DNA of 64,000 nt from Candidatus Versatilivorator sp. Lineage in GTDB: Bacteria > Acidobacteriota > Terriglobia > Versatilivoradales > Versatilivoraceae. Positions 1 through 64,000 of the stretch are shown here, piece by piece (position 1 is the first letter of the stretch; the number at the start of each line of letters is the position of its first letter). Both the position numbers and the translations under genes were made by a program. The stretch covers positions 1,600,001 through 1,664,000 of the forward strand of contig OZ242296.1 of the NCBI GenBank assembly GCA_965207735.1. The letters run 5' to 3'. A model generated the notes under the pieces. The model ran no database searches. It saw only the letters and a program-made list of their open reading frames with translations, and was not told where the DNA came from.

Positions 1-1
1 G

Positions 2-838
2 ACGCCAAAGATCTTCTACACCAACGCCTCTTACGAGTACTACGGGAGGGCCGCTTCCCTGATTCATACCAGTCTGGACGGCTCCCGGGATGTGCCGCTG
101 GCCCCGAACACCCGGGTCTACGTCTTCGCCGGCACCCAGCACGGCCCCGCCTCCTTTCCGCCGCGAAGACGGAGCACCGCCAACCTGCCCAACCCGAACG
201 ACTTTCGCTGGCCCATGCGGGCCTTGCTGCTGGCCCTGCAGGCCTGGTTGGCCGAGGACAGGCAACCGCCTCCTTCACAGTATCCCCGCATTTCCCAGGG
301 AGAGCTGGTGCCCCTGGACCGGATGAGCTTCCCCGGGATTCCCGGCGTCCGTCTTCCCGTAAGGATGATGCAGCCCTACCGCCTCGATTACGGCTCCGAT
401 TTCCGAACCAGGGGAATTGTAACCCTGCAGCCCCCCCGGGTGGGAGGAGCCTTCAGACCGCTGGTTCTTCAGGTGGATCGGGACGGCAACGAGCTCGCCG
501 GCATCCGCCTTCCCGTCATCCGGGCGCCCCTGGCCACCTATACCGGGTGGAACCTCCGGCATCCCGACATCGGCTCCCCGGCAGAGCTCTACAGCATGGT
601 GGGGTCCTTCATTCCCTTCCCCGGGACCCGACGGGAACGCCTGCGGGCGGGAGACCCGCGTCTCTCCATCGCCGAGCGCTATTCGAGCCGGGAAGCCTAC
701 CTGCGGCGGATTCGAACCGAGGCCCGGCGCCTGGCTAGGCAGGGCTTTCTCATCGGCAGCGATATCCCGTACGTCGTCCGACAGGCAGGCGAACTGTGGG
801 ACTATCTGAGGAGTAGGCGCCAGCCTGAAACGGATTGA
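2..838 (+). CDS. alpha/beta hydrolase domain-containing protein, 5' truncated by window edge
   Basis: Frame open from base 2 (TPKIFYTNASYEYYGRAASLIHT...AGTQH...QVDRDGNELAGIRLP...ATYTGWN...RLSIAERY), motifs recognised from this hydrolase-like family. Confidence 0.7.
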   Translation, partial: TPKIFYTNASYEYYGRAASLIHTSLDGSRDVPLAPNTRVYVFAGTQHGPASFPPRRRSTANLPNPNDFRWPMRALLLALQAWLAEDRQPPPSQYPRISQGELVPLDRMSFPGIPGVRLPVRMMQPYRLDYGSDFRTRGIVTLQPPRVGGAFRPLVLQVDRDGNELAGIRLPVIRAPLATYTGWNLRHPDIGSPAELYSMVGSFIPFPGTRRERLRAGDPRLSIAERYSSREAYLRRIRTEARRLARQGFLIGSDIPYVVRQAGELWDYLRSRRQPETD

Positions 839-844
839 GGGGTA

Positions 845-912
845 GTCCACGAACGATATCCACGAAGAGGCAGGAAGAACCACTAATGGACACGAATAGA
901 CCCCAATAAACT
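845..912. repeat. degenerate copy of periodic CCACGAA(G/T) intergenic repeat
   Basis: tatccacgaagaggcaggaagaaccactaatggacacgaatagacccc shares the tatccacgaag core with copies at 3929, 5403, 10990 and 53170. Confidence 0.55.
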
Positions 913-918
913 GATGAG

Positions 919-2043
919 ATGAACAACAACACTCCAATTCGATTCGACGCCAACAAGTTCGAGCTCGTTCACCAGGTCGGCGGCATTCGGACGGCCACCT
1001 TCGACTGGCCCGATGCCGGCGGCGCCCCCGGGTGCCGGGTGGCGATGGTGGACACGGGCTCGGGACTGCGTTTCACCGTGGCGCTGGACCGCGGCGGCGA
1101 CATCGTGGAGGCTTTTCATCAGAGTCACAGCCTGGCCTACCTGACCCCCAACGGCTACCGCCCGCCGCGGCAACCACTCCACCGCGACGAGGACTGGCTG
1201 GCCGCCTGGCCGGGGGGACTTCTGACTTCCTGCGGTCCTCGCTACATCGGACCCGGGCGGGAGGAAGACGGCCTCAAGCTGGCCTTGCACGGCCAACACT
1301 CCAACACCCCAGTGGCGCTGCTCGAACTGAAGAACCCCGACCCCGGCCGGGGAGACCTCGACATGCGCTTGGGCCTGACGATTCGAGACACCCAGATGTA
1401 TGGGCCGGTGGTTGAAGTCCGCCGGCAGATCGCCTGCCGGCTGGGTGAGCCCGTGATCCGGCTGCGGGACGAAGTGGCCAACCTCGGAAACTCCACCGTG
1501 GCCCACAACTGGCTTTACCACGTCAACCTGGGGTATCCCCTGCTGGATTCCGGGTCGCAACTGGTTTACGGCGGCAGTGTCAACGGAGGTTGGCAGATGA
1601 ACGCCGACATGTCCATGGCCGACCTCTCCCGATCGGACAGCGACCTCCAAGGCTACCTGACGGTGCCCGAACCGCTCCCGGAACATGCCGCCTGCGGCTC
1701 CCGGGGCTTGCTCCTGGACATCGCCGGCGACGCCCAGGGTCTTGGCCACTGCGGAGTCGTCAACCGGAGGCTCGACCTGGCCGTTGAGCTCTGCTATCCG
1801 GTCCGGCAACTGCCCCGGTTGGCCAACTGACAGCACTACGCCCCCGGCGGTTCCTACGTCTCCGCCCTGGAACCCTTCAGCGGCTCCCTTTGGGGCAAGG
1901 ACCAGGACAGCCATCCCCTGGCCTCCCAGTGGCTGGAGCCGGGTCAGAGCCGCCTTTACGAAGTCGAGATCCGGGTGCATGCCGGCTCCACCGCCATCGA
2001 GGGCTTTCTGGAGAATAGACAACCGCTGGGTTGGGATTTATAG
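919..2043 (+). pseudogene. aldose 1-epimerase-like (DUF4432) protein interrupted by in-frame TGA at 1828-1830
   Basis: DRGGDI, GGLLTSCG, LHG and LYHVNLGYPLL motifs; same frame continues after TGA as QHYAPGGSYVSALEP...LEPGQSRLYEVEI to TAG at 2041-2043. Confidence 0.75.
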
Positions 2044-2068
2044 CCGTCATTCCGGCGGCCATGGCGCC

Positions 2069-3871
2069 ATGAGAATCCAGGGTCTATTGCTTGTTTCCAT
2101 CCTGGCGGTGACCGCAGGCACTGCGGTTGCCGCACCCGACTGGGTCCGCATCGAATCTCCGCACTTTGAGCTTTTTACCAATGCCGGAGAGAGAAGCGGC
2201 CGCCGAACCATTCTCTATTTCGAGCAGGTCAGAGACTTTTTCCTCAAGACAGGCAACGTGGGCAAAGTACCTTCTTCCCCTGTCCGCATCATCCGCTTTC
2301 GTTCCCCCAAAGAATTCAAGCCCTACCGGCCCTTCGAAGCAGCCGCAGCTTTCTATATGTCCAGCCCAAAGCGGGACCTGATTGTGATGGGCACGCCGGG
2401 CCGCCAGACCAAGAACGCAGCCGTTCACGAGTACGTTCACCTGTTGGTGAAACACTCCGGAGCAGAATTGCCCGTTTGGTTGAACGAGGGTCTGGCCGAG
2501 CTCTATTCCACCTTTGAACCTCAAGGAAAGCAGGTGGCGTTTGGCAAGGCCGCTCGCGTCCTCGGGGACAGGCAGTGGCTCCCGTTCCGGGAATTGATAT
2601 CGGCAGATTACAAATCTCCTCATTTTGACGAGAGCGACCGCACCAAGGTCTTCTACGCTCAGAGTTGGGCACTCACCCACATGCTCTGCCTCTCGAATCC
2701 CTATAGCCAACGATTTTCCGACTTTCTGAAAGGGGTCGACGGCGGGACGGGAGAAGAGGCTTTTCGATGGGTATACGGCAAGACTCTCGATGAGGTCGAG
2801 AGCGATTTCAAGCGGTATGTGGTTCAAAAGCGCCTCCCCACTACGGTCTACGAGATTCGCTTGAACCGGTCTGTCGAAAAGCCAAGGGTCCAGCCGGCCA
2901 CCGAGACGGAAGTCAGTCTGGTCAAGGCCGGCCTGCTGGTTGGGCTGAAGAAGCGGGAGCAGGCCCTGGAAATCTACCGGGACCTGGCCCGGCGGCACCC
3001 CGGGGAATGGCGGATTCCGGAAGCGCTCGGCTATCTCGCCGACCATTCGGGAGATGAGGAGTCGGCTCGCCGGCATTTCGCCAGGGCTGTCGAACTGGAG
3101 GCAGCCAATCCGCAGATGTATTACGACTTCGCGCGGCTGCTGCAGGACGCAGATGCCGAACCAGAACGTATCAAGACGGTGTTGCGCCAGGCGATCGCTC
3201 TAAAACCGGACTTTGACAATGCCCACCGATTGTTGGGCTCTATTCTGCTGCTGGAGGGGAAAGCCGGAATGGCCCTGGCCCAGTTGATCCGGGTCGAGCA
3301 GATAAGCCGTGAGGAAGCCGTTCTCCACTACCAGACAGTGGCCCAACTCTACCACCGGTTGGGCAGGCTTGAAGCCGCCCGCCAGGCGGCCGCCCTCTGC
3401 CGCAAGTACGCACGATCCTCAGAGGAAATGGATTTGGCGGAAGAGTTGCTGGAATGGCTCGGTGTCGGGAGCGAGGATGTTCCGGAGGAAGCACCTCCGT
3501 CGTTTGCGGATGCCGGCTCACCCGGGACACCAGCCTCCGCCCCGCACCGGGAGGAATCCGACCGTCCGTTGAATTCCCCGGCCGGTGCAACCGGCACCCA
3601 CATGGCACCGAGCCGGGTGGAAGTGCAGGGATTGTTCTCCAGGCTGGATTGCCTGGGAGAACGGGCCCGACTCCATCTCCGGGTTGAGGGAAAGTCGGTA
3701 GCGCTGGCGATTCTGGACGCGGCTTCCGTGAGAGTTTCGGGTCCGGAGGGCGGCCTGGTGGAGCTGAGCTGCGGCAAGCAGCAGCCCAGGCCGGTGACGG
3801 TTGAGTATGAGCCCGCCGAGGATGCCGACTTCGGGGCGGCGGGCATCGTCAAGATCATTCAGTTCCGGTAG
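2069..3871 (+). CDS. secreted HEXXH (DUF1570/peptidase MA-like) protein with TPR repeats
   Basis: Signal peptide MRIQGLLLVSILAVTAGTAVA; HEYVH and WLNEGLAE zincin motifs, YAQSWAL, helical TPR-like repeats; start moved to ATG 2069. Confidence 0.75.
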   Translation: MRIQGLLLVSILAVTAGTAVAAPDWVRIESPHFELFTNAGERSGRRTILYFEQVRDFFLKTGNVGKVPSSPVRIIRFRSPKEFKPYRPFEAAAAFYMSSPKRDLIVMGTPGRQTKNAAVHEYVHLLVKHSGAELPVWLNEGLAELYSTFEPQGKQVAFGKAARVLGDRQWLPFRELISADYKSPHFDESDRTKVFYAQSWALTHMLCLSNPYSQRFSDFLKGVDGGTGEEAFRWVYGKTLDEVESDFKRYVVQKRLPTTVYEIRLNRSVEKPRVQPATETEVSLVKAGLLVGLKKREQALEIYRDLARRHPGEWRIPEALGYLADHSGDEESARRHFARAVELEAANPQMYYDFARLLQDADAEPERIKTVLRQAIALKPDFDNAHRLLGSILLLEGKAGMALAQLIRVEQISREEAVLHYQTVAQLYHRLGRLEAARQAAALCRKYARSSEEMDLAEELLEWLGVGSEDVPEEAPPSFADAGSPGTPASAPHREESDRPLNSPAGATGTHMAPSRVEVQGLFSRLDCLGERARLHLRVEGKSVALAILDAASVRVSGPEGGLVELSCGKQQPRPVTVEYEPAEDADFGAAGIVKIIQFR

Positions 3872-3887
3872 AGTTTTGTCGTGAGGG

Positions 3888-4074
3888 CTTGTCTGAAACA
3901 ACCGACAAACGACAAAAGAAAAAAGACTTATCCACGAAGGGGCACGAAGAACGACGAAGGGGCACTAAGGCGCTGAGGTTAACCGCGACGGGGTACCAAG
4001 GTCGCGAAGGGTTGATCGATTTCTGATTGTTTCACTCTATGTATGATCCGCACACCAGGGCGGGGGCGGGGCTT
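3888..4074 (+). repeat. dispersed ~180-bp intergenic element, copy A
   Basis: Near-identical to 53129-53300 (+) and 15493-15675 (-): ctgaaacaaccga...cttatccacgaaggggcacgaagaacgacgaagg...cactaaggcgctgaggtt...atcgattt...gtttcac...atgatccg. Confidence 0.9.
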
Positions 4075-4123
4075 ACATGAGCCAACGGAGAATTTTTGGA
4101 TCGGTAGCGAAAGGACGGTACCA

Positions 4124-5395
4124 GTGAAGATATATGGGAACGGAATAAGCGTTGAACGGCGGGCGTTTCTGCGGCGAACGCTGCAGGCAGCGGCCGCAAC
4201 CCAGTTGGGCTGGGCCGCGGCCTGCGGGGGGCCGCAGACCGGTGGTTCAGGGGACGGGGTCTTATCCGAAGGAGACGGGAAACCGGGGTTCCGGTCCACC
4301 GAATGGCTGGGGGGCGTCACCCTTTCTCCCCAGCAGATGCGTGCCATGCAAGCCGGACCCTACATTCTCCATGCTCGCGCCGGGGACTTGAACCGGGTTC
4401 CGGTTGAAAAAGCCCTTCTGCCGCACGACCCCCGGGGACACGTACAGACAGTGGAGCTGGCCATGGCCCCTGACGGAACCATCTATGTCAACCAGAATAC
4501 TCTGATGTGCCGGTCTCGGGATGGCGGGCGAAGCTGGGATGTCAGCCCGCGTCCGGAAAACATGGTCGGCACTTTTCAAATTCTGAGCGACGGGACCTTC
4601 GTTTCCCCCCAAAGCGTGGGAGAAAAAGACCCGTCCGGGATCCTGGTCTGGAGTTCAGCCGATCAGGGCCGGACCTGGAGTCAACTTTCGGAGATCGGAA
4701 ACCCGGCCAAGTGCGACCGTCGCATTCCCGGAACGATTAACCGGCTTCCTGACGACACCCTGGTCCTGCCCGTTGAATCCCGGGCCCACATGATCGATCC
4801 GGCCTATGTCCACTGCTCCTCCGACGGGGGCCGCACCTGGAGCGGACCCACGGGATTCAACACCGAGATCGGTTTCCTGGGAGGCCACTGCTACGAGACC
4901 ATGATCGCGCCCATGGCCTCGGGCAAGCTGGTTGCCGTCATCCGCTATCACGGGGCCGTGGTGCCGCAGTGGCCTCTGGTCGACCCGGGCAGGCGCGCCT
5001 ACTACAAGACGGTCTTCCTGGCGGATTCCGACGACGGCGGCAAGACCTGGAACCGCTTCCGGCCGCTGACCAACTACCACGGGCAGTGCCATGGCTACGG
5101 AGTCGGTCTCTCCGACGGAACCTTCGTGGTGGCCTACGACCACCGTTATCCGCGCGACCTGTCCAGCGGACGGGCCATGATCAGCCGCGACGAGGGGGAA
5201 ACCTGGGAGGACGAGGTCTACTACCTTTACTACGGCGACGGCAGCAGCGGTTTCAGCCAAAGCCTGGCGCTGGACGACGGCATGATTCTCACCGTCGGGG
5301 GGATCACCCACGAACTCGAATCCAGAAGACGCTGGGCAGGGGCCACCGGCAAGTCGGAACTGTGGGCCATCCGCTGGAAACCGGTCCCGGCTTGA
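4124..5395 (+). CDS. sialidase/BNR Asp-box beta-propeller protein, Tat-exported
   Basis: ERRAFL twin-arginine motif; Asp boxes SRDGGRSW, SADQGRTW, SSDGGRTW, SDDGGKTW, SRDEGETW; GTG 4124 start after gaaagga (start uncertain). Confidence 0.8.
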   Translation: MKIYGNGISVERRAFLRRTLQAAAATQLGWAAACGGPQTGGSGDGVLSEGDGKPGFRSTEWLGGVTLSPQQMRAMQAGPYILHARAGDLNRVPVEKALLPHDPRGHVQTVELAMAPDGTIYVNQNTLMCRSRDGGRSWDVSPRPENMVGTFQILSDGTFVSPQSVGEKDPSGILVWSSADQGRTWSQLSEIGNPAKCDRRIPGTINRLPDDTLVLPVESRAHMIDPAYVHCSSDGGRTWSGPTGFNTEIGFLGGHCYETMIAPMASGKLVAVIRYHGAVVPQWPLVDPGRRAYYKTVFLADSDDGGKTWNRFRPLTNYHGQCHGYGVGLSDGTFVVAYDHRYPRDLSSGRAMISRDEGETWEDEVYYLYYGDGSSGFSQSLALDDGMILTVGGITHELESRRRWAGATGKSELWAIRWKPVPA

Positions 5396-5443
5396 AAAGA
5401 GTTATCCACGAAGAGACACGAAGAACGACGAAAGGCCACTTAG
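5394..5443 (+). repeat. partial copy of periodic repeat, interrupted by IS
   Basis: gaaaagagttatccacgaagagacacgaagaacgacgaaaggccac matches the reverse complement of 10954-10999. Confidence 0.8.
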
Positions 5444-7374
5444 CCCGAAGTTCCTCCCATTTTACACCCAAAAAATCGCCTTAAGCCATTTGTTTTCTTG
5501 GGGAAGAGGATTGAGGCGTGTGGAGTGTTGTTCCCATGTATATGATTAGCATTTATCTTGACATGATAGTTGTATGTGATATCGTAGTCCCATGTACGTC
5601 GAAACCGTCCCCAACCGCAACTCTCCCCCTGCCATCCTCCTGCGCGAAGGCCGCCGTGAGGGTAAAAAGGTCCATAAACGCACCCTGGCCAATCTCTCCC
5701 ATTGGCCCAAGGACAAGATCGAGCGCCTCCGGCGCGTGCTCAAGAACGAACCCCTGGTCCATCCCGACCAACTCTTCGCCATCGAACGCTCCCTGCCTCA
5801 TGGCCACGTCGAGTTGCTGCTGGAAGTGGTGCGGCAGCTGAAGCTGCCGGCGCTGATCGATTCCCGACCCTCTCCCCAACGGGACCGGGTCTTGGCCATG
5901 ATCCTGCAGCGTCTGCTCTATCCGGCCTCCAAGCTGGCCACCACCCGTCTTTGGCACACCACCACGTTGGGTGAGGAACTGTCCCTTGAGGACACCGACG
6001 AGGACGATCTCTATGAGGCCATGGACTGGTTGCTGGAGCGTCAGGACCGGATTGAGCGCAAGCTGGCCAAGCGGCACCTGGCGGAAGGGGATGCGGTGCT
6101 CTATGACGTCAGCAGCAGTTACTACGAAGGCCAGACCTGCTCGCTGATGCAGTTCGGCCACAACCGGGACGGCAGGCGGGACCGGCCCATGGTGGTCTAC
6201 GGGGTGCTGGCCGACCAGATGGGGCGGCCGCTGTCGGTGCAGGCCTATGCCGGCAACACGGGGGATCCGACCACGGTGGGGGATCAGGTGGAGAAGGTGC
6301 GGGGTCGGTTTGGTCTGGAGCGGGTGGTGCTGGTGGGGGACCGCGGGCTGCTGACCGAGACGCAGATCAGCCATCTGAAGCGTCATCCGGGAGTGGGGTG
6401 GGTCTCAGCCCTGCGCCACCACCAGATACGCCGTCTGGTGGAGAGCGAGGCGGTTCAGCTCTCCCTGTTCGACGAGCGTCATCTGGCCGAAGTCCGCAGC
6501 CCGGACTATCCGGGCGAGAGGCTCATCGTCTGCCACAACCCGCTGCTGGCCGAGCATCGGCGGCGGAAGCGGGAGGCTTTGCTGACAGCCACCGAGGAGG
6601 CGCTGGCCGGAATCGCCCGCCAGGTGGCCAGACGGACCCGCACGCCCTTGTCGGCGACCGAGATCGCCGAGAAAGTCGGCCGGGTCAAGAACCGCTTCCA
6701 GGTGGCCAAACACTTCCGGACCCAGATCGCAGACGGGTCCTTCCACTATGAACGGCGCACCGACGCCATCATCCGGGAGGCGCAACTGGACGGGTTCTAC
6801 ATGCTGAGGACCAGCGAGCCAGCCGATCGCCTGCCAACAGCCGCGGTGGTGCGCCGCTACAAGGACCTGACGCGGGTGGAGCGGGCCTTCCGCTCCCTCA
6901 AGACCGTCGACCTGCACATCCGCCCCATCCGTCATCGGGTGGAGAGCCGGGTGCGGGCTCATCTGTTCCTGTGCCTGCTGGCCTATTACGTTCAGTGGCA
7001 TCTGCGGCTGGCCCTGGCTCCGTTGCTGTTCGATGACGAGGAGTTGGAAGCGGAACGGGCACGGCGAGACCCGGTGCTGGCGGCCCAGCCGTCGGACTCC
7101 GCCAAACGGAAGAAGAGCAAACGCCTCACCGAGGACGGCTTGCCGCTGCAGAGCCTGGAGACGTTGATGGCGCAGATGGCGACGCGGGCCCGCCACCAGT
7201 GCCGATTGCCCTCCGAACCCGATGGTCCGCGAGTCCAGCGATTGACCGAGCCGACCCCGCTACAGCAAAGGGCCTTCGAGCTCATCAGGATGTTCCCAGG
7301 CAAGACAACCTGAGATTCCTGATTGATGATTGAAGATAAAGGAGTTATCTTGTCGGTGGGTCAGGAACTTCGGG
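5444..7374 (+). mobile_element. IS1634-family insertion sequence
   Basis: 12-bp terminal IRs CCCGAAGTTCCT (5444-5455) and AGGAACTTCGGG (7363-7374), flanked by TTAG at 5440-5443 and 7375-7378; single transposase ORF inside. Confidence 0.88.
5592..7313 (+). CDS. IS1634-family DDE transposase
   Basis: N-terminus MYVETVPNRNSPPAILLRE..R.GKKV.KRTLANLS; DDE motifs LYDVSSSYYEG, VGDRG, VERAFRSLK; HLFLCLLAYYV. Confidence 0.92.
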   Translation: MYVETVPNRNSPPAILLREGRREGKKVHKRTLANLSHWPKDKIERLRRVLKNEPLVHPDQLFAIERSLPHGHVELLLEVVRQLKLPALIDSRPSPQRDRVLAMILQRLLYPASKLATTRLWHTTTLGEELSLEDTDEDDLYEAMDWLLERQDRIERKLAKRHLAEGDAVLYDVSSSYYEGQTCSLMQFGHNRDGRRDRPMVVYGVLADQMGRPLSVQAYAGNTGDPTTVGDQVEKVRGRFGLERVVLVGDRGLLTETQISHLKRHPGVGWVSALRHHQIRRLVESEAVQLSLFDERHLAEVRSPDYPGERLIVCHNPLLAEHRRRKREALLTATEEALAGIARQVARRTRTPLSATEIAEKVGRVKNRFQVAKHFRTQIADGSFHYERRTDAIIREAQLDGFYMLRTSEPADRLPTAAVVRRYKDLTRVERAFRSLKTVDLHIRPIRHRVESRVRAHLFLCLLAYYVQWHLRLALAPLLFDDEELEAERARRDPVLAAQPSDSAKRKKSKRLTEDGLPLQSLETLMAQMATRARHQCRLPSEPDGPRVQRLTEPTPLQQRAFELIRMFPGKTT

Positions 7375-7442
7375 TTAGCGGTTGGAGAAGGCTCACGAGG
7401 GATCCGCCAAAAGTCGGGCAGGGGGATTAGGGGACGTTGCAC

Positions 7443-7581
7443 GCACCAGTGCAGGCCAAGGTGTTCCGGGTGCTCAACATCGACCCCGCCTCAGGTGTTG
7501 CCATAAACAAGGCAGGTTGATTATTAATAAGCTCCTTTCCTACAATCAATTACGTCTATTTTGCTCGTGAAGTTCCGCCAA
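7443..7581 (+). pseudogene. 3' remnant of a second IS1634-like element
   Basis: Translates as APVQAKVFRVLNIDPASGVAINKAG*, resembling the transposase tail PTPLQQRAFELI; followed by an AT-rich tail and gaagttccgc resembling the right IR. Confidence 0.45.
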
Positions 7582-7639
7582 ACGCGCGCAAACGGCGCCG
7601 CTGCCTGTGTCGGAGATCGTCACTCCCGGGACGCCGAGC

Positions 7640-8000
7640 TTGCCCCCCTCCGGATCGACTGCGGGCTTCGCCCTTGTCTCTCCGACTCCCCCTCAAGGGG
7701 GGAGTGATACTTGAGGCCTGTAGAGGCCTTATTGCCCCATTCCTGGGCAGGATGTAAACCATGTTCCCGGTCTAATGTATAAACTCCGCTCCCGCTTCAT
7801 AACGCTGGTATCACTCCCCCCTTGAGGGGGAGTCGCAGAAGTCGAGCCGAATGGCGAAGGCTGATGCGGTGGGGGGTTCGCACAAGGCGAGCCAAAGGCG
7901 AGATCTTGTGCGCCGTAGCGGTAACCGCCGGCGTGCGTCGGTTGCGGTGGGCGAGTCGCAGAAGTCGAGCCGAATGGCGAAGGCTGATGCGGTGGGGGGC
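7640..8000. repeat. REP/BIME-like palindromic cluster
   Basis: Perfect 28-bp inverted pair 7683-7710 / 7808-7835 (each itself a CTCCCCC..GGGGGAG hairpin) and ~47-bp direct repeat at 7830-7876 / 7953-7999. Confidence 0.8.
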
Positions 8001-8038
8001 ATTCGCCTGGCCGCTTAGGACCGCACCGTCCCCACCCC

Positions 8039-9112
8039 TCAGCTCCCGTCAAGTCCCTTGGCCAGCTCTCCCGCCTTAAGGACATCCGCCAGCCGCCTGG
8101 CCAAGGTTAGAAAAGCCTTCACCTCATCCACCCGGGTTGCGAAGCAGGTGACCAATCGATAGTGGTCCCGGCTCCCCGGCCAGAGATGGAACTCGTAGCC
8201 CGACTCCTTCAAGCCATCGGCCAATGGGGGCGGCATCCTGACGAAGACTTCGTTGGCCTCCACCGGATAGAGCACCTCCACGCCGGCCAGCCGGCCAAGA
8301 CCTGCCGAAAGCGCATCCGCCGCCCGGTTGGCCCGCCTGGCCAGTTGCAGCCACAGGTCGTCCTTGAGATAGGTCTCCAGTTGAACCGACATGAAGCGCA
8401 TCTTGCTGAAGAGATGCCCGGCGCGCTTGTGACGGCGAGCCAGGCCCGCGGCCCGGTCGCTGTTGAAGACCACCACCGCCTCGGCAGCCATGGCGCCGTT
8501 CTTGGTGGCCCCGAAGGAAAGGATGTCGACGCCGGCCTTCCAGGTCAGTTCAGCGGGTGTGCAACCCAGTCTTTGCACGGCATTGGCGAGGCGGGCACCA
8601 TCCATGTGCAGCCCCATTCCCCCACCGCGGGCAATCCGGGAAATCTCTCGGATCTCATCCGGCTTGTAGACGGTTCCCAACTCGGTCGCCTGGCTGAGGC
8701 TGACGGCGCTGGGCTGACTCTCATGGATCCCCATCTCCTCCATCTTGGCCAGGGCGGTTTGCAGGGTCCGAGGGCAGATCTTGGCCAGTTCCCCGGACAG
8801 TGGAATCACCTTGGCGCCCCCGCTGTAGAACTCGGGGCCCCCGCACTCGTCGGAATGGAGGTGGGCCTCGTGGTGGCAGAAGACGGCACCGTAGGCGGGC
8901 GCCAGTTGGGCGATGGACAAGGAGTTGGCCGCCGTACCCGTCGCAACCGGGAAGACCTCCAGGTCTGTCTCGAAGGTCTCCCGAAAGCGTTCTCTCATCC
9001 CGGAAGTCATCCCGTCCTCTCCATAGGCATAGGCGTGACCTGAGTTGGCCTCCTGAACAGCCGCCAGGATTTCGGGCGCCGCCGGCGATTCGTTGTCACT
9101 GCGAAAATTCAT
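8039..9112 (-). CDS. ltaE: low-specificity L-threonine aldolase (PLP, beta-eliminating lyase family)
   Basis: MNFRSDN, TGTAAN, QATELGTVY, LHMDGARLANA, SFGATKNG (PLP lysine), SKMRF. Confidence 0.9.
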   Translation of the reverse strand: MNFRSDNESPAAPEILAAVQEANSGHAYAYGEDGMTSGMRERFRETFETDLEVFPVATGTAANSLSIAQLAPAYGAVFCHHEAHLHSDECGGPEFYSGGAKVIPLSGELAKICPRTLQTALAKMEEMGIHESQPSAVSLSQATELGTVYKPDEIREISRIARGGGMGLHMDGARLANAVQRLGCTPAELTWKAGVDILSFGATKNGAMAAEAVVVFNSDRAAGLARRHKRAGHLFSKMRFMSVQLETYLKDDLWLQLARRANRAADALSAGLGRLAGVEVLYPVEANEVFVRMPPPLADGLKESGYEFHLWPGSRDHYRLVTCFATRVDEVKAFLTLARRLADVLKAGELAKGLDGS

Positions 9113-9143
9113 CGTGCTCGATCTCCCCTTGCGGTTCCAACAA

Positions 9144-10394
9144 TCACAGGTGAAACAACCCTCGGGGAAACTTGTTGAGGACCTCGACTCCGTCGGCAGT
9201 CAGGTAGCAGAGATCGGCGATGGGATTGATCATGAGCGTTCCCCCGGGCTCTCCCAGACAGACGTGCAGCACGAATACATGGCCCGGCTGAAGCACTTCC
9301 CGGCTCCCGGCCAGCAGAAAGGGACGTTCCGAATAGTCGAGGCCCTGGCCATGTCCGATCCGGCCGCCCTGGATCTCATACCCGAACCGGGCCGCGGTCC
9401 GGTTGCCGACCTCAATCAACTCACCGATGGGGAATCCGGGGCGAATGAGCCCGAGCACCTCGTCCTGCACCTGCAGGTTGGCTTCCACCATCTCGGCGGC
9501 CGCCTTGTCCAGGATCGGTCCGATGGTGCCCGCCCGGTCGCTCTGGATCCAGTAACCCTTGTAGACCACATAGGCGTTGACATTGATGTAGTCGCCGCGG
9601 TTCAGGCGCCAATCGTGGCATTTGACCGACAGTTTGCCCGCCTTCATATCGCTTCCCGGGGCGGTATGCATGCAGTGGTAGACAAAGTCGGCCCCCTGCT
9701 GCCTGGCCGCGGCGTCCATCTCGGCGGTGAGCTCATACCCCCACATCCCCGCCTTGAGGACTTCCGCCATTCGTTGATAGCTTCCATCGGAGATCTCCGC
9801 CGTGCGCCGCAACAAAGCGGCTTCCTCCGGCGTCTTGAACTGTCGGAGCTCGGCCACGATGTCGGGCGCCTCCGCAATTCCGGCCGGGATGTTCCGCTCC
9901 AGATCGCGGTAGAGGGTCACAGGCATGGCTTCGATCCCCGCAATGGCGAGGGGCCGCCGATCGAGGCCTTCGGTCTTCAAGAGGCGTGCGATTTCGGCTC
10001 CAAAGCTGCGCGCTCCCCGGGTGGCGACTTCTCCACCTACGCTGGAGTCGAAGGCGCGGGAGATCGCCCGAGGATCGGGAGAGCTCACCAGGTGCACCTG
10101 GCCGATCCAGGACACCTCCTCGATCTGGTCCAGCATGTACTCCACGCCCGCCACCAGCAGCGCCGCCTCGCCCTGGCTGGGGACCAGCACCATGACGTCG
10201 GTGATGCGGTCCAGGTTGGACCAGTTGGTGAGATAGCCGACGTGCCCGGTCTGATTCCACTGGTGAATCTTGGGTGCGGAGTAGACCACCACTCCGGCCA
10301 GGTCGCGGTCTCTGGCAAAATCGCGAACCCTCTCAATCCGCCGCTCGAACTCCGAACGGGGAATCTCGTGCTCTTCTTTCTTCCACATGGCCAT
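9144..10394 (-). CDS. M24 (Xaa-Pro peptidase/creatinase) pita-bread fold protein
   Basis: Creatinase-like N-domain (EFERRIERVR), LRQFKTPEE, GHGQGL; several canonical metal ligands appear substituted. Confidence 0.75.
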   Translation of the reverse strand: MAMWKKEEHEIPRSEFERRIERVRDFARDRDLAGVVVYSAPKIHQWNQTGHVGYLTNWSNLDRITDVMVLVPSQGEAALLVAGVEYMLDQIEEVSWIGQVHLVSSPDPRAISRAFDSSVGGEVATRGARSFGAEIARLLKTEGLDRRPLAIAGIEAMPVTLYRDLERNIPAGIAEAPDIVAELRQFKTPEEAALLRRTAEISDGSYQRMAEVLKAGMWGYELTAEMDAAARQQGADFVYHCMHTAPGSDMKAGKLSVKCHDWRLNRGDYINVNAYVVYKGYWIQSDRAGTIGPILDKAAAEMVEANLQVQDEVLGLIRPGFPIGELIEVGNRTAARFGYEIQGGRIGHGQGLDYSERPFLLAGSREVLQPGHVFVLHVCLGEPGGTLMINPIADLCYLTADGVEVLNKFPRGLFHL

Positions 10395-10728
10395 CTCTAT
10401 CGGTAGAAACCCGTACCGCAAACGCCTGTTTGCTCCGGGAGTTGGGAATTTGACAGCGACGTCGGGTGAAGGGCTCCCGAAAGGCGGACACCCTCCCGCC
10501 GCATCTCATACCGACCTCGATACTATTACAGACGGAGAACGCTAACAACCGCGAGGCCACCGCGGGTTGGGGAATCGGCAGGACAAGGGTGAAGCCTGCA
10601 GTCGAGCCGGTTGGGGGAAGAAAACGCCTTGCCTCGTGATTTACAGGACACACTTGCATGGAAGAACAGGATATGCAGGATGGTCTTTGGAAGTCTGACG
10701 TCCTGTAATCCCAGGCATCAAATGAATA

Positions 10729-10906
10729 ATGAACATGGATGCACAGGATGCACAGGATTTTTTCAGGAGACGGCTAGCTTGTAATCCTCGCCATCTGCAA
10801 ATCCGCACCGGGTCATCGCCCGAGCCGGCTTCTCGTGCAGGAAGCCTTCATCCTGTTCGTCCTGTTCATCCTGTTCATCCTGTTCATCCTGTTCATCGAT
10901 GTTCAT
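10729..10906. repeat. inverted element with arms made of 9-bp tandem units (GA[A/C]CAGGAT)
   Basis: Left arm atgaacatggatgcacaggatgcacaggat (10729-10758); right arm about five (atcctgttc) units ending atcgatgttcat (10850-10906). Confidence 0.85.
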
Positions 10907-10934
10907 TTTGATGGATAACCAGATTCTTTTCCGG

Positions 10935-11000
10935 AACCCTCCCCAACCCCTTGGTGGCCCTTCGTCGTTCTTCGTGGCCCTTCGTGGATAACTCTTTTCC
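10935..11000 (-). repeat. partial copy of periodic CCACGAAG repeat
   Basis: gtggcccttcgtcgttcttcgtggcccttcgtggataactcttttc is the reverse complement of the core at 5394 and 3929. Confidence 0.8.
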
Positions 11001-11005
11001 CACAC

Positions 11006-11037
11006 AAAAAAGGGGTCTGGAAAATCCAGACCCCTTT
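11006..11037 (-). terminator. Rho-independent terminator of hsp20
   Basis: Stem aaaggggtctgga / tccagacccctt followed by T6 on the minus strand. Confidence 0.85.
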
Positions 11038-11069
11038 CAGGAATGGCGCCGTCGCGCCAAGCGGCGGAT

Positions 11070-11540
11070 TCAGGCGGTGGCTTTCAGCTTCCTGCCTCCG
11101 AGAGCCTTGACCTCGATTTTCTTCGGCAGGGCGGCCGGAGCCAGGGGCACCGTGATTTCCAGGACTCCGTTTTGGAAGGAAGCCGAGATCCTGTTCAGGT
11201 CGGTTCCCTTCGGCAAAAGCAGGTGCTGCTCGTACTTGCCGTAAGAGAAGCCCCGCACATGCCAGTCGTCCCGGTTGACATCGGCCGGCTCCTTGCGCTC
11301 CACCTGGACCGTCAGCCTGCCGTCGACTGCCGAAAGATCGACGTCCGCCGAATCCACGCCCGGCAGAGCCAGCCGGTAGACATGCCGCCCGTCCCTCTCG
11401 AAGGCTTCGAGCTCGGGACGAAAGGCTCTGACGCTCGGCAAGAGCCGGATGTCGCGATTCCAGGCATCGTTGAAGAATCGATCGACCTGCCGATCGAATG
11501 AGGGAAAGTCGTTAAACAGCCTTCTTGAAAGTGCTAACAT
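11070..11540 (-). CDS. Hsp20/alpha-crystallin small heat shock protein
   Basis: LPGVD...LTVQVER...YGKYEQHLLLP...ISASFQNGVLEITVP...KKIEV; strong RBS aggaggt. Confidence 0.92.
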   Translation of the reverse strand: MLALSRRLFNDFPSFDRQVDRFFNDAWNRDIRLLPSVRAFRPELEAFERDGRHVYRLALPGVDSADVDLSAVDGRLTVQVERKEPADVNRDDWHVRGFSYGKYEQHLLLPKGTDLNRISASFQNGVLEITVPLAPAALPKKIEVKALGGRKLKATA

Positions 11541-11610
11541 TTGGACACCTCCTGAGTTTGGGTTTTGTTGCTTCGGTCCTGACTGTGACCTCTCAACTTC
11601 GTTTCACTGA

Positions 11611-11640
11611 ATATGTAAGATCGGAGTTCCGTCCTGTCAA
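11611..11640 (-). promoter_or_regulatory. putative promoter of hsp20
   Basis: Minus strand TTGACA-N17-TACATA(T) about 70 nt upstream of the ATG; -10 box imperfect. Confidence 0.35.
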
Positions 11641-11770
11641 AGTGCCGGACGCATTGATGCGAAAATTCCGCTCGTGCCGGCCGGGCTGATGGCCTTCGAC
11701 GAGCCCGGAGGTTCAAGAAGCAATCCATTAGGGTATTCGAGAAATTCCTGGCGGAACACGGAGGAGTGCA

Positions 11771-13033
11771 ATGGTGTGGAAAACGCTTCCAGCCCTGGTC
11801 ATCGGCCTTATTCTTCTGCAGCAGTCGCAGGCCGGAAACTGGCCCCAATGGAGGGGCCCCACGCTTGACGGCATCAGTCCCGAGAAGGCTTTGCCTGTCT
11901 CCTGGGACAGGCAGACCAACATCACCTGGGAGCTGGCGCTGCCCGAATTCAGCGGTTCCACCCCCATTATCTGGGGAGATTCAATTTTTCTGAACGTGGC
12001 TGACGGCGCCGACCTCTACCTGTGGTGCGTCGACCGCGAGAATGGTGAGGTGAGATGGAAGCGGAGCCTGGGGCAGGGAAACGTCAAGATGCGCAAGCAG
12101 AACATGTCCTCCCCTTCCCCGGTCACCGACGGCCAATCGGTCTTTGTCATGACCGGGACCGGCATCCTCAAGTCATTCACCCTGGACGGAGAGCCGCTGT
12201 GGAACCGCGACATCCAGAAGGACTACGGAAAGTTCGGACTCAACCACGGCTACGCCTCCTCTCCGCTGCTCCACAAGGGCGACCTGTTCATCCAGGTCCT
12301 GCATGGAATGAAGACCGACGATCCTTCCTACGTCCTGCGAGTCGACGGCAGCAATGGCAAGACCTTATGGAAGGTGGAACGGCCCACCGACGCCATCCAT
12401 GAATCGCCCGACTCCTACACCACTCCGACCCTGGCGTCCACCGCCAAGGGCTTGGAACTGGTGATCACCGGAGGGGACAGCGCCACCGGCCATGACCTGG
12501 AAACGGGTCGGGAACTATGGCGGGTGAACGGGTTCAATCCCACCAACAACCGTTACTTTCGGGTGGTTGCCTCCCCGGTGGTTGCCGGCGGCCTGATCTA
12601 CGTGCCCACCCGGGTGAAGCCCTTGATGGCCATTCGACCGGGCGGCCGCGGAGACGTCAGCCAGAGCCATCGGGTCTGGTCGTTCGAGAACGGCCCCGAC
12701 GTCCCCACGCCGGTTTCCGACGGCACCTTCTTCTACTCCGTCAGCGACAAGGGAATCATGTGGTGCCTGGATGCCAAGAGCGGAAGGCAGGTCTGGGGCG
12801 GGGTGCGGCTCAAGCCGGGGACCTACAGCTCCTCACCGGTGTTGGCCGACGGCAAGATCTACGTGAGCAACGAGGACGGGGTGACGACCGTGGTCATGGC
12901 CGGGCCCCATTTTCGGATCCTGTCGGAAAACCCACTGGACGACTACTGCCTGAGTTCTCCGGCCATTTCCGACGGCCAGATCTTCATCAGGACCGCCGAG
13001 CGCCTGTTCTGCATCGGCGAGCGGCGGCGCTGA
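11771..13033 (+). CDS. PQQ-like beta-propeller repeat protein (BamB-like), secreted
   Basis: Signal peptide, NWPQWRGP, repeated SSP/TP...G..LW blades, [14 protein letters not shown]. Confidence 0.88.
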
Positions 13034-13102
13034 CCTCTCCGGCGCCGCGCCCAGCAACCATTCTCCAAAGGAACGGGCCTGCCCGGGCGATGGAATCGCG
13101 AA

Positions 13103-14008
13103 TTATTCCCATCGCTTGGCGTGGGCGACAAAGTCGAAGTCCACGTACTCCTTCCAACGCTCTATCAATCGCAACGTGCAGGGTCCCGGCCTGCCGTCTC
13201 CGATCGGCTGCCCGTTGAAACGGGTGACCGGCATCATGCAAAGCGAGGTGGAGGTCATGAAGGCCTCGTCCGCCGTGGTTGCATGGTAGGGTTGGATATC
13301 CGTCTCCCTGACGGTCATACCCAGTCCGCGGGCCAACTCGATGGTGGTCAGCCGGCTCACTCCCTGCAGGATGTTCCTTTCGCTGGGGGTCAACACCTCT
13401 CCTCGATTCACCACGAAGAAATTCCAGCCCGTACCCTCGGCCAGGTTTCCCTGGTGGTCCAGCATCAGGGCCAAGGCTTCCGGATCGATCAGCCGGGCCT
13501 CGGCGTCGGCCAGTGAGAAGTGCAGGCGGCTGCGGTACTTGATCTTGGGATCGACGGTCAGCGGGTGCATGTGGCGCGTCGGCGGCGTCACCACGTGCAG
13601 TCCCTTGTCGTAGTAGTCCGCCTTTGCCTTCAGGCCCGGAGACAGAGGATAGAAATACATCACGAAGGTCGACTCGGTGGGGGGCAACACCAGCCCCATT
13701 CGACCGCGGCTGACCAGGTGCCCCACTCCGCCTTCGTCACCTTCTTCCAGGGTCGGCAAATTGTCCTCCAGGAACTTCTGGGTCACCCGATCCAGTTCCT
13801 CCGTAGTCAGGCTGAACTTCATCCTGGCCGCCTTGATGGAGCGAAGCAGGCGGTCTCGGTGCTCCGGCCAGCGAAACAGCTTGTGATGGAAGGTTCGGGC
13901 CGTCTCGATCACGGAATCCCCAATCAGGACCGCGCTGTCGAAAATCGATATCCTGGCTTCCTCTTCCGGAACCATCTCCCCGTTGACGTAGACTTGCCTC
14001 TGTTTCAT
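13103..14008 (-). CDS. aminotransferase class IV (BCAT/D-amino acid aminotransferase-like)
   Basis: YVNGEMVPEEEARISIFD...GDSVIETART, PKIK (PLP lysine), EGTGWNFF, ILQGVSR, ADEAFMTST; RBS gggagg before ATG 14008. Confidence 0.88.
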   Translation of the reverse strand: MKQRQVYVNGEMVPEEEARISIFDSAVLIGDSVIETARTFHHKLFRWPEHRDRLLRSIKAARMKFSLTTEELDRVTQKFLEDNLPTLEEGDEGGVGHLVSRGRMGLVLPPTESTFVMYFYPLSPGLKAKADYYDKGLHVVTPPTRHMHPLTVDPKIKYRSRLHFSLADAEARLIDPEALALMLDHQGNLAEGTGWNFFVVNRGEVLTPSERNILQGVSRLTTIELARGLGMTVRETDIQPYHATTADEAFMTSTSLCMMPVTRFNGQPIGDGRPGPCTLRLIERWKEYVDFDFVAHAKRWE

Positions 14009-14262
14009 CTCACCCTCCCATGGTCGCCTTGAATCCACCCGGAGCACTCTTAGAAAAAGGCCGCCGGCAGGAAAGCCCGCCGGCGCCGCCAAGGGCCGGT
14101 CTGAAACCCCGTCCGCAGTTGACTCCACCCGATCCGTGCCCTAACATTCCGCCGTTGACGGCCCCAAGCCCAATAACCCGCAATAGTACGACAGTCCACC
14201 GGTAGTTGCACCAAGTCCCGGACTCACTTCCACAAAAAGCGGGGCTGCCTTCAGGAATCCAC

Positions 14263-15135
14263 ATGCGTATTCTATTGACCGGCTCCAGCGGCCGAATAGG
14301 CCGCAACCTCTTGCTGGACGGCCTGGCCGATCGCCACCGGATCACGGCCTTCGACTGGGCGCCGCCCCCGACCCGGTTGGACAACGTCCGCTACGTGGCC
14401 GGCAGTATCCTGGACCGCAAGGACCTTTCCGATGCCATGCAGGGTGCCGAGGCCGTCATCCACCTGGCCGCCATTCCCTACGACATCCCTCCCCTGCACC
14501 AGGTGTTCCAGATCAACGTGCAGGGCACCTACCATGCGCTGGAGTTGGCGGTCGAGCATGGGGTACGCCACTTCCTGCATGCCTCCAGTCTGATGGCCTA
14601 TGGCTTCGGCCGCAACGCCGAGGCGCAATATCTGCCTATCGACGAGGACCACCCGGCGGCCTCCCACGACACTTACGGGGTCGGCAAGCTGCTCACCGAG
14701 TCTCTGTGCCGGGCCTTCACCGACAAGTTCGGCCTGCGCACCCTCTGCTTTCGCCTCACCCATTTCACGGCATTCCTTCGCCCCTACGGAGACCGTTTTC
14801 CCTACGACGACGACTCGGGAATCCAGGGATTGCACGAGTACATCGAGTCCCGGGACCTGGTGGGACTGTTGGAGGCGGCTCTGGCTTCCGAGCAGGTTCA
14901 GCACGACGTGTTTCTGGCCTCGGGCCCCGATTCCGGCCATGTGCTGCCCACCCCGGAGGTCATCCGGAAGTACCATCCCCAGGCGGAACTGCGCTACGGC
15001 CGTCTGGAACCCACATCCCCTTTCATTTCCATGGAGAAAAGCCGCCGGCTGTTGGGCTTCACCCCCAGCTTCAGTTGGAGGGAATACGGATTGACCCGGG
15101 AGGGACTGGTCAATCGCCCGCCCTCACCGGAGTGA
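14263..15135 (+). CDS. NAD-dependent epimerase/dehydratase (extended SDR)
   Basis: ILLTGSSGRIG, VIHLAA, NVQGT, ASS, YGVGK (YxxxK). Confidence 0.88.
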   Translation: MRILLTGSSGRIGRNLLLDGLADRHRITAFDWAPPPTRLDNVRYVAGSILDRKDLSDAMQGAEAVIHLAAIPYDIPPLHQVFQINVQGTYHALELAVEHGVRHFLHASSLMAYGFGRNAEAQYLPIDEDHPAASHDTYGVGKLLTESLCRAFTDKFGLRTLCFRLTHFTAFLRPYGDRFPYDDDSGIQGLHEYIESRDLVGLLEAALASEQVQHDVFLASGPDSGHVLPTPEVIRKYHPQAELRYGRLEPTSPFISMEKSRRLLGFTPSFSWREYGLTREGLVNRPPSPE

Positions 15136-15143
15136 AGCAGACA

Positions 15144-15310
15144 AGTCCGGCCCCTGCCCTCTCACGAAGAACGGATCATCCGAGGGTGAAACAGGGGGCC
15201 TTCATCTTCTTCGGTGAGTAGGGAAATGTTTCGTTACACCGGTTGGCTGCATTAGAAAACATCGATGCCTTAGTAGCCCTTCGTCGTTCTTAGTGGAAAA
15301 CTCCTTTTTA
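15144..15310 (-). repeat. degenerate copy of the ~180-bp element
   Basis: agtccggcccc...gatcatccgagggtgaaaca and gccttagtagcccttcgtcgttctt match the two ends of the copy at 15493-15675. Confidence 0.7.
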
Positions 15311-15357
15311 TTTTGTTTCAGGAGAGCCGGTCTCCGGGGCCTCGCGCTTTCGGCCCT

Positions 15358-15447
15358 CTGCTGTCGCCGCCTTCGCGGCTCGACGTGGAGCTACCCCTTT
15401 CCATGGGCTCACGCCCACGGCTACCTGCTGCCGCCGCTCCGCGGCTC
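15358..15447. repeat. REP-like doublet
   Basis: ctgctgtcgccgccttcgcggctc and ctgctgccgccgctccgcggctc flank the hairpin ccatgggctcacgcccacgg. Confidence 0.6.
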
Positions 15448-15492
15448 AATGGGTCGCCCGGGCGTTCGCCCGAGGACTATCAATTACTAAAA

Positions 15493-15675
15493 AGTCCGGC
15501 CCCTTCCCTGCCGGGCAGATCATCCGAGGGTGAAACAATCGGAAATCGATAGTCCTCTCGCGACCTTGGCACCCCGTCGCGGCCAACCTCAGCGCCTTAG
15601 TGGCCCTTCGTCGTTCTTCGTGTCCCTTCGTGGATAAGTCTTTTTCTTTGTCTTTTGTCGGTTGTTTCAGACAAG
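15493..15675 (-). repeat. dispersed ~180-bp intergenic element, copy B (reverse)
   Basis: Reverse complement aligns over its length with 3888-4074 and 53129-53300. Confidence 0.9.
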
Positions 15676-15805
15676 ACAAGACCCCCCACCGCCTTGAAGA
15701 TGGCGGCCGGTTCCCATACAATGAGGTGGCTGGCCGTTCCATCGGCGGGCCCCCTCTCACTCCGGCAGCTCACTCCGCCGCCGTCCCCGACTCGATCATT
15801 CAACC

Positions 15806-18001
15806 ATGAGCAGACTCCTGATCGTTTCCAACCGACTACCTATAACGGTGAAGTCGGAGCAGGGCAAGATCCACGTGAGCGAGTCCATTGGAGGCTTGGC
15901 TGCAGGACTGCGCGGCCCTCACCAATCGGGGGAATCCCTGTGGGTGGGTTGGCCGGGTGAAGTCCCGCCCGAGGCAGACCAGCGGTCCTATCTGGAAAAG
16001 GAGTTGGCGGATCTCCGGGCGGTGCCGGTCTACCTCACCCAGAGCGAGATCAACCGATACTACGAGGCCTTCTCCAATGGCGTGCTCTGGCCTCTGTTTC
16101 ACTATCAGACAGACCTGATTCAACGGGACGCCTGGCGGCACTGGGAGATCTACCGGGAGGTCAACCGACACTTTGCCGAAGTGGTCGCCCGGGAATACCG
16201 AACCGGCGACCTGGTTTGGGTGCACGATTATCAGCTCACGCTGGTGCCCGCCATGTTGCGGCGCCTGCTTCCCCAGGCCAGAATCGGATTCTTCCTGCAC
16301 ATCCCCTTCCCCTCCTCCGAGGTCTTCCGGATTCTCCCCTGGCGCAGCCAGATGCTGGAGGGCATCCTGGGAGCCGATCTGATCGGATTCCACACCTTCT
16401 CCTACATGCGGCATTTCGCGCGGGCCATTTTGCTGGTTCTGGGCGTGGAATCCCAGGGCGAAATGCTGACCTTCGAGGAACGAAAGATCCTCATGGGCGT
16501 CTTCCCCATCGGAGTTGACGCCGCCGAATTCGGCCGGCTGGCCGACCGGGAATCGGTGCTGGCCAAGGTGGAGGCCGTTCGGCAGGAGTGCGGAGGGCGC
16601 AAGCTGATCCTGGGGGTGGACCGTCTCGACTACACCAAGGGACTGCCACGGCGCATGCTGGCCATGGATCGATTGCTGGAGCGGGAACCCGGATTGAGGG
16701 ACAAGGTGCGCATGATTCAGATTGTGGTGCCCTCTCGCACCAGGGTCGACTCCTATGAGCAATACCGTCAGAATCTGGACGAGCTGGTGGGTCGGATCAA
16801 CGGCGCCCACGCAACTACAAACTCGGTACCCATACATTACCTCTACCGCTCCATACCCCAAACCGAGCTGGTGGCGCTCTACCGCTCGGCCGACCTGATG
16901 CTGGTCACTCCCCTGCGGGACGGAATGAACCTGGTGGCCAAGGAGTTTGTGGCCTCCCGCACCGATGAAGACGGCATTCTGATGCTGAGCGAGTTTGCCG
17001 GGGCTGCCGAAGAGCTCCGGGAAGCCGTGTCCGTCAACCCCTACGACACCGACGGAGTGGCCACCACCATCAAGAACAGTCTTTCGCTGCCGGAGGAAGA
17101 ACGGCGGGCTCGCATGCGGGTATTGCGCAGTCGCGTGCTGACTTACGACTGCTACCACTGGGCGAACAGTTACATCAAGGCTCTCGAAACCGCTCCCGGA
17201 GTCACCACCCAACCCCTGGAGGCGCAGTCGGCCCACGCCAGGACGGAGGCAATGCTGGAGCGACTGAGCGGCTCCGACCGCTTGCTGCTGCTGCTGGATT
17301 ACGACGGCACCCTGGTTCCCCTGGCCAGCTCACCCCTTTTGGCCGTACCCGACCCCGACGTGAAGAAGCTGCTCAAGGCCCTGGCGGCGCGGCCCGGCAC
17401 CGCCGTTCACATTGTCAGCGGCCGTCCGGCCCCGGTCCTGGAGAGCTGGCTGGGTGAAATGCCCATCGGACTGCATGCCGAGCATGGCTTCTGGTCCCGC
17501 CCGGAACCGGGAAGCCCCTGGCAGCGCAACAGCCCGGACGACTCCAAGTGGAAAGAGGTCATTCTTCCCATTCTGGAGCAGTTCGCCTCCTGGACACCGG
17601 GCTCTCTGATCGAGCGGAAGAGCGCGGGTCTGGCCTGGCATTACCGCATGGCCGACCCCGAGCTGGGCAATGCCCATGCCCAGGATCTCCAACACCGGAT
17701 CGAAGGGGTCTTGCCGGGTCTGTCCGCCGAAATGGTGATGGGCCACAAAGTGATCGAGGTGCGGGCCCAGGGCATTCACAAGGGCATGGTCGTCCCCTCG
17801 CTGGCAAAGGCGGGAGAAGGAGACTGGACCATCCTGGCGGTGGGAGACGACCGGTCCGACGAAGAGTTGTTCGCGGCCCTGCCGCCCGGGAGCTTTGCCA
17901 TCCACGTTGGCTCCGGCCAGAGCTGCGCCGGCTATCGACTGCCCGATCCGGCCGCGGTCCGGGATTTCCTCTCCCGGCTGCTTGAAGCCAAACCCCGCTG
18001 A
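15806..18001 (+). CDS. otsAB: bifunctional trehalose-6-phosphate synthase/phosphatase
   Basis: GT20 motifs [45 protein letters not shown]; HAD domain DYDGTL, VSGR, GDDRSDE. Confidence 0.95.
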
Positions 18002-18148
18002 CGATCGCTTCTCAGCGCCCGGGGCTACCTGCAGGCGCGGATACGCCGCTCCCCCCAAACCACGACACTGCCTGGGGACAGGATTTTCCAATGGGCTGTG
18101 TCCAGGCACTGATCCGCGGTTCCAGCGGAACCTCAAAGTGCCCGAAGC

Positions 18149-18991
18149 CTACTGCCCCGTCTTGAACACATCCAGCATGGGAACCGGACCACCGCTGGTC
18201 ACCACCGACGGCATCACTCCATTCCACTTGCCCACGGCCTCCTTCTGAACCTCAATTCGTCGCAACTCCAACAACTGGGTGGTCACCTGAGCCCTTTGGA
18301 GTTCCAGCCCCTTGGCTTCGGCTCGAGCTTGCTCAATCTGCTGCTTGGCCTCGAACTCGACCCGTCGAAGGGCGTTCTCCGCTTCCAGTGCCCGCTGGAC
18401 GGCCGTCACCTTGGCCTCGATGGCCTGCTGGAAGGCGTTCGAAAACTGAAAATCGGTGATCGATACCTGCACAACCTGCAGACCTCGCGGCTGCAGTCGA
18501 TCGGCCAGCAACTCCTGCAGGGCAGTCTTCACCGCCGGGCGCTGGGTAATGAGTTCTTCGGCATTGTAGTTGGCCGTGGTCGATTTCACGGCTTCCTGGA
18601 TATAGGGCTGAATCACCAGGCTTTCGTAATTCCGCCGCAGGGCACGATAGACTTCCGCAACCTGGTTGGGCTTCAACTGGTAGTTCAAGGTGACTTCGGT
18701 GGTCACCACTTGCAGATCCTTGCTGGAGGAGGTCGCGGGAGCGGTGTACTTGTTAAGCTGGGTGGACATCAGGACCACGTCCTCAACGAAGGGAATTTTG
18801 AAGTAGAGACCCTCCTCCAGGATATCCCCTGTCGGAGCATCGAATCGCAGCAGAACACCGCGCTGCCCGGCGCCTACTGTTCCAAATGCTCCTGATACTA
18901 CAATCAGGGCGACAATCACGACCACTCCCATGGCGACGATCCGGCCCAGATTAACCGGCATTCGAAACTCCTCCCGCGCATGTCTTGCCAT
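18149..18991 (-). CDS. prohibitin/SPFH (Band 7) family protein
   Basis: N-terminal TM, GQRGVLLRF, EGLYFKIPFVE, SSKDLQ, AEELITQR, FSNAFQQAIEAK, KWNGVMP. Confidence 0.92.
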   Translation of the reverse strand: MARHAREEFRMPVNLGRIVAMGVVVIVALIVVSGAFGTVGAGQRGVLLRFDAPTGDILEEGLYFKIPFVEDVVLMSTQLNKYTAPATSSSKDLQVVTTEVTLNYQLKPNQVAEVYRALRRNYESLVIQPYIQEAVKSTTANYNAEELITQRPAVKTALQELLADRLQPRGLQVVQVSITDFQFSNAFQQAIEAKVTAVQRALEAENALRRVEFEAKQQIEQARAEAKGLELQRAQVTTQLLELRRIEVQKEAVGKWNGVMPSVVTSGGPVPMLDVFKTGQ

Positions 18992-19374
18992 TGTGTTCTC
19001 CTTTTCGTTTCGGTATTTGCTTCTGCAAGTTCAGGCCCCATTCTACTTGAGCCGGGGAGGAAGGGTATGTTTTTCGGGAAAGACCCCTGACCGGTCCCGC
19101 CGCTCGGACCCATAAACACGGCCCAACGGAGAGGAAACGGGGCAGGCTCTGCCCACTGGTCCTTCCGGAGAGTGATACCCGTCTCTCCACCCAGTTGAAA
19201 GAAAAGGGGGGGCGGACCTGTCGTGTATAATCAGGCGGGCGGGTGGTTGCAGTCCGACCGGCATCACAGAACACTGCCCGGCCAGGCCATGTCCCGGGAG
19301 CTTGGTCCAACCCCACTTATCCCGGAAACGCACAGCTATTCTGCTCTTTTCGCTGACGCCCGGAGACCCAACCC

Positions 19375-20442
19375 ATGCCCACATTCAACCCACAAGATCT
19401 CCGCGACATCGGATACCGGCTCTTTCAGACGGCCGGTTGCCGGGAAGAAGACAGCCGCGCCGTGGTCGACCACATCGTGGAGTCGAATCTCTTCGGCCAT
19501 CCCTCCCATGGAGTGATGCGATACGCGGAATATCTTCGCGCCCTTCGAGAAGGTCGCTTCAAGCCCCAGGCCACTCCCAGGATTGTCAACGATCATCCCT
19601 GCACGGCCGTGGTGGACGCCAACGGAGCCCTGGGACAGATTGGGGCCAATTTCGCCACCCGCCTGGCCATCGAAAAGGCCCGCACCCAGGGAATGGCGGC
19701 GGTCGGCCTGCGCAACACCAGCCACATCGGCCGGGTGGGCGCCTACCCGCTGGAAATCGCCAGAGAGGGCCTGATTGGATCCATTTTCGTCAACGCGGGT
19801 CGGTTGGGCTATCAGATCGCCCCCTTCGGCGGCATCGACGGGCGCCTCAGCACCAACCCCCTGGCCTTCGCGGCGCCGCGGCGCCAGGCCGACCCGATCT
19901 TCATCGACATGACCACCTCCATGGCAGCCGAGGGAAAGATTCGGGTCGCCATGAATCAGGGCAAGAGTCTGCCCGAGGGATGGATCATCGACTCGGAGGG
20001 ACGGCCCACAACCGACCCCGACGAGTTCAAGGGGGATCCGCCGGGAGCCATTCTGCCTCTTGGAGGGCCCGTAGGCCACAAGGGCTACGGCCTCAGCATC
20101 ATGGTGGAGATTCTGGGCGGGGCCCTCAGCGGAGAGGGATGCGCGGCCGGCGAGCGCGTGATGTCCAGCAACGGCGTCCTGGTGACGGCCTATCGCATCG
20201 AGGACTTTTGCGACCTGGACCGATACTACGACGAAGTGGACTCCCTGATCGCCCACGTCAAGTCCAGCCGCCTGGCCAAGGGCTTCAGCGAAATCCTGGC
20301 CCCCGGCGAACCCGAATATCGCAGCGCCCGCCGCACACAAGCGGAGGGCATCACCGTGGATGAGAACACCTGGGCTCAAATCTGCGAAGAGGCCCGATGG
20401 CTGGGTCTGTCTCCCGAAGACTGGCCGGGGGTGGAAAGCTAA
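19375..20442 (+). CDS. Ldh_2 family (malate/L-lactate/ureidoglycolate dehydrogenase-like) oxidoreductase
   Basis: GHPSHG, SHIGRVG, TNPLAF, DMTTS, GHKGYGL, PGEPE. Confidence 0.9.
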   Translation: MPTFNPQDLRDIGYRLFQTAGCREEDSRAVVDHIVESNLFGHPSHGVMRYAEYLRALREGRFKPQATPRIVNDHPCTAVVDANGALGQIGANFATRLAIEKARTQGMAAVGLRNTSHIGRVGAYPLEIAREGLIGSIFVNAGRLGYQIAPFGGIDGRLSTNPLAFAAPRRQADPIFIDMTTSMAAEGKIRVAMNQGKSLPEGWIIDSEGRPTTDPDEFKGDPPGAILPLGGPVGHKGYGLSIMVEILGGALSGEGCAAGERVMSSNGVLVTAYRIEDFCDLDRYYDEVDSLIAHVKSSRLAKGFSEILAPGEPEYRSARRTQAEGITVDENTWAQICEEARWLGLSPEDWPGVES

Positions 20443-21701
20443 GCAGAAGAACAGTCTCTGAGTATCTGCATCGACCGCTGAACAGATTCCTCGGGCTCTG
20501 CAACATTGAACGGGAGGCAAACCAGGGTCAGGTCGTCGTCGAACCTGTAGCGTAGTTCAGTCGTAAAGCGTCCGGTTTGCGGGTAGACCAGCGCCACTGC
20601 TTCACATCCATAGCGCTTACCGTAGGCATAGAGCTGATACATATCGTCTTGGTCGATGCCGTGCTTCGGGGCATCGGCAAATGCGTCGGTGCGCTTCCAC
20701 TTGGCGTCGAGAATGAAAGCAACTCGATCGCCTTTCTGTAGGGAGATGTCCGGCTTCATCATGAATGCCCGTTGATCGGACACACCTCGGTCGCCGATTT
20801 TGACGGCCAACGCCTTTTGCGGCTTTTGTGCCGTCACACGGTAATCCGACTGATGGCGCCGAAAACTGTGCGTGACGAAGTCCTCGAACACCTGTTCCAT
20901 TGGAAAAAGCAGACACAGGTTGCGGTGGCGACCGGAGAAGGTGGCTAACCCATGACCGAACAGAAACAGGCCCACCCATTGCATCACCGGCCCGTAGTGC
21001 GGCATGGAACGATCCACCCGATGGCGCTGCCAGTCGGCATGCGAGTTGGCCGCTTGTGGCACCTCGGCAACCTCCATCAACTGGCGTAGCGACCCCAGCA
21101 TTCGGCGATTCTCCGTGTTCCGCACCAGCGGCCTCAGCCTGGCCAGCGCGCTGTGAATGAGCCGGTTGGCGGGGCGATCGACACTCAATTCGCCGTGCGA
21201 GACATAGAACCGAGCCTGATTGACCAGGTTCTCACGGATCTGTTCACGAAAGAGCAGGCGGCCTCGCAGGTACGGCAGGTTCTCCTCCACTGGCACATAG
21301 CGCCTGGCGAGACCGGCACGGATGAGCACATTTAGGCTGTCAAGGAATCGGCGAACGAAGACTTCGAGCATGGGAAATCGCCGCACGGCACGTATTTGGC
21401 TTTCCGGCAGTGACTCTGCAAGTCGACGCCAACATCGCAGCATCCGCAGGAATAGGCGTCGGGTTGATTCGTGGTCGGAGTCGACCTTGCCGCCAAGGTC
21501 GATCTTGGGGAGGATTTCCACCACCATGCCACGCTTTGTAGAGATAATGCCTACGTAGTTGGCTGCGGCAACGCCGCCAATCGGTTTACGCTGAAGCACC
21601 GGACTCGTGTTGGCAATGGACTCGAGTTCCTCCAAGTCCGCTTGATGCAGCTTGCTGCTGTCGAAGGACTCAAACTCCTGGATGGTGTATGCCTCTGGCA
21701 T
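20439..21701 (-). CDS. mcrC: McrC-family restriction nuclease subunit
   Basis: NYVG...EILPKI, FPMEQVFEDFV, MKPD...ILDAKWK (PD-DxK), DMYQLYAYG; ATG overlaps the mcrB TGA. Confidence 0.9.
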   Translation of the reverse strand: MPEAYTIQEFESFDSSKLHQADLEELESIANTSPVLQRKPIGGVAAANYVGIISTKRGMVVEILPKIDLGGKVDSDHESTRRLFLRMLRCWRRLAESLPESQIRAVRRFPMLEVFVRRFLDSLNVLIRAGLARRYVPVEENLPYLRGRLLFREQIRENLVNQARFYVSHGELSVDRPANRLIHSALARLRPLVRNTENRRMLGSLRQLMEVAEVPQAANSHADWQRHRVDRSMPHYGPVMQWVGLFLFGHGLATFSGRHRNLCLLFPMEQVFEDFVTHSFRRHQSDYRVTAQKPQKALAVKIGDRGVSDQRAFMMKPDISLQKGDRVAFILDAKWKRTDAFADAPKHGIDQDDMYQLYAYGKRYGCEAVALVYPQTGRFTTELRYRFDDDLTLVCLPFNVAEPEESVQRSMQILRDCSSA

Positions 21702-23866
21702 CAGCCACTCTGCTGGTCCGGTGTTTCGTAGATGCGCCGGTATTGGTCGGGTTCGATCCACCTCGGGTCGTTGCCGGGCAACCGCCGGTAAACCCTTTCT
21801 TCTACCTCTTGTTCGTTTTCCCGGAACAAGCCCGCGGTTTCTTCCACCACGACAAAGTCGTTTCCGCCCAGAACGGACCCTATCTTGGACCAGTCGTTGA
21901 AGAAGTATTCCTGCAGCAGCGGGAAGATCTTGTTCCGGAAGGCGTACGACAATTTCTCAATCGCGTCCACGTTCATCAGGTAGGTATGGCCGATCTGATG
22001 CTCCCGGTCGAGCAGGGCGGTGATGCGTTTATTCATGACCCTCAGCATCCTCTGACAATCGACACCCTCCACATCCGTGGAAATAGTCTTGTGCTCCGGC
22101 TCCGGCATCATCTCCACGAAGTCAAAGCGCCTCCGCAGCGCCGTGTCCAGCAGTTGAATCGACCGGTCGGCCGTGTTCATCGTGCCGATCAGGTAAAGGT
22201 TGTCCGGAACACCGAATGATTCCTTCGAATAAGGCAACGTGACCTTCGTTTCATCCTCCGCGCCGAGCCGCCGGGAAGCCTCGATCAGCGTGATGAGTTC
22301 GCCAAATATCTTGGCGATGTTGCCACGGTTGATCTCGTCGATGATCAGGACGAACCGTTTATCCCCATCCGTTTTCGCCGCATTATTGGCCGCATTGGCG
22401 ATTTTCTTGAAAATACCGTCACTCAACTCGTAACTGAGACCCTCAGCCCTCTCGTCCAAGAGCGGCCGGATTCCTTCAATGAAGTCCTCATAGGCGTAAC
22501 TCTGGTGAAAAGTCACCAAGGCGATCTGACCGGAGTTTTCTTTTGGATTGAATCGGAGTTCGTGAAACCTCTCGATCTCTCGCCTGTCGTAATTGACTCT
22601 GGCACCGTCGATGATGGCCAAGGCGTGGTTAACCGTGTAGAACGTCTTACTCGTTCCCGGTGGTCCGTAGAGGATCTGATTGCTGGGATGTTTCACTTCC
22701 GGTTTTTGCTCCGGTTTCTGCGTTTCCTCTCCGCTGTTCACAGACTCCGGACCGCTGAGTCGGTCCAGCAGCTCGAATGTCTCCGAATATGCCGGCGCCC
22801 GACGAAAAGCGTTCAGGGTCTGAGGACCTGCGTCGTTAAAGCCCGTTCGGTCCGTTTGCCCCGCCAGGCTTCCTGTCACCTTGTTCAACCAGACAACATG
22901 TATCCTGCTATCCTCAGCAAGGCGCTCCCGGTAGTCGTTCCTATGGACGATCCCCATGCCGCGCCCCCGCGACGTGCCGGTTCTGACAAGAATCACGTCG
23001 CCGGGCTCCGGATCGCCAAGCGGGTATTGGGGACGATCAGGCCTCGACTCGTCATAATCCTCCCAACCCTTCCCGCCCCCAGGTCCTCCGGTGAAGACCC
23101 AATGGTTCGGTTCAAAGTCAAGCTGCGGTTTGAAGTCTCTCCAGTAGTCGCCTCCGCTTTGGCCCATGGCATTCGTGCTGACCTGAAAGCATCGATCCGA
23201 ATGAACAGACAAACTGCCTGACCACCTCAGATAGGCAAACAGGTTTATTTCGTAGGGCTCACAGCCCGGGAATCGACCACGGACTTTCTGTAGCCATTCC
23301 TTATAAAGTGGCCAATTGAATTCGCCGGCCGGCGGATCGACAATAGCGTCCATCTTGTCGTCGCAGGCAATGAACTGAGACGGGTTGATGAGAAAGAGCG
23401 CCTGCGTCAGCTTTACTGCACCAACCTGGCGGATCTTGAGTGCGCCATCGAAATCTTCGGGAGCCACCGAGTCCCGCCCCCGAACGGCTCCTCGGAACAA
23501 GTTCCAAAGCAACTGCGGGTTACCTTGGCCGTTGTTGTGGAATAGCACCAGGGCGTTGTACGAGGGCGTTGGGAATATGAACCCATCCTCCAATTCAACC
23601 GGAGGCTGGCCATCCATGTTGAATGCCGTCTTAACGCTCGGAAATACCCGCTCCCGACTCCGCGTGTCCTGGTTCCGTTGCGCGAGGGAATAGAAGAATG
23701 AGAACGGATCTATGTTCTTGTCGCCGTGTTTGAGCAATGGCGGCTCATCACCATCGTTACGCCACGCCACCTTTTTGGCGGCCTCGGCCAGATAGGTCTC
23801 GCCGCCCTCTTCAATGTTTCTTGCGAGTTCCTTGAACCAGTGAACCCACCCGTAGATCTCCTTCAT
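21701..23866 (-). CDS. mcrB: McrB-family AAA+ GTPase with long N-terminal region
   Basis: ILYGPPGTSKT, TFHQSYAYEDFIEG, IIDEINRGN, GTMNTADRS, ALRRRF, IGHTY, PLLQEYF. Confidence 0.92.
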   Translation of the reverse strand: MKEIYGWVHWFKELARNIEEGGETYLAEAAKKVAWRNDGDEPPLLKHGDKNIDPFSFFYSLAQRNQDTRSRERVFPSVKTAFNMDGQPPVELEDGFIFPTPSYNALVLFHNNGQGNPQLLWNLFRGAVRGRDSVAPEDFDGALKIRQVGAVKLTQALFLINPSQFIACDDKMDAIVDPPAGEFNWPLYKEWLQKVRGRFPGCEPYEINLFAYLRWSGSLSVHSDRCFQVSTNAMGQSGGDYWRDFKPQLDFEPNHWVFTGGPGGGKGWEDYDESRPDRPQYPLGDPEPGDVILVRTGTSRGRGMGIVHRNDYRERLAEDSRIHVVWLNKVTGSLAGQTDRTGFNDAGPQTLNAFRRAPAYSETFELLDRLSGPESVNSGEETQKPEQKPEVKHPSNQILYGPPGTSKTFYTVNHALAIIDGARVNYDRREIERFHELRFNPKENSGQIALVTFHQSYAYEDFIEGIRPLLDERAEGLSYELSDGIFKKIANAANNAAKTDGDKRFVLIIDEINRGNIAKIFGELITLIEASRRLGAEDETKVTLPYSKESFGVPDNLYLIGTMNTADRSIQLLDTALRRRFDFVEMMPEPEHKTISTDVEGVDCQRMLRVMNKRITALLDREHQIGHTYLMNVDAIEKLSYAFRNKIFPLLQEYFFNDWSKIGSVLGGNDFVVVEETAGLFRENEQEVEERVYRRLPGNDPRWIEPDQYRRIYETPDQQSG

Positions 23867-23889
23867 GCGCTCTTTCTCCTCCTGTTACA

Positions 23890-23918
23890 TTGACGTCTAT
23901 CGATTGTCACCGTACATT
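23890..23918 (+). promoter_or_regulatory. sigma70-type promoter of higA
   Basis: TTGACG-N17-TACATT, 25 nt upstream of the ATG. Confidence 0.55.
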
Positions 23919-23942
23919 GGAATGTGAACATGAGGGTCCGAT

Positions 23943-24230
23943 ATGGCGATGAAAAATCCTGTTCATGCGGGTGCTATTGTGCGCGAGGAATGTCTGAAAC
24001 CCTTGGGCCTGACTGTCTCCGAATGTGCAGAGAGACTCGGCGTCGGACGCCGGACGCTTTCCAACCTGGTGAATGAAAAGGCATCGGTTTCCATTGAAAT
24101 GGCCTTCCCGCTGTCGAAGGCGTTCGGCTCAACTCCCCGAACATGGCTTGGCATGCAGTTGGCGTTCGACCTTGCCCGTTCGCGTGATTTGGAAAGACGG
24201 ATCAACGTCAAACGCATTGTGGCCGCATAG
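23943..24230 (+). CDS. higA: HigA-family antitoxin (HTH-XRE), no adjacent toxin
   Basis: MKNPVHAG.IVRE..L.PLGLTV...A..LGV.R.TLS.LVN....S.EMA..LSKAFG.TP.TWL.MQ..FDL. Confidence 0.88.
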   Translation: MAMKNPVHAGAIVREECLKPLGLTVSECAERLGVGRRTLSNLVNEKASVSIEMAFPLSKAFGSTPRTWLGMQLAFDLARSRDLERRINVKRIVAA

Positions 24231-24400
24231 CAGCCACGCTTAAGAATACAGGAAAGGCGGCCGTGCGTCCTCGACGGCTCGACGGGAGGCGCCCAATTGA
24301 GCGCCCGAAGCCTTTCCGGTATATACTAGCCATTGAGAGAAAACCGTCGAACCGAAGACCGTCGCAACAGACGGCTTCGGCTGGCAATTGACTGACAACC

Positions 24401-25579
24401 ATGCGGCGCATCTACCTGGACAACAACGCAACCACTCGGGTTGCCCCGGAGGTTCTGGAGGCCATGCTGCCCTGCTACGGGGAGGTCTTTGGCAACCCCT
24501 CCAGCGTTCACGGGTATGGGCAGGAAGCCAAGGAGGCGCTGGATCTGGCGAGGGAACAGGTGGCGGGCCTGCTGAACTCGGAGCCCAACGAAATCGTGTT
24601 TACCGCGGGCGGCACCGAAAGCGACAATCTGGCTATTCGCGGTGTCATGGAGGCGGCCCCGGGAAGCGCCAGGCACCTGGTGACTTCGCAGATCGAGCAC
24701 CATGCGGTGATCCACACCTGCCAGGATGTTGAAAAGCGCGGTGTCGAGGTGACTTACGTCCCCGTCAACCGGGAAGGGGTGGTGGATCCCGAGCAGGTCG
24801 CCCGGGCCGTGCGGGCGGACACCCGGCTGATTTCCATCATGGTTGCCAACAACGAAACGGGCGCCTTGCAGCCGGTTCGCCGGATCGGCGACATCGCCAG
24901 GGAGCGGGGCGTGCTATTTCATTCGGATGCCGTTCAGGCGGCCGGCAAGATTCCCCTCAACACCGCCGAGCTTGGTGTCGATCTGCTCACCATCAGCGCC
25001 CACAAGTTTCAGGGGCCGAAGGGGGTGGGAGCTCTCTTTGTGAGGAAGGGCACGCGCCTGCGCCCCCTCTTCCACGGCGGGGGCCACGAAAGAAACCGCC
25101 GGGCCGGAACCGAGAACGTGCCGCAAATCGTCGGTTTGGGTCGAGCGGCCGAATTGGTGCGGAAGTCGATGGACCGGGAAGGCGAGCGGATTCAGAAATT
25201 GAGGGATTGGTTCGAAAAGGAGGCGCAGCGGCGAATTCCGGAGGTCACGGTCAACGGACCCGCCGAATCGAGGCTGTGCAACACCTCCAACCTGCGCTTT
25301 GCCGGGGCCGAGGCGGAAGGGTTGATCATCAATCTGGATCTGGCGGGAGTGGCCTGTTCCACCGGGTCCGCCTGCTCCTCCGGGGCCATCGAGCCTTCCC
25401 ATGTGCTGACGGCCATGGGTCTGTCTCCGGCCGAGGCTTTCGAGTGCCTCCGCTTCAGCTTGTCCAGGGATACCGCCCGGGAGGACCTGGTCCGGGTGCT
25501 GGAACTGCTGCCCGATCTGGTAGCCCGGCAACGGGAGATGTCCTCGCCCGAAAAACATGCCTATTCGATGATCTCCTGA
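24401..25579 (+). CDS. iscS: cysteine desulfurase (IscS/NifS)
   Basis: IYLDNNATT, GNPSSVH, GGTESDN, ANNETG, HSDAVQ, SAHKFQGPKG, STGSACSSG. Confidence 0.95.
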   Translation: MRRIYLDNNATTRVAPEVLEAMLPCYGEVFGNPSSVHGYGQEAKEALDLAREQVAGLLNSEPNEIVFTAGGTESDNLAIRGVMEAAPGSARHLVTSQIEHHAVIHTCQDVEKRGVEVTYVPVNREGVVDPEQVARAVRADTRLISIMVANNETGALQPVRRIGDIARERGVLFHSDAVQAAGKIPLNTAELGVDLLTISAHKFQGPKGVGALFVRKGTRLRPLFHGGGHERNRRAGTENVPQIVGLGRAAELVRKSMDREGERIQKLRDWFEKEAQRRIPEVTVNGPAESRLCNTSNLRFAGAEAEGLIINLDLAGVACSTGSACSSGAIEPSHVLTAMGLSPAEAFECLRFSLSRDTAREDLVRVLELLPDLVARQREMSSPEKHAYSMIS

Positions 25580-25677
25580 GCCCGGGCCTAAGGGGCCGGG
25601 ACGACCGTTTTCCCATCACTCTTTTCACTAGAACGGACTTCCGTCCGGCAACGGACGCTGGTGAGTGGTAAGTCAGT

Positions 25678-26853
25678 ATGTCAGAGAAAATTGTCATCGC
25701 CATGAGCGGAGGTGTGGACAGTTCGACCGCCGCGGCCCTGCTGAAGGATCAGGGCCGGGACGTGGTCGGTCTCTCCATGCAGCTATGGGACTACACCCGG
25801 CGGGAGACCAGTGACGACGAGGACTGGGAACGGAAGAAGTCCGGAACCTGCTGCTCGCTCGACGATATTTATGACGCCCGGCGGGTGGCCCGCTTCCTCG
25901 ACATCCCCTTTTACGTGGTCAACTTCGAGCGGGCATTCGAGCAGGAAGTGGTGCGTCCCTTTGTGGAGAGCTACCTCAGCGGGGAGACTCCCATTCCCTG
26001 TACCCGCTGCAACACGCTCATGAAGTTCGACCGGCTGCTGGCTCGAGCCATCCAGATCGGCGCCGACCGGATCGCCACCGGCCATTACGCCCGCATCCGC
26101 CATAACCCCCGGACCGGACGCTACGAGCTTCTCCGCGCCGTCTATCGGAGCAAGGACCAATCCTTTTTCCTGTTCGATCTCACCCAGGCCCAGTTGAGCC
26201 GCATGCTCTTCCCCCTGGGCGAGTTCACCAAGGCCGAGGTGCGCGGCATGGCTGAATCCTATCGCCTGCCCATCGCCGACAAGCCGGAAAGCCAGGAGAT
26301 CTGCTTCATCCCCACCAAAGACACCGGACGGTTCGTGGAGCGATATGTGGAAAAGGGGCGGACATCGGCCCCGGGATCCAACGGCTCCAAGCAGGATTCG
26401 AGTCCGGCCCCCGCCTCGTCGGATTGCGGAGGTCCGGGTCGAATCGTGAACCGTCAGGGAGAGGTGCTGGGAGAGCACCCCGGCATCCACCACTTCACGG
26501 TCGGTCAGCGGAAAGGGCTGGGAGTGGCTACCGGGGAGCGGCTTTACGTGATCGAAACCGACCCTGACCGCAATCGAGTGGTGGTGGGGCCCGACCGCGA
26601 TCTGCTCCGGTCCGGGCTGGTCGCCTCCAGGGTCAATTGGATCTCCGTCGAGACGTTAACCCGGCCGCTACGGGTCCAAGCTCAGATTCGAAGCCGGCAT
26701 CAGGCGGCCGAGGCAACCCTGTCGGCTCGGGACGACGGGTCGGTGGAGGTCCGTTTCGACGAACCTCAGCGGGCCGTGACCCCCGGGCAGGCCGTGGTCT
26801 TCTACCAGGACGAGCTGGTGGTGGGCGGCGGCTGGATTCAGGAAGGACTCTAG
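25678..26853 (+). CDS. mnmA: tRNA 2-thiouridine(34) synthase
   Basis: AMSGGVDSS, TPIPCTRCN, ATGHYA, KDQSFFL, ESQEICF, TVGQRKGLG, VTPGQAVVFY. Confidence 0.97.
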   Translation: MSEKIVIAMSGGVDSSTAAALLKDQGRDVVGLSMQLWDYTRRETSDDEDWERKKSGTCCSLDDIYDARRVARFLDIPFYVVNFERAFEQEVVRPFVESYLSGETPIPCTRCNTLMKFDRLLARAIQIGADRIATGHYARIRHNPRTGRYELLRAVYRSKDQSFFLFDLTQAQLSRMLFPLGEFTKAEVRGMAESYRLPIADKPESQEICFIPTKDTGRFVERYVEKGRTSAPGSNGSKQDSSPAPASSDCGGPGRIVNRQGEVLGEHPGIHHFTVGQRKGLGVATGERLYVIETDPDRNRVVVGPDRDLLRSGLVASRVNWISVETLTRPLRVQAQIRSRHQAAEATLSARDDGSVEVRFDEPQRAVTPGQAVVFYQDELVVGGGWIQEGL

Positions 26854-26869
26854 CCCGCGGACTGACCCC

Positions 26870-27898
26870 ATGAAGACGGGAATTCTCTGGAACGATCTCT
26901 TTCTGAAGCACGATACCGGCCCCGCCCATCCGGAGAACAAGGAGCGCCTGCTCTCCATCCGGCGGGGGCTGGACTCCTACCCCCACCTCGCGGACCTCAA
27001 GCGTCTGGGACTGAGACCGGCCACCGAGACCGAGCTGCGCCTGGTCCATCCTGCCGCTCACATCCGCGCCATCCAGCAAAGCGCCGGCAGACCCTTCAAC
27101 TATCTGGATTCCGACACTGCCGTCTGCGAAGACAGTTACGAAGTGGCTGTCCATGCGGTGGGAGGGGTCCTGCAGATGATCGAGTCCCTGATGTCGGGCG
27201 AGATCGACAACGGTTTTGCCTTTGTGCGGCCGCCGGGTCACCACGCCGAACCCGAACGGGCCATGGGTTTTTGCCTCTTCGGCAACGTGGCCCTGGGCGC
27301 CGCCCACGCCCTGAAACGCTTCGGGCTGGAACGGGTCCTGGTGGTCGATTTCGATGTCCACCACGGGAACGGCACTCAGAAGGCCTTTTACCATCGCCAG
27401 GATGTGCTCTTCATCTCCACCCACCAATTTCCTCTTTTCCCGGGAACCGGCGCCTTTCCCGAAATCGGCAGAGACTCCGGCAAGGGCTTCACCCTCAACT
27501 TCCCCCTGCCCGCCGGCACCGGCGATGACACCTACGGCCTGCTCTTCGACAAGATCGTCCTTCCGGTCGCCAAGGCCTACCGGCCCCAATTGATGCTGGT
27601 GTCGGCCGGGTTCGACGCCTACATGGCAGACCCCTTGGCCGGCATGCGCGTCACTCCGACGGGATTCGCATCCATGGCCCGTCATCTCAAGATCCTGGCC
27701 GACACGGTCTGCCATGGAAGGATGGTCCTGGTTCTGGAAGGCGGCTACCACCTCGAGGGACTGCAAGAGAGTGTGGTGCGGGTGTTGGACCAGCTCTGCG
27801 GGCATCCGGGACCCGTTCCACCCCCAGGCCGCTCCGACCTGTTCGAGGCCGTCCTCGCCAAGGCCCGGACCCACTTCGGGGACCACTGGAAGTTCTGA
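26870..27898 (+). CDS. histone deacetylase-family (class II-like) amidohydrolase
   Basis: HPE...RL, RPPGHHA, GFCLF, DFDVHHGNGTQ, SAGFDA...DPL, LEGGY. Confidence 0.95.
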   Translation: MKTGILWNDLFLKHDTGPAHPENKERLLSIRRGLDSYPHLADLKRLGLRPATETELRLVHPAAHIRAIQQSAGRPFNYLDSDTAVCEDSYEVAVHAVGGVLQMIESLMSGEIDNGFAFVRPPGHHAEPERAMGFCLFGNVALGAAHALKRFGLERVLVVDFDVHHGNGTQKAFYHRQDVLFISTHQFPLFPGTGAFPEIGRDSGKGFTLNFPLPAGTGDDTYGLLFDKIVLPVAKAYRPQLMLVSAGFDAYMADPLAGMRVTPTGFASMARHLKILADTVCHGRMVLVLEGGYHLEGLQESVVRVLDQLCGHPGPVPPPGRSDLFEAVLAKARTHFGDHWKF

Positions 27899-27986
27899 CC
27901 GCCAACGACAACGAAGCCGCTTGCGCCGCCCGGCAAACCTCTCTTATAATTCAATTAATAAGAATCATCTAGCCTGGGTGGTCCCC

Positions 27987-28748
27987 ATGATGAGGCGCTT
28001 CGGCATCGCTATTGTTTCGCTCGCCCTTCTCCCCCAACCGGCAATTGCCAAGGACGAGTCCTCCCAACTCGACACCCCGGCTCGCCGCGAGCTGGTTCGG
28101 GCGCTCGCCAGCGAGTACGCCACCCTGAAAGTCTCTCTTCCCATCAACAAGAGAGGCCTGACCGTAGACGACACCGGCGAGTTCGACTGGGAAAAACACG
28201 AAATGTCGCTGCTTCGCAGCGGCCAGTTCATCACTTCCGGCATCAGAGTCCAGATCACCAAGATCAGCTTCGACAAGAAGAAATTGCGCTTCGAGCTCAA
28301 CGGCGGCGGCAGAAAGTTGAAGAGGCGCATTCTGGAGCGGATCTACGCCGGCACGGCAACCTCGGTAACACCACTGGCCAGGCCCTCGGATGCCTCCAAC
28401 CCCAAGGGCTCCTACGTCACCATCAAGTTCGACGGGTTCGTTCCCGACGTGACACCCGAGGAAGTCAGGTCCATCCTCTCAACGGTGCTGGATTTCAGCA
28501 AGAAGAGCTCGACCAAGAGCTTCATGGAAGCCCAGCCCGAAGAATTCAAGGAAGCCATCCGCAACAAGCGAGCGGCGGTGGGTATGGACAAGGACACGGT
28601 TCTGGCCTCAATGGGCCAGCCCCTTCGGCGGGTGTGGGAGACCAAGGAAGACACGGTGGTGGAGGAGTGGATTTACGGGGAGAGGCCCTACAAGGTGATC
28701 TTCGTGGAGTTCCACGAGGGAATCGTGGTCAGCGTCAAGGAGTACTAA
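27987..28748 (+). CDS. hypothetical exported protein with C-terminal SmpA/BamE-like motif
   Basis: Signal peptide; C-terminal GMDKDTVLASMGQP...EEWIYG. Confidence 0.6.
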   Translation: MMRRFGIAIVSLALLPQPAIAKDESSQLDTPARRELVRALASEYATLKVSLPINKRGLTVDDTGEFDWEKHEMSLLRSGQFITSGIRVQITKISFDKKKLRFELNGGGRKLKRRILERIYAGTATSVTPLARPSDASNPKGSYVTIKFDGFVPDVTPEEVRSILSTVLDFSKKSSTKSFMEAQPEEFKEAIRNKRAAVGMDKDTVLASMGQPLRRVWETKEDTVVEEWIYGERPYKVIFVEFHEGIVVSVKEY

Positions 28749-28776
28749 CCCGCCTTTCGCACCAAGTCGTTTCTCT

Positions 28777-29229
28777 TCAGAATTTCCTGATCTGTCGCAG
28801 CGCTTCGTAGACGACCACGGCCACGGCGTTGCTCAAATTGAGACTCCGCGCCTTCTCGCCCCACATCGGTATCTTTAGGGACTGTTGCGGCTGGCTCTCG
28901 ATCAATGCCCGCGGCAGTCCCCGGGTCTCGCGTCCGAACACCAGATAATCTTCCCAGCGGTAGCTGGCCTCGGTGTAGAGCCGAGTGGCCTTGCTGGAAA
29001 AATAGTAAAACCGGGCACCGGGAGCCGCTTCCTTCAACTCAGCCAGGGAATCGTGGCGCTTGACCTTCAGGGACGGCCAGTAGTCCAATCCGGCTCGTTT
29101 CAGGTGATGGTCCGAGAGCGAAAATCCCAGGGGACCCACCAGGTGAAGCTGACATTGGGTGAGGACGCAGAGCCGGCCGATGTTTCCCGTGTTCTGAGGA
29201 ATCTCCGGCTCCACCAGGACTACGTGCAT
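28777..29229 (-). CDS. trmL: tRNA (cytidine(34)-2'-O)-methyltransferase
   Basis: VVLVEPEIPQNTGNIGRLC, LKRAGLDYW, FGRETRGLP, RSLNLSNAV. Confidence 0.95.
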   Translation of the reverse strand: MHVVLVEPEIPQNTGNIGRLCVLTQCQLHLVGPLGFSLSDHHLKRAGLDYWPSLKVKRHDSLAELKEAAPGARFYYFSSKATRLYTEASYRWEDYLVFGRETRGLPRALIESQPQQSLKIPMWGEKARSLNLSNAVAVVVYEALRQIRKF

Positions 29230-29261
29230 CTGCCAAATCCGCCGGCTGGGAGGAAGGGCGC

Positions 29262-31493
29262 CTACGGAACCTGGATCCCGGCCTTTCCCAGGCCCAGATT
29301 GCCCGCGGCATCGTATACCCGCAGAGCCACCACGTGCTCGCCTTTCTCGAGAGCCTCGGTGGTGACCCGAAACTCCTCCGTCCTGGAATCGATGATGCCG
29401 TCGATCGAGTAGACGCCCTGCCACTCGCCTCCATCGGTGGAAGCATCCGCCCTGCGAAGGCCGGACACCCGATCCTCCACCCGGAAACGTACCACGGCCA
29501 CACCCTTTCGAACCGACCTGGACAGGATCTCGACCGCCGGAGGGGTGTTGTCAACAATGAACGGTGCGCTGACCAACTCCCCGGACCGGGCGTTTGAAGC
29601 CGGGTTGGAGGGTGAATCGCTGGCCATGATCTTGAGTCGATAAGAGCCGTCGGGAAGGGCTCCCGATTGCAGCGTGTAGTCCCGGCGTGGGTGGTCCCGC
29701 ACCAGCGGCTTCCAATTCGACTCGCCCTCACCCCGATAGTGGAGGGTGAACGCCAATTTATCCCCGTTGGGATCCGAGGTTTTCCAGGTGAAGGACCTGG
29801 ATCCCCTTTGGAAGGTCCGGCGCGGCCGACTGGAGGCGGCAATAGGTTCGGGAATGGCCCTGGCCGCGCCCGATATGTCGGCGGCTTCCCGATCAGCGGG
29901 AGAAACCGGGCGTGGATTGGACGAAAGAGCTTCGGTCTTCAGAAAGGCCACTCCTTGAGGCAGAATCCGGATGGACTTGACTTCAGGAGCCAGGTTCTGC
30001 TGGAGATAGGGAATGACGACTCGACTCAGCTCGGGGGAGGCCTGGGTGGCGGTCTCCAGCACCGCCTTGTACTGAATGTAGCGAGCCGGGGGACTTTCGA
30101 CCTTCTCTCCATCGGCACGGGTGTAGGGCTTGGACCAGTCGCTCCAGGTGCGATCGGGCTGCCGGGTATTGCCACTGCGGGTGTAGAGCTCCAGACCGGC
30201 CCCCTTGGGAACCTTGGCCTGCCAGCTAACACTGCCCCACCGGGAGACGACCCTCGAGTCCCGGACCTCGGACTCGAAGCTGCCGCGAGAATTGAGCCTG
30301 TCCCTGAGGCGAAAGATCTTGGCAAGATTGCTGGTGCAGGCCACCAGGCCGTCACCTGCCGGGACCAGGCGGGTAGTCTGTTCTTCGGTGGTCTCGATCA
30401 GCAAGGTCAGTTCCCTCTTGGCGGACAGGGAGTAAATTTTCCCCTTGTCCCCGCTGGAGAACAGGACGCTTCCTCCCTTGTCGAGGTACAAGCCGTAAGC
30501 TGTCTCGCTGTTTGAAGACCAGAGTGTCTCCACCGAGCGGTCCTTGCCAATCCGGTGCAATCGACTCTTCAGCTTGCCCCGGCCGGGAGCGGTGGGACTC
30601 GCCATCGCCGGAGCCGCAACGGGAGCGGGAGCGGTTTCGGCCTTGGAGACATTGGCTAGCGATAGGGCCCCGGTGACGGCCTGCGCGGCGGTGACGGACT
30701 TGGCCGGCTCCCCGACAGAGGGCGCAGGGCGCCCGGGCCCGCCGTTGACCGCGATCAGATACACATCGCCCTCGGCATTGACCTGAATGTCGTGCACCTC
30801 GTTCATTCCGGTGTCGAACAACACGAAGGCCTTGCCGTCGGGTGCGATGCGGTAGACATAGCCTTTGGGATCGCTGCCGGCCAGCAGATGATTCTCGGGA
30901 TCGACCGCCAGGCAAATCACGTTGGTCTGGCCCGTGTCGTACAGCTCGTCAGCCTCTCCCTCGGGGCTGACCCTGTACACCCTTCCCCTGCTTCCGGTGG
31001 CCACGTAGAGAACTCCGTCCGGGCCGAAAGCCAGGTCCCAGATAAACCGGTCGTCGGGATCGAAAAAGACCGAGGCTTCCCCTTGGGGAGATACCTTGTA
31101 GACCTTGCCATTGGGAGAGGTGGCCGCGTAGAGGTTGTGCCGGGCGTCCAGCGCCAGCGCCAGAACGTCCAGCTCGGCGGAATCGAAAAAGACCGACGAC
31201 TTGGCAGATTCGTCAATCCTGAAGACCTTGCCATCGTGCCCGGTCGCCACGTAGAGATGGCGGCTGCCGTCATAGACAGCCGACCAGATGAGAGCTTGGT
31301 CCGAATCCAGGACCGAGTCGAATTGGCGGGCCAGCGCCAGCGTTCCATCCTGGCGCAGGGAGAGTCCGCTAAGAGTTCCCTTGGAGAAATCGGTAAAGGA
31401 AGAGGTGGTCCAAAACCGGGGATCGACAGCCAGCAGCGGCAAGCACAGCAGCGGCAGGAGGCCAAGCCAAACCATCCGGAATTTCCGTTTCAT
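29262..31493 (-). CDS. secreted beta-propeller protein with C-terminal Ig/FN3-like domains
   Basis: Signal peptide; repeated LYVATG..GKVYR blades; TRSGNT...WSDWS, RYIQYK, DPNGD, VDNTPP. Confidence 0.7.
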   Translation of the reverse strand: MKRKFRMVWLGLLPLLCLPLLAVDPRFWTTSSFTDFSKGTLSGLSLRQDGTLALARQFDSVLDSDQALIWSAVYDGSRHLYVATGHDGKVFRIDESAKSSVFFDSAELDVLALALDARHNLYAATSPNGKVYKVSPQGEASVFFDPDDRFIWDLAFGPDGVLYVATGSRGRVYRVSPEGEADELYDTGQTNVICLAVDPENHLLAGSDPKGYVYRIAPDGKAFVLFDTGMNEVHDIQVNAEGDVYLIAVNGGPGRPAPSVGEPAKSVTAAQAVTGALSLANVSKAETAPAPVAAPAMASPTAPGRGKLKSRLHRIGKDRSVETLWSSNSETAYGLYLDKGGSVLFSSGDKGKIYSLSAKRELTLLIETTEEQTTRLVPAGDGLVACTSNLAKIFRLRDRLNSRGSFESEVRDSRVVSRWGSVSWQAKVPKGAGLELYTRSGNTRQPDRTWSDWSKPYTRADGEKVESPPARYIQYKAVLETATQASPELSRVVIPYLQQNLAPEVKSIRILPQGVAFLKTEALSSNPRPVSPADREAADISGAARAIPEPIAASSRPRRTFQRGSRSFTWKTSDPNGDKLAFTLHYRGEGESNWKPLVRDHPRRDYTLQSGALPDGSYRLKIMASDSPSNPASNARSGELVSAPFIVDNTPPAVEILSRSVRKGVAVVRFRVEDRVSGLRRADASTDGGEWQGVYSIDGIIDSRTEEFRVTTEALEKGEHVVALRVYDAAGNLGLGKAGIQVP

Positions 31494-31614
31494 TCGGACT
31501 CCATTTCCACTCTGCCAGGGTCCGGCGGTATGGAGGCAGACGGGGGCCATTCTCCCGGCTCGGATCCTCCCTGAATGGCCGGCCCCGATGCCAGGCGTTG
31601 GTGAATCGCGTCAC

Positions 31615-33543
31615 TCAATCGACCACCTTGAGCGCCAGGGTGCGACGCCCCCTGACCACGAAGGAGGTGGAGGGCAGCTCGTATTCATACAGGTTCGAGG
31701 CTCCCATCACCGTCAGGCTGCTGCTGGCGCTTCTGGCCGAGGTCAACACTTGCCGAAACGACGGCGGGAGGCTTGAAAATTCTTCGCCGTTGAGCAGGAT
31801 CGCCGGTTCCGGCCGCTGCAATCGGACATAGACCCGATCGTTCTTGCGCAGATTGTTGATGGCCCGGATCAGTTGGTCGAGGTCACGGGGAACGAACCTC
31901 CTGCCCACCAGTTGGTTTTCGGCGGCGGTCAGGGTGAAGCCGTCGGCGACCGTGACCAGCAGCCTCCCCTCCGAAACATCCTCGGGAACCGGAAGCGGAA
32001 TCTTCTCCTCGGTTTCCTCGCCGTTGGGCTTTCGAAAAACCGCCGACAGCATGACGGTTTCTCCGGGTCTGACCGATTCCCGGTTCGGCCAGACCCGCTC
32101 CAGGCGACCGGTCCTCTTTTCATCGCTGGAGGTAATGTCGACGGCGATCTCCTCGATGTCGACCCCCTCGAAGCCGCTTCCAAGGATGTAGCTGAGCGGC
32201 TGCCCCACCGCCATAGAGGCAAACAGTTGGGCGTTGGTGTCTCCGGAAAAGAGATTCTCCACACGCACATCGGGACGGTCCTTGAGACGGATCCTGCCCT
32301 TTACCTGCAGCGTCGATTCTCCCAGGGCTCTTTCCTGGGAAACAATGGTGCTGAAAATGGTGAAGTTGGTCAGAAAAGGCGTCAGGAGACGGTCGTTGAC
32401 CAACTCGAACCTGAAGGTGCGGGAGGTGTTTCGGCTCGACCTCAGGTTGATGACCAGCGGTATCAGCTTCGGAGCCTGGCCAATGGTCCCGTAGAGGCCT
32501 CGCGACCGGTCCTGCGTGATCGATCCGACCAGGTCGGTCGGCACCGCGATCTTGAAGGAACTGTTCAGGTTGGGCAGCAGCGAAACCACCTGGGCCTTGG
32601 AGACCGGAAGTTCGACCGGGCCCAACGAAAACCAGGGATGCCCGAAGGCATAGATCTTGTCTCCCTCTCGGTGGGTCACAGTCCCGGAGGCGCTGGCTCC
32701 GAATCCCAGATCTCCTCTCATCAACTGGACGGCGATCGACGAGCCCGGGACAACATCGGACCCGTCAGACAACTCGGCCCCGGGCGCGCCTGAAACCGGC
32801 CCCCCGCCTTGCAGCACCCTCATTCCGTAAGGCCCCAGCGCGCCTTCCAGAACGCCGGCCGCTTCGGCCGCCACTCCCGACAGAACCAGCGGCGTGTCGA
32901 TGTATCGGAACAACTGGCCGGCCAGGGGCTTCAGGGAAGCCTCGCCGGCGGCCATCGATTCCGAGACGGCAAAAGCGGGCGCGCTCCCGGAATCGGGGAC
33001 CGCCAGGATCCCGGGCGCTCGAATCCCGAGCGTCCGGTGAGGAGCGATCGAGGAGACCTCGACCACAATGGGGTCGCCCTGCACCGGCTCGTTCGACCGC
33101 TCGAAGTTGTCGACCATTTGCTCGATAGGCGTGACGCCCGCCACCGCCTCTTTTGAGAAGGGAAAGGAGAAGGACACGGCCCCGATCAGCCGGCCGTCGA
33201 CGTAGACCGGGCTGCCGCTCATTCCGCCCATCACTCCGGTCTTCTCCAGGGGGCCCCCGGAAAGCCGGGCCAGAATGGCGTCCTGGCGGGGAGCGATGTT
33301 CTTGAGAACTCCCAGCACCTCGGCCTCGAATTCTTCAACCTCGGATCCCCGAAAGACGGTCTTGCCGATACCCTTCATGCCCGGCTTGACCTGATCCAGC
33401 GGCATGAAGTTGCTGTCGTCTCCGCCGGGCCCCGCATGCAGGGAGAGGGTGAGCAGAACCGGCAGCATCGCGCCCGCGAGACTGCCCCAGACCGACCTTG
33501 ACCGGGCCGCCCGTTCGAACCTTTGAAAACGAAGAGCTTTCAT
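31615..33543 (-). CDS. SpoIVB peptidase S55 domain protein
   Basis: PGMKGIGKTVFRG, GVMGGMSGSPVY (catalytic serine), GTVT...AFGHP. Confidence 0.88.
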   Translation of the reverse strand: MKALRFQRFERAARSRSVWGSLAGAMLPVLLTLSLHAGPGGDDSNFMPLDQVKPGMKGIGKTVFRGSEVEEFEAEVLGVLKNIAPRQDAILARLSGGPLEKTGVMGGMSGSPVYVDGRLIGAVSFSFPFSKEAVAGVTPIEQMVDNFERSNEPVQGDPIVVEVSSIAPHRTLGIRAPGILAVPDSGSAPAFAVSESMAAGEASLKPLAGQLFRYIDTPLVLSGVAAEAAGVLEGALGPYGMRVLQGGGPVSGAPGAELSDGSDVVPGSSIAVQLMRGDLGFGASASGTVTHREGDKIYAFGHPWFSLGPVELPVSKAQVVSLLPNLNSSFKIAVPTDLVGSITQDRSRGLYGTIGQAPKLIPLVINLRSSRNTSRTFRFELVNDRLLTPFLTNFTIFSTIVSQERALGESTLQVKGRIRLKDRPDVRVENLFSGDTNAQLFASMAVGQPLSYILGSGFEGVDIEEIAVDITSSDEKRTGRLERVWPNRESVRPGETVMLSAVFRKPNGEETEEKIPLPVPEDVSEGRLLVTVADGFTLTAAENQLVGRRFVPRDLDQLIRAINNLRKNDRVYVRLQRPEPAILLNGEEFSSLPPSFRQVLTSARSASSSLTVMGASNLYEYELPSTSFVVRGRRTLALKVVD

Positions 33544-33816
33544 GGAAGCTTTGCGTCCTTCCTGCGTGAGCACAACCGAACCGGTGAAGCCGGAGAGATT
33601 CTCCCCGACCCCGGTTCAGCGGCGAGATTATAGCAGAACCATACCACCCCGGCGGCCGCAACCGGAAGGTGGTAACCGGTCTTCACGGCGTTGGGTTGAC
33701 ACGGGTTCCGGCAGCCGGACCAGACCGTAGGCCCGGCTGTACCGATCATTCAGGGTGAAACTTGCTCACGGTTGTGGTAACAAGAGGCGAGCTATTTCCG
33801 GCAAAGGCGGGACGCA

Positions 33817-34482
33817 ATGAATCAGCAACGGGGGCGATCGGAAACCGCGGCAACCGCGATTCCCTTCACCGGGTATGTCCTGGCGGGAGGCCAAAGCACC
33901 CGGATGGGGCGGGACAAGGCCCTGCTCGAGATCGGGGGGCGTCCGCTCATCCAGACCGCCGTGGACCTCCTGAGCGCATTGACCGATCGGGTCGTAATCC
34001 TCGGGCCTGCGGAGAGATACGGGTACCTGGGCGTTCCCGCAGTGCCCGACCTGGTGCCTTCCAGGGGGCCCCTCAGCGCCCTCTACACGGGCCTGGAGCG
34101 TTCGGAAACGGACGTCAACCTCTTTCTGGCCTGCGACATGCCCCTGATGCAGGGGACCTTCCTGAAGCTGCTGCTGGAACGGTCCCCGCTGGCCGACGCC
34201 GTCCTGATGCGCCTGGTCGACGGCAGCCTGGAACCTCTGTGTGCCGTCTACAATCGCTCCTGTCTTCCGGCCGTCAAAGCCAACTACGAGCGCCGGAGGT
34301 TCAAGCTCTCCGACCTGTTCCCCCGGTTGAGGACCCACTACCTGACGGAGGCCGATCTGCAGGGACTGGGACTTGACCGCCGGATCTTCGCCAACGTCAA
34401 TACTCCGGGGGACCTGGAACAGCCGGGGAAGTTTCGGTCAAGGGCAAGTGAAGCGGCGAGCAGCGGTGCGGAGGAGAGATAA
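33817..34482 (+). CDS. mobA: molybdenum cofactor guanylyltransferase
   Basis: LAGGQSTRMGRDKA, GPL, ACDMP, EPLCAVY, FANVNTP. Confidence 0.93.
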   Translation: MNQQRGRSETAATAIPFTGYVLAGGQSTRMGRDKALLEIGGRPLIQTAVDLLSALTDRVVILGPAERYGYLGVPAVPDLVPSRGPLSALYTGLERSETDVNLFLACDMPLMQGTFLKLLLERSPLADAVLMRLVDGSLEPLCAVYNRSCLPAVKANYERRRFKLSDLFPRLRTHYLTEADLQGLGLDRRIFANVNTPGDLEQPGKFRSRASEAASSGAEER

Positions 34483-34657
34483 GAAGATTCAGCTTGGGAC
34501 ATTCCCCTTTCTCAAAATGGCACTCGGTAGCATCCCGTACAGCCGAGCGTAGCTCCTTTAGGGTGTCTGCCTCAGTGAATATTGGGGCAGACAGTGCTCT
34601 GGCTTCGTAACCGCCCTCCGGCGATTCCTGAACGGAAAATATGATTTCCTCGGCCAT
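34483..34657 (-). pseudogene. HicB-like antitoxin, probably 3' truncated, orphan
   Basis: EIIFSVQESPEGGYEARAL...IFTEADTL.EL...VRDA..CHFE....PK; the frame then runs antisense into mobA. Confidence 0.6.
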
Positions 34658-34703
34658 TTCGTACTCTTCAGTGGCTTCAGGTTCCGTGATCATTTCGTCG
34701 CCC

Positions 34704-36347
34704 TCATTCCGGCTTGTGCCGGATTCTGAGAATGCTGCGGGACGAGTACTCCGTGCGTCCTTCGACCTGGTTTCGGGCGAAGTATCCCTCGGCCTTGAAG
34801 TCAGGCGAAGTCACAAAGAAGGCTTCTTTCCCCCTCGGATAGTGCACGTCGCCTTCCGAATAGACGATCCGGGCGGGACTGTTCAGGTAGAAGCCCAGCC
34901 CGTAGGCTACATTGCGCGAGATTCCGTAGACGAAGAGGGGTTGATCCACGAATCCCTCCTCTTCCTGGAGGAAGGCCGCCAAATTCCGGGAGGACTCGGC
35001 GGCATCCACCCGCGGGAAAGCTCCTCCCGTCACCAGAACCACCGCCAGGGCAACCGCCGCCAGGTAACAAGCCACCGAAGCCGTTCGCCGGCGGCGCCAG
35101 TAGAGCAGCAGGGCAAGCGCACCCGTGCTCGCCAGCAGCCCGGAGGCAACTCCCGCCAGCGACTCCACCGGCAGGTTCAGCCGGGAGGCGTAAAAGGGCA
35201 GCGCCAGGCCCGCCAGCATCAGGCAGAGGGCCTGGAAGACGAAGAAGTCATTGAACCAGGGGGGGCGAGCGGCTTCCGGCTCCGGCTTCAGCCAGAGCCG
35301 GACCTGGCGGCCGATCAGCAGGGCGATGGCGGGGGCCGCCGGCAGCAGGTATCCCGGCAATTTGGATCGGGAAAGGGAGAAGACCACCAGCGGCGTCAAC
35401 AGCCACAGCCACAAGAAGAGATCCTGGGAGGCGGCGAGTGAACGCCAGCGGTCCCCGTGTCGAAACAGACTCCGAGCCGACGGAATCAGTTGCAGGCTCC
35501 AGGGGAAAAAGCCGATCAGGGCAACAGCCGGAAAAAACCAGAAGGGCTGGGGATGCTCGTAGCGGTCGGTGAGAAACCGTTCCAGATTGTGGCGAATCAG
35601 GAATTCTTCCACGAATCCCCAGCCGTTGGCCAAGGTGCACAATCCGTACCAGGGCAGGACCACCGCCAGCAACACCAGGACTCCGGTAAGGGGTCTGAAA
35701 CTGGCCGCCAGCTTCATTCGGCCGGTGAGGACCAGAAAAACAGCCAGGCTGATCAGGGGCAGAACGAAGCCGGCCGGGCCCTTGGCCAGGGTCGCCAGTC
35801 CCAGGAAGGCATAAAAGATCAGCAGCAACCCCAGCGGAGAGCCGGAAGCGCCTGAATCCCTCAAAAGCCCCTTTCCGCCAAACAACAGGAAGAACAAGGC
35901 GGTCCAGGCCACTGCCATGGCCGCCGAAAAGACCATATCCGTGGACGCGGCCCGGGCCAGGGAGAAATAGAGAATCGAGGCGGCCAGAATGAGACAGGAG
36001 AACAGCCCTTCCGCCGGACCCTCCCGCTGCCTGCCCACAAGATAGACGCAAAACACTCCCAGGACGGCAGCCAGCGCCGAAGGCAGCCGGGCCGAGAATT
36101 CGTCGACTCCGAAAAGCCAGTAGGCCGCCGACGCCAGCCAGTAATAGAGGACCGGCTTTTCCAGCCAGGGCTCTCCGAAGTAGCGAGGGGTCACAAAGTC
36201 GCCCGAAACCAGCATTTCCCTGGCGACCTGGGCGTAGCGGGGCTCATCCGGACCCACCAGCCCCAGACCGCCCAGGTCCAGGAAGAACTGGACCCAGACG
36301 AATGCGAGAATCAAAAGCAGGCGGCTGGGTTGAATTCGACTGAACAC
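34704..36347 (-). CDS. ArnT/PMT-family (GT83/GT39) lipid glycosyltransferase
   Basis: DEPRYAQVAREM, EKPVLYYW, ARLPSA, LAKGP, PWY, SKLPGYLLP; many TM segments. Confidence 0.9.
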   Translation of the reverse strand: MFSRIQPSRLLLILAFVWVQFFLDLGGLGLVGPDEPRYAQVAREMLVSGDFVTPRYFGEPWLEKPVLYYWLASAAYWLFGVDEFSARLPSALAAVLGVFCVYLVGRQREGPAEGLFSCLILAASILYFSLARAASTDMVFSAAMAVAWTALFFLLFGGKGLLRDSGASGSPLGLLLIFYAFLGLATLAKGPAGFVLPLISLAVFLVLTGRMKLAASFRPLTGVLVLLAVVLPWYGLCTLANGWGFVEEFLIRHNLERFLTDRYEHPQPFWFFPAVALIGFFPWSLQLIPSARSLFRHGDRWRSLAASQDLFLWLWLLTPLVVFSLSRSKLPGYLLPAAPAIALLIGRQVRLWLKPEPEAARPPWFNDFFVFQALCLMLAGLALPFYASRLNLPVESLAGVASGLLASTGALALLLYWRRRRTASVACYLAAVALAVVLVTGGAFPRVDAAESSRNLAAFLQEEEGFVDQPLFVYGISRNVAYGLGFYLNSPARIVYSEGDVHYPRGKEAFFVTSPDFKAEGYFARNQVEGRTEYSSRSILRIRHKPE

Positions 36348-36384
36348 GTTGGCTGAAAAGAAACTTTGACGGGCGGTGGCCAGA

Positions 36385-36588
36385 CTAGTAGTAGTCCGAG
36401 CAGGACATGTAGTAGCCGCATTGGGGGCACCGCAGCTTGCAGTGGTCGGGTTGCAATTCCAGACCGCACTGAGGACAGTACTGGCTGGGGTCCTTTTGCC
36501 GGCTGGGAAGCGTTGGCAGGCGGTCCCTGGAAGTTTCCTTTTCCGGGAGATCTGGAGGGAGGGAATTCAAAGAAGTGACTGCCGGCAT
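36385..36588 (-). CDS. small Cys-rich zinc-ribbon protein
   Basis: CPQC-x8-CKLRCPQCGYYMSCSDYY at the C-terminus; co-oriented between trxA and the arnT-like gene; start uncertain. Confidence 0.65.
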   Translation of the reverse strand: MPAVTSLNSLPPDLPEKETSRDRLPTLPSRQKDPSQYCPQCGLELQPDHCKLRCPQCGYYMSCSDYY

Positions 36589-36663
36589 CCGAGACTGTGA
36601 GGCTGGACACTAGTCCCGCGGCCGGAGACCTGGCGGTTGCTGACCGACCGCCTGCACCTGGAC

Positions 36664-36993
36664 CTATTGCAGGTGCGGGTCGATCATCTTTTGGAATTCC
36701 GACTTCGGCATGGCACCCAGCAGGTTGCCGACCACCTGCCCATCCTTGAGAAGCAGGATCGTAGGGATGCTGCGAATACCGTACTTGGAGGCCACCGCCG
36801 GGTTGTGATCGGTGTTGAGCTTTCCAACCTTCACCTTCCCGGCGTAGGCGCCTGCCAGTTCCTCGATGATGGGACCCACCATCCGGCAGGGACCGCACCA
36901 GGGAGCCCAGAAATCCACCAGCACCGGCTGGTCGGCTTGCAGGGCCTCCGCGTCAAAATTCCCATCGGTAAATTCCACTACGTTTCCACTCAT
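36664..36993 (-). CDS. trxA: thioredoxin
   Basis: VLVDFWAPWCGPC, YGIRSIPT; RBS ggagcagg before ATG 36993. Confidence 0.97.
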   Translation of the reverse strand: MSGNVVEFTDGNFDAEALQADQPVLVDFWAPWCGPCRMVGPIIEELAGAYAGKVKVGKLNTDHNPAVASKYGIRSIPTILLLKDGQVVGNLLGAMPKSEFQKMIDPHLQ

Positions 36994-37025
36994 CGTTTCG
37001 CCTGCTCCTTCCTGAGATCGTTGCG

Positions 37026-38255
37026 TCAATGCACCCTAGTCTTGCCCCCGGCCCCGGCGATTGTCAAGGTTTTTGATGGGGCCGGCAGCCCCGGCCGCGT
37101 TCCGCCGCTATTAGCCCGGCCGCGGCCGCGCGAGTACTCTGCCATGAGCGCCTGAACGATCCGGGAAGCGGCGGCGGTCAGAGGATAACGGCCGGCCTGG
37201 CTCAGCCAAATCCAGCGTGCCTCCGGGATCGAAAGCGTCGGTGGCAGTGGGGGTTTCAGACTGGCCTCATACACCGTCAGGGTGATTCTCCGATTGGTGA
37301 CGGCGTGCTTGATGGTGGTCAGAGGGGAGCCTAACCGAACGCTCAAGTCGAGATCGCCCTGAATCCGTTTCACCAGGGAGTCGGCGAGGTCGGACCGACT
37401 GAATTCTCCCCCGGGAAACTCCCACAGGTCCTGCAGCAACCGCGAGCCGGACCGTCTGCGAATCAGGAATCGACCCCGATGCCGGATCACCGCCGCGGCT
37501 TGACGGCTCGAAATCATTTCCGACCGCTTGCCTTTTTCCGGCAGCCGTTCCTGCAGGCCCGATTTCAGGGCCTCGCAATGGGACGACCAAGGGCACAGGA
37601 GGCAGCGTGGGTTGCGCGGCAGGCAGACCGTGGCCCCCAGCTCCATCAGGGCCTGGTTGAAATCCCCTGGCCTGCGGACGGGAAGCAGCTGCTGTCCGGC
37701 AGCAGCCAGCATTCCCTGCGCAGGCGACTTGGCGGGGTCACCCCTCAAGCACAACAGTCGGCTCAGAACCCGCACCACGTTGCCGTCCAGGGCCGGAAGC
37801 GGCTGGTTGAAAGCAATGCTGAGAATGGCGGCGGCCGTGTAGCGGCCGATTCCGGGCAACCTCAAGACTTCCCCGTAGCTCCTGGGGAACTCCCCTCCAT
37901 GCTCCTTCACCACAATCCTGGCCGCCTTCCGGAGGTTCCTGGCACGGGAGTAGTATCCCAGGCCGGCCCAGTTTCGCAGCAGATCCTGGGTGTCGGCGCC
38001 GGCCAGATCCTCGAGGGTGGGGAAAGCCTTCATGAACCGCAGAAAATAGGGAACGACGGTTTGAACCTGGGTTTGCTGAAGCATCACCTCAGAGACCCAG
38101 ACGGGGTAGAAGTGGCGCGACTCACGCCAGGGAAGTTGGCGCTGGTGCTGCCGATACCAGGCGAGCAGCCGGGTCTGCAGTCGCTGGATTTCGGCTGGAG
38201 AGAGATAGACCGCCTCGGTCGCGGCCAGCTTCGACATGCCAGCAGGATCTTCCAT
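37026..38255 (-). CDS. mutY: A/G-specific adenine glycosylase
   Basis: LPWR, VWVSEVMLQQTQV, WAGLGYYSRARNL, HhH LPGIGRYTA, DGNV, 4Fe-4S motif C-x6-C-x2-C-x5-C, NUDIX-like tail. Confidence 0.95.
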   Translation of the reverse strand: MEDPAGMSKLAATEAVYLSPAEIQRLQTRLLAWYRQHQRQLPWRESRHFYPVWVSEVMLQQTQVQTVVPYFLRFMKAFPTLEDLAGADTQDLLRNWAGLGYYSRARNLRKAARIVVKEHGGEFPRSYGEVLRLPGIGRYTAAAILSIAFNQPLPALDGNVVRVLSRLLCLRGDPAKSPAQGMLAAAGQQLLPVRRPGDFNQALMELGATVCLPRNPRCLLCPWSSHCEALKSGLQERLPEKGKRSEMISSRQAAAVIRHRGRFLIRRRSGSRLLQDLWEFPGGEFSRSDLADSLVKRIQGDLDLSVRLGSPLTTIKHAVTNRRITLTVYEASLKPPLPPTLSIPEARWIWLSQAGRYPLTAAASRIVQALMAEYSRGRGRANSGGTRPGLPAPSKTLTIAGAGGKTRVH

Positions 38256-38337
38256 CGTTTGCCGACTGTCAAGACCTTCAACCACAACCGCGACATTTCC
38301 ATGGACAGGCCACCGGAAAGTTGCTAGATAGAGGGGC

Positions 38338-39387
38338 ATGGGTGCCTCCATTGCCGAAATCGCCCGGTATCTCCAATGTCCCTTCCACGGGGACGGTTCC
38401 CTGCAACTCCAGCGAATCTCCAACTGGGATGAAGCCGACCGGGGCTCACTGATCTACTGCGAGGGCTCGGCCAGGGCCGATCGCCTGCCCGATGAGCTGA
38501 CGGCCGGCTGCATCATCACCACCGCCGACATCCACAGATCCGGGTGGAACACCATCGTCTCCGAGCGGCCCAAGCTGGACTTTTCCCGAGCGGCCTCCCT
38601 GCTCCATCCCCGCCCGGCCGGACGGGGAGTGCGCGACCCTTCCGCGGTGGTCTCCCCCGAGGCGGTTCTCGGGCAGCAGGTGGACCTGGGGTCTCACGTG
38701 GTGGTGGGGGCCGGCGCCAGGGTGGGCGACCGGTGCATTCTGCACGCGGGGGTGGTGGTGGGAGAGCACTGCCGCATCGGCAGCGACTGCATTCTCCATC
38801 CCCGGGTGGTTCTCTATCCCGGGACGGAACTGGGTTCCCGGGTGACACTGCATGCCGGCGTGGTGCTGGGGGCCGACGGATTCGGCTACGTGTTCGATGG
38901 GAAGTCCCAGGTCAAGTTTCCTCAAGCGGGCGGGATCGTGATCGAGGACGATGTGGAGATCGGGGCCAACACCACGGTGGATCGGGGCTCGCTGGGCATG
39001 ACTCGAATCGGCCGGGGCAGCAAAATCGACAACCTGGTCCAGATCGCCCACAACACCCAGATCGGTTCGGAGGTGATCATCGCCTCTCAGACCGGCATCT
39101 CGGGCAGCGCCGTTATTGAAGACCGGGTGGTGATCGCCGGCCAAGCCGGATTCGGGGAGCATATTCGGGTTAAAGAGGGCGCCGTCATCGGAGGGCAGGC
39201 CGGGGTCCTGCCCGGAAAGATCCTGCCGGGCAACCAGGTCTATTGGGGAACGCCCGCCCGTCCCCTGCGGGAATACAAGCGTATTCTGGCTCTTCTCTCC
39301 CGGCTCCCCCGGATGCGTTCGGAGCTGGAGCGGTTGAAGAAGAAGCTCGATCGACTCTTACGGGAAAACGAGAAATCGGGCCAGTGA
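38338..39387 (+). CDS. lpxD: UDP-3-O-(3-hydroxymyristoyl)glucosamine N-acyltransferase
   Basis: Hexapeptide repeats, GADGFGY, EDDVEIGANTTVDRG, KIDNLVQIAHN, GTPARP. Confidence 0.95.
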   Translation: MGASIAEIARYLQCPFHGDGSLQLQRISNWDEADRGSLIYCEGSARADRLPDELTAGCIITTADIHRSGWNTIVSERPKLDFSRAASLLHPRPAGRGVRDPSAVVSPEAVLGQQVDLGSHVVVGAGARVGDRCILHAGVVVGEHCRIGSDCILHPRVVLYPGTELGSRVTLHAGVVLGADGFGYVFDGKSQVKFPQAGGIVIEDDVEIGANTTVDRGSLGMTRIGRGSKIDNLVQIAHNTQIGSEVIIASQTGISGSAVIEDRVVIAGQAGFGEHIRVKEGAVIGGQAGVLPGKILPGNQVYWGTPARPLREYKRILALLSRLPRMRSELERLKKKLDRLLRENEKSGQ

Positions 39388-39436
39388 GAATATCCCCGGC
39401 AGGCAGGAGCAACGGCTGCCGGGCTGAGGAAGTGGA

Positions 39437-39790
39437 ATGGATTCCGTCCGGTTCTCGCAAATCGTGGATGAGGTCCTGGAAGGCTTGCCCCAGTTCTTCC
39501 AGTCCCGTCTGGACAATCTTGCCGTCATCGTCCAGGACTACCCCGAGCCGGAGTTGCAACGGCAATTCCCCGGATTGCTGCTGGGGCTGTTCCGCGGCAT
39601 CCCGAAGACCCGTCAATCCGTCTTTGCCGGCGCCACCCTTCCCCAGCAGGTCTTTCTCTACCAGAAGAACATCGAAGCGGTCAGTTACGGAGACGCCGAC
39701 CTGCGGCGTCAGATCGAGAAGACCCTGAAGCACGAAATCGGCCACTACTTCGGTCTTTCCGAGGAAGACCTGCGGGCCCTCGGTTACTGA
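39437..39790 (+). CDS. zincin-like metallopeptidase family protein
   Basis: LLGLFRGIP, P..VFLYQKNI, HEIGHYFGLSEEDL. Confidence 0.85.
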   Translation: MDSVRFSQIVDEVLEGLPQFFQSRLDNLAVIVQDYPEPELQRQFPGLLLGLFRGIPKTRQSVFAGATLPQQVFLYQKNIEAVSYGDADLRRQIEKTLKHEIGHYFGLSEEDLRALGY

Positions 39791-39826
39791 ACAACAGCTC
39801 GGTACGGCCTCTGACAGCAAGCGACC

Positions 39827-40516
39827 ATGCCCTTACAGTCCTGGTTCCACCTGGAGCGAATCCCTGAGCCGGAAGTCATGGACGATCCTGACGGGGTCGA
39901 GGCTTACAGCGCCGCGGCCTCTCAAGCCTACCTGGAACGGATTGACAGGACCTTCGTGGAGCACGCCCTGAGTCTTGGGGTCGCCGAGGGCCACGCCCTG
40001 GATATCGGCACCGGACCGGGGGTCATTCCCATCATGCTGGCCGCCGGAGTCCCTGGACTCCGCCTGACAGGGGTAGACCTTTCGGAACCCATGCTGCAGA
40101 AGGCACGGGAAGCCGCCGAGGAAGCCGGAGTGGCGGACCGGCTCGACTTCCGGGTGGGCGACGCCAAGTCACTGCCCTTTTCCGAGCAGAGCTTCGACCT
40201 GGTCCTCTGCAATTCCCTGCTTCACCACCTGCCCGACGCCCTGGCGTTGCTCAACGAAATCTCCCGGCTTGTCAGGCCCGGGGGCGCCATCCTGCTGCGA
40301 GATCTGAGAAGACCCTCCCGCCTTGAGTTCCCCTTGCATGCCCTCTGGTTCGGGCGCCATTATTCCGGGGTGATGAGCCAGCTCTACCGGGACTCCCTGC
40401 AGGCTGCCTACACCCGTGCCGAGCTTGAGTGCCTGCTGCACCGCTCCCAGTTGACCGGCGCCCGGGTCTTCCGGACGGGAAGGACCCACATCGGCATCCA
40501 GCGGGAGGCAAGGTAG
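39827..40516 (+). CDS. class I SAM-dependent methyltransferase
   Basis: LDIGTGPG, GVDLSEPML, GDAKSLPF...FDLV, LHH. Confidence 0.9.
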   Translation: MPLQSWFHLERIPEPEVMDDPDGVEAYSAAASQAYLERIDRTFVEHALSLGVAEGHALDIGTGPGVIPIMLAAGVPGLRLTGVDLSEPMLQKAREAAEEAGVADRLDFRVGDAKSLPFSEQSFDLVLCNSLLHHLPDALALLNEISRLVRPGGAILLRDLRRPSRLEFPLHALWFGRHYSGVMSQLYRDSLQAAYTRAELECLLHRSQLTGARVFRTGRTHIGIQREAR

Positions 40517-40694
40517 GGTCAGACGACTCCAGCCGCGCGGAACTGTTGCTCGATCCGCTCACCCTTCGAGTTCTGCGACCACAGATAGAGCCAGACGGGA
40601 AAGCGAGCCCGAGAAACCGCGTAACCAGGACTCTCGCAAGACGCCTGGATTGAATGAGTGTGTATTGCCCGACCGCGGCACCAGGGAAAACCAT

Positions 40695-40723
40695 TTGACT
40701 AGACGTACGCCATGACGTACGCT
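40695..40723 (+). promoter_or_regulatory. yefM-yoeB promoter with tandem palindromic operator
   Basis: TTGACT-N17-TACGCT overlapped by two GACGTACGC repeats (CGTACG palindromes) 12 bp apart. Confidence 0.7.
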
Positions 40724-40743
40724 ATTGATCTCGGAGGTGACGT

Positions 40744-40986
40744 GTGACCACATTGAACGCGACGGAAGCTCGTTCCAAACTCTACAAATTGATTGACGAG
40801 GCAGCACAATCCCATAGCCCGGTTGTGATTACGGGAAGACGCGGCAATGCGGTCCTCATTGCCGAAGAAGACTGGAACGCAATCAACGAAACGCTCTACC
40901 TGCTTTCGATCCAGGGAATGCGCGAGTCCATTCGGGAAGGAATGGAATCCAGTCTCGACAATTGCGAAAAGGAACTGGACTGGTGA
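40744..40986 (+). CDS. yefM: Phd/YefM-family antitoxin
   Basis: ATEARSKLYKLID...PVVITGRRGNAVLIAEEDW...ETLYLLSI.GMRESI. Confidence 0.92.
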   Translation: MTTLNATEARSKLYKLIDEAAQSHSPVVITGRRGNAVLIAEEDWNAINETLYLLSIQGMRESIREGMESSLDNCEKELDW

Positions 40987-41246
40987 CGTGGGAGCTGTAT
41001 TTCACCCGGCAGGCCAGGAATGACGCGAGAAAGCTGGCTGCATCCGGGTTAAAGGAAAAAGCCCGGGCACTACTCGACGTCATTCGAGTGGACCCCTTTC
41101 AGAAGCCTCCGCCCTATGAAAAGCTGGTGGGGGACTTGGCCGGCGCCTACTCGCGGCGGATTAACATCCAACACCGGCTGGTTTACCAGGTACTCGAGGA
41201 GGAAGGATCGGTAAAGATTCTCAGGCTATGGACCCATTACGAATAG
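40983..41246 (+). CDS. yoeB: Txe/YoeB-family toxin
   Basis: PPPYEKLVGDLAGAYSRRINIQHRLVYQV...WTHYE; GTGA overlap with the antitoxin stop. Confidence 0.92.
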   Translation: MTWELYFTRQARNDARKLAASGLKEKARALLDVIRVDPFQKPPPYEKLVGDLAGAYSRRINIQHRLVYQVLEEEGSVKILRLWTHYE

Positions 41247-41287
41247 ACCCACGAACGGTCGGGTTGTGTTCAAATAAGTTGAGGGAA

Positions 41288-42361
41288 TCAGGACTCGGGG
41301 AGCCAGCGGCGAAAGTGCCGCAGCCAGTTGGCGTGGAAGATGTTGTCCAGGTCGGATTCGGAATATCCCCGTTCCAGCAGGATGGGCTCCAGTTTTTGCA
41401 GATCGGCGATGGTTTGAAAATCGGAAGGCATGTGGTTGAGTCCTCCCACGTCGCTTCCGATGGCGGAGTGGAGGCTGTTTCCCGCCAACTGGCAGACATG
41501 GTCGATGTGGTCGGCGACGGCCGCCAGGGTGACATTCTCCGGCGAAGATTTGCCGTGAACCCAACCGGGAACCAGCATCCAGGCGTCCAGGACCGAACCG
41601 ATCACCGCAGACCGGTCCAACAGCATCCCAATCTGGTGGTCGGATAACTGCCGGTCCCCGGGCACCAGAGCCCGGCAGTTGTTGTGGCTGGCGATCACCG
41701 GTCCCGGGAAATGGTCCAGGGCGTCGTAGAAGCTCTCCTCCGCCAGGTGGGAAACGTCCAGGGTCATACCGACCTCGGCTAATCGGGTCAGCAGTTCCCG
41801 CCCCCGTGGGGTGAGGGGCCCCTCGACGCCGGTGCCCGACGCGTACTGGCCGTGGCCGAAGTGGGTGAGCGAGACACTGCGAAGACCGTCCTCCCACCAG
41901 GACTCCAGCTGATCGGGTCCCAATACGGGATCGGCGCACTCCATGGAGACGATGATTCCCACGGGATGGCCGTCTCCGGTGTTCCTCTCCCATCGTCCCC
42001 ACATCCGCTCCAGGTCCTTCCCGGTACGTATCAGCCCGACCTCACCCATCTCCTCCAGCACGCGGTAGTAGGCCAACTGGCCCTGGGCATTGGCGCAGGC
42101 CATGGCCTGGGTGCCGAAGTCCAGATCGAGGCGGCTGACGGGCCTGGTCTCTCGGTTGACCCGCGCCGCCAGGGAGGACTGGCACACCGCTATCCTTCCC
42201 CGTCTCATGTCGGGCAGGCTGACGGCCCCCCGGCCCCGTTCCAGGGTATCCGTCATTCCCTGCTCGCGCCGGTTGCTCACCGCCGCGGGCTCGGTCATGT
42301 CCCGGTTGTGGGCCAAGGCGAACAGGGCCAGGTCCAGGTGCCCGTCAAAGATCGATCGCAT
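41288..42361 (-). CDS. membrane dipeptidase (peptidase M19)
   Basis: DGHLD, MECAD, LDVSHL, ASHNN, HIDH, IGSDVGG, NWLR. Confidence 0.9.
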   Translation of the reverse strand: MRSIFDGHLDLALFALAHNRDMTEPAAVSNRREQGMTDTLERGRGAVSLPDMRRGRIAVCQSSLAARVNRETRPVSRLDLDFGTQAMACANAQGQLAYYRVLEEMGEVGLIRTGKDLERMWGRWERNTGDGHPVGIIVSMECADPVLGPDQLESWWEDGLRSVSLTHFGHGQYASGTGVEGPLTPRGRELLTRLAEVGMTLDVSHLAEESFYDALDHFPGPVIASHNNCRALVPGDRQLSDHQIGMLLDRSAVIGSVLDAWMLVPGWVHGKSSPENVTLAAVADHIDHVCQLAGNSLHSAIGSDVGGLNHMPSDFQTIADLQKLEPILLERGYSESDLDNIFHANWLRHFRRWLPES

Positions 42362-42569
42362 TGGGGAACTCCTCTGCCGGCGTTCGCCGATTGCGAGGCG
42401 TCCGGCTCCGCCGATTCGCCATGCGACCGGCGGCTTCCAGGCTCATGTCGGCGTCGGAGCGGCCAGACATTGGGATGGAAGGCTGCCTTGACGGCAGCCT
42501 GCGTGATTGAGGGGGAAAGTGTGGGATTGAAGTGGGGGAAAACCGGCGCCTGACAGCTCGCCCCCAGGG

Positions 42570-44051
42570 CTACTCGGCCTTTCGGGATTCCTGCTGCAGT
42601 TCCTCGGGAAAGCTGTCGCCGAGCGCCTGTCCGGTCGCCTCGGTTCCGGACGCATTCTCCAGGTATTGCTGGACATCGCTGCGGGCTTCCTCATCGGTGA
42701 CCGCCTTGGCGCTGAGCGAAATCCTGCGGTTGTCGAGGTCCATGCCCAGCATCTTCACCACAATCTCCTCCCCGGGCTGGTAGTTGGATACGGAGGCTCG
42801 CCCAGGTGTGTCCGGAAGCTCGGAAACGTGCACCAGGCCTTCCACCCCCTCGGCTACTTCCACAAACAATCCGAAGTCCGCCGTACGGGTCACAAGGCCC
42901 TGAAGAACGGCATCTACATGGGTGGTACGGGCAAAGGCCTCCCAGGGATGCTCGGTAACCTGCTTGAGGCTCATGGACATCTTCCGATTGGAAGGATCCA
43001 GCTTGGTAATCACGGCGTCGATGACGTCGTTGACCTTCAGAACCTGGTCCGCGTGGGACAATCGCCGGGTCCAGGAAATCTCGGAGATCGGCAACAACCC
43101 CTGGATTCCCGATTCGAGCTCAACGAATGCTCCAAAATGTTCCAGTTTCTTCACGGTTCCGACAATGACGGTGCCTTCCGGGTAGAGCTCGGCGGCATCG
43201 CGCCAGGGATCGTCCTCGGATTTGCGGAAACCCAGGGAGATCCGGCACCTCTCCTTGTCGTATTTGAGAACCGCAACCTCGATGTGGTCTCCGACCTTGA
43301 AGAGCTGGGAAGGGTGCTTGATTCGTCTCCAGGACATTTCGGAGATATGAAGCAGTCCCTCGACGCCTCCGATGTCCACGAAGGCCCCGTAATCGAGGAT
43401 CCTCCGAATGATGCCCGGCAGGCGCTGGCCGACGGCCAGGGTTGCCAGGGTCTCCTTGCGCTTTATGGCCCGGGCTTCATTGAGCAATGCCCGCCGCGAC
43501 AGGATCAGCTTGCCGTTGGGCAGGTCATGCTGCATGACCTTGAGAGTCAGCGTCTGTCCCAGGTAAGGCTTGAGATCCTCGACATAGGATTCGTCGACCT
43601 GGGAGGCTGGAATAAAGCCGCGCATGCCCACGTCTGCCAGCAATCCACCCTTGACGACCTCCACAACCCTGCCTTCCAGGTTCTTTCCGCTGTCGATGGA
43701 TTCCTGCAAGGCCGCCAGTTGCTTGGCTCTCAACGCTTTCCTGTAGGAAACCCTGAGCTGAATGTCGGAATCGCCCGAACCCTCCAGCATGACGGAAATG
43801 GAATCGCCCATTCCGAATAGCAATTTCCCATCAGGACCCTTGATCTCATCCTTCTGCAGGGTGGCTTCCGACCGGCCACCGGCGTCCACCAGGAGCTCGT
43901 TGTCGTAGACCCCCACGATCTTGCCTTCGACCACCTGGCCCGGTTTCAGCGGGGGGCGCGACTTTTCATATTTGGCAAGCAGAGTCGCGAAATCTTCCTC
44001 TTCTTCCTCTTCGACTTCGGTACTTACATCCGATTGATCTTTGTCTTCCAT
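42570..44051 (-). CDS. rpsA: 30S ribosomal protein S1-like protein (five S1 domains)
   Basis: S1 repeats GFIPASQV, YGAFVDIGGVEGLLHISEMSW, FGAFVELESGIQGL, FGLFVEVAEGVEGLVHVSEL; may be a paralog. Confidence 0.8.
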   Translation of the reverse strand: MEDKDQSDVSTEVEEEEEEDFATLLAKYEKSRPPLKPGQVVEGKIVGVYDNELLVDAGGRSEATLQKDEIKGPDGKLLFGMGDSISVMLEGSGDSDIQLRVSYRKALRAKQLAALQESIDSGKNLEGRVVEVVKGGLLADVGMRGFIPASQVDESYVEDLKPYLGQTLTLKVMQHDLPNGKLILSRRALLNEARAIKRKETLATLAVGQRLPGIIRRILDYGAFVDIGGVEGLLHISEMSWRRIKHPSQLFKVGDHIEVAVLKYDKERCRISLGFRKSEDDPWRDAAELYPEGTVIVGTVKKLEHFGAFVELESGIQGLLPISEISWTRRLSHADQVLKVNDVIDAVITKLDPSNRKMSMSLKQVTEHPWEAFARTTHVDAVLQGLVTRTADFGLFVEVAEGVEGLVHVSELPDTPGRASVSNYQPGEEIVVKMLGMDLDNRRISLSAKAVTDEEARSDVQQYLENASGTEATGQALGDSFPEELQQESRKAE

Positions 44052-44293
44052 TAATAAAACTCCGGCAAATTGAGTATTTGGATGGGAATTATAGCAAATG
44101 CGGGCTGCTTTACCAGCGCAATCGGATCAGGGACATCCCCTCTGGCAAGGGCGTGGCGAACCCCAATCAGAGTCCTGATGGCATCGCCGATGGCCGCAAT
44201 TGATCCAAGGACCGGGGGGGGAGCAGGGTGAGGATTGGGGGAGCAAGGCTCGACAGGTTTCCCAAATTCCGCTCCCCCGGAAGGATTCAATGA

Positions 44294-44923
44294 CTATCCC
44301 GCCACGTACTTCTTGTATCGGCTCTCAATCCTTTCCCAATTGAGATTGGCAATGAAATTGTCGATGTACTTGACGCGGCCGGGTCCGTCCTTGTGATAGT
44401 AGGCGTGTTCGAACACGTCGCAGGAAATCAAGGGAATCCCGCCCCAGATGGCGCCGTACTGATGCTCGTCGACCAGCACGTTGATCAGGCGCTGTGAATA
44501 GAGGGCATCGTAGACCAGCAATCCCCAGCCGCTGAGCTTTGCGGCAAAGGCTGCCGCTTTGAAGTCGGCTTTCCAGTTGTCTACCGAACCGTACTCGGCG
44601 GCCAGCGCCTTGGAGAGTTCGGGAGCCTTGGAGGCATCGCCGTCTCCACCCATGACTTCCCAGTACACGTCATGGAGCAGGGCGCCGGCGTGGTTCCAGG
44701 TAAAGCGGCGCTTCAGCTCTCCGACCTGGCTGTAGTTGCCATTCGCCTTGGCCCGGTCCGCCGTCTCCAACTCCTTCTCGATGTTGTTCAGGAAAGTAAC
44801 ATACCCCTTGTGGTGGGTGTTGTAATGCCAGTTGCTCGTTTCGGGTGAGACCACATCCTTCAACAGTTCCGTGGCTTCCTCATCGGAATAAGGCCTCGGA
44901 TTGAACTTCCATTCGTAAACCAT
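44294..44923 (-). CDS. sod: Fe/Mn superoxide dismutase
   Basis: HYNTHHKGYV, LHDVYW, SGWG, DVFEHAYY. Confidence 0.92.
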   Translation of the reverse strand: MVYEWKFNPRPYSDEEATELLKDVVSPETSNWHYNTHHKGYVTFLNNIEKELETADRAKANGNYSQVGELKRRFTWNHAGALLHDVYWEVMGGDGDASKAPELSKALAAEYGSVDNWKADFKAAAFAAKLSGWGLLVYDALYSQRLINVLVDEHQYGAIWGGIPLISCDVFEHAYYHKDGPGRVKYIDNFIANLNWERIESRYKKYVAG

Positions 44924-45078
44924 ACGGATTTCCTCCTTGGATAGCGAACCAGGGTGACGCGTAGACCGCCCCCTTCATGAGCCGGGCAATGGGCGCCGGC
45001 GATTCTTCTCGAAATCGTGCGGTAATCATAGTGAGATCGAAATCGTCCGTCAACCGCGGCCAGGGCGGTTTCCGAACC

Positions 45079-46077
45079 TCAATAAGCCCAGCGCAGCAGA
45101 GCCGTACCTACGGTGAATCCCGCACCCACCGAGGCCAGCAGGACCACATCCCCCTTGGCCAGCCTGTTGTCGGAAAGGGCGTCCCTGATGGCCAGGGGAA
45201 TGGTGGCCGCGGTGGTGTTTCCAAATTTCTGCAAGTTAAGAATCACCTGATCCTTGCGCAATCCGAGACGATCAGCCGTGCCCCGAATGATCCTGGCGTT
45301 GGCTTGATGGGGAATGAGAAGTCGGAGATCAGCGGGGGACAGATGGTTTCGTTCCAGCACGATCCGGCTGGCTTCCTCCATCTTTCGAGTGGCGAATTTG
45401 AAAACCGGCTGGCCTTCCTGCTTTACATAGTGCAAGCGCTGCTTGACCGTCTCACAACTGGGCGGCATCAAGCTCCCTCCGGCCGGCATGCACAAGCTGG
45501 GCCCGCCCGAACCGTCGATCTCGTGGTGGGCGTCGATGAAGGAATTCTCCGCCTGGACCGCCGGCTCCAGCAGGACCGCGCCGGCTCCATCGCCGAAGAG
45601 GACACAGGTGTTGCGGTCCTGGTAATCGATGATCCGGGACATGGCATCGGCCCCCACCACAACCACGCGGCGGTGCATTCCGGAGGCGACCAAGGCCAAC
45701 CCTGCCGAGATCGCATAGACGAAGCCGCAGCAAGCCGCCGAGAGATCGAACCCCCAGGTCCGAGAAAGCCCGAGCTTGTCCTGCACCAGGCAGGCGGTGG
45801 CCGGAAAATACATGTCCGGAGTCACGGTGGCGACGATCAGTACCTCGATCTCGCCGGGTTCCATCCCCGTCGAGTGGCAAAGCGCCTTGATTGCCTCCAC
45901 GGCCATGTCGGAAGTAGCCTTGCCGGGCTCGAGAATATGGCGGGTAACAATCCCGGTCCTTTGTCGGATCCACTCGTCCGAGGTATCCACCATCTTTTCG
46001 AGATCCTGATTGGTGAGGACCCGCTCGGGCACATGACAGCCGACACCGCTGATTTGGACGGGACAGGCGGGTCTCAT
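45079..46077 (-). CDS. fabH: 3-oxoacyl-ACP synthase III
   Basis: DTSDEWIRQRTGI, AACCGF, LFGDGAGA, PHQANARI, GNTTAATIP, GAGFT. Confidence 0.96.
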   Translation of the reverse strand: MRPACPVQISGVGCHVPERVLTNQDLEKMVDTSDEWIRQRTGIVTRHILEPGKATSDMAVEAIKALCHSTGMEPGEIEVLIVATVTPDMYFPATACLVQDKLGLSRTWGFDLSAACCGFVYAISAGLALVASGMHRRVVVVGADAMSRIIDYQDRNTCVLFGDGAGAVLLEPAVQAENSFIDAHHEIDGSGGPSLCMPAGGSLMPPSCETVKQRLHYVKQEGQPVFKFATRKMEEASRIVLERNHLSPADLRLLIPHQANARIIRGTADRLGLRKDQVILNLQKFGNTTAATIPLAIRDALSDNRLAKGDVVLLASVGAGFTVGTALLRWAY

Positions 46078-46284
46078 CGACGGGAACTCCTGAGGGGTTT
46101 ACTCGGCAACGGGCCCTTCCACCGCCGCCGAGGGGACGGACGTGGCCGCCTATCTTAGGCCAAGCCACCCCAAATGTAAATGTTCCGGGAAGCGATCCCC
46201 GGCGGCATTGACAGGAGCCGAACGGGTGTGTTAACTCTGGCGACTCGATTGAATATCGAGATGCGAAGGGGGTCGAGACCTGCA

Positions 46285-46659
46285 ATGGAAAAACTCTTCT
46301 CGGTTGCGGAGGCCAACGCTTTGCTTCCCCAACTCAGGCAGTTGCTGAGTCGGGTGCAGGCCGAGAAGCGGCGTCTGGTCGCCATGAAGTCCGCCGTGGA
46401 AGGGGCCCGGGAAGGCCATGTACGGGACTGGGGCACCCCTCAGGGTCCCGCCTATATCCGGATTCTGCAGAACTTCCAGGAGAGCGTTCACAATATTGAG
46501 GAACTGGGGGTCCTGGTCAAGGACTTCGATGCCGGCCTCTGCGATTTCCCCCACAAACGCGACGGCCGTGTCGTTTACCTCTGCTGGAAGCTGGACGAAA
46601 AAAAAGTAGCCTGGTGGCACGACCTCAATTCCGGATTCTCCGGCCGGCAGCCACTTTGA
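46285..46659 (+). CDS. DUF2203 domain protein
   Basis: FSVAEANALLP, GVLVKD...GLCDFP...VYLCWKLDE..V.WWH....GF.GRQPL. Confidence 0.88.
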   Translation: MEKLFSVAEANALLPQLRQLLSRVQAEKRRLVAMKSAVEGAREGHVRDWGTPQGPAYIRILQNFQESVHNIEELGVLVKDFDAGLCDFPHKRDGRVVYLCWKLDEKKVAWWHDLNSGFSGRQPL

Positions 46660-46666
46660 GCTAATT

Positions 46667-47641
46667 CTAGCCTGACTCCTCCCCTTCAAATCCAATCAGT
46701 TCCTGCTCCAGTTCCAGCTCGATCCGGAATTGCCTCAGCACTTCTTGCCGGGCCAGCCGAATCAGACCCAGCACGTCGGAAGCCCTGGCGCCTCCCAGGT
46801 TGATCACGATTCCGGCATGTTTGGGTGAGATCTGAGCCCGACCGAGCACCCTTCCCTTGAGACCCGCATCCTCGATGAGCTTTCCGGCGTAGTGCCCCGG
46901 AGGCCGCTTGAAGACGCTGCCGGCGGTAGGATATTGCCACGGCTGGCGCTGTCTCCGCCGGGCCAGGATATCCTCCCGAATGAGAAAGAGTTTTTCCTTG
47001 CAACCCGGGGGAAAGCGAAAGGTGGCGCCGGTAATGTAGGTTTCCCGAATAAGAAGTGCCCGGCGGTAGGAAAATGCCACTTCATCCTTTTGCAACACCT
47101 TGAAGCGACCCAGTCCATCCAGGCACTCGACCTCGACCAGGTGGTCGGATATCTCGGCTCCGAAGGCGCCCGCGTTCATTCTCAGCGCGCCCCCCAGAGA
47201 TCCTGGAATTCCTGAAAGACACTCCAGACCCGCCAATCCCCTTCTCAGGCAGGACTTGATGAACTCATCCAACACCAGACCGGCGCCCGCGCTTACCACT
47301 CCCTCCTTGAAGGCAAGGCGGTTGAACCCGCCGAGATGCACGGCCACTCCCGGGAAACCGCGATCGCTGACCAGCAGGTTGGCGCCGCCGCCCAGCACGA
47401 AACTGGGCAGGCTCTTTTCCACCAGATAGGCGTTCAGACGGAGTAGATCCTCCAGGTCGGCGGGAGAGGCCAGCAGTTGGGCTTCCCCGCCGATCCGGTA
47501 GGTGGTGCGTTCCCGCAGGGGGACCCCGGGCAACACTTCTCCCCTCAAGAGCTTGCCTAGTTCCTGCTGAATCCCGGCGACCACTCCAGTGCCTCCGAAT
47601 CGCAAAGCCTCCAAGCTATTCGGGCCGAATAGTCCTGTCAA
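46667..47641 (-). CDS. murB: UDP-N-acetylmuramate dehydrogenase
   Basis: TTYRIGGEA, GGGANLL, GIPGSLGGALRMNAGA, FSYR, AGSVFKRP, KHA, LELE; start uncertain. Confidence 0.93.
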   Translation of the reverse strand: MTGLFGPNSLEALRFGGTGVVAGIQQELGKLLRGEVLPGVPLRERTTYRIGGEAQLLASPADLEDLLRLNAYLVEKSLPSFVLGGGANLLVSDRGFPGVAVHLGGFNRLAFKEGVVSAGAGLVLDEFIKSCLRRGLAGLECLSGIPGSLGGALRMNAGAFGAEISDHLVEVECLDGLGRFKVLQKDEVAFSYRRALLIRETYITGATFRFPPGCKEKLFLIREDILARRRQRQPWQYPTAGSVFKRPPGHYAGKLIEDAGLKGRVLGRAQISPKHAGIVINLGGARASDVLGLIRLARQEVLRQFRIELELEQELIGFEGEESG

Positions 47642-47764
47642 GTGTCCTCAGGGCTTGCTGGAAGCCAGCCCTTCCCCTCCCAAGATCGCACCTTGGCCGA
47701 AGTGCTATAATGCCTCGGCGGCCGCGAACCTTCAGTTCGCGGCTTGCCACGAGGAGACTATTCC

Positions 47765-48043
47765 ATGGCAGAACGATTGGTGCAGTGTGTGAAGCTGAAG
47801 CGGGAATTGCCCGGCCTTGACCATCCACCCTTCAGTGGAGACCTGGGAGAACGGATCTACCAGAACGTGTCTCAGGAAGCCTGGGCGGCATACCGCGAGC
47901 ATCTCAAGATGGTCATCAACGAGTACCGCCTCACCCTGGGCACCCAGGAGGCCAACGAGATGATCGAACGGCACACCGAAGATTATTTCTTTGGACCGGG
48001 CGCCTCTCTCCCTCCAGGTTACATTCCTCCCAAGACCCTGTAA
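47765..48043 (+). CDS. yggX: Fe(II)-trafficking / oxidative damage protection protein
   Basis: VQCVKL..E.PGL..PP..G.LG.RIY.NVSQEAW......MVINEYRL; extended -10 TGcTATAAT at 47703. Confidence 0.92.
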   Translation: MAERLVQCVKLKRELPGLDHPPFSGDLGERIYQNVSQEAWAAYREHLKMVINEYRLTLGTQEANEMIERHTEDYFFGPGASLPPGYIPPKTL

Positions 48044-48050
48044 GAAGTCT

Positions 48051-49139
48051 TCAAGGCCGAATGCCGACCCGAAGGGCGCCACTGGCCACGGCGTGCTGAA
48101 AGGCCCGGCTGACCTGGGTGAGCGGAAACATCCGGGTGAGAAGCTCGGAGAAGGGGAACCGGGTGTGGTGTTGCTCGAGGAAGGCCATCGCCGCCGAGAG
48201 ATCTTGCGGGGCGTAGTTGTGAACACCCCGAATCTGCAGCCAGCCGCGCACCACCCGTTCCGGGTCCAGGGAAAGAGGAGCGCTGGGAAACACGGCTCCG
48301 ACCAGGACGTAGCGCCCTCCGGTCCGCAGTAAGGGCACGGCCGCCGCCATGGCGCTGGCAGCCCCCGACAGTTCCAGGGCCAGGTCCACCCCGCGTCCCC
48401 GGCTGAGCTCCTTCACCGTTCGGGCCAGGATCCCGGGTCCCTCTCCAACTGCTACGCAATGGCTGGCGCCGAAGCGTTCGGCCTGCTTGAGTCTGGCTTC
48501 GTCGACGTCGCAGACAATGATCCGGCTGGCGCCTTGCGATCGAGCCAGGGCGCAGGCCGTCAGGCCCAACATGCCGGCCCCCTGGATGAGCACGATCTCA
48601 CCGCCACAGCCTCCGCCGGCCCGCATGGCGGCCATGACCGTGGCCGTGGCGCAGTTGGCCGGGCAAGCCACCTCGTCGGGCAGACCCTCCGGAATCGAAA
48701 CCACCGCGGTACCGGCAATCAAATGGCACACCTCCGCCAGCCCCCCGTTGAAGAGGTGTTCAGGCTGAAGGCTCTCGTGTCCATACTTGAAAAGCCGTTC
48801 GCACTTCTGTGGAAGGGAATGCCGGCAGAAGAAACACTGCCCGCAACTGGCCGCAATCGACCAGGAGATGCGATCGCCCACTGTGACCGGCTTGCCGTCC
48901 AGGGTTCGCACCGGCGGCCCCGGGCCCACTTCGATGACCTCACCCAGAATTTCGTGGCCCAGGATGGTGGGCGTGGGGGTCTGGCGGCGGCCCTGATAGG
49001 TGTGGAGGTCGCTGCCGCAGATCGAGCTGCAACGCACCCGCGCCAGCAATTGCGAAGACCCGGGCCGAGGCAATGGGAAACTCTCCAGCCGGATGGGCTC
49101 TCCCGGTCCCGCAAACACGGCCGCGCGCGCCGTTTCCAT
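48051..49139 (-). CDS. zinc-dependent alcohol dehydrogenase, phosphonate-catabolism associated
   Basis: ICGSDLH, GHE, CGQCFFC...C structural Zn site, NCATAT, GAGMLG; last gene of the phnA-phnY operon. Confidence 0.88.
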   Translation of the reverse strand: METARAAVFAGPGEPIRLESFPLPRPGSSQLLARVRCSSICGSDLHTYQGRRQTPTPTILGHEILGEVIEVGPGPPVRTLDGKPVTVGDRISWSIAASCGQCFFCRHSLPQKCERLFKYGHESLQPEHLFNGGLAEVCHLIAGTAVVSIPEGLPDEVACPANCATATVMAAMRAGGGCGGEIVLIQGAGMLGLTACALARSQGASRIIVCDVDEARLKQAERFGASHCVAVGEGPGILARTVKELSRGRGVDLALELSGAASAMAAAVPLLRTGGRYVLVGAVFPSAPLSLDPERVVRGWLQIRGVHNYAPQDLSAAMAFLEQHHTRFPFSELLTRMFPLTQVSRAFQHAVASGALRVGIRP

Positions 49140-49155
49140 CTTCGACTCCCCGCAA

Positions 49156-50598
49156 TTACCAGGGCAGCGAGAAGGTCTTGACCGTGGACATGAACCTCAT
49201 GGCCTCGATGACCCCTTCCTTGATCCCCAGCCCCGAATCCTTGACGCCGCCGAAGGGGGTGGACTCGATACGGTAGCCCGGCACCTGGTTGACGTTGACC
49301 GTCCCGGTGCGGATTCCCTTGACGGCCCGAATGGCCGCCTGGATATCCCGGGTGACCACTCCGGCGGAAAGCCCGTAAGCGGTGGCGTTGGCCAAGTCGA
49401 TCCCGTCCTCCAGATCGCGGATGGCCAGAATGGGCGCCAGCGGCCCGAAGGACTCCTTGACCACCATCTTGCAGGTTCTGGGCACGTCGGCCACCACCGT
49501 GGGTTCCATGAGAGCTCCCTTGCGGCGCCCGCCGCGGAGGACCCTGGCGCCGGCCTCCACCGCTTCCTCCACCCGCTGCTGAAGTCCGGTCGCCGCCGCC
49601 TCGTCGATCACGGTGCCGACACGGGTGGTCCACTGCTCGGGGTCGCCCGAGATGTACTCGCCGGTTTTCTCCACAAACAGCCGGGTGAAAGGCTCCAGCA
49701 CCCTGTCGTGAACCAGCAGCCGCTTGACGGCAGTACAGCGTTGCCCGGAATTGCGATAGCACCCTTCGGCCGCCAGGCCGGCGGCCAGTTCGAGATCGGC
49801 GTCTTCCAGAATCAACAGGGGCGAGTTGCCTCCCAGCTCCAGGCACAGCTTCTTGTAGCCGGCGATGGCAGCCAGGCGACGGCCGACTGCTCCACTCCCG
49901 GTAAAGGTCACGGCCTCGATGCGGTCATGCATAGCCAGGGGCTCGGCAAATTCCCCGACGGAACCCAGCAGCACACTCAGCATCGGCCCGGGAAGCCCGG
50001 CCTGGTAAAGCAATTCCGCGAATCGGATGGCGGCCAGCGGCGTCTTCTCCGACGGCTTCAGAATCAGGGGCGCCCCGGCGGCCACGGCGGGAGCGATCTT
50101 GTGCACCACCTGGTTCAGGGGATGATTGAAAGGCGCGATGGCCCCCACCAGGGGAACCGGCTCCCGCAGGGTGAAGATCTTCCGGGCCTTGCCGTGAGCA
50201 GAGACATCTCCCGAAAATACCTGGCCCTCGTCCTTGAGTGCCTCGACGGCGGCGCATTGCAGCACGTCCAGGGCCCGACCGACCTCGTAGGTGGTATCTC
50301 GCAGACACAGACCGGACTCTCGTGTCACCAGCAGGGCGAACTCCTCGGCTCGCTGCTGCAGGAGGGAACGGGCCTTCAACAGGACTTCATGCCGCTGGTA
50401 GCGGGTCAGCGAGCCTTTCCAGGCCAGCGCCTCCTCGCAAGCCCGGTCGAGGTGATCGCGCCCCGCCAGGGAGACCGTCCCCACCAGTGCTCCCGAAAAG
50501 GGATTGAAGACCTCCAGGGTGCTGTCGGTCCGGAGCGGCTGCCCTGCCAGATAGCCGGGAAGATCCAGCGTTTCCTCGCGGGACCGGCTGAGCTTCAT
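49156..50598 (-). CDS. phnY: phosphonoacetaldehyde dehydrogenase
   Basis: ALDH motifs PFNHPLNQVVHK, KPSEKTP, FTGS, ELGG, GQRCTA, ESFGP, GIKDSG-like GVKDSG; ATGA-coupled to phnA. Confidence 0.9.
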   Translation of the reverse strand: MKLSRSREETLDLPGYLAGQPLRTDSTLEVFNPFSGALVGTVSLAGRDHLDRACEEALAWKGSLTRYQRHEVLLKARSLLQQRAEEFALLVTRESGLCLRDTTYEVGRALDVLQCAAVEALKDEGQVFSGDVSAHGKARKIFTLREPVPLVGAIAPFNHPLNQVVHKIAPAVAAGAPLILKPSEKTPLAAIRFAELLYQAGLPGPMLSVLLGSVGEFAEPLAMHDRIEAVTFTGSGAVGRRLAAIAGYKKLCLELGGNSPLLILEDADLELAAGLAAEGCYRNSGQRCTAVKRLLVHDRVLEPFTRLFVEKTGEYISGDPEQWTTRVGTVIDEAAATGLQQRVEEAVEAGARVLRGGRRKGALMEPTVVADVPRTCKMVVKESFGPLAPILAIRDLEDGIDLANATAYGLSAGVVTRDIQAAIRAVKGIRTGTVNVNQVPGYRIESTPFGGVKDSGLGIKEGVIEAMRFMSTVKTFSLPW

Positions 50599-51839
50599 CG
50601 GGAACCTCCCTCGCAAAGACAGGCAAACAGGTCGAAATTTCTCGGGTCTTTGGCTCCCTCCGCGCGTGTACACGGTTCGGAAAGCAGCAGGGGCACCGTT
50701 TCCTCGAAGCGGCCGCCGTGGGACCTCAAGCCGCCCCTCAGGGGGCGCAGGTCGTGATACTCGGGCGTGCGGCCCATGACGACGTCCCGGTCCGAAAATA
50801 CCATCAGGTCTCCAATGCGGTCCGGTGGGAGCTCCAGCCGGGTGACCGCATCCGGGCGCCTGCACACCTCGGTCACACCCTGGCGTCGAGACAGCCATTG
50901 GACCACGCTCGCCTCGGACAATCCTTCAGCCAGGTGAACCGTCACCGCCGACCCCAAGGCTCCGTGGTGCACCACGTAGGGGTCGGTGATCGGACAGATC
51001 ACCGTCACGCCCCCGCCAAAACGCTCGCGCAGCTCGCTCTCCAGGTAGATCACGTTGGGCCGGCCGTCGGGCCTGGTCTTGTCATTCATTCCGTGATCGG
51101 CCGTGGCACCGAGGGTGGCGCCCAACTCCAGCAGCCGGCCCAACTGATGGTCGATGGCTTCATAGAAGTCCAGCGCCTGGGGAGCTGACGGTGGATAGCG
51201 GTGCTGCACGTAGTCGGTCAGCGACAGATACAGAAAGTCCGAACGGCCGCTCTCCAGCAGGGCCACGCCCGCCCGCAAGACGAACAGGCTGGCCTCGGCG
51301 CTGTAGATGTCGGGGCTACCCTCCCGGACCGACTCGGCCAGGCCTTCCAGGCCCGGAAGGCCCCGGATCTGATCGGCGGCCCGCTCCGACGAAAAGGCGA
51401 TACCCGAAAGTCCACGGGTCAACAAATCCCGCAGCTTCTCCTTGGCCGTCACCATGGCCACCTTCCTCCCCGATCGGGCGGCGGCTGCCAGGATGGTGTC
51501 GCACCGCAGGTAGCGGCCCGAGTTCATCATGACCTCCGCGCCGCTCCCCGGGTCGAGAAAGAAGTTGCCGGAAATGCCGGTGGCGGAAGGCGGAACACCG
51601 GTGACAATGCAGGCGTTGTTGACGTTGGTGTAGGTGGGAAGTGCGGCCCGCGCCAGCCCGCGGTAGCCGCCGGCAGCCATTCGGGCCAGGTGGGGCATGC
51701 GGTCCCGGGCGAGCGCCACCGTCAGGTAGTCGTCCTCGCAGCCATCCATGCAGATCGCTACCACCGGCTTGGCCGGCGGCCGGTATCGGCGGCCGTTGAC
51801 GGAGAAGGGCGAGGTGGAAATCGTTGGTTTCATGGTCAT
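50595..51839 (-). CDS. phnA: phosphonoacetate hydrolase
   Basis: VNGRRY, CMDGC, PTYTNVNN, GISGN, VTAKEKLR, LTDYVQH, TADHGM, PITDPYVVHHGALGS, LRSHGG. Confidence 0.93.
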   Translation of the reverse strand: MTMKPTISTSPFSVNGRRYRPPAKPVVAICMDGCEDDYLTVALARDRMPHLARMAAGGYRGLARAALPTYTNVNNACIVTGVPPSATGISGNFFLDPGSGAEVMMNSGRYLRCDTILAAAARSGRKVAMVTAKEKLRDLLTRGLSGIAFSSERAADQIRGLPGLEGLAESVREGSPDIYSAEASLFVLRAGVALLESGRSDFLYLSLTDYVQHRYPPSAPQALDFYEAIDHQLGRLLELGATLGATADHGMNDKTRPDGRPNVIYLESELRERFGGGVTVICPITDPYVVHHGALGSAVTVHLAEGLSEASVVQWLSRRQGVTEVCRRPDAVTRLELPPDRIGDLMVFSDRDVVMGRTPEYHDLRPLRGGLRSHGGRFEETVPLLLSEPCTRAEGAKDPRNFDLFACLCEGGSR

Positions 51840-51851
51840 GAAAATCGCTGG

Positions 51852-53114
51852 CTACCGCCGGACAAACAGTGCAATCGAACCGCTGAGCAAACAGGCGCCC
51901 GCCACCACCGGAAATACCAGGCCGGTGTTATCGCCGCTCCGTTGGATCATCCAGCCGATGAAGGGCTCTCCCAGTCCCGCCAGAAGGTAGGCATGCATGT
52001 TCATCACTCCCGTGCCCGTGCCGGCGTAGCGGGTCCCCAAGAGATCCGGACACAGCGCCCAGAAAGCTGACTGGGGACCGTAGGTGAAGAACCCGCAAAG
52101 GGCCAGCAACGCCAGGGACCAGAAGAAATGGTACGGCAACAGGTACATGGCGGTACAGGCCAGAAAGGCGGCCGTCATGAACAGGAAGATGACCCTGGAC
52201 CGATTGGAATGAAAGACCCTATCGGACAGCCAGCCGCTGCAGACCGCTCCCAGGGCCATGCCCACCGGCAGCGCCAGTGTGATCCAGGACCGCGCTGAAA
52301 AACCTCGCCACCCCTTTCCCAGGAAGTGGACCGGCACCCAGGTCAGCAGGCCGTAGCGGGCCAGGCTCTGGAAACCGATGGCCAGGCTGGCGATCATGAA
52401 GCGCCAATTGGAACATACCTGACGATAGCGGTGCCAGGCGGTCTCCCCGTTCTCTTGCCGGCTTGAGGGCGCGGCCCGGTCTTCAGCCGGGTCGGCTTCC
52501 AGGTGGTTGGAGCCGGTGAAACCGAGTTCCGAGGGACGGTCCCGAGCCATCCGGTAGTAGACCGCCCCCCCCAGCAGAAGCAGCAGTACCGGGAGGCGAA
52601 AGATCCAACGCCAATTCAACTCCAGAGCCAAAATGAGATTGGAGGTGGTGAAGGCCAGAACGGAGGACAGGCCGGCCGCGCCCACGTAGAGACCATAGAC
52701 CTTCCCGCGCTCCAGGCGGCCCCACCAATTGGACAGCACCCGGCTTCCCGGAGCCCAGCCCATGGACTGCGCGTAGCCGTTGATGGCCCATGGGACCATC
52801 AGACCCGCCAAGCTGCCGGCGAAGCTCACCCCCCAATTGAACAGGCAGGAAAGCAGCGCCCCCAGGCTGATCATGCGGCGGCCGCCGAACCGATCACCCA
52901 GGTTGCCGTTGACGGCCTGCCCGGCGGCATAGCACCACAACATGGCGCTGCTGACCCACCCCAGGCTGGCCTTGCCGATGCCCAACTCCTGCTCGATGCC
53001 CGGAATGGCGAAGCCGAAGGTCTGTCGGCCGGTGTAGTAGAAAAAGTAGCAGAGCATGGTGGCCCACAGAATGCGCCACTGAGCCCGCCGAAACCGACGG
53101 TCCTCACCTGCCAT
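51852..53114 (-). CDS. MFS transporter, organophosphate:Pi antiporter (GlpT/UhpT-like)
   Basis: YFFYYTGR, GNLGDRFGGR, NGYAQSMGW, WWGRLERG, GWLSDR, YGPQ; about 12 TM segments. Confidence 0.88.
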   Translation of the reverse strand: MAGEDRRFRRAQWRILWATMLCYFFYYTGRQTFGFAIPGIEQELGIGKASLGWVSSAMLWCYAAGQAVNGNLGDRFGGRRMISLGALLSCLFNWGVSFAGSLAGLMVPWAINGYAQSMGWAPGSRVLSNWWGRLERGKVYGLYVGAAGLSSVLAFTTSNLILALELNWRWIFRLPVLLLLLGGAVYYRMARDRPSELGFTGSNHLEADPAEDRAAPSSRQENGETAWHRYRQVCSNWRFMIASLAIGFQSLARYGLLTWVPVHFLGKGWRGFSARSWITLALPVGMALGAVCSGWLSDRVFHSNRSRVIFLFMTAAFLACTAMYLLPYHFFWSLALLALCGFFTYGPQSAFWALCPDLLGTRYAGTGTGVMNMHAYLLAGLGEPFIGWMIQRSGDNTGLVFPVVAGACLLSGSIALFVRR

Positions 53115-53128
53115 GTTTAGTTTCCTGG

Positions 53129-53300
53129 CGTGCCTGAAACAACCGAAAAAAGACAAAAGAAAAAGACTTATCCACGAAGGGGCACGAAGAACGACGAAGG
53201 GACACTAAGGCGCTGAGGTTAACCGCGACGCGGTACCAAGGTCGCGAAAGGATTGATCGATTTCCGATTGTTTCACCCTCGCATGATCCGCCCTCCAGGG
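53129..53300 (+). repeat. dispersed ~180-bp intergenic element, copy C
   Basis: Near-identical to 3888-4060. Confidence 0.9.
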
Positions 53301-53440
53301 CTCTTTTTCGGTCGGCCCTGACCGTCTCCCTCCAAAGCGGCGCAACGGAGCCGGAACCGGTGTGGTCCGGAGCAGAAACGTCTGGGAAATCGGCTGGACC
53401 GCTTGCTTTGAAAAGTCAGCAGTTTTGCTCGCCCTGGCAA

Positions 53441-54469
53441 TCATCCGCCCAGGCTGATCATCTCTATTTTCTTGTGATCCTCGGCGCGATATCCCTGCCG
53501 GGAATGGAGGGCCTCCAGCCGGGACTCCGAGTAACGGTCGCTCCTGCGATTCCAAATGGAGACCACCCGGCTGCGAAGCTCCCGATCAGAGGCTCCCGCG
53601 CGCATTGGCATCTTGAGGTCGTGTCCGACCTCCGAAAACAGGCAGGTAACAAAATTCCCGTCCGCGGTCAGCCTGGCTCGGCTGCATCCACCGCAAAAGG
53701 GTTCGGTGACCGAAGCAATCACACCGAAATCCCCGCCGCCGTCAGCAAACCGGTAGTCCACTGCCGGTGCCCTGCCCTGCTCGCGGCCCACTTCGGTCAT
53801 GGGGAAAACGGTACGGATGCGCTCCAGAATCTCTTCCTTGGAAACCATCTTCTCGGACTTCCAACTGTTGGAATTCCCGACGTCCATGTATTCGATGAAT
53901 CGAATACCGAACCCGTGGGAGCGAGAAAACTCCACCAGCGAGACGATCTCGTCGTCGTTGACGCCCCGTTCCAAAACCGTGTTGAGCTTGATCGGATGGA
54001 AGCCCTGGCTCCGGGCGGCAAGCAGTCCTTCCAACACTTTGGCCAGGTTGCCCCGCTTGACGATCCGCTTGAATTTTTCCGGATCCAGAGTATCCAGGCT
54101 GACGTTGATTCGTTTCAGTCCCGCCGCCTTGAGGAGGGAGGCTTGCTCGGCCAGCAGGGCCCCATTGGTGGTCAGGCACAGGTCCCGTAGACCCCCGAGA
54201 GAGGCCAGCCTCTCCACCAGCCGGTGCAGGTCCTTGCGCAGGAGAGGCTCGCCTCCGGTCAAGCGAATTCTCTCCACACCCAGCCCGACAAAAATGCGCG
54301 CGAGCCGTTCGATCTCCTCAAAGGTCAGGATCTCCTGCTTGGCGATCCAGACATATTCGTCAAAGGGCATGCAATAGGTGCAGCGAAAGTTGCACCGATC
54401 CGTCACCGAGATTCTCAGGTCCTTCAGGGGACGCTCAAAAGTATCGACCAGCATGAGGGAAACCACCAC
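53441..54469 (-). CDS. moaA: GTP 3',8-cyclase
   Basis: LRISVTDRCNFRCTYCM, TGGEPLLR, RFIEYM, FCGGCSRARLTADG...CLF, MISLGG. Confidence 0.97.
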   Translation of the reverse strand: MVVSLMLVDTFERPLKDLRISVTDRCNFRCTYCMPFDEYVWIAKQEILTFEEIERLARIFVGLGVERIRLTGGEPLLRKDLHRLVERLASLGGLRDLCLTTNGALLAEQASLLKAAGLKRINVSLDTLDPEKFKRIVKRGNLAKVLEGLLAARSQGFHPIKLNTVLERGVNDDEIVSLVEFSRSHGFGIRFIEYMDVGNSNSWKSEKMVSKEEILERIRTVFPMTEVGREQGRAPAVDYRFADGGGDFGVIASVTEPFCGGCSRARLTADGNFVTCLFSEVGHDLKMPMRAGASDRELRSRVVSIWNRRSDRYSESRLEALHSRQGYRAEDHKKIEMISLGG

Positions 54470-54495
54470 TGCCCAACAATCGGCAACTACCTATG

Positions 54496-54532
54496 AAAAA
54501 AGGCCATTCCTCCTCTCGGAAAAATGGCCTTC
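54496..54532 (-). terminator. Rho-independent terminator after erpA/iscA
   Basis: aaggccatt...aatggcctt stem followed by a T-run on the minus strand. Confidence 0.65.
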
Positions 54533-54580
54533 GAATCTCTGCGACTCGGATCCGCAATCAGACCCCGAATGGCTGCCGAG

Positions 54581-54904
54581 CTACACGTGGAAGGATTCGC
54601 CGCAACCGCAGGTGCTCTTGACGTTGGGGTTGTGGAACTTGAAGCCGGAGCCGGTGAGGCTTTCAATGAAGTCGATCTCGGTTCCGTCCAGATAGATCAT
54701 GCTCCCCTTGTCGACGAAGACCTTGAAGCCATTCAACTCAAGTATCTCATCCCCTCCGTTGGCTTGCTTCTCGAAGCCCATCTGATACTGAAAGCCCGAG
54801 CACCCGCCGCCCACGATCTGAACTCGCAGACCGGCGTACGCCTCCTGTTGGCTGTCCAGTATTTCCTTGACCTTACCCTGAGCTTTGTCGGTGATGTTAA
54901 GCAT
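54581..54904 (-). CDS. erpA: A-type Fe-S carrier (HesB/IscA/ErpA)
   Basis: GGGCSGFQY, GFKFHNPNVKSTCGCGESF. Confidence 0.92.
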   Translation of the reverse strand: MLNITDKAQGKVKEILDSQQEAYAGLRVQIVGGGCSGFQYQMGFEKQANGGDEILELNGFKVFVDKGSMIYLDGTEIDFIESLTGSGFKFHNPNVKSTCGCGESFHV

Positions 54905-54982
54905 TGCGTTTGCGGCTCCTTTCAGCCCCTCCAGCGATGACGACTGCTTGATAGAATTATTGTAGCCATTCCGGCAAAAAAA

Positions 54983-55966
54983 TCAATCCTCTGCATTGGA
55001 AGAAACTTCCGGCGCGCCTTCCTGAAGCACTCCGTTCCAAGGAGGAACCACGATCGAAACGTCCCCGTAGCACTTGGATTGGCAGGCCAATCGAACCACC
55101 GGATGCTTCCGGGCGGTTTCTGCCGGGGGAGCGTAGCCGAAATACTGCAGACGGCGCTTTTCGAATGGGGTCATTTCAGAAAGGTTTTCCTGTCCGGAAA
55201 GCACCCCGATCCAGCAGTAGCCGCACGCGCCGCTGCGGCACTGCACCGGTACGGGTCCGGCAATGCGCCTCTGATCCAACTCCCGAAAATCCCTCGGATC
55301 GTTCCCGCTGGCCATCGACAGGTCCTGCCCTTCCAAGGCCTCAAAGCAGGACTCCGGCGTGTTCTCGTCAAAGGTCACCCGGTATCTCTTTGATTTCCAG
55401 ATCAGGGACTTCCAGCTCCGGCCCCCCCGCCTTCGCAACTTCAACACCTCGGCCACCGATTTCGGGCGCCCGTTGGGGACCAGGTCGGCAGCACCCTTGG
55501 CCAACGAGGACAAGCCCACTTGCCGCAGCACCATCATCCCCACCGCAACGATGCCGGTCAGCAGAGACGGCTCCACCCGGAGCCTGGCGGCCAGCCGGCC
55601 GGACAACTCCAGCACGTGGGCATCCAGGCCGGTTTCTTGGGGTTCCGAGATCTCCTCGGCGTAGGCCATCACCGCCCGCTTGACTTCCGGCCAATAGCTC
55701 GACCCGAACAGAAAGGCCACCGAGGCATCGATCTGCTCCTCCAGACGCGGCGTGCCGTCCAACTGAAAGTCCTTGAATACCTGGGCCGGATCGGGGGATC
55801 GGTCCAGAGCCAGCCGAAGCTTCAAGGGCCAGAAGGCAAACCAGATACGAGTAGCCTGGCTGTCAACCGGATGGATTTGGGAAAGAATTCGAGTCACGGA
55901 CTCGGCCCACGCGCTCTCTTCCAACTGACTCAAATAGCTTTCGAAAACCGTCTTGCCGGCAGCCAT
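54983..55966 (-). CDS. protein with unknown N-terminal domain and C-terminal [2Fe-2S] ferredoxin domain
   Basis: CRSGACGYC...RLACQ plant-type 2Fe-2S motif; about 190-aa helical N-terminus not recognised. Confidence 0.8.
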   Translation of the reverse strand: MAAGKTVFESYLSQLEESAWAESVTRILSQIHPVDSQATRIWFAFWPLKLRLALDRSPDPAQVFKDFQLDGTPRLEEQIDASVAFLFGSSYWPEVKRAVMAYAEEISEPQETGLDAHVLELSGRLAARLRVEPSLLTGIVAVGMMVLRQVGLSSLAKGAADLVPNGRPKSVAEVLKLRRRGGRSWKSLIWKSKRYRVTFDENTPESCFEALEGQDLSMASGNDPRDFRELDQRRIAGPVPVQCRSGACGYCWIGVLSGQENLSEMTPFEKRRLQYFGYAPPAETARKHPVVRLACQSKCYGDVSIVVPPWNGVLQEGAPEVSSNAED

Positions 55967-55997
55967 GATCCCGTTATTCCGCCTTTCCCGCCCAACC

Positions 55998-56030
55998 AAA
56001 AAATGGGCTATCCGTCACGGATAGCCCATT
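55998..56030 (-). terminator. Rho-independent terminator after the radical SAM gene
   Basis: aatgggctatccg / cggatagcccatt perfect stem followed by a T-run on the minus strand. Confidence 0.85.
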
Positions 56031-56066
56031 GAAACCCTCTCCTGGCCCCAATCCTCGCAACCACCG

Positions 56067-58112
56067 TTACTTGGAGGGAGCTGAGATCTGGACCAGTTCG
56101 TCCGGTTTCTTGTTGAGGACCATTTCCTCGTAGACCTCACGCATCTTGGCCGCCTCCCGGGCCGCCTTCCTGCGCATCCGCGCCTCGTCGGCCGCCGTCT
56201 GCGGGCCATCGCTCAGCGATCTCACTCTGGCTGCATCCTCGGCATCCACCCTGAGAAAGTGATCGTAGCTCTCCAGGCCGACCTTCTTGCCCTTGGCGAA
56301 CACCTCGTGCTTCCCGTGGTTCCTGTACCATTCGGCCACGGTGGCATTCTTGTGCATGTTCTCGATGATCTTCCGCCATCCCACCCCGGTGTTGTAAGCA
56401 CAGAAGGAGATCTCTCCCTCCTGGGTGGCGTAGGGAATGATGCACATCTCGGTCCGCCGGAAGTCGTAGTTGAAGAGATCCTGGAACCACATTCCCGAGA
56501 TAAAGAGGAAATTCCAGGGATCCGAGCGGCGCTTCTTGATGTCCTCAATGGTTCGGCTGGGGTCCGACTTGCCATATTTAAGGTCGGCGTCGCCGGAGGT
56601 ATTCCAGGTCTTGTCGAACTTCTTGAGGATATCGGACAGAACCAGACTCGGCGGCGCCTTGAAGGGGGAGTAGTTCTTCAGCAGCGCCATCGCCATCATG
56701 AAGTTGGAGAAGCTCTTGCCTCGAGCCGCGTCGGTAATCATGCGCATGTCCCCCATCAACCCGGGGACGTCGATGAACTGGGGAACCGCGGCCACCTCCT
56801 TGTTCTCCTTGTTGATCATTAAGGCCGTGCCCACGCCGCAATTGGGGTGGCAGCCGCAACTGAACGTGCCCCATTCCCGGTCGGGGCCGTGCACCAGATC
56901 CGCGTAGTCGGCAAAGCCCCCCATGATCGAAATCGGAAACCAGTCCCGGGTCGGTTCAGCGATCCCGGTCTGAGTCTTCACGTCGCTGGCCATGTGAGAC
57001 AGCGTGTAGCGCTGGCGGTGGCGGCGATCGGGGGTGATCTCCTCATCCCGGCCGGTGAAGGAGACCGGCTGGAAGGCGATGAAGGCGATCTTCTTGGGGT
57101 TGTCGATAGCAAACCGGATGATGGGGCCAACCTGGTCGTTGTTGACTTCGTTGATCAGGGTGGTCACCAGAACGATCTCAATGCCGGCTTCGTGCATGTT
57201 GTTGATCGCTCTCAGCTTGACGTCGAAGAGATTGCCGATCTGGCGGTGGCTGTTGGCGTCGTTGCCGATCCCGTCGAACTGCAGGTAGGCGTAGCGCAGT
57301 CCGGCCTCGGCGGCCTTGCGCGAAAACTCCTTGCTCTTGGCGAACTCAATGCCGTTGGTCGCCGCCTGCACACTGTTGTATCCCAGGTCGCGCGCCAACT
57401 TGACCGCCTTTAGGAAATAGGGCGACATGGTCGGCTCTCCGCCGGAAAACTGAATGGACATCTGTCTCCTGGGCTTGATTTCCAGGGCGTTGGTCATGAT
57501 CTCCTGGATGTCTTCCCAACTGAGCTCATGAACATAGCCCACCTGGTTGGCATCCATGAAACAGGGATCGCACATCATGTTGCAGCGGTTGGTAAGGTCC
57601 ACGGTCAGGACCGATCCCCTGCCGTATTTGATGGTGCTGGTGCCGTGCTTGTGCAACCGCTCGTCGTTGTGAGCCCGGATGTCCCGGCCGGGAAAGTTGC
57701 TCTCGATCCAGTTCAGAAACTCCACGTCCTTGGCCATCATGTCCTCGAACTTGCCATGCTGCGGACACTCCTTGTCCATCCACACCTCGCCGTTCCGCTC
57801 GACGATCTGCGCCTTGATTTCACCCACGTGTTCGGTCACCAGCGATTGCCAGTCCTGCTCTCCGTTGATGATCCTCTCTCTGGCCTCCATCACGCAGACG
57901 GGGCAAAGGGAGTCAGTGGTTCTGGGGAACCCCAGGGTGGGTTTGGACTTTTCCCAAGACTTCTGCAGGGGCTTGTCCGACCATTTGGGCGTAAAGGACG
58001 GATTGGGGAAATGCTTGTTGAAGAGCTGGATGGTGTTGAACACAACGCCGGCCGCCGAACATGCGGCGGAGTCCACGTATTTCATGAGGCGTTTGCCTGT
58101 TGCGCTAGACAT
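56067..58112 (-). CDS. radical SAM protein of the tetraether synthase (Tes/GDGT-MAS, MJ0619) family
   Basis: N-terminal SLCPVC...KECPQHG, DLTNRCNMMCDPCF, QFSGGEPT, TNGI, YLQFDG, FQPVSFTGR, CHPNCG, FQDLFNYD...C...SFCAYN. Confidence 0.82.
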   Translation of the reverse strand: MSSATGKRLMKYVDSAACSAAGVVFNTIQLFNKHFPNPSFTPKWSDKPLQKSWEKSKPTLGFPRTTDSLCPVCVMEARERIINGEQDWQSLVTEHVGEIKAQIVERNGEVWMDKECPQHGKFEDMMAKDVEFLNWIESNFPGRDIRAHNDERLHKHGTSTIKYGRGSVLTVDLTNRCNMMCDPCFMDANQVGYVHELSWEDIQEIMTNALEIKPRRQMSIQFSGGEPTMSPYFLKAVKLARDLGYNSVQAATNGIEFAKSKEFSRKAAEAGLRYAYLQFDGIGNDANSHRQIGNLFDVKLRAINNMHEAGIEIVLVTTLINEVNNDQVGPIIRFAIDNPKKIAFIAFQPVSFTGRDEEITPDRRHRQRYTLSHMASDVKTQTGIAEPTRDWFPISIMGGFADYADLVHGPDREWGTFSCGCHPNCGVGTALMINKENKEVAAVPQFIDVPGLMGDMRMITDAARGKSFSNFMMAMALLKNYSPFKAPPSLVLSDILKKFDKTWNTSGDADLKYGKSDPSRTIEDIKKRRSDPWNFLFISGMWFQDLFNYDFRRTEMCIIPYATQEGEISFCAYNTGVGWRKIIENMHKNATVAEWYRNHGKHEVFAKGKKVGLESYDHFLRVDAEDAARVRSLSDGPQTAADEARMRRKAAREAAKMREVYEEMVLNKKPDELVQISAPSK

Positions 58113-58649
58113 GTTCTCTTTCTCCCAAAAGTTTCTTTCACCCCTGCTTGCAGGAAGCGAAAGCCAGATAGCCCGTCGAATCGCGCCCCTTCCGAATCCG
58201 AATAGGCGCGACTCCCGAGAGGTTGGCCCTCAAGACACCGAACTCACCGACGAGGTCTGCCGGAAGCAGGACTGTTTCCGATATGAGGTTCAGGATGTGC
58301 CGGTTGAGGAATACTAACTCAAAACTACAAATCTTGGTAGCCCGCTGCATGGCCGGCCGGTGAGAGCCTCGCAACCGGCCGCGCCGGTCTGCCGGCGACA
58401 GTCCAAAAATACAGGCTAAATATTAGGAGCGGTCTGCACAACTGAAAAGCACATTGCAGGGAATGGCGCCATTTTGAGGGCGAGCGGTCCAAAATCGGGC
58501 TCCTTGCGGTCCTGGAAGCGACAGGATTGTTGGCAAATGGTCCGGGGCTGGACGTTTCCCATGGCCGCCCCCGCGTCCGGGCTGGGACGATTGACGACAC
58601 GCCGCCGAACCGCCTTGACCGCGGCGGAAGCCTGGGGCTACCATGCCTC

Positions 58650-59273
58650 ATGACCGAACTCCTGCCGCTCTTCCCTCTGGACATAGTCCTGTTCCCAAGG
58701 ATGGTCCTTCCTCTCCATATATTCGAGGAGAGGTACAAGGAAATGATCGGGGCATGCCTCCATTCCAAGACGTCCTTCGGGGTGTTGTACGCTCACGAAC
58801 GGACCACGGAAAAGGTCGGCTGTCTGGCCGAAATCCTCAAGGTCCTCAAGAAGTACGACGACGGTAGAATGGATCTGCTGACCCGGGGCGGCGACCGCTT
58901 CGAGATTCTGCATTTCGACACTTCAGCTTCCTATCTGCGGGGATGGACGGAGCCATTTGCCGACAGGGACCGAGCCCAACCACCCGAACGGACGGCAGTC
59001 GAAGGGTTGCTGGAACTCTATCGGGAAACCGCGCACATCCTGAACCGGACCGAGGCCGACAAGGTAGTGGTCTCTTCCGACTACCAGGGATTGAGTTTTC
59101 AGATCGCCGCCGGCTTCGCACTGCCGAAGAAAGTCAAGCAACGGGTGCTCGTAGGGCGCAGCGAAACCGAGCGGGTGGCCATCCTCACAGCCTACTTCAA
59201 CGAAAATCTTCCCCGCCTGCGGCGAACCCAAGTCGCCGCCACGAGAGCCGGCTCCAACGGCCACGCACGCTGA
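58650..59273 (+). CDS. LON peptidase N-terminal (substrate-binding) domain protein
   Basis: LPLFPLDIVLFP...LPLHIFEERYKEMI..C...FGV, VGC.AEI, DGR. Confidence 0.9.
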   Translation: MTELLPLFPLDIVLFPRMVLPLHIFEERYKEMIGACLHSKTSFGVLYAHERTTEKVGCLAEILKVLKKYDDGRMDLLTRGGDRFEILHFDTSASYLRGWTEPFADRDRAQPPERTAVEGLLELYRETAHILNRTEADKVVVSSDYQGLSFQIAAGFALPKKVKQRVLVGRSETERVAILTAYFNENLPRLRRTQVAATRAGSNGHAR

Positions 59274-59325
59274 GGGGGGAATTTGTGCTATCTTTCCGCT
59301 CTGAATCTCGGCGAGTGGGTCAACC

Positions 59326-60693
59326 ATGAACGCACCATTGAGCAAGCGAAGCCATTGGGGCTCCAGGATCGGCTTCATCCTGGCGGCCGCCGGTTCGGCA
59401 GTGGGGCTGGGCAACATCTGGAAGTTCCCCTACGTGACCGGTGAGAACGGCGGGGGAATCTTCGTCCTCATCTACCTGGCTTGCGTGCTTCTGGTCGGCC
59501 TGCCGGTCATGATCGCCGAGATCCTCATCGGGCGTTCCACCCAGAACTCACCGGTGGGAGCCTTCAAGTCTCTGGCCGGAGCCCGGAGTCCATGGGTAGG
59601 AATGGGGTGGTTGTCGGTCTTATCCGCTTTTGTTCTCCTCTCCTTCTACAGCGTAGTGGCCGGTTGGTCCCTCCATTACACCTGGCTCTCCATCAGCGGG
59701 CAGCTGGCGGGATTGGAACCGGGCAATGTGGCTTCCGTTTTCGGAAGCCTGCACGCGTCGGCCGGGGCGAATCTCTTCTGGCACCTGGTCTTCATGGGCC
59801 TGACCGTAGCCGTGGTCTTTGGAGGAGTATCCAAGGGGGTGGAACGCTGGTCGCGGATCCTCATGCCGGCCCTGTTGATCATGATGCTGGTGCTGCTGGT
59901 AAATTCCTTGACGCTGGATGGATTCGGCAAGGCCTTCAGCTTCCTGTTCGGTTTTCACCAGGACAAGTTCACGGCCGCCGGAGCCCTGGAAGCGTTGGGA
60001 CAGGCCTTCTTCAGCCTCAGCCTGGGAATGGGCGCGATGCTCACCTATGGCAGCTACCTGCGCCGCCAGGACGACGTCGTGGGTGCCTCGGTCACCATCT
60101 CCGCCCTGGACACCACGATTGCTCTGGTGGCCTCGTTGATGCTCTTCCCCATCATCTTCAGCCACGGCATGGAGCCGGCGGCCGGCCCGGGCCTGGTGTT
60201 CATCAGCGTACCCATCGCCCTTAGCCAGATGCCGGGGACCACTTTTCTGGCAACAGTTTTCTTTGCCCTGCTGGTCTTCGCCGCCCTGACCAGCGCCATT
60301 TCCATGCTGGAGGTCGCCACCTCCTACTTCATCGACCAGCGAGGGTGGCAGCGCCACCGTGCGGCGGTGACGGCGGGATTGGCCACCGCCATCTTGGGGC
60401 TGCCGGCAGCGCTCAGCGGTGGGACCCTGGTGTTCGGCTCCGGGATGGAGGCGCTGCTGGGCAAGAACTGGTTCGACAGCCTGGACTACCTGGTCACCAA
60501 CTGGATGCTTCCGCTGGGCGGACTGGGGATGGCCCTGTTTACCGCCTGGCGCATGGACCAGCGGTTGCGCCAGGAGGAATTCCTCTCGGGCAGCCGCCTG
60601 CGCGGGTTCTATCAGACTTGGCTGTTCCTTCTGAAGTACCCGGTTCCCGTGGCTATTCTGCTGGTCTTCCTCCACGCCGTGGGCCTACTCTAG
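59326..60693 (+). CDS. sodium-dependent transporter (NSS/SNF, LeuT-like)
   Basis: WGSRIGFILAAAGSAVGLGNIWKFPY, GQAFFSLSLG, GPGLVF, AALTSAIS. Confidence 0.95.
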   Translation: MNAPLSKRSHWGSRIGFILAAAGSAVGLGNIWKFPYVTGENGGGIFVLIYLACVLLVGLPVMIAEILIGRSTQNSPVGAFKSLAGARSPWVGMGWLSVLSAFVLLSFYSVVAGWSLHYTWLSISGQLAGLEPGNVASVFGSLHASAGANLFWHLVFMGLTVAVVFGGVSKGVERWSRILMPALLIMMLVLLVNSLTLDGFGKAFSFLFGFHQDKFTAAGALEALGQAFFSLSLGMGAMLTYGSYLRRQDDVVGASVTISALDTTIALVASLMLFPIIFSHGMEPAAGPGLVFISVPIALSQMPGTTFLATVFFALLVFAALTSAISMLEVATSYFIDQRGWQRHRAAVTAGLATAILGLPAALSGGTLVFGSGMEALLGKNWFDSLDYLVTNWMLPLGGLGMALFTAWRMDQRLRQEEFLSGSRLRGFYQTWLFLLKYPVPVAILLVFLHAVGLL

Positions 60694-60796
60694 AGGAAGA
60701 AGGACGGGAACGGCGGACGATTCCCCGATTCCCATCCCGGCCCCGGGAGTTCTTCAACCGGACTGTTCCGTAACCATCTTTGCGGAGAGCACTCCC

Positions 60797-61216
60797 TTGG
60801 TTTCCTTTGCCCTCGTCATTCTGGCCGCTGTCGGCCTGACGATCTCCAGCTACTTTACGGCCGTCGCATACGGCTGGATCGATCCCACGGAAAAGTGGAT
60901 TCCGTCCTTCTGCCGCATGGGAGAGCAGACCTGCAGCCGGGTGATCCATTCCCCCAGGGCCCGGGTCTTCGGGCTCCCCAATTCGCTGCTGGGCCAGCTT
61001 TTCTACCTTGCCATCCTGGCAGCCGTCTTTGCCGATCTGATCTTTCTGAAACCCTACATTTGGCTGTTTCTGTCGGCCGGCTTCCTCACGGTGCTGCTGG
61101 GTATTTTTCTCAGCTACTCCCTGCTCTACCTGACCCGGATTCGATGTGTGCTGTGCTTTACCTCACACGCCATCAACGGGATCATTTTCCTGATCCTGCT
61201 GCTGACCAACCGGTGA
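60797..61216 (+). CDS. vitamin K epoxide reductase (VKOR) family protein
   Basis: Loop cysteines C-x6-C, S..ARVFGLPNS, C-terminal CVLC, four TM segments. Confidence 0.88.
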   Translation: MVSFALVILAAVGLTISSYFTAVAYGWIDPTEKWIPSFCRMGEQTCSRVIHSPRARVFGLPNSLLGQLFYLAILAAVFADLIFLKPYIWLFLSAGFLTVLLGIFLSYSLLYLTRIRCVLCFTSHAINGIIFLILLLTNR

Positions 61217-61346
61217 CACTGGAGTTAGAATTTGTGGCAGTTGAGTTGAGAGTCGACTACCGTTGGCATCGGACACCGCACTAAGCCCGACTGGCGGACG
61301 ACAGGACTTCGTAATTGCAGCAGACGCAACTGGAGGGTGACCGGAA

Positions 61347-62120
61347 ATGAATATGCGCGCGGCTCTGGATCGGATGGGAGTTGGGGAAGACCTGCTTTCG
61401 GCCGAGGAAGAATCCTTCCTGGACGAGAACGGATACCTCGTCATTCCCGACATACTAACTCGGAACCAGGTCCGGACCTTCAACCATCACCTGGCGGCGC
61501 TGGCCGAGAAAGAGGACAACGGCGGCCGGGTGGAAGAGGGCTTTCAGCACGGCACCGTCGTGGTGCTGGACCTTGTCAACAAGGACCCTGTCTTCGACAT
61601 CTGTATCAGCCACCCGAGGATTCTGGCAGCCGTGGATCGCGTCCTGCCCAAGGGTTTTCGGCTGTCTTCTCTCTGTTCCCGAGCCGTGCTGCCCGGCGGC
61701 GGACACCAGGACCTTCATCCCGACTGGCATCCCGCCTGGTGGCGCGACCGCAAGCAGCCCAGCGACCACTTTTCCTGTAATACTCTCTGGATGCTGGACG
61801 ACTTCACGCCCGACAACGGCGCTACCCGGATTGTGCCGGGATCCCACCTGGGACTGACCTTCCCCGAGGATGAGATGGAAGACATGCAGCAGCCGCACCC
61901 CCGGGAAATCTCCCTCACCGGAACCGCGGGCACCGTGGTGGTCTTCACCGGACACACCTGGCACAGCGGGGTCAAGAATCGAGCCGATGCCCCTCGGCGG
62001 TCCATCACGGCCTATTTCTGCCGCCGGGATCAACCCCAGCAGACCGATCAGCGCGAGGCTCTTCAACCGGCTACTTCCCAACGACTCAGTCAAGCGACCC
62101 TCTACCTGCTGGATGTTTAA
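61347..62120 (+). CDS. phytanoyl-CoA dioxygenase-family Fe(II)/2OG oxygenase
   Basis: ENGYLVI, LHPD (HxD), WMLDDFTPDNGATRIVPGSH, WHSG..N...RR. Confidence 0.92.
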   Translation: MNMRAALDRMGVGEDLLSAEEESFLDENGYLVIPDILTRNQVRTFNHHLAALAEKEDNGGRVEEGFQHGTVVVLDLVNKDPVFDICISHPRILAAVDRVLPKGFRLSSLCSRAVLPGGGHQDLHPDWHPAWWRDRKQPSDHFSCNTLWMLDDFTPDNGATRIVPGSHLGLTFPEDEMEDMQQPHPREISLTGTAGTVVVFTGHTWHSGVKNRADAPRRSITAYFCRRDQPQQTDQREALQPATSQRLSQATLYLLDV

Positions 62121-62258
62121 CGTAAAACACTCCTGTTCCGCCCTATATGATCCGTTACATTGTGTGAGGCAGGGGCTCGGCTAACCTACATTTCGCGCGG
62201 GGGGGTCCGTTACACTTCCATGAGCCTTTTGCAAAATTCGTCGTGCAGCACTGGTGCT

Positions 62259-62374
62259 GGGGACGTTGTTGAATTACTGGAATAACTTCGATCAGCCGCT
62301 CCTATATTGCTTTGATTCACTAACATCTCCTGCGTGCTCTCTGCCAGTTATTCCAGTAATTCAACAACGTCCCC
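62259..62374. mobile_element. 116-bp MITE-like element with 29-bp perfect terminal inverted repeats
   Basis: GGGGACGTTGTTGAATTACTGGAATAACT (62259-62287) / AGTTATTCCAGTAATTCAACAACGTCCCC (62346-62374); AT-rich, non-coding. Confidence 0.65.
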
Positions 62375-62422
62375 TATTCGCTTCCTTTCAATGAGACCGC
62401 CAACCACCGCAGGAGCGCGCCT

Positions 62423-64000
62423 TTGAACCGCCGAAGATTTCTAAAGCAGCTCACCGGCCTCACCGGCGGCCTGGCTCTGACTCGGATAACGGCGCCTGCC
62501 TTCTCCCCCGGGCCCGCGGCTTCAGGTCGGCCTCGGACCGAAGAAAGCGCACGCCGGGAGACTCTCTACAACGGCATCCGGCTCCCGGACTCCTGGCCTC
62601 CCCGCTATCCCCCGGAGGACTTCCGCACTCCTGTCACGCCCCCATACCTGACGGAAATTCCCCAGGTCATCCCCATTGACCGGGGGCGGCAACTCTTTGT
62701 GGACGACTTCCTCATCTCCAGCAGCACTCTCAAGCGCTCCTATCACAGGGCCGTACTGCACCCGGAAAACCCGGTTCTGAAGCCGGAGACCGCCCTGGAG
62801 ATGAACGGGGGCCTGCAGCCGGTGGCCTGTCCCTTCAACGACGGCGTGTTCTACGACCCCGAGGACGGTTTGTTCAAGATGTGGTACCATGCCGGCTGGT
62901 TCGACGGCATTGCCTACGCCACCAGCCGGGACGGGATTCATTGGACCCGACCCCGCCTTGACGTCGACCCGGGAACCAACAGGGTCCTGGTTCGGGGAAA
63001 GGGATATGAAAGGGACGGGGTGGGAATCTGGCTGGACCAGGAGACTGCCGACCGGCAACAGCGATTCAAGATGTTCGCCTTCTTCAGGGGGCCGGACAAA
63101 TTCCGGAGGGGCGAGGTCTATTCCTCGGCGGACGGCATTCATTGGGGCGAGCCCACACCCACCGGCCCCTGCGGCGACAACACCACCTTTTTCTACAACC
63201 CCTTCCGCAAGGTCTGGGTCTACAGCATTCGCACCTTTCAATTCCAGCCCAGCCTGAGCCGGCTGCGGGGTTACCGGGAACATCCCGAGTTCGTGGGTGG
63301 AGCCGCTTGGGAAGAGAGCGACGTCCACCACTGGGCCGGCGCCGACGAACTGGACCCGCCGGCGCCCGACCTGGGCTATCCCACCCAGCTCTACAACGTG
63401 GACGCGGCAGGTTACGAGAGTCTGATGATCGGACTGCTGGCCATCCACCGGGGACCGCCCAACCGGATTTGCCTGGAGGGCGGGTTCCCCAAGCTCACCG
63501 AGTTGTGCCTGGGCTTCAGTCGAGACGGATTCCACTGGCACCGACCCGACCGGCGCTCCTTTATCGCCCCCTCCCGTCGCAAGGGCACCTGGAACCGAGC
63601 CTACCTCCATTCGGCCGGGGGCTGCTGCCTGGTGGTGGGCGACCGGCTCTACTTCTACTTCGGAGCCTGGTCGGGGGAATCCCCTAAGCTGGGAAGCCAT
63701 ATGTATGCGGGCGGAAGCACCGGTCTGGCCGTCCTGCGCAGGGACGGCTTCGCCTCGCTGGACGCCCCGGAATCGGGGGGCGCGGTCACCACCAGGCCAC
63801 TGCGATTCCAGGGCCGTCACCTGTTCGTCAACCTGCAGGCCCCGCGGGGGCAATTGCAAGCCGAGGTCCTTGACGCGCAAGGCGTCCCGATTGTTTCCTT
63901 TTCCAGGCAAAACTGCCTGCCGGTGACCGGAGACAGCACTCTCAGCCAAGTCGTTTGGAAGGAGGCCGCCGATCTTTCCCGTCTGGCCGGCCGGCCCGTC
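62423..64000 (+). CDS. Tat-exported five-bladed beta-propeller glycoside hydrolase-like (GH32/43-like) protein, 3' truncated
   Basis: Absent from the ORF track because no stop falls in the window: RBS aggag, TTG start, MNRRRFL, ETLYNGIRLP..WPP, GRQLFVDDFLI, NPVL, SRDGIHW, SADGIHW, SRDGFHW, LRRDGFASL. Confidence 0.78.
   Translation, partial: MNRRRFLKQLTGLTGGLALTRITAPAFSPGPAASGRPRTEESARRETLYNGIRLPDSWPPRYPPEDFRTPVTPPYLTEIPQVIPIDRGRQLFVDDFLISSSTLKRSYHRAVLHPENPVLKPETALEMNGGLQPVACPFNDGVFYDPEDGLFKMWYHAGWFDGIAYATSRDGIHWTRPRLDVDPGTNRVLVRGKGYERDGVGIWLDQETADRQQRFKMFAFFRGPDKFRRGEVYSSADGIHWGEPTPTGPCGDNTTFFYNPFRKVWVYSIRTFQFQPSLSRLRGYREHPEFVGGAAWEESDVHHWAGADELDPPAPDLGYPTQLYNVDAAGYESLMIGLLAIHRGPPNRICLEGGFPKLTELCLGFSRDGFHWHRPDRRSFIAPSRRKGTWNRAYLHSAGGCCLVVGDRLYFYFGAWSGESPKLGSHMYAGGSTGLAVLRRDGFASLDAPESGGAVTTRPLRFQGRHLFVNLQAPRGQLQAEVLDAQGVPIVSFSRQNCLPVTGDSTLSQVVWKEAADLSRLAGRPV

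What the first reader, a model, noticed from the sequence alone, without database searches (positions are those of the whole stretch)
48051..53114. Phosphonate operon MFS-phnA-phnY-ADH without phnW: candidate oxidative pathway for 2-hydroxyethylphosphonate
Seen: four tightly linked genes (gaps of 12 bp, a 4-bp overlap and 16 bp) encode a GlpT/UhpT-like antiporter, PhnA, PhnY and a Zn alcohol dehydrogenase; no transaminase or ABC transporter is present. Known: PhnW-PhnY-PhnA converts 2-aminoethylphosphonate via phosphonoacetaldehyde and phosphonoacetate to acetate + Pi; 2-HEP occurs in marine organic matter and is a C-P lyase substrate. Inference: the ADH replaces PhnW and oxidises 2-HEP to phosphonoacetaldehyde, giving a C-P-lyase-independent route yielding 2 NAD(P)H. 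A phosphonate:Pi antiporter would fit use as a carbon/energy source with Pi export.
Basis: partly seen in the sequence, partly recalled or inferred. Interest (0 to 1): 0.75.

Follow-up and report, generated by a model that had tools for sequence, protein, structure and literature searches.

The report
Known hydroxyethylphosphonate breakdown operon, Acidobacterial copy

Summary
Observation confirmed: minus-strand MFS–phnA–phnY–Zn-ADH, gaps 12/−4/16 bp. The ADH passes TIGR03366 (403 vs 328 bits). It keeps all 8 residues published for PbfG, the 2-hydroxyethylphosphonate (HEP) dehydrogenase assayed by Piazza et al. 2026 (PMC13576164), mapped through a same-genus proxy. That paper already lists pbfG+phnY+phnA clusters without phnW, so the pathway is known; Acidobacteriota are not in its table. 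The complete host genome gave no PhnW, PbfD, PhnX, PhnJ or PepM over cut-off. All 14 genus genomes carry the ADH; none of the 13 others has PhnW. The open part is the transporter. It belongs to a GlpT-like subfamily distinct from the AEP permease AepP. In 10 of 14 genomes picked by the transporter alone it sits beside a HEP dehydrogenase, either PbfG or the unrelated PhpC, and never beside phnW. It is likely a HEP permease, but phnA-only copies leave phosphonoacetate open, and Pi antiport is untested. Use as a carbon source is weakened by the lack of isocitrate lyase. Verdict: new member of a known kind; low interest.

The parts
51852..53114 (-). GlpT/OPA-like MFS transporter (P0001, 420 aa) of a subfamily that travels with HEP dehydrogenases; predicted HEP permease. 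Keeps the two GlpT phosphate-binding arginines (R30, R253). An upstream TTG at 53156 is an alternative start.
50595..51839 (-). PhnA phosphonoacetate hydrolase (P0002, 414 aa); D32, T71, D209, H213, D248, H249, H374 identical to PDB 1ei6
   Evidence: TIGR02335 over cut-off; E 5e-105
49156..50598 (-). PhnY phosphonoacetaldehyde dehydrogenase (P0003, 480 aa); R108, H159, E254, R287, C288, R443 identical to PDB 4i3t
   Evidence: TIGR03250 599.9, just under cut-off; only PDB hit at E<=1e-90: 5e-134
48051..49139 (-). PbfG-type Zn-dependent HEP dehydrogenase (P0004, 362 aa; TIGR03366): catalytic Zn C41/H62/C163, predicted HEP site S43/R52/H121/N308 plus R298, structural Zn C99/C102/C105/C113
53124..53301 (.). 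Copy of a ~180-bp genome-wide interspersed repeat ending 10 nt before the MFS ATG; not a conserved part of the operon
   Evidence: 164 copies of at least 150 bp in the genome; a near-full copy in this intergenic region in 2 of 11 genus loci

Best explanation
The four genes form a conserved operon that likely degrades 2-hydroxyethylphosphonate (HEP): the MFS protein is predicted to import HEP, the PbfG-type zinc dehydrogenase likely oxidises it to phosphonoacetaldehyde, PhnY likely oxidises that to phosphonoacetate, and PhnA likely hydrolyses the C-P bond to acetate and phosphate. Net: HEP + 2 NAD(P)+ + 2 H2O gives acetate + Pi + 2 NAD(P)H. The first step is reversible and favours HEP, so the next enzyme must pull it (shown in vitro with PhnX for the Cellulosimicrobium enzyme; inferred here for PhnY). 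Shown here: gene anatomy, family membership, residue conservation, no recognised AEP entry enzyme or C-P lyase marker in the genome, conservation across the genus. Shown by others on homologues: the chemistry of PbfG, PhnY and PhnA. Inferred: activity of these particular proteins, the transporter's substrate and Pi antiport, co-transcription, physiological role.
For: (1) ADH over the TIGR03366 cut-off. A Cellulosimicrobium sp. homologue (L046), numbered from its own Met, gives exactly the published C45, S47, R56, H66, H124, C166, R288, N298 and scores 413 bits on TIGR03366. P0004 keeps 8 of 8 at 43.9% global identity (46% BLAST), inside the paper's PbfG range (mean 40.7%, minimum 27.9%). In a 196-sequence alignment six of these columns are invariant and two nearly so (194 and 192 of 196). 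(2) Controls: 4 other Zn-ADH paralogues in the genome keep 0-4 of 8 and at most 1 of the 4 substrate-site residues; two non-PbfG ADHs from loci keep 4 and 3 of 8. (3) Table S2 of the paper lists pbfG+phnY+phnA without phnW or pbfD in 7 of 33 entries (columns machine-read). (4) Own genome (100% complete, one contig): best PhnW-family hit 167.9 vs cut-off 360.8, closer to BhcA/pyridoxamine transaminase models; PbfD-family TIGR03364 65.8 vs 285.1; PhnX 23 vs 220; PhnJ none; PepM 123 vs 319.55, prpB-like. (5) TIGR03366 over cut-off in 14 of 14 genus genomes and 0 of 27 other relatives; phnW over cut-off in 0 of 13 congeners. (6) The same four-gene set in other orders occurs in G980, G1424 and G1482. 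The set with PhpC in place of PbfG occurs in Variovorax and Ensifer plasmids, G853 and G796.
Against: No protein of this operon has been assayed. The assayed PbfG (WP_154797266) was not itself retrieved; a same-genus proxy was used. PhnY is 36 bits under its curated cut-off, as are most non-proteobacterial copies scored, including two beside phnW. The substrate-site residues in the paper come from an AlphaFold3 model, not a crystal structure. No promoter, Pho box or regulator was found, so co-transcription is inferred from spacing only. No true isocitrate lyase argues against net carbon assimilation through the glyoxylate shunt. Of the 14 transporter-picked genomes, 4 had no HEP dehydrogenase within 6 kb.
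Confidence: 0.9

Rival explanations
1. The enzymes are as assigned, but the transporter mainly imports phosphonoacetate (or takes both HEP and phosphonoacetate), like the transporter in the phnA operon of Pseudomonas fluorescens 23F.
For: Burkholderia and Caballeronia plasmids carry lysR-phnA-MFS (47-48% identity to P0001) with no dehydrogenase. These copies nest inside the same subfamily and differ at only 2 of 24 pocket columns examined. The original phnA operon has an associated transporter (PMC3266647 passage).
Against: The subfamily also sits in clusters that have PhnX or a PhnX-like hydrolase and no PhnA, where phosphonoacetate is not an intermediate (G555, G994, G1167, many Bacteroidota). 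The phnA-only pair is on a long branch (1.32). The sequence of the 23F transporter could not be obtained.
Confidence: 0.3
2. The operon serves 2-aminoethylphosphonate (AEP) catabolism with an unrecognised transaminase or oxidase elsewhere supplying the aldehyde; the ADH is accessory.
For: The genome has a class V aminotransferase that weakly matches PhnW (E 6e-49) and class III aminotransferases about 32% identical to PbfA. pbfG does co-occur with phnW or pbfD in other organisms.
Against: All candidates are far under cut-off in this genome and in 13 congeners. The transporter lacks the AepP residue pattern. AEP inhibits PbfG (Ki 0.71 mM) and is not a substrate.
Confidence: 0.04
3. The ADH prefers a different small anionic alcohol (isethionate, 2-hydroxypropylphosphonate, or an R-HAEP-derived compound) that feeds the same PhnY/PhnA steps or a sulfonate route.
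For: Only one PbfG has been assayed and it showed trace isethionate activity. P0004 is only 44% identical to the proxy.
Against: All published substrate-site residues are kept. Isethionate kcat/KM is about 7 vs 88,500 for HEP. The partners are PhnY and PhnA, not sulfonate enzymes (SafD 363 vs PhnY 600 bits).
Confidence: 0.04
4. The ADH works in the biosynthetic direction (phosphonoacetaldehyde to HEP) and the MFS exports HEP.
For: PbfG is faster in the reductive direction in vitro, and two Actinoplanes homologues lie in biosynthetic clusters.
Against: No PepM in the genome. The neighbours PhnY and PhnA destroy the aldehyde and the C-P bond.
Confidence: 0.02

Closest known systems
PbfG HEP dehydrogenase clusters with phnY-phnA (Piazza et al., Protein Sci 2026, PMC13576164); PbfG = TIGR03366 HpnZ_proposed
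   Same: Same enzyme family, 8 of 8 named residues, same gene set without phnW or pbfD (7 of 33 entries in Table S2), same proposed chemistry.
   Different: Host is Acidobacteriota, a phylum absent from Table S2 and from the main text. The paper assayed an actinobacterial enzyme with PhnX, not PhnY-PhnA, and mentions 'transporter' once, in a figure legend.
Degradative PhpC/PsrA (TIGR03405, PF00465) clusters with phnY-phnA or phnX
   Same: Same predicted reaction and downstream enzymes; the same MFS subfamily at 56-65% identity.
   Different: Unrelated dehydrogenase fold; the proteobacterial copies examined have an adjacent LysR regulator, which this operon lacks.
PhnW-PhnY-PhnA pathway for AEP (Sinorhizobium meliloti; PDB 4i3t, 3szy)
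   Same: PhnY and PhnA are close homologues with conserved active-site motifs.
   Different: No PhnW or PbfD here; entry is by alcohol oxidation.
AepP (P. putida BIRD-1 AEP permease; PMC8316502) and E. coli GlpT (PDB 1pw4)
   Same: OPA-like MFS; GlpT Y38, Y42, R45, W138, R269, Y270 kept (GlpT numbering recalled). K80 is Q in both AepP and P0001.
   Different: P0001 is 25% identical to an AepP-type protein and lacks the AepP pattern K46/Y165/K266/E299 (it has Q31/A147/S250/P283). It forms a separate clade.
Transporter of the P. fluorescens 23F phnA operon (PhnB; name recalled)
   Same: The lysR-phnA-MFS layout is seen for members of this MFS subfamily in Burkholderia and Caballeronia.
   Different: Homology to the 23F protein was not tested (paper not held); most subfamily members sit beside HEP dehydrogenases instead.

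Membership tests
PbfG HEP dehydrogenase | PF00107 Zn-dependent MDR fold; TIGR03366 over cut-off, as for the Cellulosimicrobium homologue | tested here: met
   403.2 vs 328.1; proxy 413
PbfG HEP dehydrogenase | Catalytic Zn ligands Cys45/His66/Cys166 and four structural-Zn cysteines | tested here: met
   C41/H62/C163 and C99/C102/C105/C113
PbfG HEP dehydrogenase | Predicted HEP-binding Ser47, Arg56, His124, Asn298 and Arg288 of the partner subunit | tested here: met
   S43, R52, H121, N308, R298; paralogue controls fail
PbfG HEP dehydrogenase | Clustered with phnX or phnY-phnA | tested here: met
PbfG HEP dehydrogenase | NAD(P)+-dependent oxidation of HEP in vitro | not testable with these tools
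   shown only for WP_154797266
PhnA phosphonoacetate hydrolase | TIGR02335 over cut-off and metal/nucleophile motifs of 1ei6 | tested here: met
   (residue roles recalled)
PhnY phosphonoacetaldehyde dehydrogenase | TIGR03250 curated cut-off | tested here: not met
   599.9 vs 635.65; non-proteobacterial copies score 594-664, including 630, 636 and 619 for three beside phnW
PhnY phosphonoacetaldehyde dehydrogenase | Phosphonate-binding Arg108/His159/Arg290/Arg447 and catalytic Cys291/Glu254 (numbers recalled; they fit chain 4i3t with an offset of 3) | tested here: met
   R108, H159, E254, R287, C288, R443
HEP-dedicated cluster (as opposed to an AEP cluster) | No phnW or pbfD in the cluster | tested here: met
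   none in the cluster or over cut-off in the genome
AepP | AepP residue pattern, clade and linkage to phnW | tested here: not met
GlpT/OPA organophosphate:Pi antiporter | Two pocket arginines (R45, R269) | tested here: met
   R30, R253; R at both columns in all 75 rows
GlpT/OPA organophosphate:Pi antiporter | GlpT equivalog cut-off and the K80/H165/E299 network (roles recalled) | tested here: not met
   141.5 vs 632.55 bits; Q66, A147, P283
GlpT/OPA organophosphate:Pi antiporter | Obligate exchange for Pi | not testable with these tools
   needs a transport assay

The most novel reading that the evidence does not exclude
The MFS gene defines an unnamed HEP permease subfamily, distinct from AepP and GlpT, that both convergent HEP dehydrogenases (PbfG and PhpC) have recruited across at least five phyla and that serves three different downstream modules (PhnX, PhnY-PhnA, and a putative CoA-dependent one). 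Fixation of the operon in a whole, probably sponge-associated Acidobacteriota genus, as its only detected route for C-P cleavage, would make HEP a regular currency of that community and the transporter a marker gene for HEP turnover.
Probability: 0.55. Interest if true: 0.42.

Novelty: new member of a known kind. Interest (0 to 1): 0.2.

Why it matters
The pathway itself is no longer news. What this copy adds is modest: it extends PbfG-based HEP catabolism to Acidobacteriota, where the ADH is present in 14 of 14 genomes of one genus; it ties the name PbfG to the existing model TIGR03366; and it points to the missing uptake step. [quoted passage not shown]

Tried and rejected
Expression: no RNA holder listed; no evidence either way, so no reads were laid. 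Promoter scan 0 hits vs 0.7 expected, terminators 5 vs 5.4; crude Pho-box scan best 9 of 14 in a T-rich stretch; Rfam 0 hits. The upstream region does not align across 11 genus sequences, so no operator was found. The careful MFS tree did not finish; the quick tree has long-branch warnings and 75 rows after I dropped near-duplicate loci and matches under 330 residues, so it is used only for the split from AepP-type proteins, not for a donor or order of events. A horizontal origin is plausible (phnA in 8 of 8 congeners, 0 of 11 other genomes of the family; nearest outside ADH 63% in a Planctomycetota MAG) but no donor test was run. Primary papers on the 23F phnA region, PhnY and PhnA structures were not held, so those residue roles are recalled. 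A search of supplements of PMC9381506 (12 of 51 files) found no residue table. Paper searches for 'Versatilivorator' (0 papers), sponge+Acidobacteria+phnA (1 unrelated), phnB (7 unrelated listings) and hydroxyethylphosphonate+transporter+'major facilitator' (2 papers, none naming a HEP permease in the listing or passages seen) gave nothing on this transporter; subscription journals are mostly not covered. Rejected: GlpT or AepP orthology; biosynthetic role; C-P lyase link; treating the L135 (G1349) neighbour ADH as PbfG (4 of 8 residues, no TIGR03366 hit at 1e-40). No structure or complex prediction was run.
Full report
Observation. NCBIfam gives PhnA over cut-off (453.6 vs 407.55), PhnY as by far the best family but under cut-off (599.9 vs 635.65), the ADH over the cut-off of TIGR03366, 'putative phosphonate catabolism associated alcohol dehydrogenase' (403.2 vs 328.1), and the MFS as a distant PgtP/GlpT/UhpC relative. 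The nearest solved structures are 1ei6/3szy for PhnA, 4i3t for PhnY, 1pw4 (GlpT) for the MFS, and an unassigned Zn-ADH and threonine dehydrogenases for the ADH.

Host. The window lies in a single-contig, 5.26-Mb, 100% complete genome. The closest named relatives of the ADH (78-99%) are Terriglobia / Ca. Versatilivorator MAGs, Acidobacteriota. The DNA is held by 20 runs from 9 studies; one row is labelled sponge metagenome and the rest are coded, so a sponge habitat is suggested but weakly shown.

The pathway is published. Piazza et al. 2026 (PMC13576164; I read abstract, introduction, results, discussion, methods 4.4-4.5 and supplement parts 1-2 of 3; figures not visible) describe PbfG, a PF00107 Zn dehydrogenase found with phnX or phnY-phnA, often without phnW or pbfD. 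The Cellulosimicrobium protaetiae enzyme oxidises HEP (kcat 9.9 /s, KM 0.10 mM, kcat/KM 88,500), prefers NAD+ threefold over NADP+, barely uses isethionate, and is pulled forward by PhnX. Table S2 has 7 of 33 entries with phnY+phnA only (machine-read columns) and no Acidobacteriota. The text does not mention TIGR03366, MFS or AepP.

Membership of the ADH. The assayed protein was not retrieved, so I used a Cellulosimicrobium sp. PMB13 homologue (L046:6953-8005). Counted from its own Met it has C45, S47, R56, H66, H124, C166, R288 and N298, the exact published numbers, and it scores 413 bits on TIGR03366, which ties PbfG to that model. P0004 keeps all eight (C41, S43, R52, H62, H121, C163, R298, N308) at 43.9% identity; in 196 aligned homologues six columns are invariant and the other two are kept in 194 and 192. 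Four other Zn-ADH paralogues of the same genome keep 0-4 of 8. PhnA and PhnY keep the active-site motifs of 1ei6 and 4i3t (residue roles recalled). PhnY's miss of the cut-off is shared by most non-proteobacterial copies scored, including two of three that sit beside phnW.

In the own genome no PhnW (167.9 vs 360.8; the hit fits other class V transaminase models better), PbfD-family oxidase (65.8 vs 285.1; TIGR03364 is the annotation of PbfD1 in PMC10590968, passage), PhnX, PhnJ or PepM reaches cut-off. tblastn with locus-derived PhnX, PhnX-like, PbfD, PhnZ and PhnE queries found nothing at 1e-6; PbfA and PhpC queries found only 27-34% paralogues. TIGR03366 is over cut-off in 14 of 14 genus genomes and 0 of 27 other relatives, phnA is present in 8 of 8 congeners tested and 0 of 11 other genomes of the family, and phnW is over cut-off in 0 of 13 congeners. 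Kin are not independent, but the operon is clearly an old, maintained trait of the genus, at the same place behind moaA in 11 of 11 loci checked.

The transporter, the one open part. Among 80 loci picked by the ADH, 46 have an MFS at 41% or more identity to P0001 and 3 more a distant one. To avoid that bias I picked by the transporter: five phylum samples, 1685 genomes in all, gave 17 genomes with a hit at E<=1e-45. I dropped the own genome, one centre genome chosen through its ADH (G457) and one 30% outgroup hit (G312). Of the remaining 14, ten have a HEP dehydrogenase within 6 kb: PbfG in G256, G980, G1424, G1482 (7-8 of 8 residues where checked; G256 over the TIGR03366 cut-off); PhpC over the TIGR03405 cut-off in G853, G555, G796; and Planctomycete-type PhpC by motif only (His195 to Gln, Tyr264 kept, as the paper describes; under the TIGR03405 cut-off) in G1167, G1008, G994. 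Four have none (G274, G1053, G1349, G1417) and none of the 14 has phnW within 6 kb. Of 8 plasmid hits in the subfamily I opened 5: two are PhpC+PhnA+PhnY operons (Variovorax, Ensifer), two are lysR-phnA-MFS (Burkholderia, Caballeronia), one is lysR-M20 hydrolase-MFS (Phyllobacterium). Of 14 metagenome loci, several redundant, 11 have pbfG close by. Two of these (L114, L117) are an internal control: the P0001-type MFS follows pbfG, while a second MFS sits beside phnW and has the residue pattern of P. putida AepP (K46, Y165, K266, E299 in GlpT numbering; PMC8316502 passages and supplement part 2 of 4). P0001 is 25% identical to that second protein and has Q31, A147, S250, P283 at those places. 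A quick tree puts 69 P0001-type rows in one clade (SH-aLRT 100) apart from 6 AepP/GlpT-like rows, with long-branch warnings. Both pocket arginines are kept in all 75 rows. Inference: a phosphonate permease, most likely for HEP; loss of the acidic E299 would fit a substrate without an ammonium group. Against a strict reading, the phnA-only copies have almost the same pocket, so phosphonoacetate cannot be excluded, and Pi antiport rests on family resemblance only, with the GlpT K80/H165/E299 residues missing.

Physiology. AcsA is present, so acetate can enter acetyl-CoA. The only isocitrate-lyase-family hit is a partial prpB-like match, so HEP would serve as a source of energy and phosphorus more plausibly than of net carbon; other acetate assimilation routes were not tested. 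A PstB gene is present. No regulator, promoter, Pho box or Rfam element was found at the operon; constitutive expression or read-through from moaA is possible but unshown. A ~180-bp repeat with 164 near-full copies in the genome ends 10 nt before the MFS start.

Earlier notes of this scan. Three earlier reports on other genomes reach the same verdict; I had found the paper independently, and they are not counted as evidence.

Verdict. This is a new member in a phylum not listed in that paper. The remaining value lies in the uncharacterised transporter subfamily and in a pbfG locus linked to a putative CoA-dependent module seen in passing. Interest 0.2.

Noticed in passing
L111:1409-8906, L112:3199-10696, L115:3199-8187 (near-identical metagenome contigs): pbfG (TIGR03366 372 bits, 8 of 8 residues), a PhoD-like gene, the same MFS, two citryl-CoA-lyase-like ORFs and a SauS-like CoA-acylating aldehyde dehydrogenase, with no phnX or phnA in the locus. 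This looks like HEP oxidation feeding a phosphonoacetyl-CoA route. I recall such a CoA-dependent route being reported for AEP, but the library search found no such paper; the pairing with pbfG is not in Table S2 of PMC13576164.
   Followed up: partly
window 53124-53301 (other copies at 3886-4061 and 15506-15681): A ~180-bp interspersed repeat with 164 copies of at least 150 bp at about 90% identity in the genome, 50 of 163 spacings under 400 bp (tandem runs), no Rfam match; parts of it occur in congeners. Nature unknown (MITE- or REP-like).
   Followed up: partly
L016, L019, L021, L036, L138 (other Acidobacteriota, 8.7-9.5 Mb genomes): A two-gene MFS-pbfG cassette, with transposase-like ORFs (judged by eye) near several copies, and phnA and phnX elsewhere in the genome; G256 has three copies of the MFS, one followed by a truncated pbfG (L036).
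   Followed up: partly
L103:4533-7260 (Phyllobacterium plasmid NZ_CP050302.1): lysR, an M20/ArgE-DapE-like hydrolase and the same MFS subfamily (54%) with no known phosphonate gene; possibly an unrecognised phosphonate amide hydrolase.
   Followed up: no
L114:417-11130, L117:4921-13186: Large phosphonate islands with pbfG, PbfA, phnX, phnW and two different MFS transporters, one per entry enzyme.
   Followed up: yes
window 56067-58112 (-): 681-aa radical SAM protein whose best model is tetraether lipid synthase Tes (326.9 bits, under the cut-off of 450), upstream of a ferredoxin-like ORF and an iscA/erpA-like ORF (names from sequence, recalled); relevant to membrane-spanning lipids in Acidobacteriota.
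   Followed up: no
ADH-picked loci L026, L037, L039, L047, L052, L058, L060, L076, L078-L080, L083, L086, L087: A second, unrelated membrane protein family (about 440 aa, no NCBIfam hit; my label DUF5690 is recalled and untested) replaces or accompanies the MFS, often with the TIGR03364 oxidase.
   Followed up: no
window 61347-62120 (+): PhyH-family 2OG-Fe(II) dioxygenase 8 kb from the operon; no link to it was tested.
   Followed up: no

Follow-up and report, generated by a model that had tools for sequence, protein, structure and literature searches.

The window analysed here is a stretch of 64,000 nucleotides from Candidatus Versatilivorator sp., whose genome is complete in one 5.26-Mb contig. 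Its minus strand carries a gene (P0001, a name also used for its product) that starts with ATG and has no internal stop, and is hence intact (Table 1). GGAG lies 12 bases upstream of the start, and the GC3 is 0.83. The open reading frame and every motif quoted in the first-pass annotation are present: CPVC (residues 70–73), CPQH (116–119), CNMMCDPC (177–184), YLQFDG (276), FQP (347), CGCHPNCG (419–426), GMWFQD (540–545), C557, Y561 and FCAYN (570–574). Pfam recognizes a Radical_SAM domain and an HMPTM zinc ribbon (PF23545) in the protein, and its sole strong PDB match is GDGT-MAS (7TOL, E = 1.2e-63), the Tes protein of Methanocaldococcus jannaschii.

Table 1. Features of the P0001 locus, in window positions.
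Feature	Position	Strand	Remarks
Tes-like radical SAM enzyme gene P0001, His-rich clade without N-cluster	56067..58112	-	681 aa
N-terminal extension, aa 1–61	57930..58112	-	long helix 2–34 in model
Rubredoxin-like site C70, C73, C116, H119	57756..57905	-	PF23545; = MJ0619 C9/C12/C33/H36
His-rich loop, aa 146–157, replacing N-terminal [4Fe-4S] motif C73/C77/C80	57642..57677	-	alignment
Radical SAM CxxxCxxC: C177, C181, C184	57561..57584	-
CGCHPNCG; C425 = first conserved Cys of C-terminal cluster domain	56835..56858	-	alignment
C-terminal cluster region: M541 (= labile Met439), C557, Y561 (= Tyr459), C571	56391..56495	-
C-terminal extension, aa 604–681: charged helix 640–664, low-confidence tail	56070..56303	-	model
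Downstream gene: helical N-domain + [2Fe-2S] ferredoxin-like C-domain	54983..55966	-
ErpA/IscA-type Fe-S carrier gene	54581..54904	-	TIGR00049 above cut-off

The terminal extensions, first estimated at about 60 and 100 residues, measure about 61 and 75–80 residues by structural alignment (model residues 62–603 on chain residues 1–499). They had been taken as particular to this copy; the best 120 homologues cover 88–100% of the query, and homologues among the best matches are labelled Terriglobia or Acidobacteriota. The N-terminal extension is moderately amphipathic (hydrophobic moment 0.3–0.5), and a 19-residue hydropathy window, with a maximum of 1.2, finds no transmembrane segment in residues 1–61; contact of its helix with the membrane is possible. 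In the rubredoxin-like site, an insertion of about 20 residues separates the two ligand pairs.

No conserved lipid gene was found beside the P0001-type gene in 80 loci with 7-kb flanks or in 35 further loci. An FmdB-type zinc-ribbon gene recurs as a neighbour in 34 loci, and ErpA/NfuA-like genes do so in 10 loci apart from that of the window. The ferredoxin-domain protein encoded downstream has invariant cysteines C243, C248, C251 and C295 and gave a pLDDT of 37 in a single-sequence fold; its gene seems broken in two genomes (G015 and G018). It occurs in 22 of 24 other genomes of the host family and in 1 of 16 other Terriglobia. In the family loci examined it adjoins the Tes-like gene; at locus L199, from a genome of another lineage, the distance is about 3 kb. 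Within the host family, its product is a possible electron donor to the P0001-type enzyme, as predicted from domain and position, and it is not a fixed partner of the wider clade.

RNA-library contigs from four studies cover the P0001 gene, one of them spanning 53431–56484. We rejected them as support for expression, because they come from relatives mostly 85–95% identical and show neither level nor co-transcription. The RNA runs that contain part of the gene include sponge metagenomes, and sponge data also hold close relatives of the host, which falls in a Terriglobia lineage; such matches loosely indicate habitat. P0001 has no plasmid match, and its ESM Atlas matches are Acidobacteriota clusters only. 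Elsewhere in the window, a minus-strand phosphonate-use cluster (48051–53156) comprises a PhnA phosphonoacetate hydrolase above cut-off, a phosphonoacetaldehyde dehydrogenase-like gene (599 of 636 bits), an MFS transporter and a Zn-dehydrogenase-like ORF. An interspersed repeat of about 60–80 bases, strongly purine-rich on one strand, occurs at 53169–53198 and near 3933, 5407 and 15632. A 30-base probe of it matches the genome exactly at 60 places and nearly, with no more than 4 mismatches, at 231; the repeat attracts very deep short contigs in RNA libraries.

GDGT-MAS (MJ0619; 7TOL, 7TOM; NF045702) contains four metal centres, namely a Cys3His rubredoxin iron, an N-terminal cluster whose ligands are a His and C73/C77/C80, the radical SAM cluster, and a C-terminal cluster in which Met439 is labile (accessible text of PMC9433317 and PMC13459092). 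Catalysis is assigned to the radical SAM and C-terminal clusters, and the accessible part of the same study gives no role to the N-cluster or the rubredoxin site (PMC9433317, Lloyd 2022). P0001 keeps three of the four sites: rubredoxin, radical SAM and the C-terminal cluster ligands C425, C557, C571 and M541, together with Y561, where Met439 and Tyr459 are numbered as in PMC9433317 and the cysteines were assigned by alignment. The C-cluster residues are common to canonical Tes and kept in 118–120 of the best 120 homologues. The N-cluster Cys triad occurs in none of these 120 proteins and HxHG in all of them, and the His-rich clade that they typify has two extra conserved cysteines beside C425. 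The motif match to MJ0619/Tes that had been claimed thus stands for the Cys3His site, the radical SAM motif and the C-cluster ligands; it does not extend to the N-terminal cluster cysteines, where a His-rich loop is found instead.

An AlphaFold2 model built from 73 sequences reached a pLDDT of 91. It aligns 481 of 498 residues with 7TOM (Z 45.1, rmsd 2.5 Å, 33% identity; next fold Z 21.1), and Foldseek returns GDGT-MAS at E = 1.5e-37. The likeness covers the whole fold, with the radical SAM CxxxCxxC in a partial TIM barrel. GDGT-MAS has two hydrophobic lipid pockets leading to the 5'-dA site; the modelled C-domain of P0001 superposes on its lipid-binding C-domain, and in the alignment 56 of 63 C-domain columns hydrophobic in canonical Tes stay hydrophobic in the His-rich clade. 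GDGT-MAS binds ester phospholipids of Escherichia coli, according to the accessible text of PMC9433317. P0001 differs from it in the absent N-terminal [4Fe-4S] cysteines, both extensions, the rubredoxin-loop insertion and its bacterial host. As judged from sequence and model, P0001 is a Tes-fold radical SAM enzyme predicted to lack the N-terminal iron-sulfur cluster.

The best NCBIfam family for P0001 is Tes (NF045702), with 326.9 bits against a cut-off of 450 that three archaeal control genomes pass; a paralogue elsewhere in the genome scores 286.4 bits. Trees were made with FastTree (66 sequences) and with UFBoot (41 of these, after the longest branches and redundant rows were dropped), both unrooted and with no experimentally validated Tes inside. 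They split the His-rich proteins and the intermediate sequence P0129 from all proteins with the N-cluster motif or a passing HMM score, on a branch of about 0.5 with support of 1.0 (FastTree) and 100 (UFBoot); without P0129, monophyly of the His-rich set is weaker (0.95 and 60). Because P0001 scores below the cut-off, has no N-cluster ligands and groups separately from all sampled Tes proteins that pass the HMM, we consider on these sequence criteria that it is not a Tes orthologue. The gene is real and intact, and its product belongs to a large, uncharacterised branch that is sister to Tes. The HMM search and phylogeny put forward as a check in the first-pass annotation therefore spoke against its Tes/GDGT-MAS assignment, of which there remains that Tes is the only full-length sequence and structure match.

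Three known systems bear comparison. Canonical bacterial Tes homologues (S. usitatus Acid_5929 type, about 40% identical to MA_1486) share superfamily and phylum with P0001, and both have been proposed for membrane-spanning lipids. The canonical type, however, keeps the N-cluster motif, passes NF045702 (568 bits for L188, 594 for L189), is 32–39% identical to P0001, has a patchy distribution and was not found in the host genome. Reference L186, taken on the wrong strand, was left out of this scoring. Mss (Thermoanaerobacter ethanolicus WP_129545148, Thermotoga maritima Tmari_0825) performs, by proven radical SAM chemistry, the tail-to-tail joining of bacterial acyl chains that we propose for P0001. 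It is described in the accessible literature as a protein of 446 aa from anaerobes, remotely related to Tes and not reported in Acidobacteria, a comparison by description. With 681 aa and a Tes fold, P0001 is unlikely to be an Mss member. The idea that a DUF512 protein is Mss was dropped, as the T. maritima control has no PF04459 match. NCBIfam also identified no lipid-synthase family among 13 further radical SAM-type proteins encoded in the genome, namely the DUF512 protein and 12 of the 27 PF04055 matches.

The third system, TrsS (NF045646), resembles P0001 in its rubredoxin and radical SAM N-terminal half, and scores 228.5 bits against a cut-off of 490, with the best stretch ending at residue 383. 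As TrsS has no known lipid role, this score lends something to the idea that P0001 serves a non-lipid housekeeping function in Terriglobia, Blastocatellia and Vicinamibacterales, its match to lipid data reflecting shared ancestry and oxygen lifestyle. Independent gains and losses of the gene are few, its neighbours are unrelated or Fe-S genes, and homologues occur in bacteria not known to make such chains (accessible text of Lloyd 2022, PMC9433317). We regard this as improbable, given a Tes score above the TrsS score, the retained hydrophobic columns and a superposition that takes in the lipid-binding C-domain.

The distribution of the clade was sampled in 160 genomes of the phylum, with a ribosomal-protein tree of 75 genomes and families labelled from named S3 clusters, and then class by class. 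Type was assigned by identity band (34–38% matches for the canonical type), with a motif, HMM or tree check on a subset. Among Terriglobia relatives (n = 40), the orthologue is present in 38, the paralogue alone in one, and neither in one. The His-rich clade occurs in 59 of 61 Acidobacteriaceae (counting fragments at contig ends and the unpublished genome G344) and 40 of 41 Blastocatellia; the canonical type is present in 10 and 3 of these, respectively. Vicinamibacteria carry it in 21 of 51 genomes, with no canonical type: 21 of 22 in ten families that include the Luteitalea family, and 0 of 29 in the other four (one 33% match). In Thermoanaerobaculia, the counts are 14 and 3 of 61 (the unpublished G061 included). 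Neither type was found in 41 Holophagae; the same query gave matches in every search outside that class. In a Gemmatimonadota-centred sample, the clade occurs in 1 of 51 genomes, the centre genome itself, with 35–38% matches in 11 more; a broad role outside Acidobacteriota is not supported in that sample. All tallies are descriptive, as the genomes are kin and the contrast is one clearly negative class against three positive ones, confounded with oxygen lifestyle.

These counts can be set beside published lipid data. Iso-diabolic acid makes up 20–40% of the fatty acids in cultures of subdivisions (SD) 1 and 3, and the accessible text of PMC13159169 assigns no enzyme to it in the phylum. In Table S21 of that paper, in its accessible form, iso-diabolic acid is recorded for 14 of the 15 SD1/3/4/6 strains, S. 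usitatus being the exception, and for none of four strains of SD8/10/23 (Holophaga, Geothrix, Thermotomaculum and Thermoanaerobaculum); Mss is recorded for no acidobacterial strain. The His-rich clade tracks the producers, being near-universal in producing groups and not found in Holophagae, and is therefore likely to contain the missing iso-diabolic acid enzyme. Canonical Tes cannot explain the producer pattern, because it is present in only 10/61, 3/41 and 0/51 genomes of these groups. It follows that canonical bacterial Tes, or an unrecognised Mss-like enzyme, is quite unlikely to couple the tails while P0001 acts as an accessory, low-activity or condition-specific paralogue, all the more as the host genome also lacks canonical Tes and no Mss is reported in any acidobacterial producer. 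That arrangement draws some support from S. usitatus and Ca. Koribacter, the best-studied tetraether and tetraester producers, which have a canonical homologue of 40–42% identity (as far as the accessible literature goes). In five Acidobacteriaceae genomes (G171, G365, G366, G376, G382; loci L186, L224, L225, L226, L227), canonical Tes and the His-rich gene also share a contig and lie at most about 13 kb apart; no further conserved lipid gene separates them.

According to its accessible text, PMC13159169 applied a 30% identity filter, which left Tes matches in only 3 of 14 producers, and concluded that another pathway is used. We compared 36 His-rich proteins with four distant HMM-passing Tes, queries other than those of PMC13159169, and found identities of 26–33%, such that a 30% filter passes 1, 2, 5 or 27 of the 36, depending on the query. 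A filter straddled in this way by the His-rich clade offers an explanation, at the level of sequence identity, for the patchy published count.

We propose that P0001 is an iso-C15 tail-to-tail synthase giving membrane-spanning lipids of iso-diabolic acid, with a probability of roughly 55%. Its substrates would be two iso-C15 chains carried by membrane phospholipids, and linking them at their terminal methyl carbons would give iso-diabolic-acid (C30) lipids. By analogy with GDGT-MAS, SAM would be cleaved at the C177/C181/C184 cluster (Lloyd 2022), the 5'-deoxyadenosyl radical would abstract hydrogen from a chain terminus, and the chain would be parked through a C-S bond on the C-terminal cluster of C425/C557/C571 and M541. 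A second SAM would then produce a second radical that displaces the parked chain and closes the C-C bond. An iso-acyl tail has at its end the gem-dimethyl group also found on a phytanyl tail. Phytanyl lipids are not expected in a bacterial host such as this one. There is a fair probability that P0001 works like Tes, and the lead to a lipid substrate and C-C coupling is fair because Tes/GDGT-MAS is the sole full-length match and the catalytic parts are kept.

The first reading of the sequence had suggested that branched GDGTs (brGDGTs) or other C-C-linked lipids may be made. The latter part holds as a fair lead on the Tes fold and retained catalytic parts; for the former, the distribution fits iso-diabolic acid, in ester- or monoether-bound form, better than brGDGTs specifically, because in clade-bearing groups most cultures produce iso-diabolic acid and few produce brGDGTs. 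A lipid substrate is favoured by the fold and the hydrophobic C-domain, which do not single out any product, and the same radical and cluster chemistry on membrane lipids might instead yield a sulfur-bearing lipid, a cross-link, or a macrocycle or ring closed within one molecule. Both macrocycles and a C-S intermediate are known from GDGT-MAS (accessible text of PMC9433317). The clade has lost one cluster, gained about 140 residues and kept its two extra cysteines, and the retention of two 53% paralogues in the host family and Pyrinomonadaceae suggests split tasks. Such a product seems to us a minority prospect, since no other lipid of this distribution was found described in the literature searched, whereas iso-diabolic acid is abundant in SD1/3 cultures and has no assigned enzyme.

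Several observations count against P0001 as the iso-diabolic acid synthase. The protein is below the Tes cut-off and one cofactor is gone. Few independent contrasts underlie the match between clade and lipid, in essence that of Holophagae with three related classes, and any gene of the same ancestry would give it. Fourteen Thermoanaerobaculia carry the clade, yet iso-diabolic acid is not made by the only cultured member in Table S21, which may come from another family than the carriers. In Vicinamibacteria, 29 genomes lack the clade. S. usitatus contains, besides the canonical type, a homologue of >30% identity that is probably of this clade, and has no detectable iso-diabolic acid, though it makes brGDGTs of the same skeleton (accessible text of PMC10087280). 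In addition, the paralogue could carry the activity instead of P0001. This second His-rich gene (G000 C1:664327-666168; L001:10271-12250) is 52–53% identical to P0001, lies in a region with several transposase-like ORFs and is present across the host family and in Pyrinomonadaceae.

The host genome contains candidate genes for the surrounding pathway. Two FabH genes above cut-off and three E1 dehydrogenase genes are candidates for iso-branched chain supply. The Ger/PlsA domains PF09989 and PF01869 were not found in the genome. The search for ether-bond genes that the first-pass annotation had suggested yielded an elb-like cluster at about C1:4896100-4907800 (L243), labelled by domain content and not by direct comparison. 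It comprises two reductase-domain genes (one with a HAD fusion), two AMP-binding genes, and enoyl-CoA hydratase, diacylglycerol kinase and acyltransferase genes. Ether bonds in the host would come from this cluster and not from Ger, so that esters and monoethers of iso-diabolic acid are predicted as products; brGDGTs are possible and not required. A polysaccharide pyruvyl-transferase-domain gene also lies in the cluster, and a myo-inositol-1-phosphate synthase gene 3 kb away. At C1:2112006-2125329 (L244), a polyketide-synthase-like ORF of 2405 aa precedes two radical SAM genes of the B12-binding DUF4070 kind and a gene fusing reductase and sulfotransferase. Positions C1:3285841 and C1:4773221 hold two further radical SAM genes of B12 type; the B12-type genes are candidates for lipid chain methylation. 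A preprint (10.64898/2026.06.23.733905), in its accessible part, reports C30–C31 diacid glycerol monoethers in every sponge species studied and tes with elbD or ger in sponge Acidobacteriota MAGs, stating that bacterial tes function is not validated.

Bacterial Tes homologues as makers of such lipids are already in print. The accessible parts of these papers propose bacterial Tes homologues for brGDGTs, with a 32% match in E. aggregans (Zeng 2022, PMC8941075); describe two S. usitatus homologues, of 40% and >30% (Halamka 2023, PMC10087280), the 40% homologue having led to that strain (Chen 2022 preprint); and tie Tes to iso-diabolic tetraesters in Ca. Koribacter (Chen 2025, as cited in PMC13023045 and PMC13274423). 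Judging from their identity range and from the clade-only genomes of the Luteitalea family and most Acidobacteriaceae, the E. aggregans protein, S. usitatus Acid_2410 (>30%, 92% coverage), A. capsulatum WP_015897912 and Luteitalea WP_237050610 probably belong to the His-rich clade. Such low-identity proteins are treated in the accessible texts as weak Tes matches, not as a near-universal subfamily without a cluster. In the literature searched, which leaves most subscription journals outside, we found no assay of any bacterial Tes homologue and no description of a Tes subfamily without the N-cluster; nor was any literature on Acid_2410 or Versatilivorator found by name. New here are a test of presence and absence class by class, the explanation from the identity cut-off, and the genome context.

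Iso-diabolic acid is the skeleton of brGDGTs, which serve as palaeotemperature and pH proxies. At even odds, we suggest that a three-cofactor branch of the Tes fold, neither canonical Tes nor Mss, is the iso-diabolic acid synthase of aerobic Acidobacteria and the entry to most acidobacterial brGDGT-type lipids, overlooked through the 30% filter, and that sponge symbionts such as the host lineage pair it with an elb-like cluster to make the membrane-spanning C30–C31 monoethers seen in sponges. If true, Csp3-Csp3 tail coupling would be possible without the N-terminal cluster. The gene, which is strongly conserved, occurs in single copy and follows the producers, is a concrete target for expression and deletion, and, should the proposal hold, would be a marker for the source organisms of these proxies.
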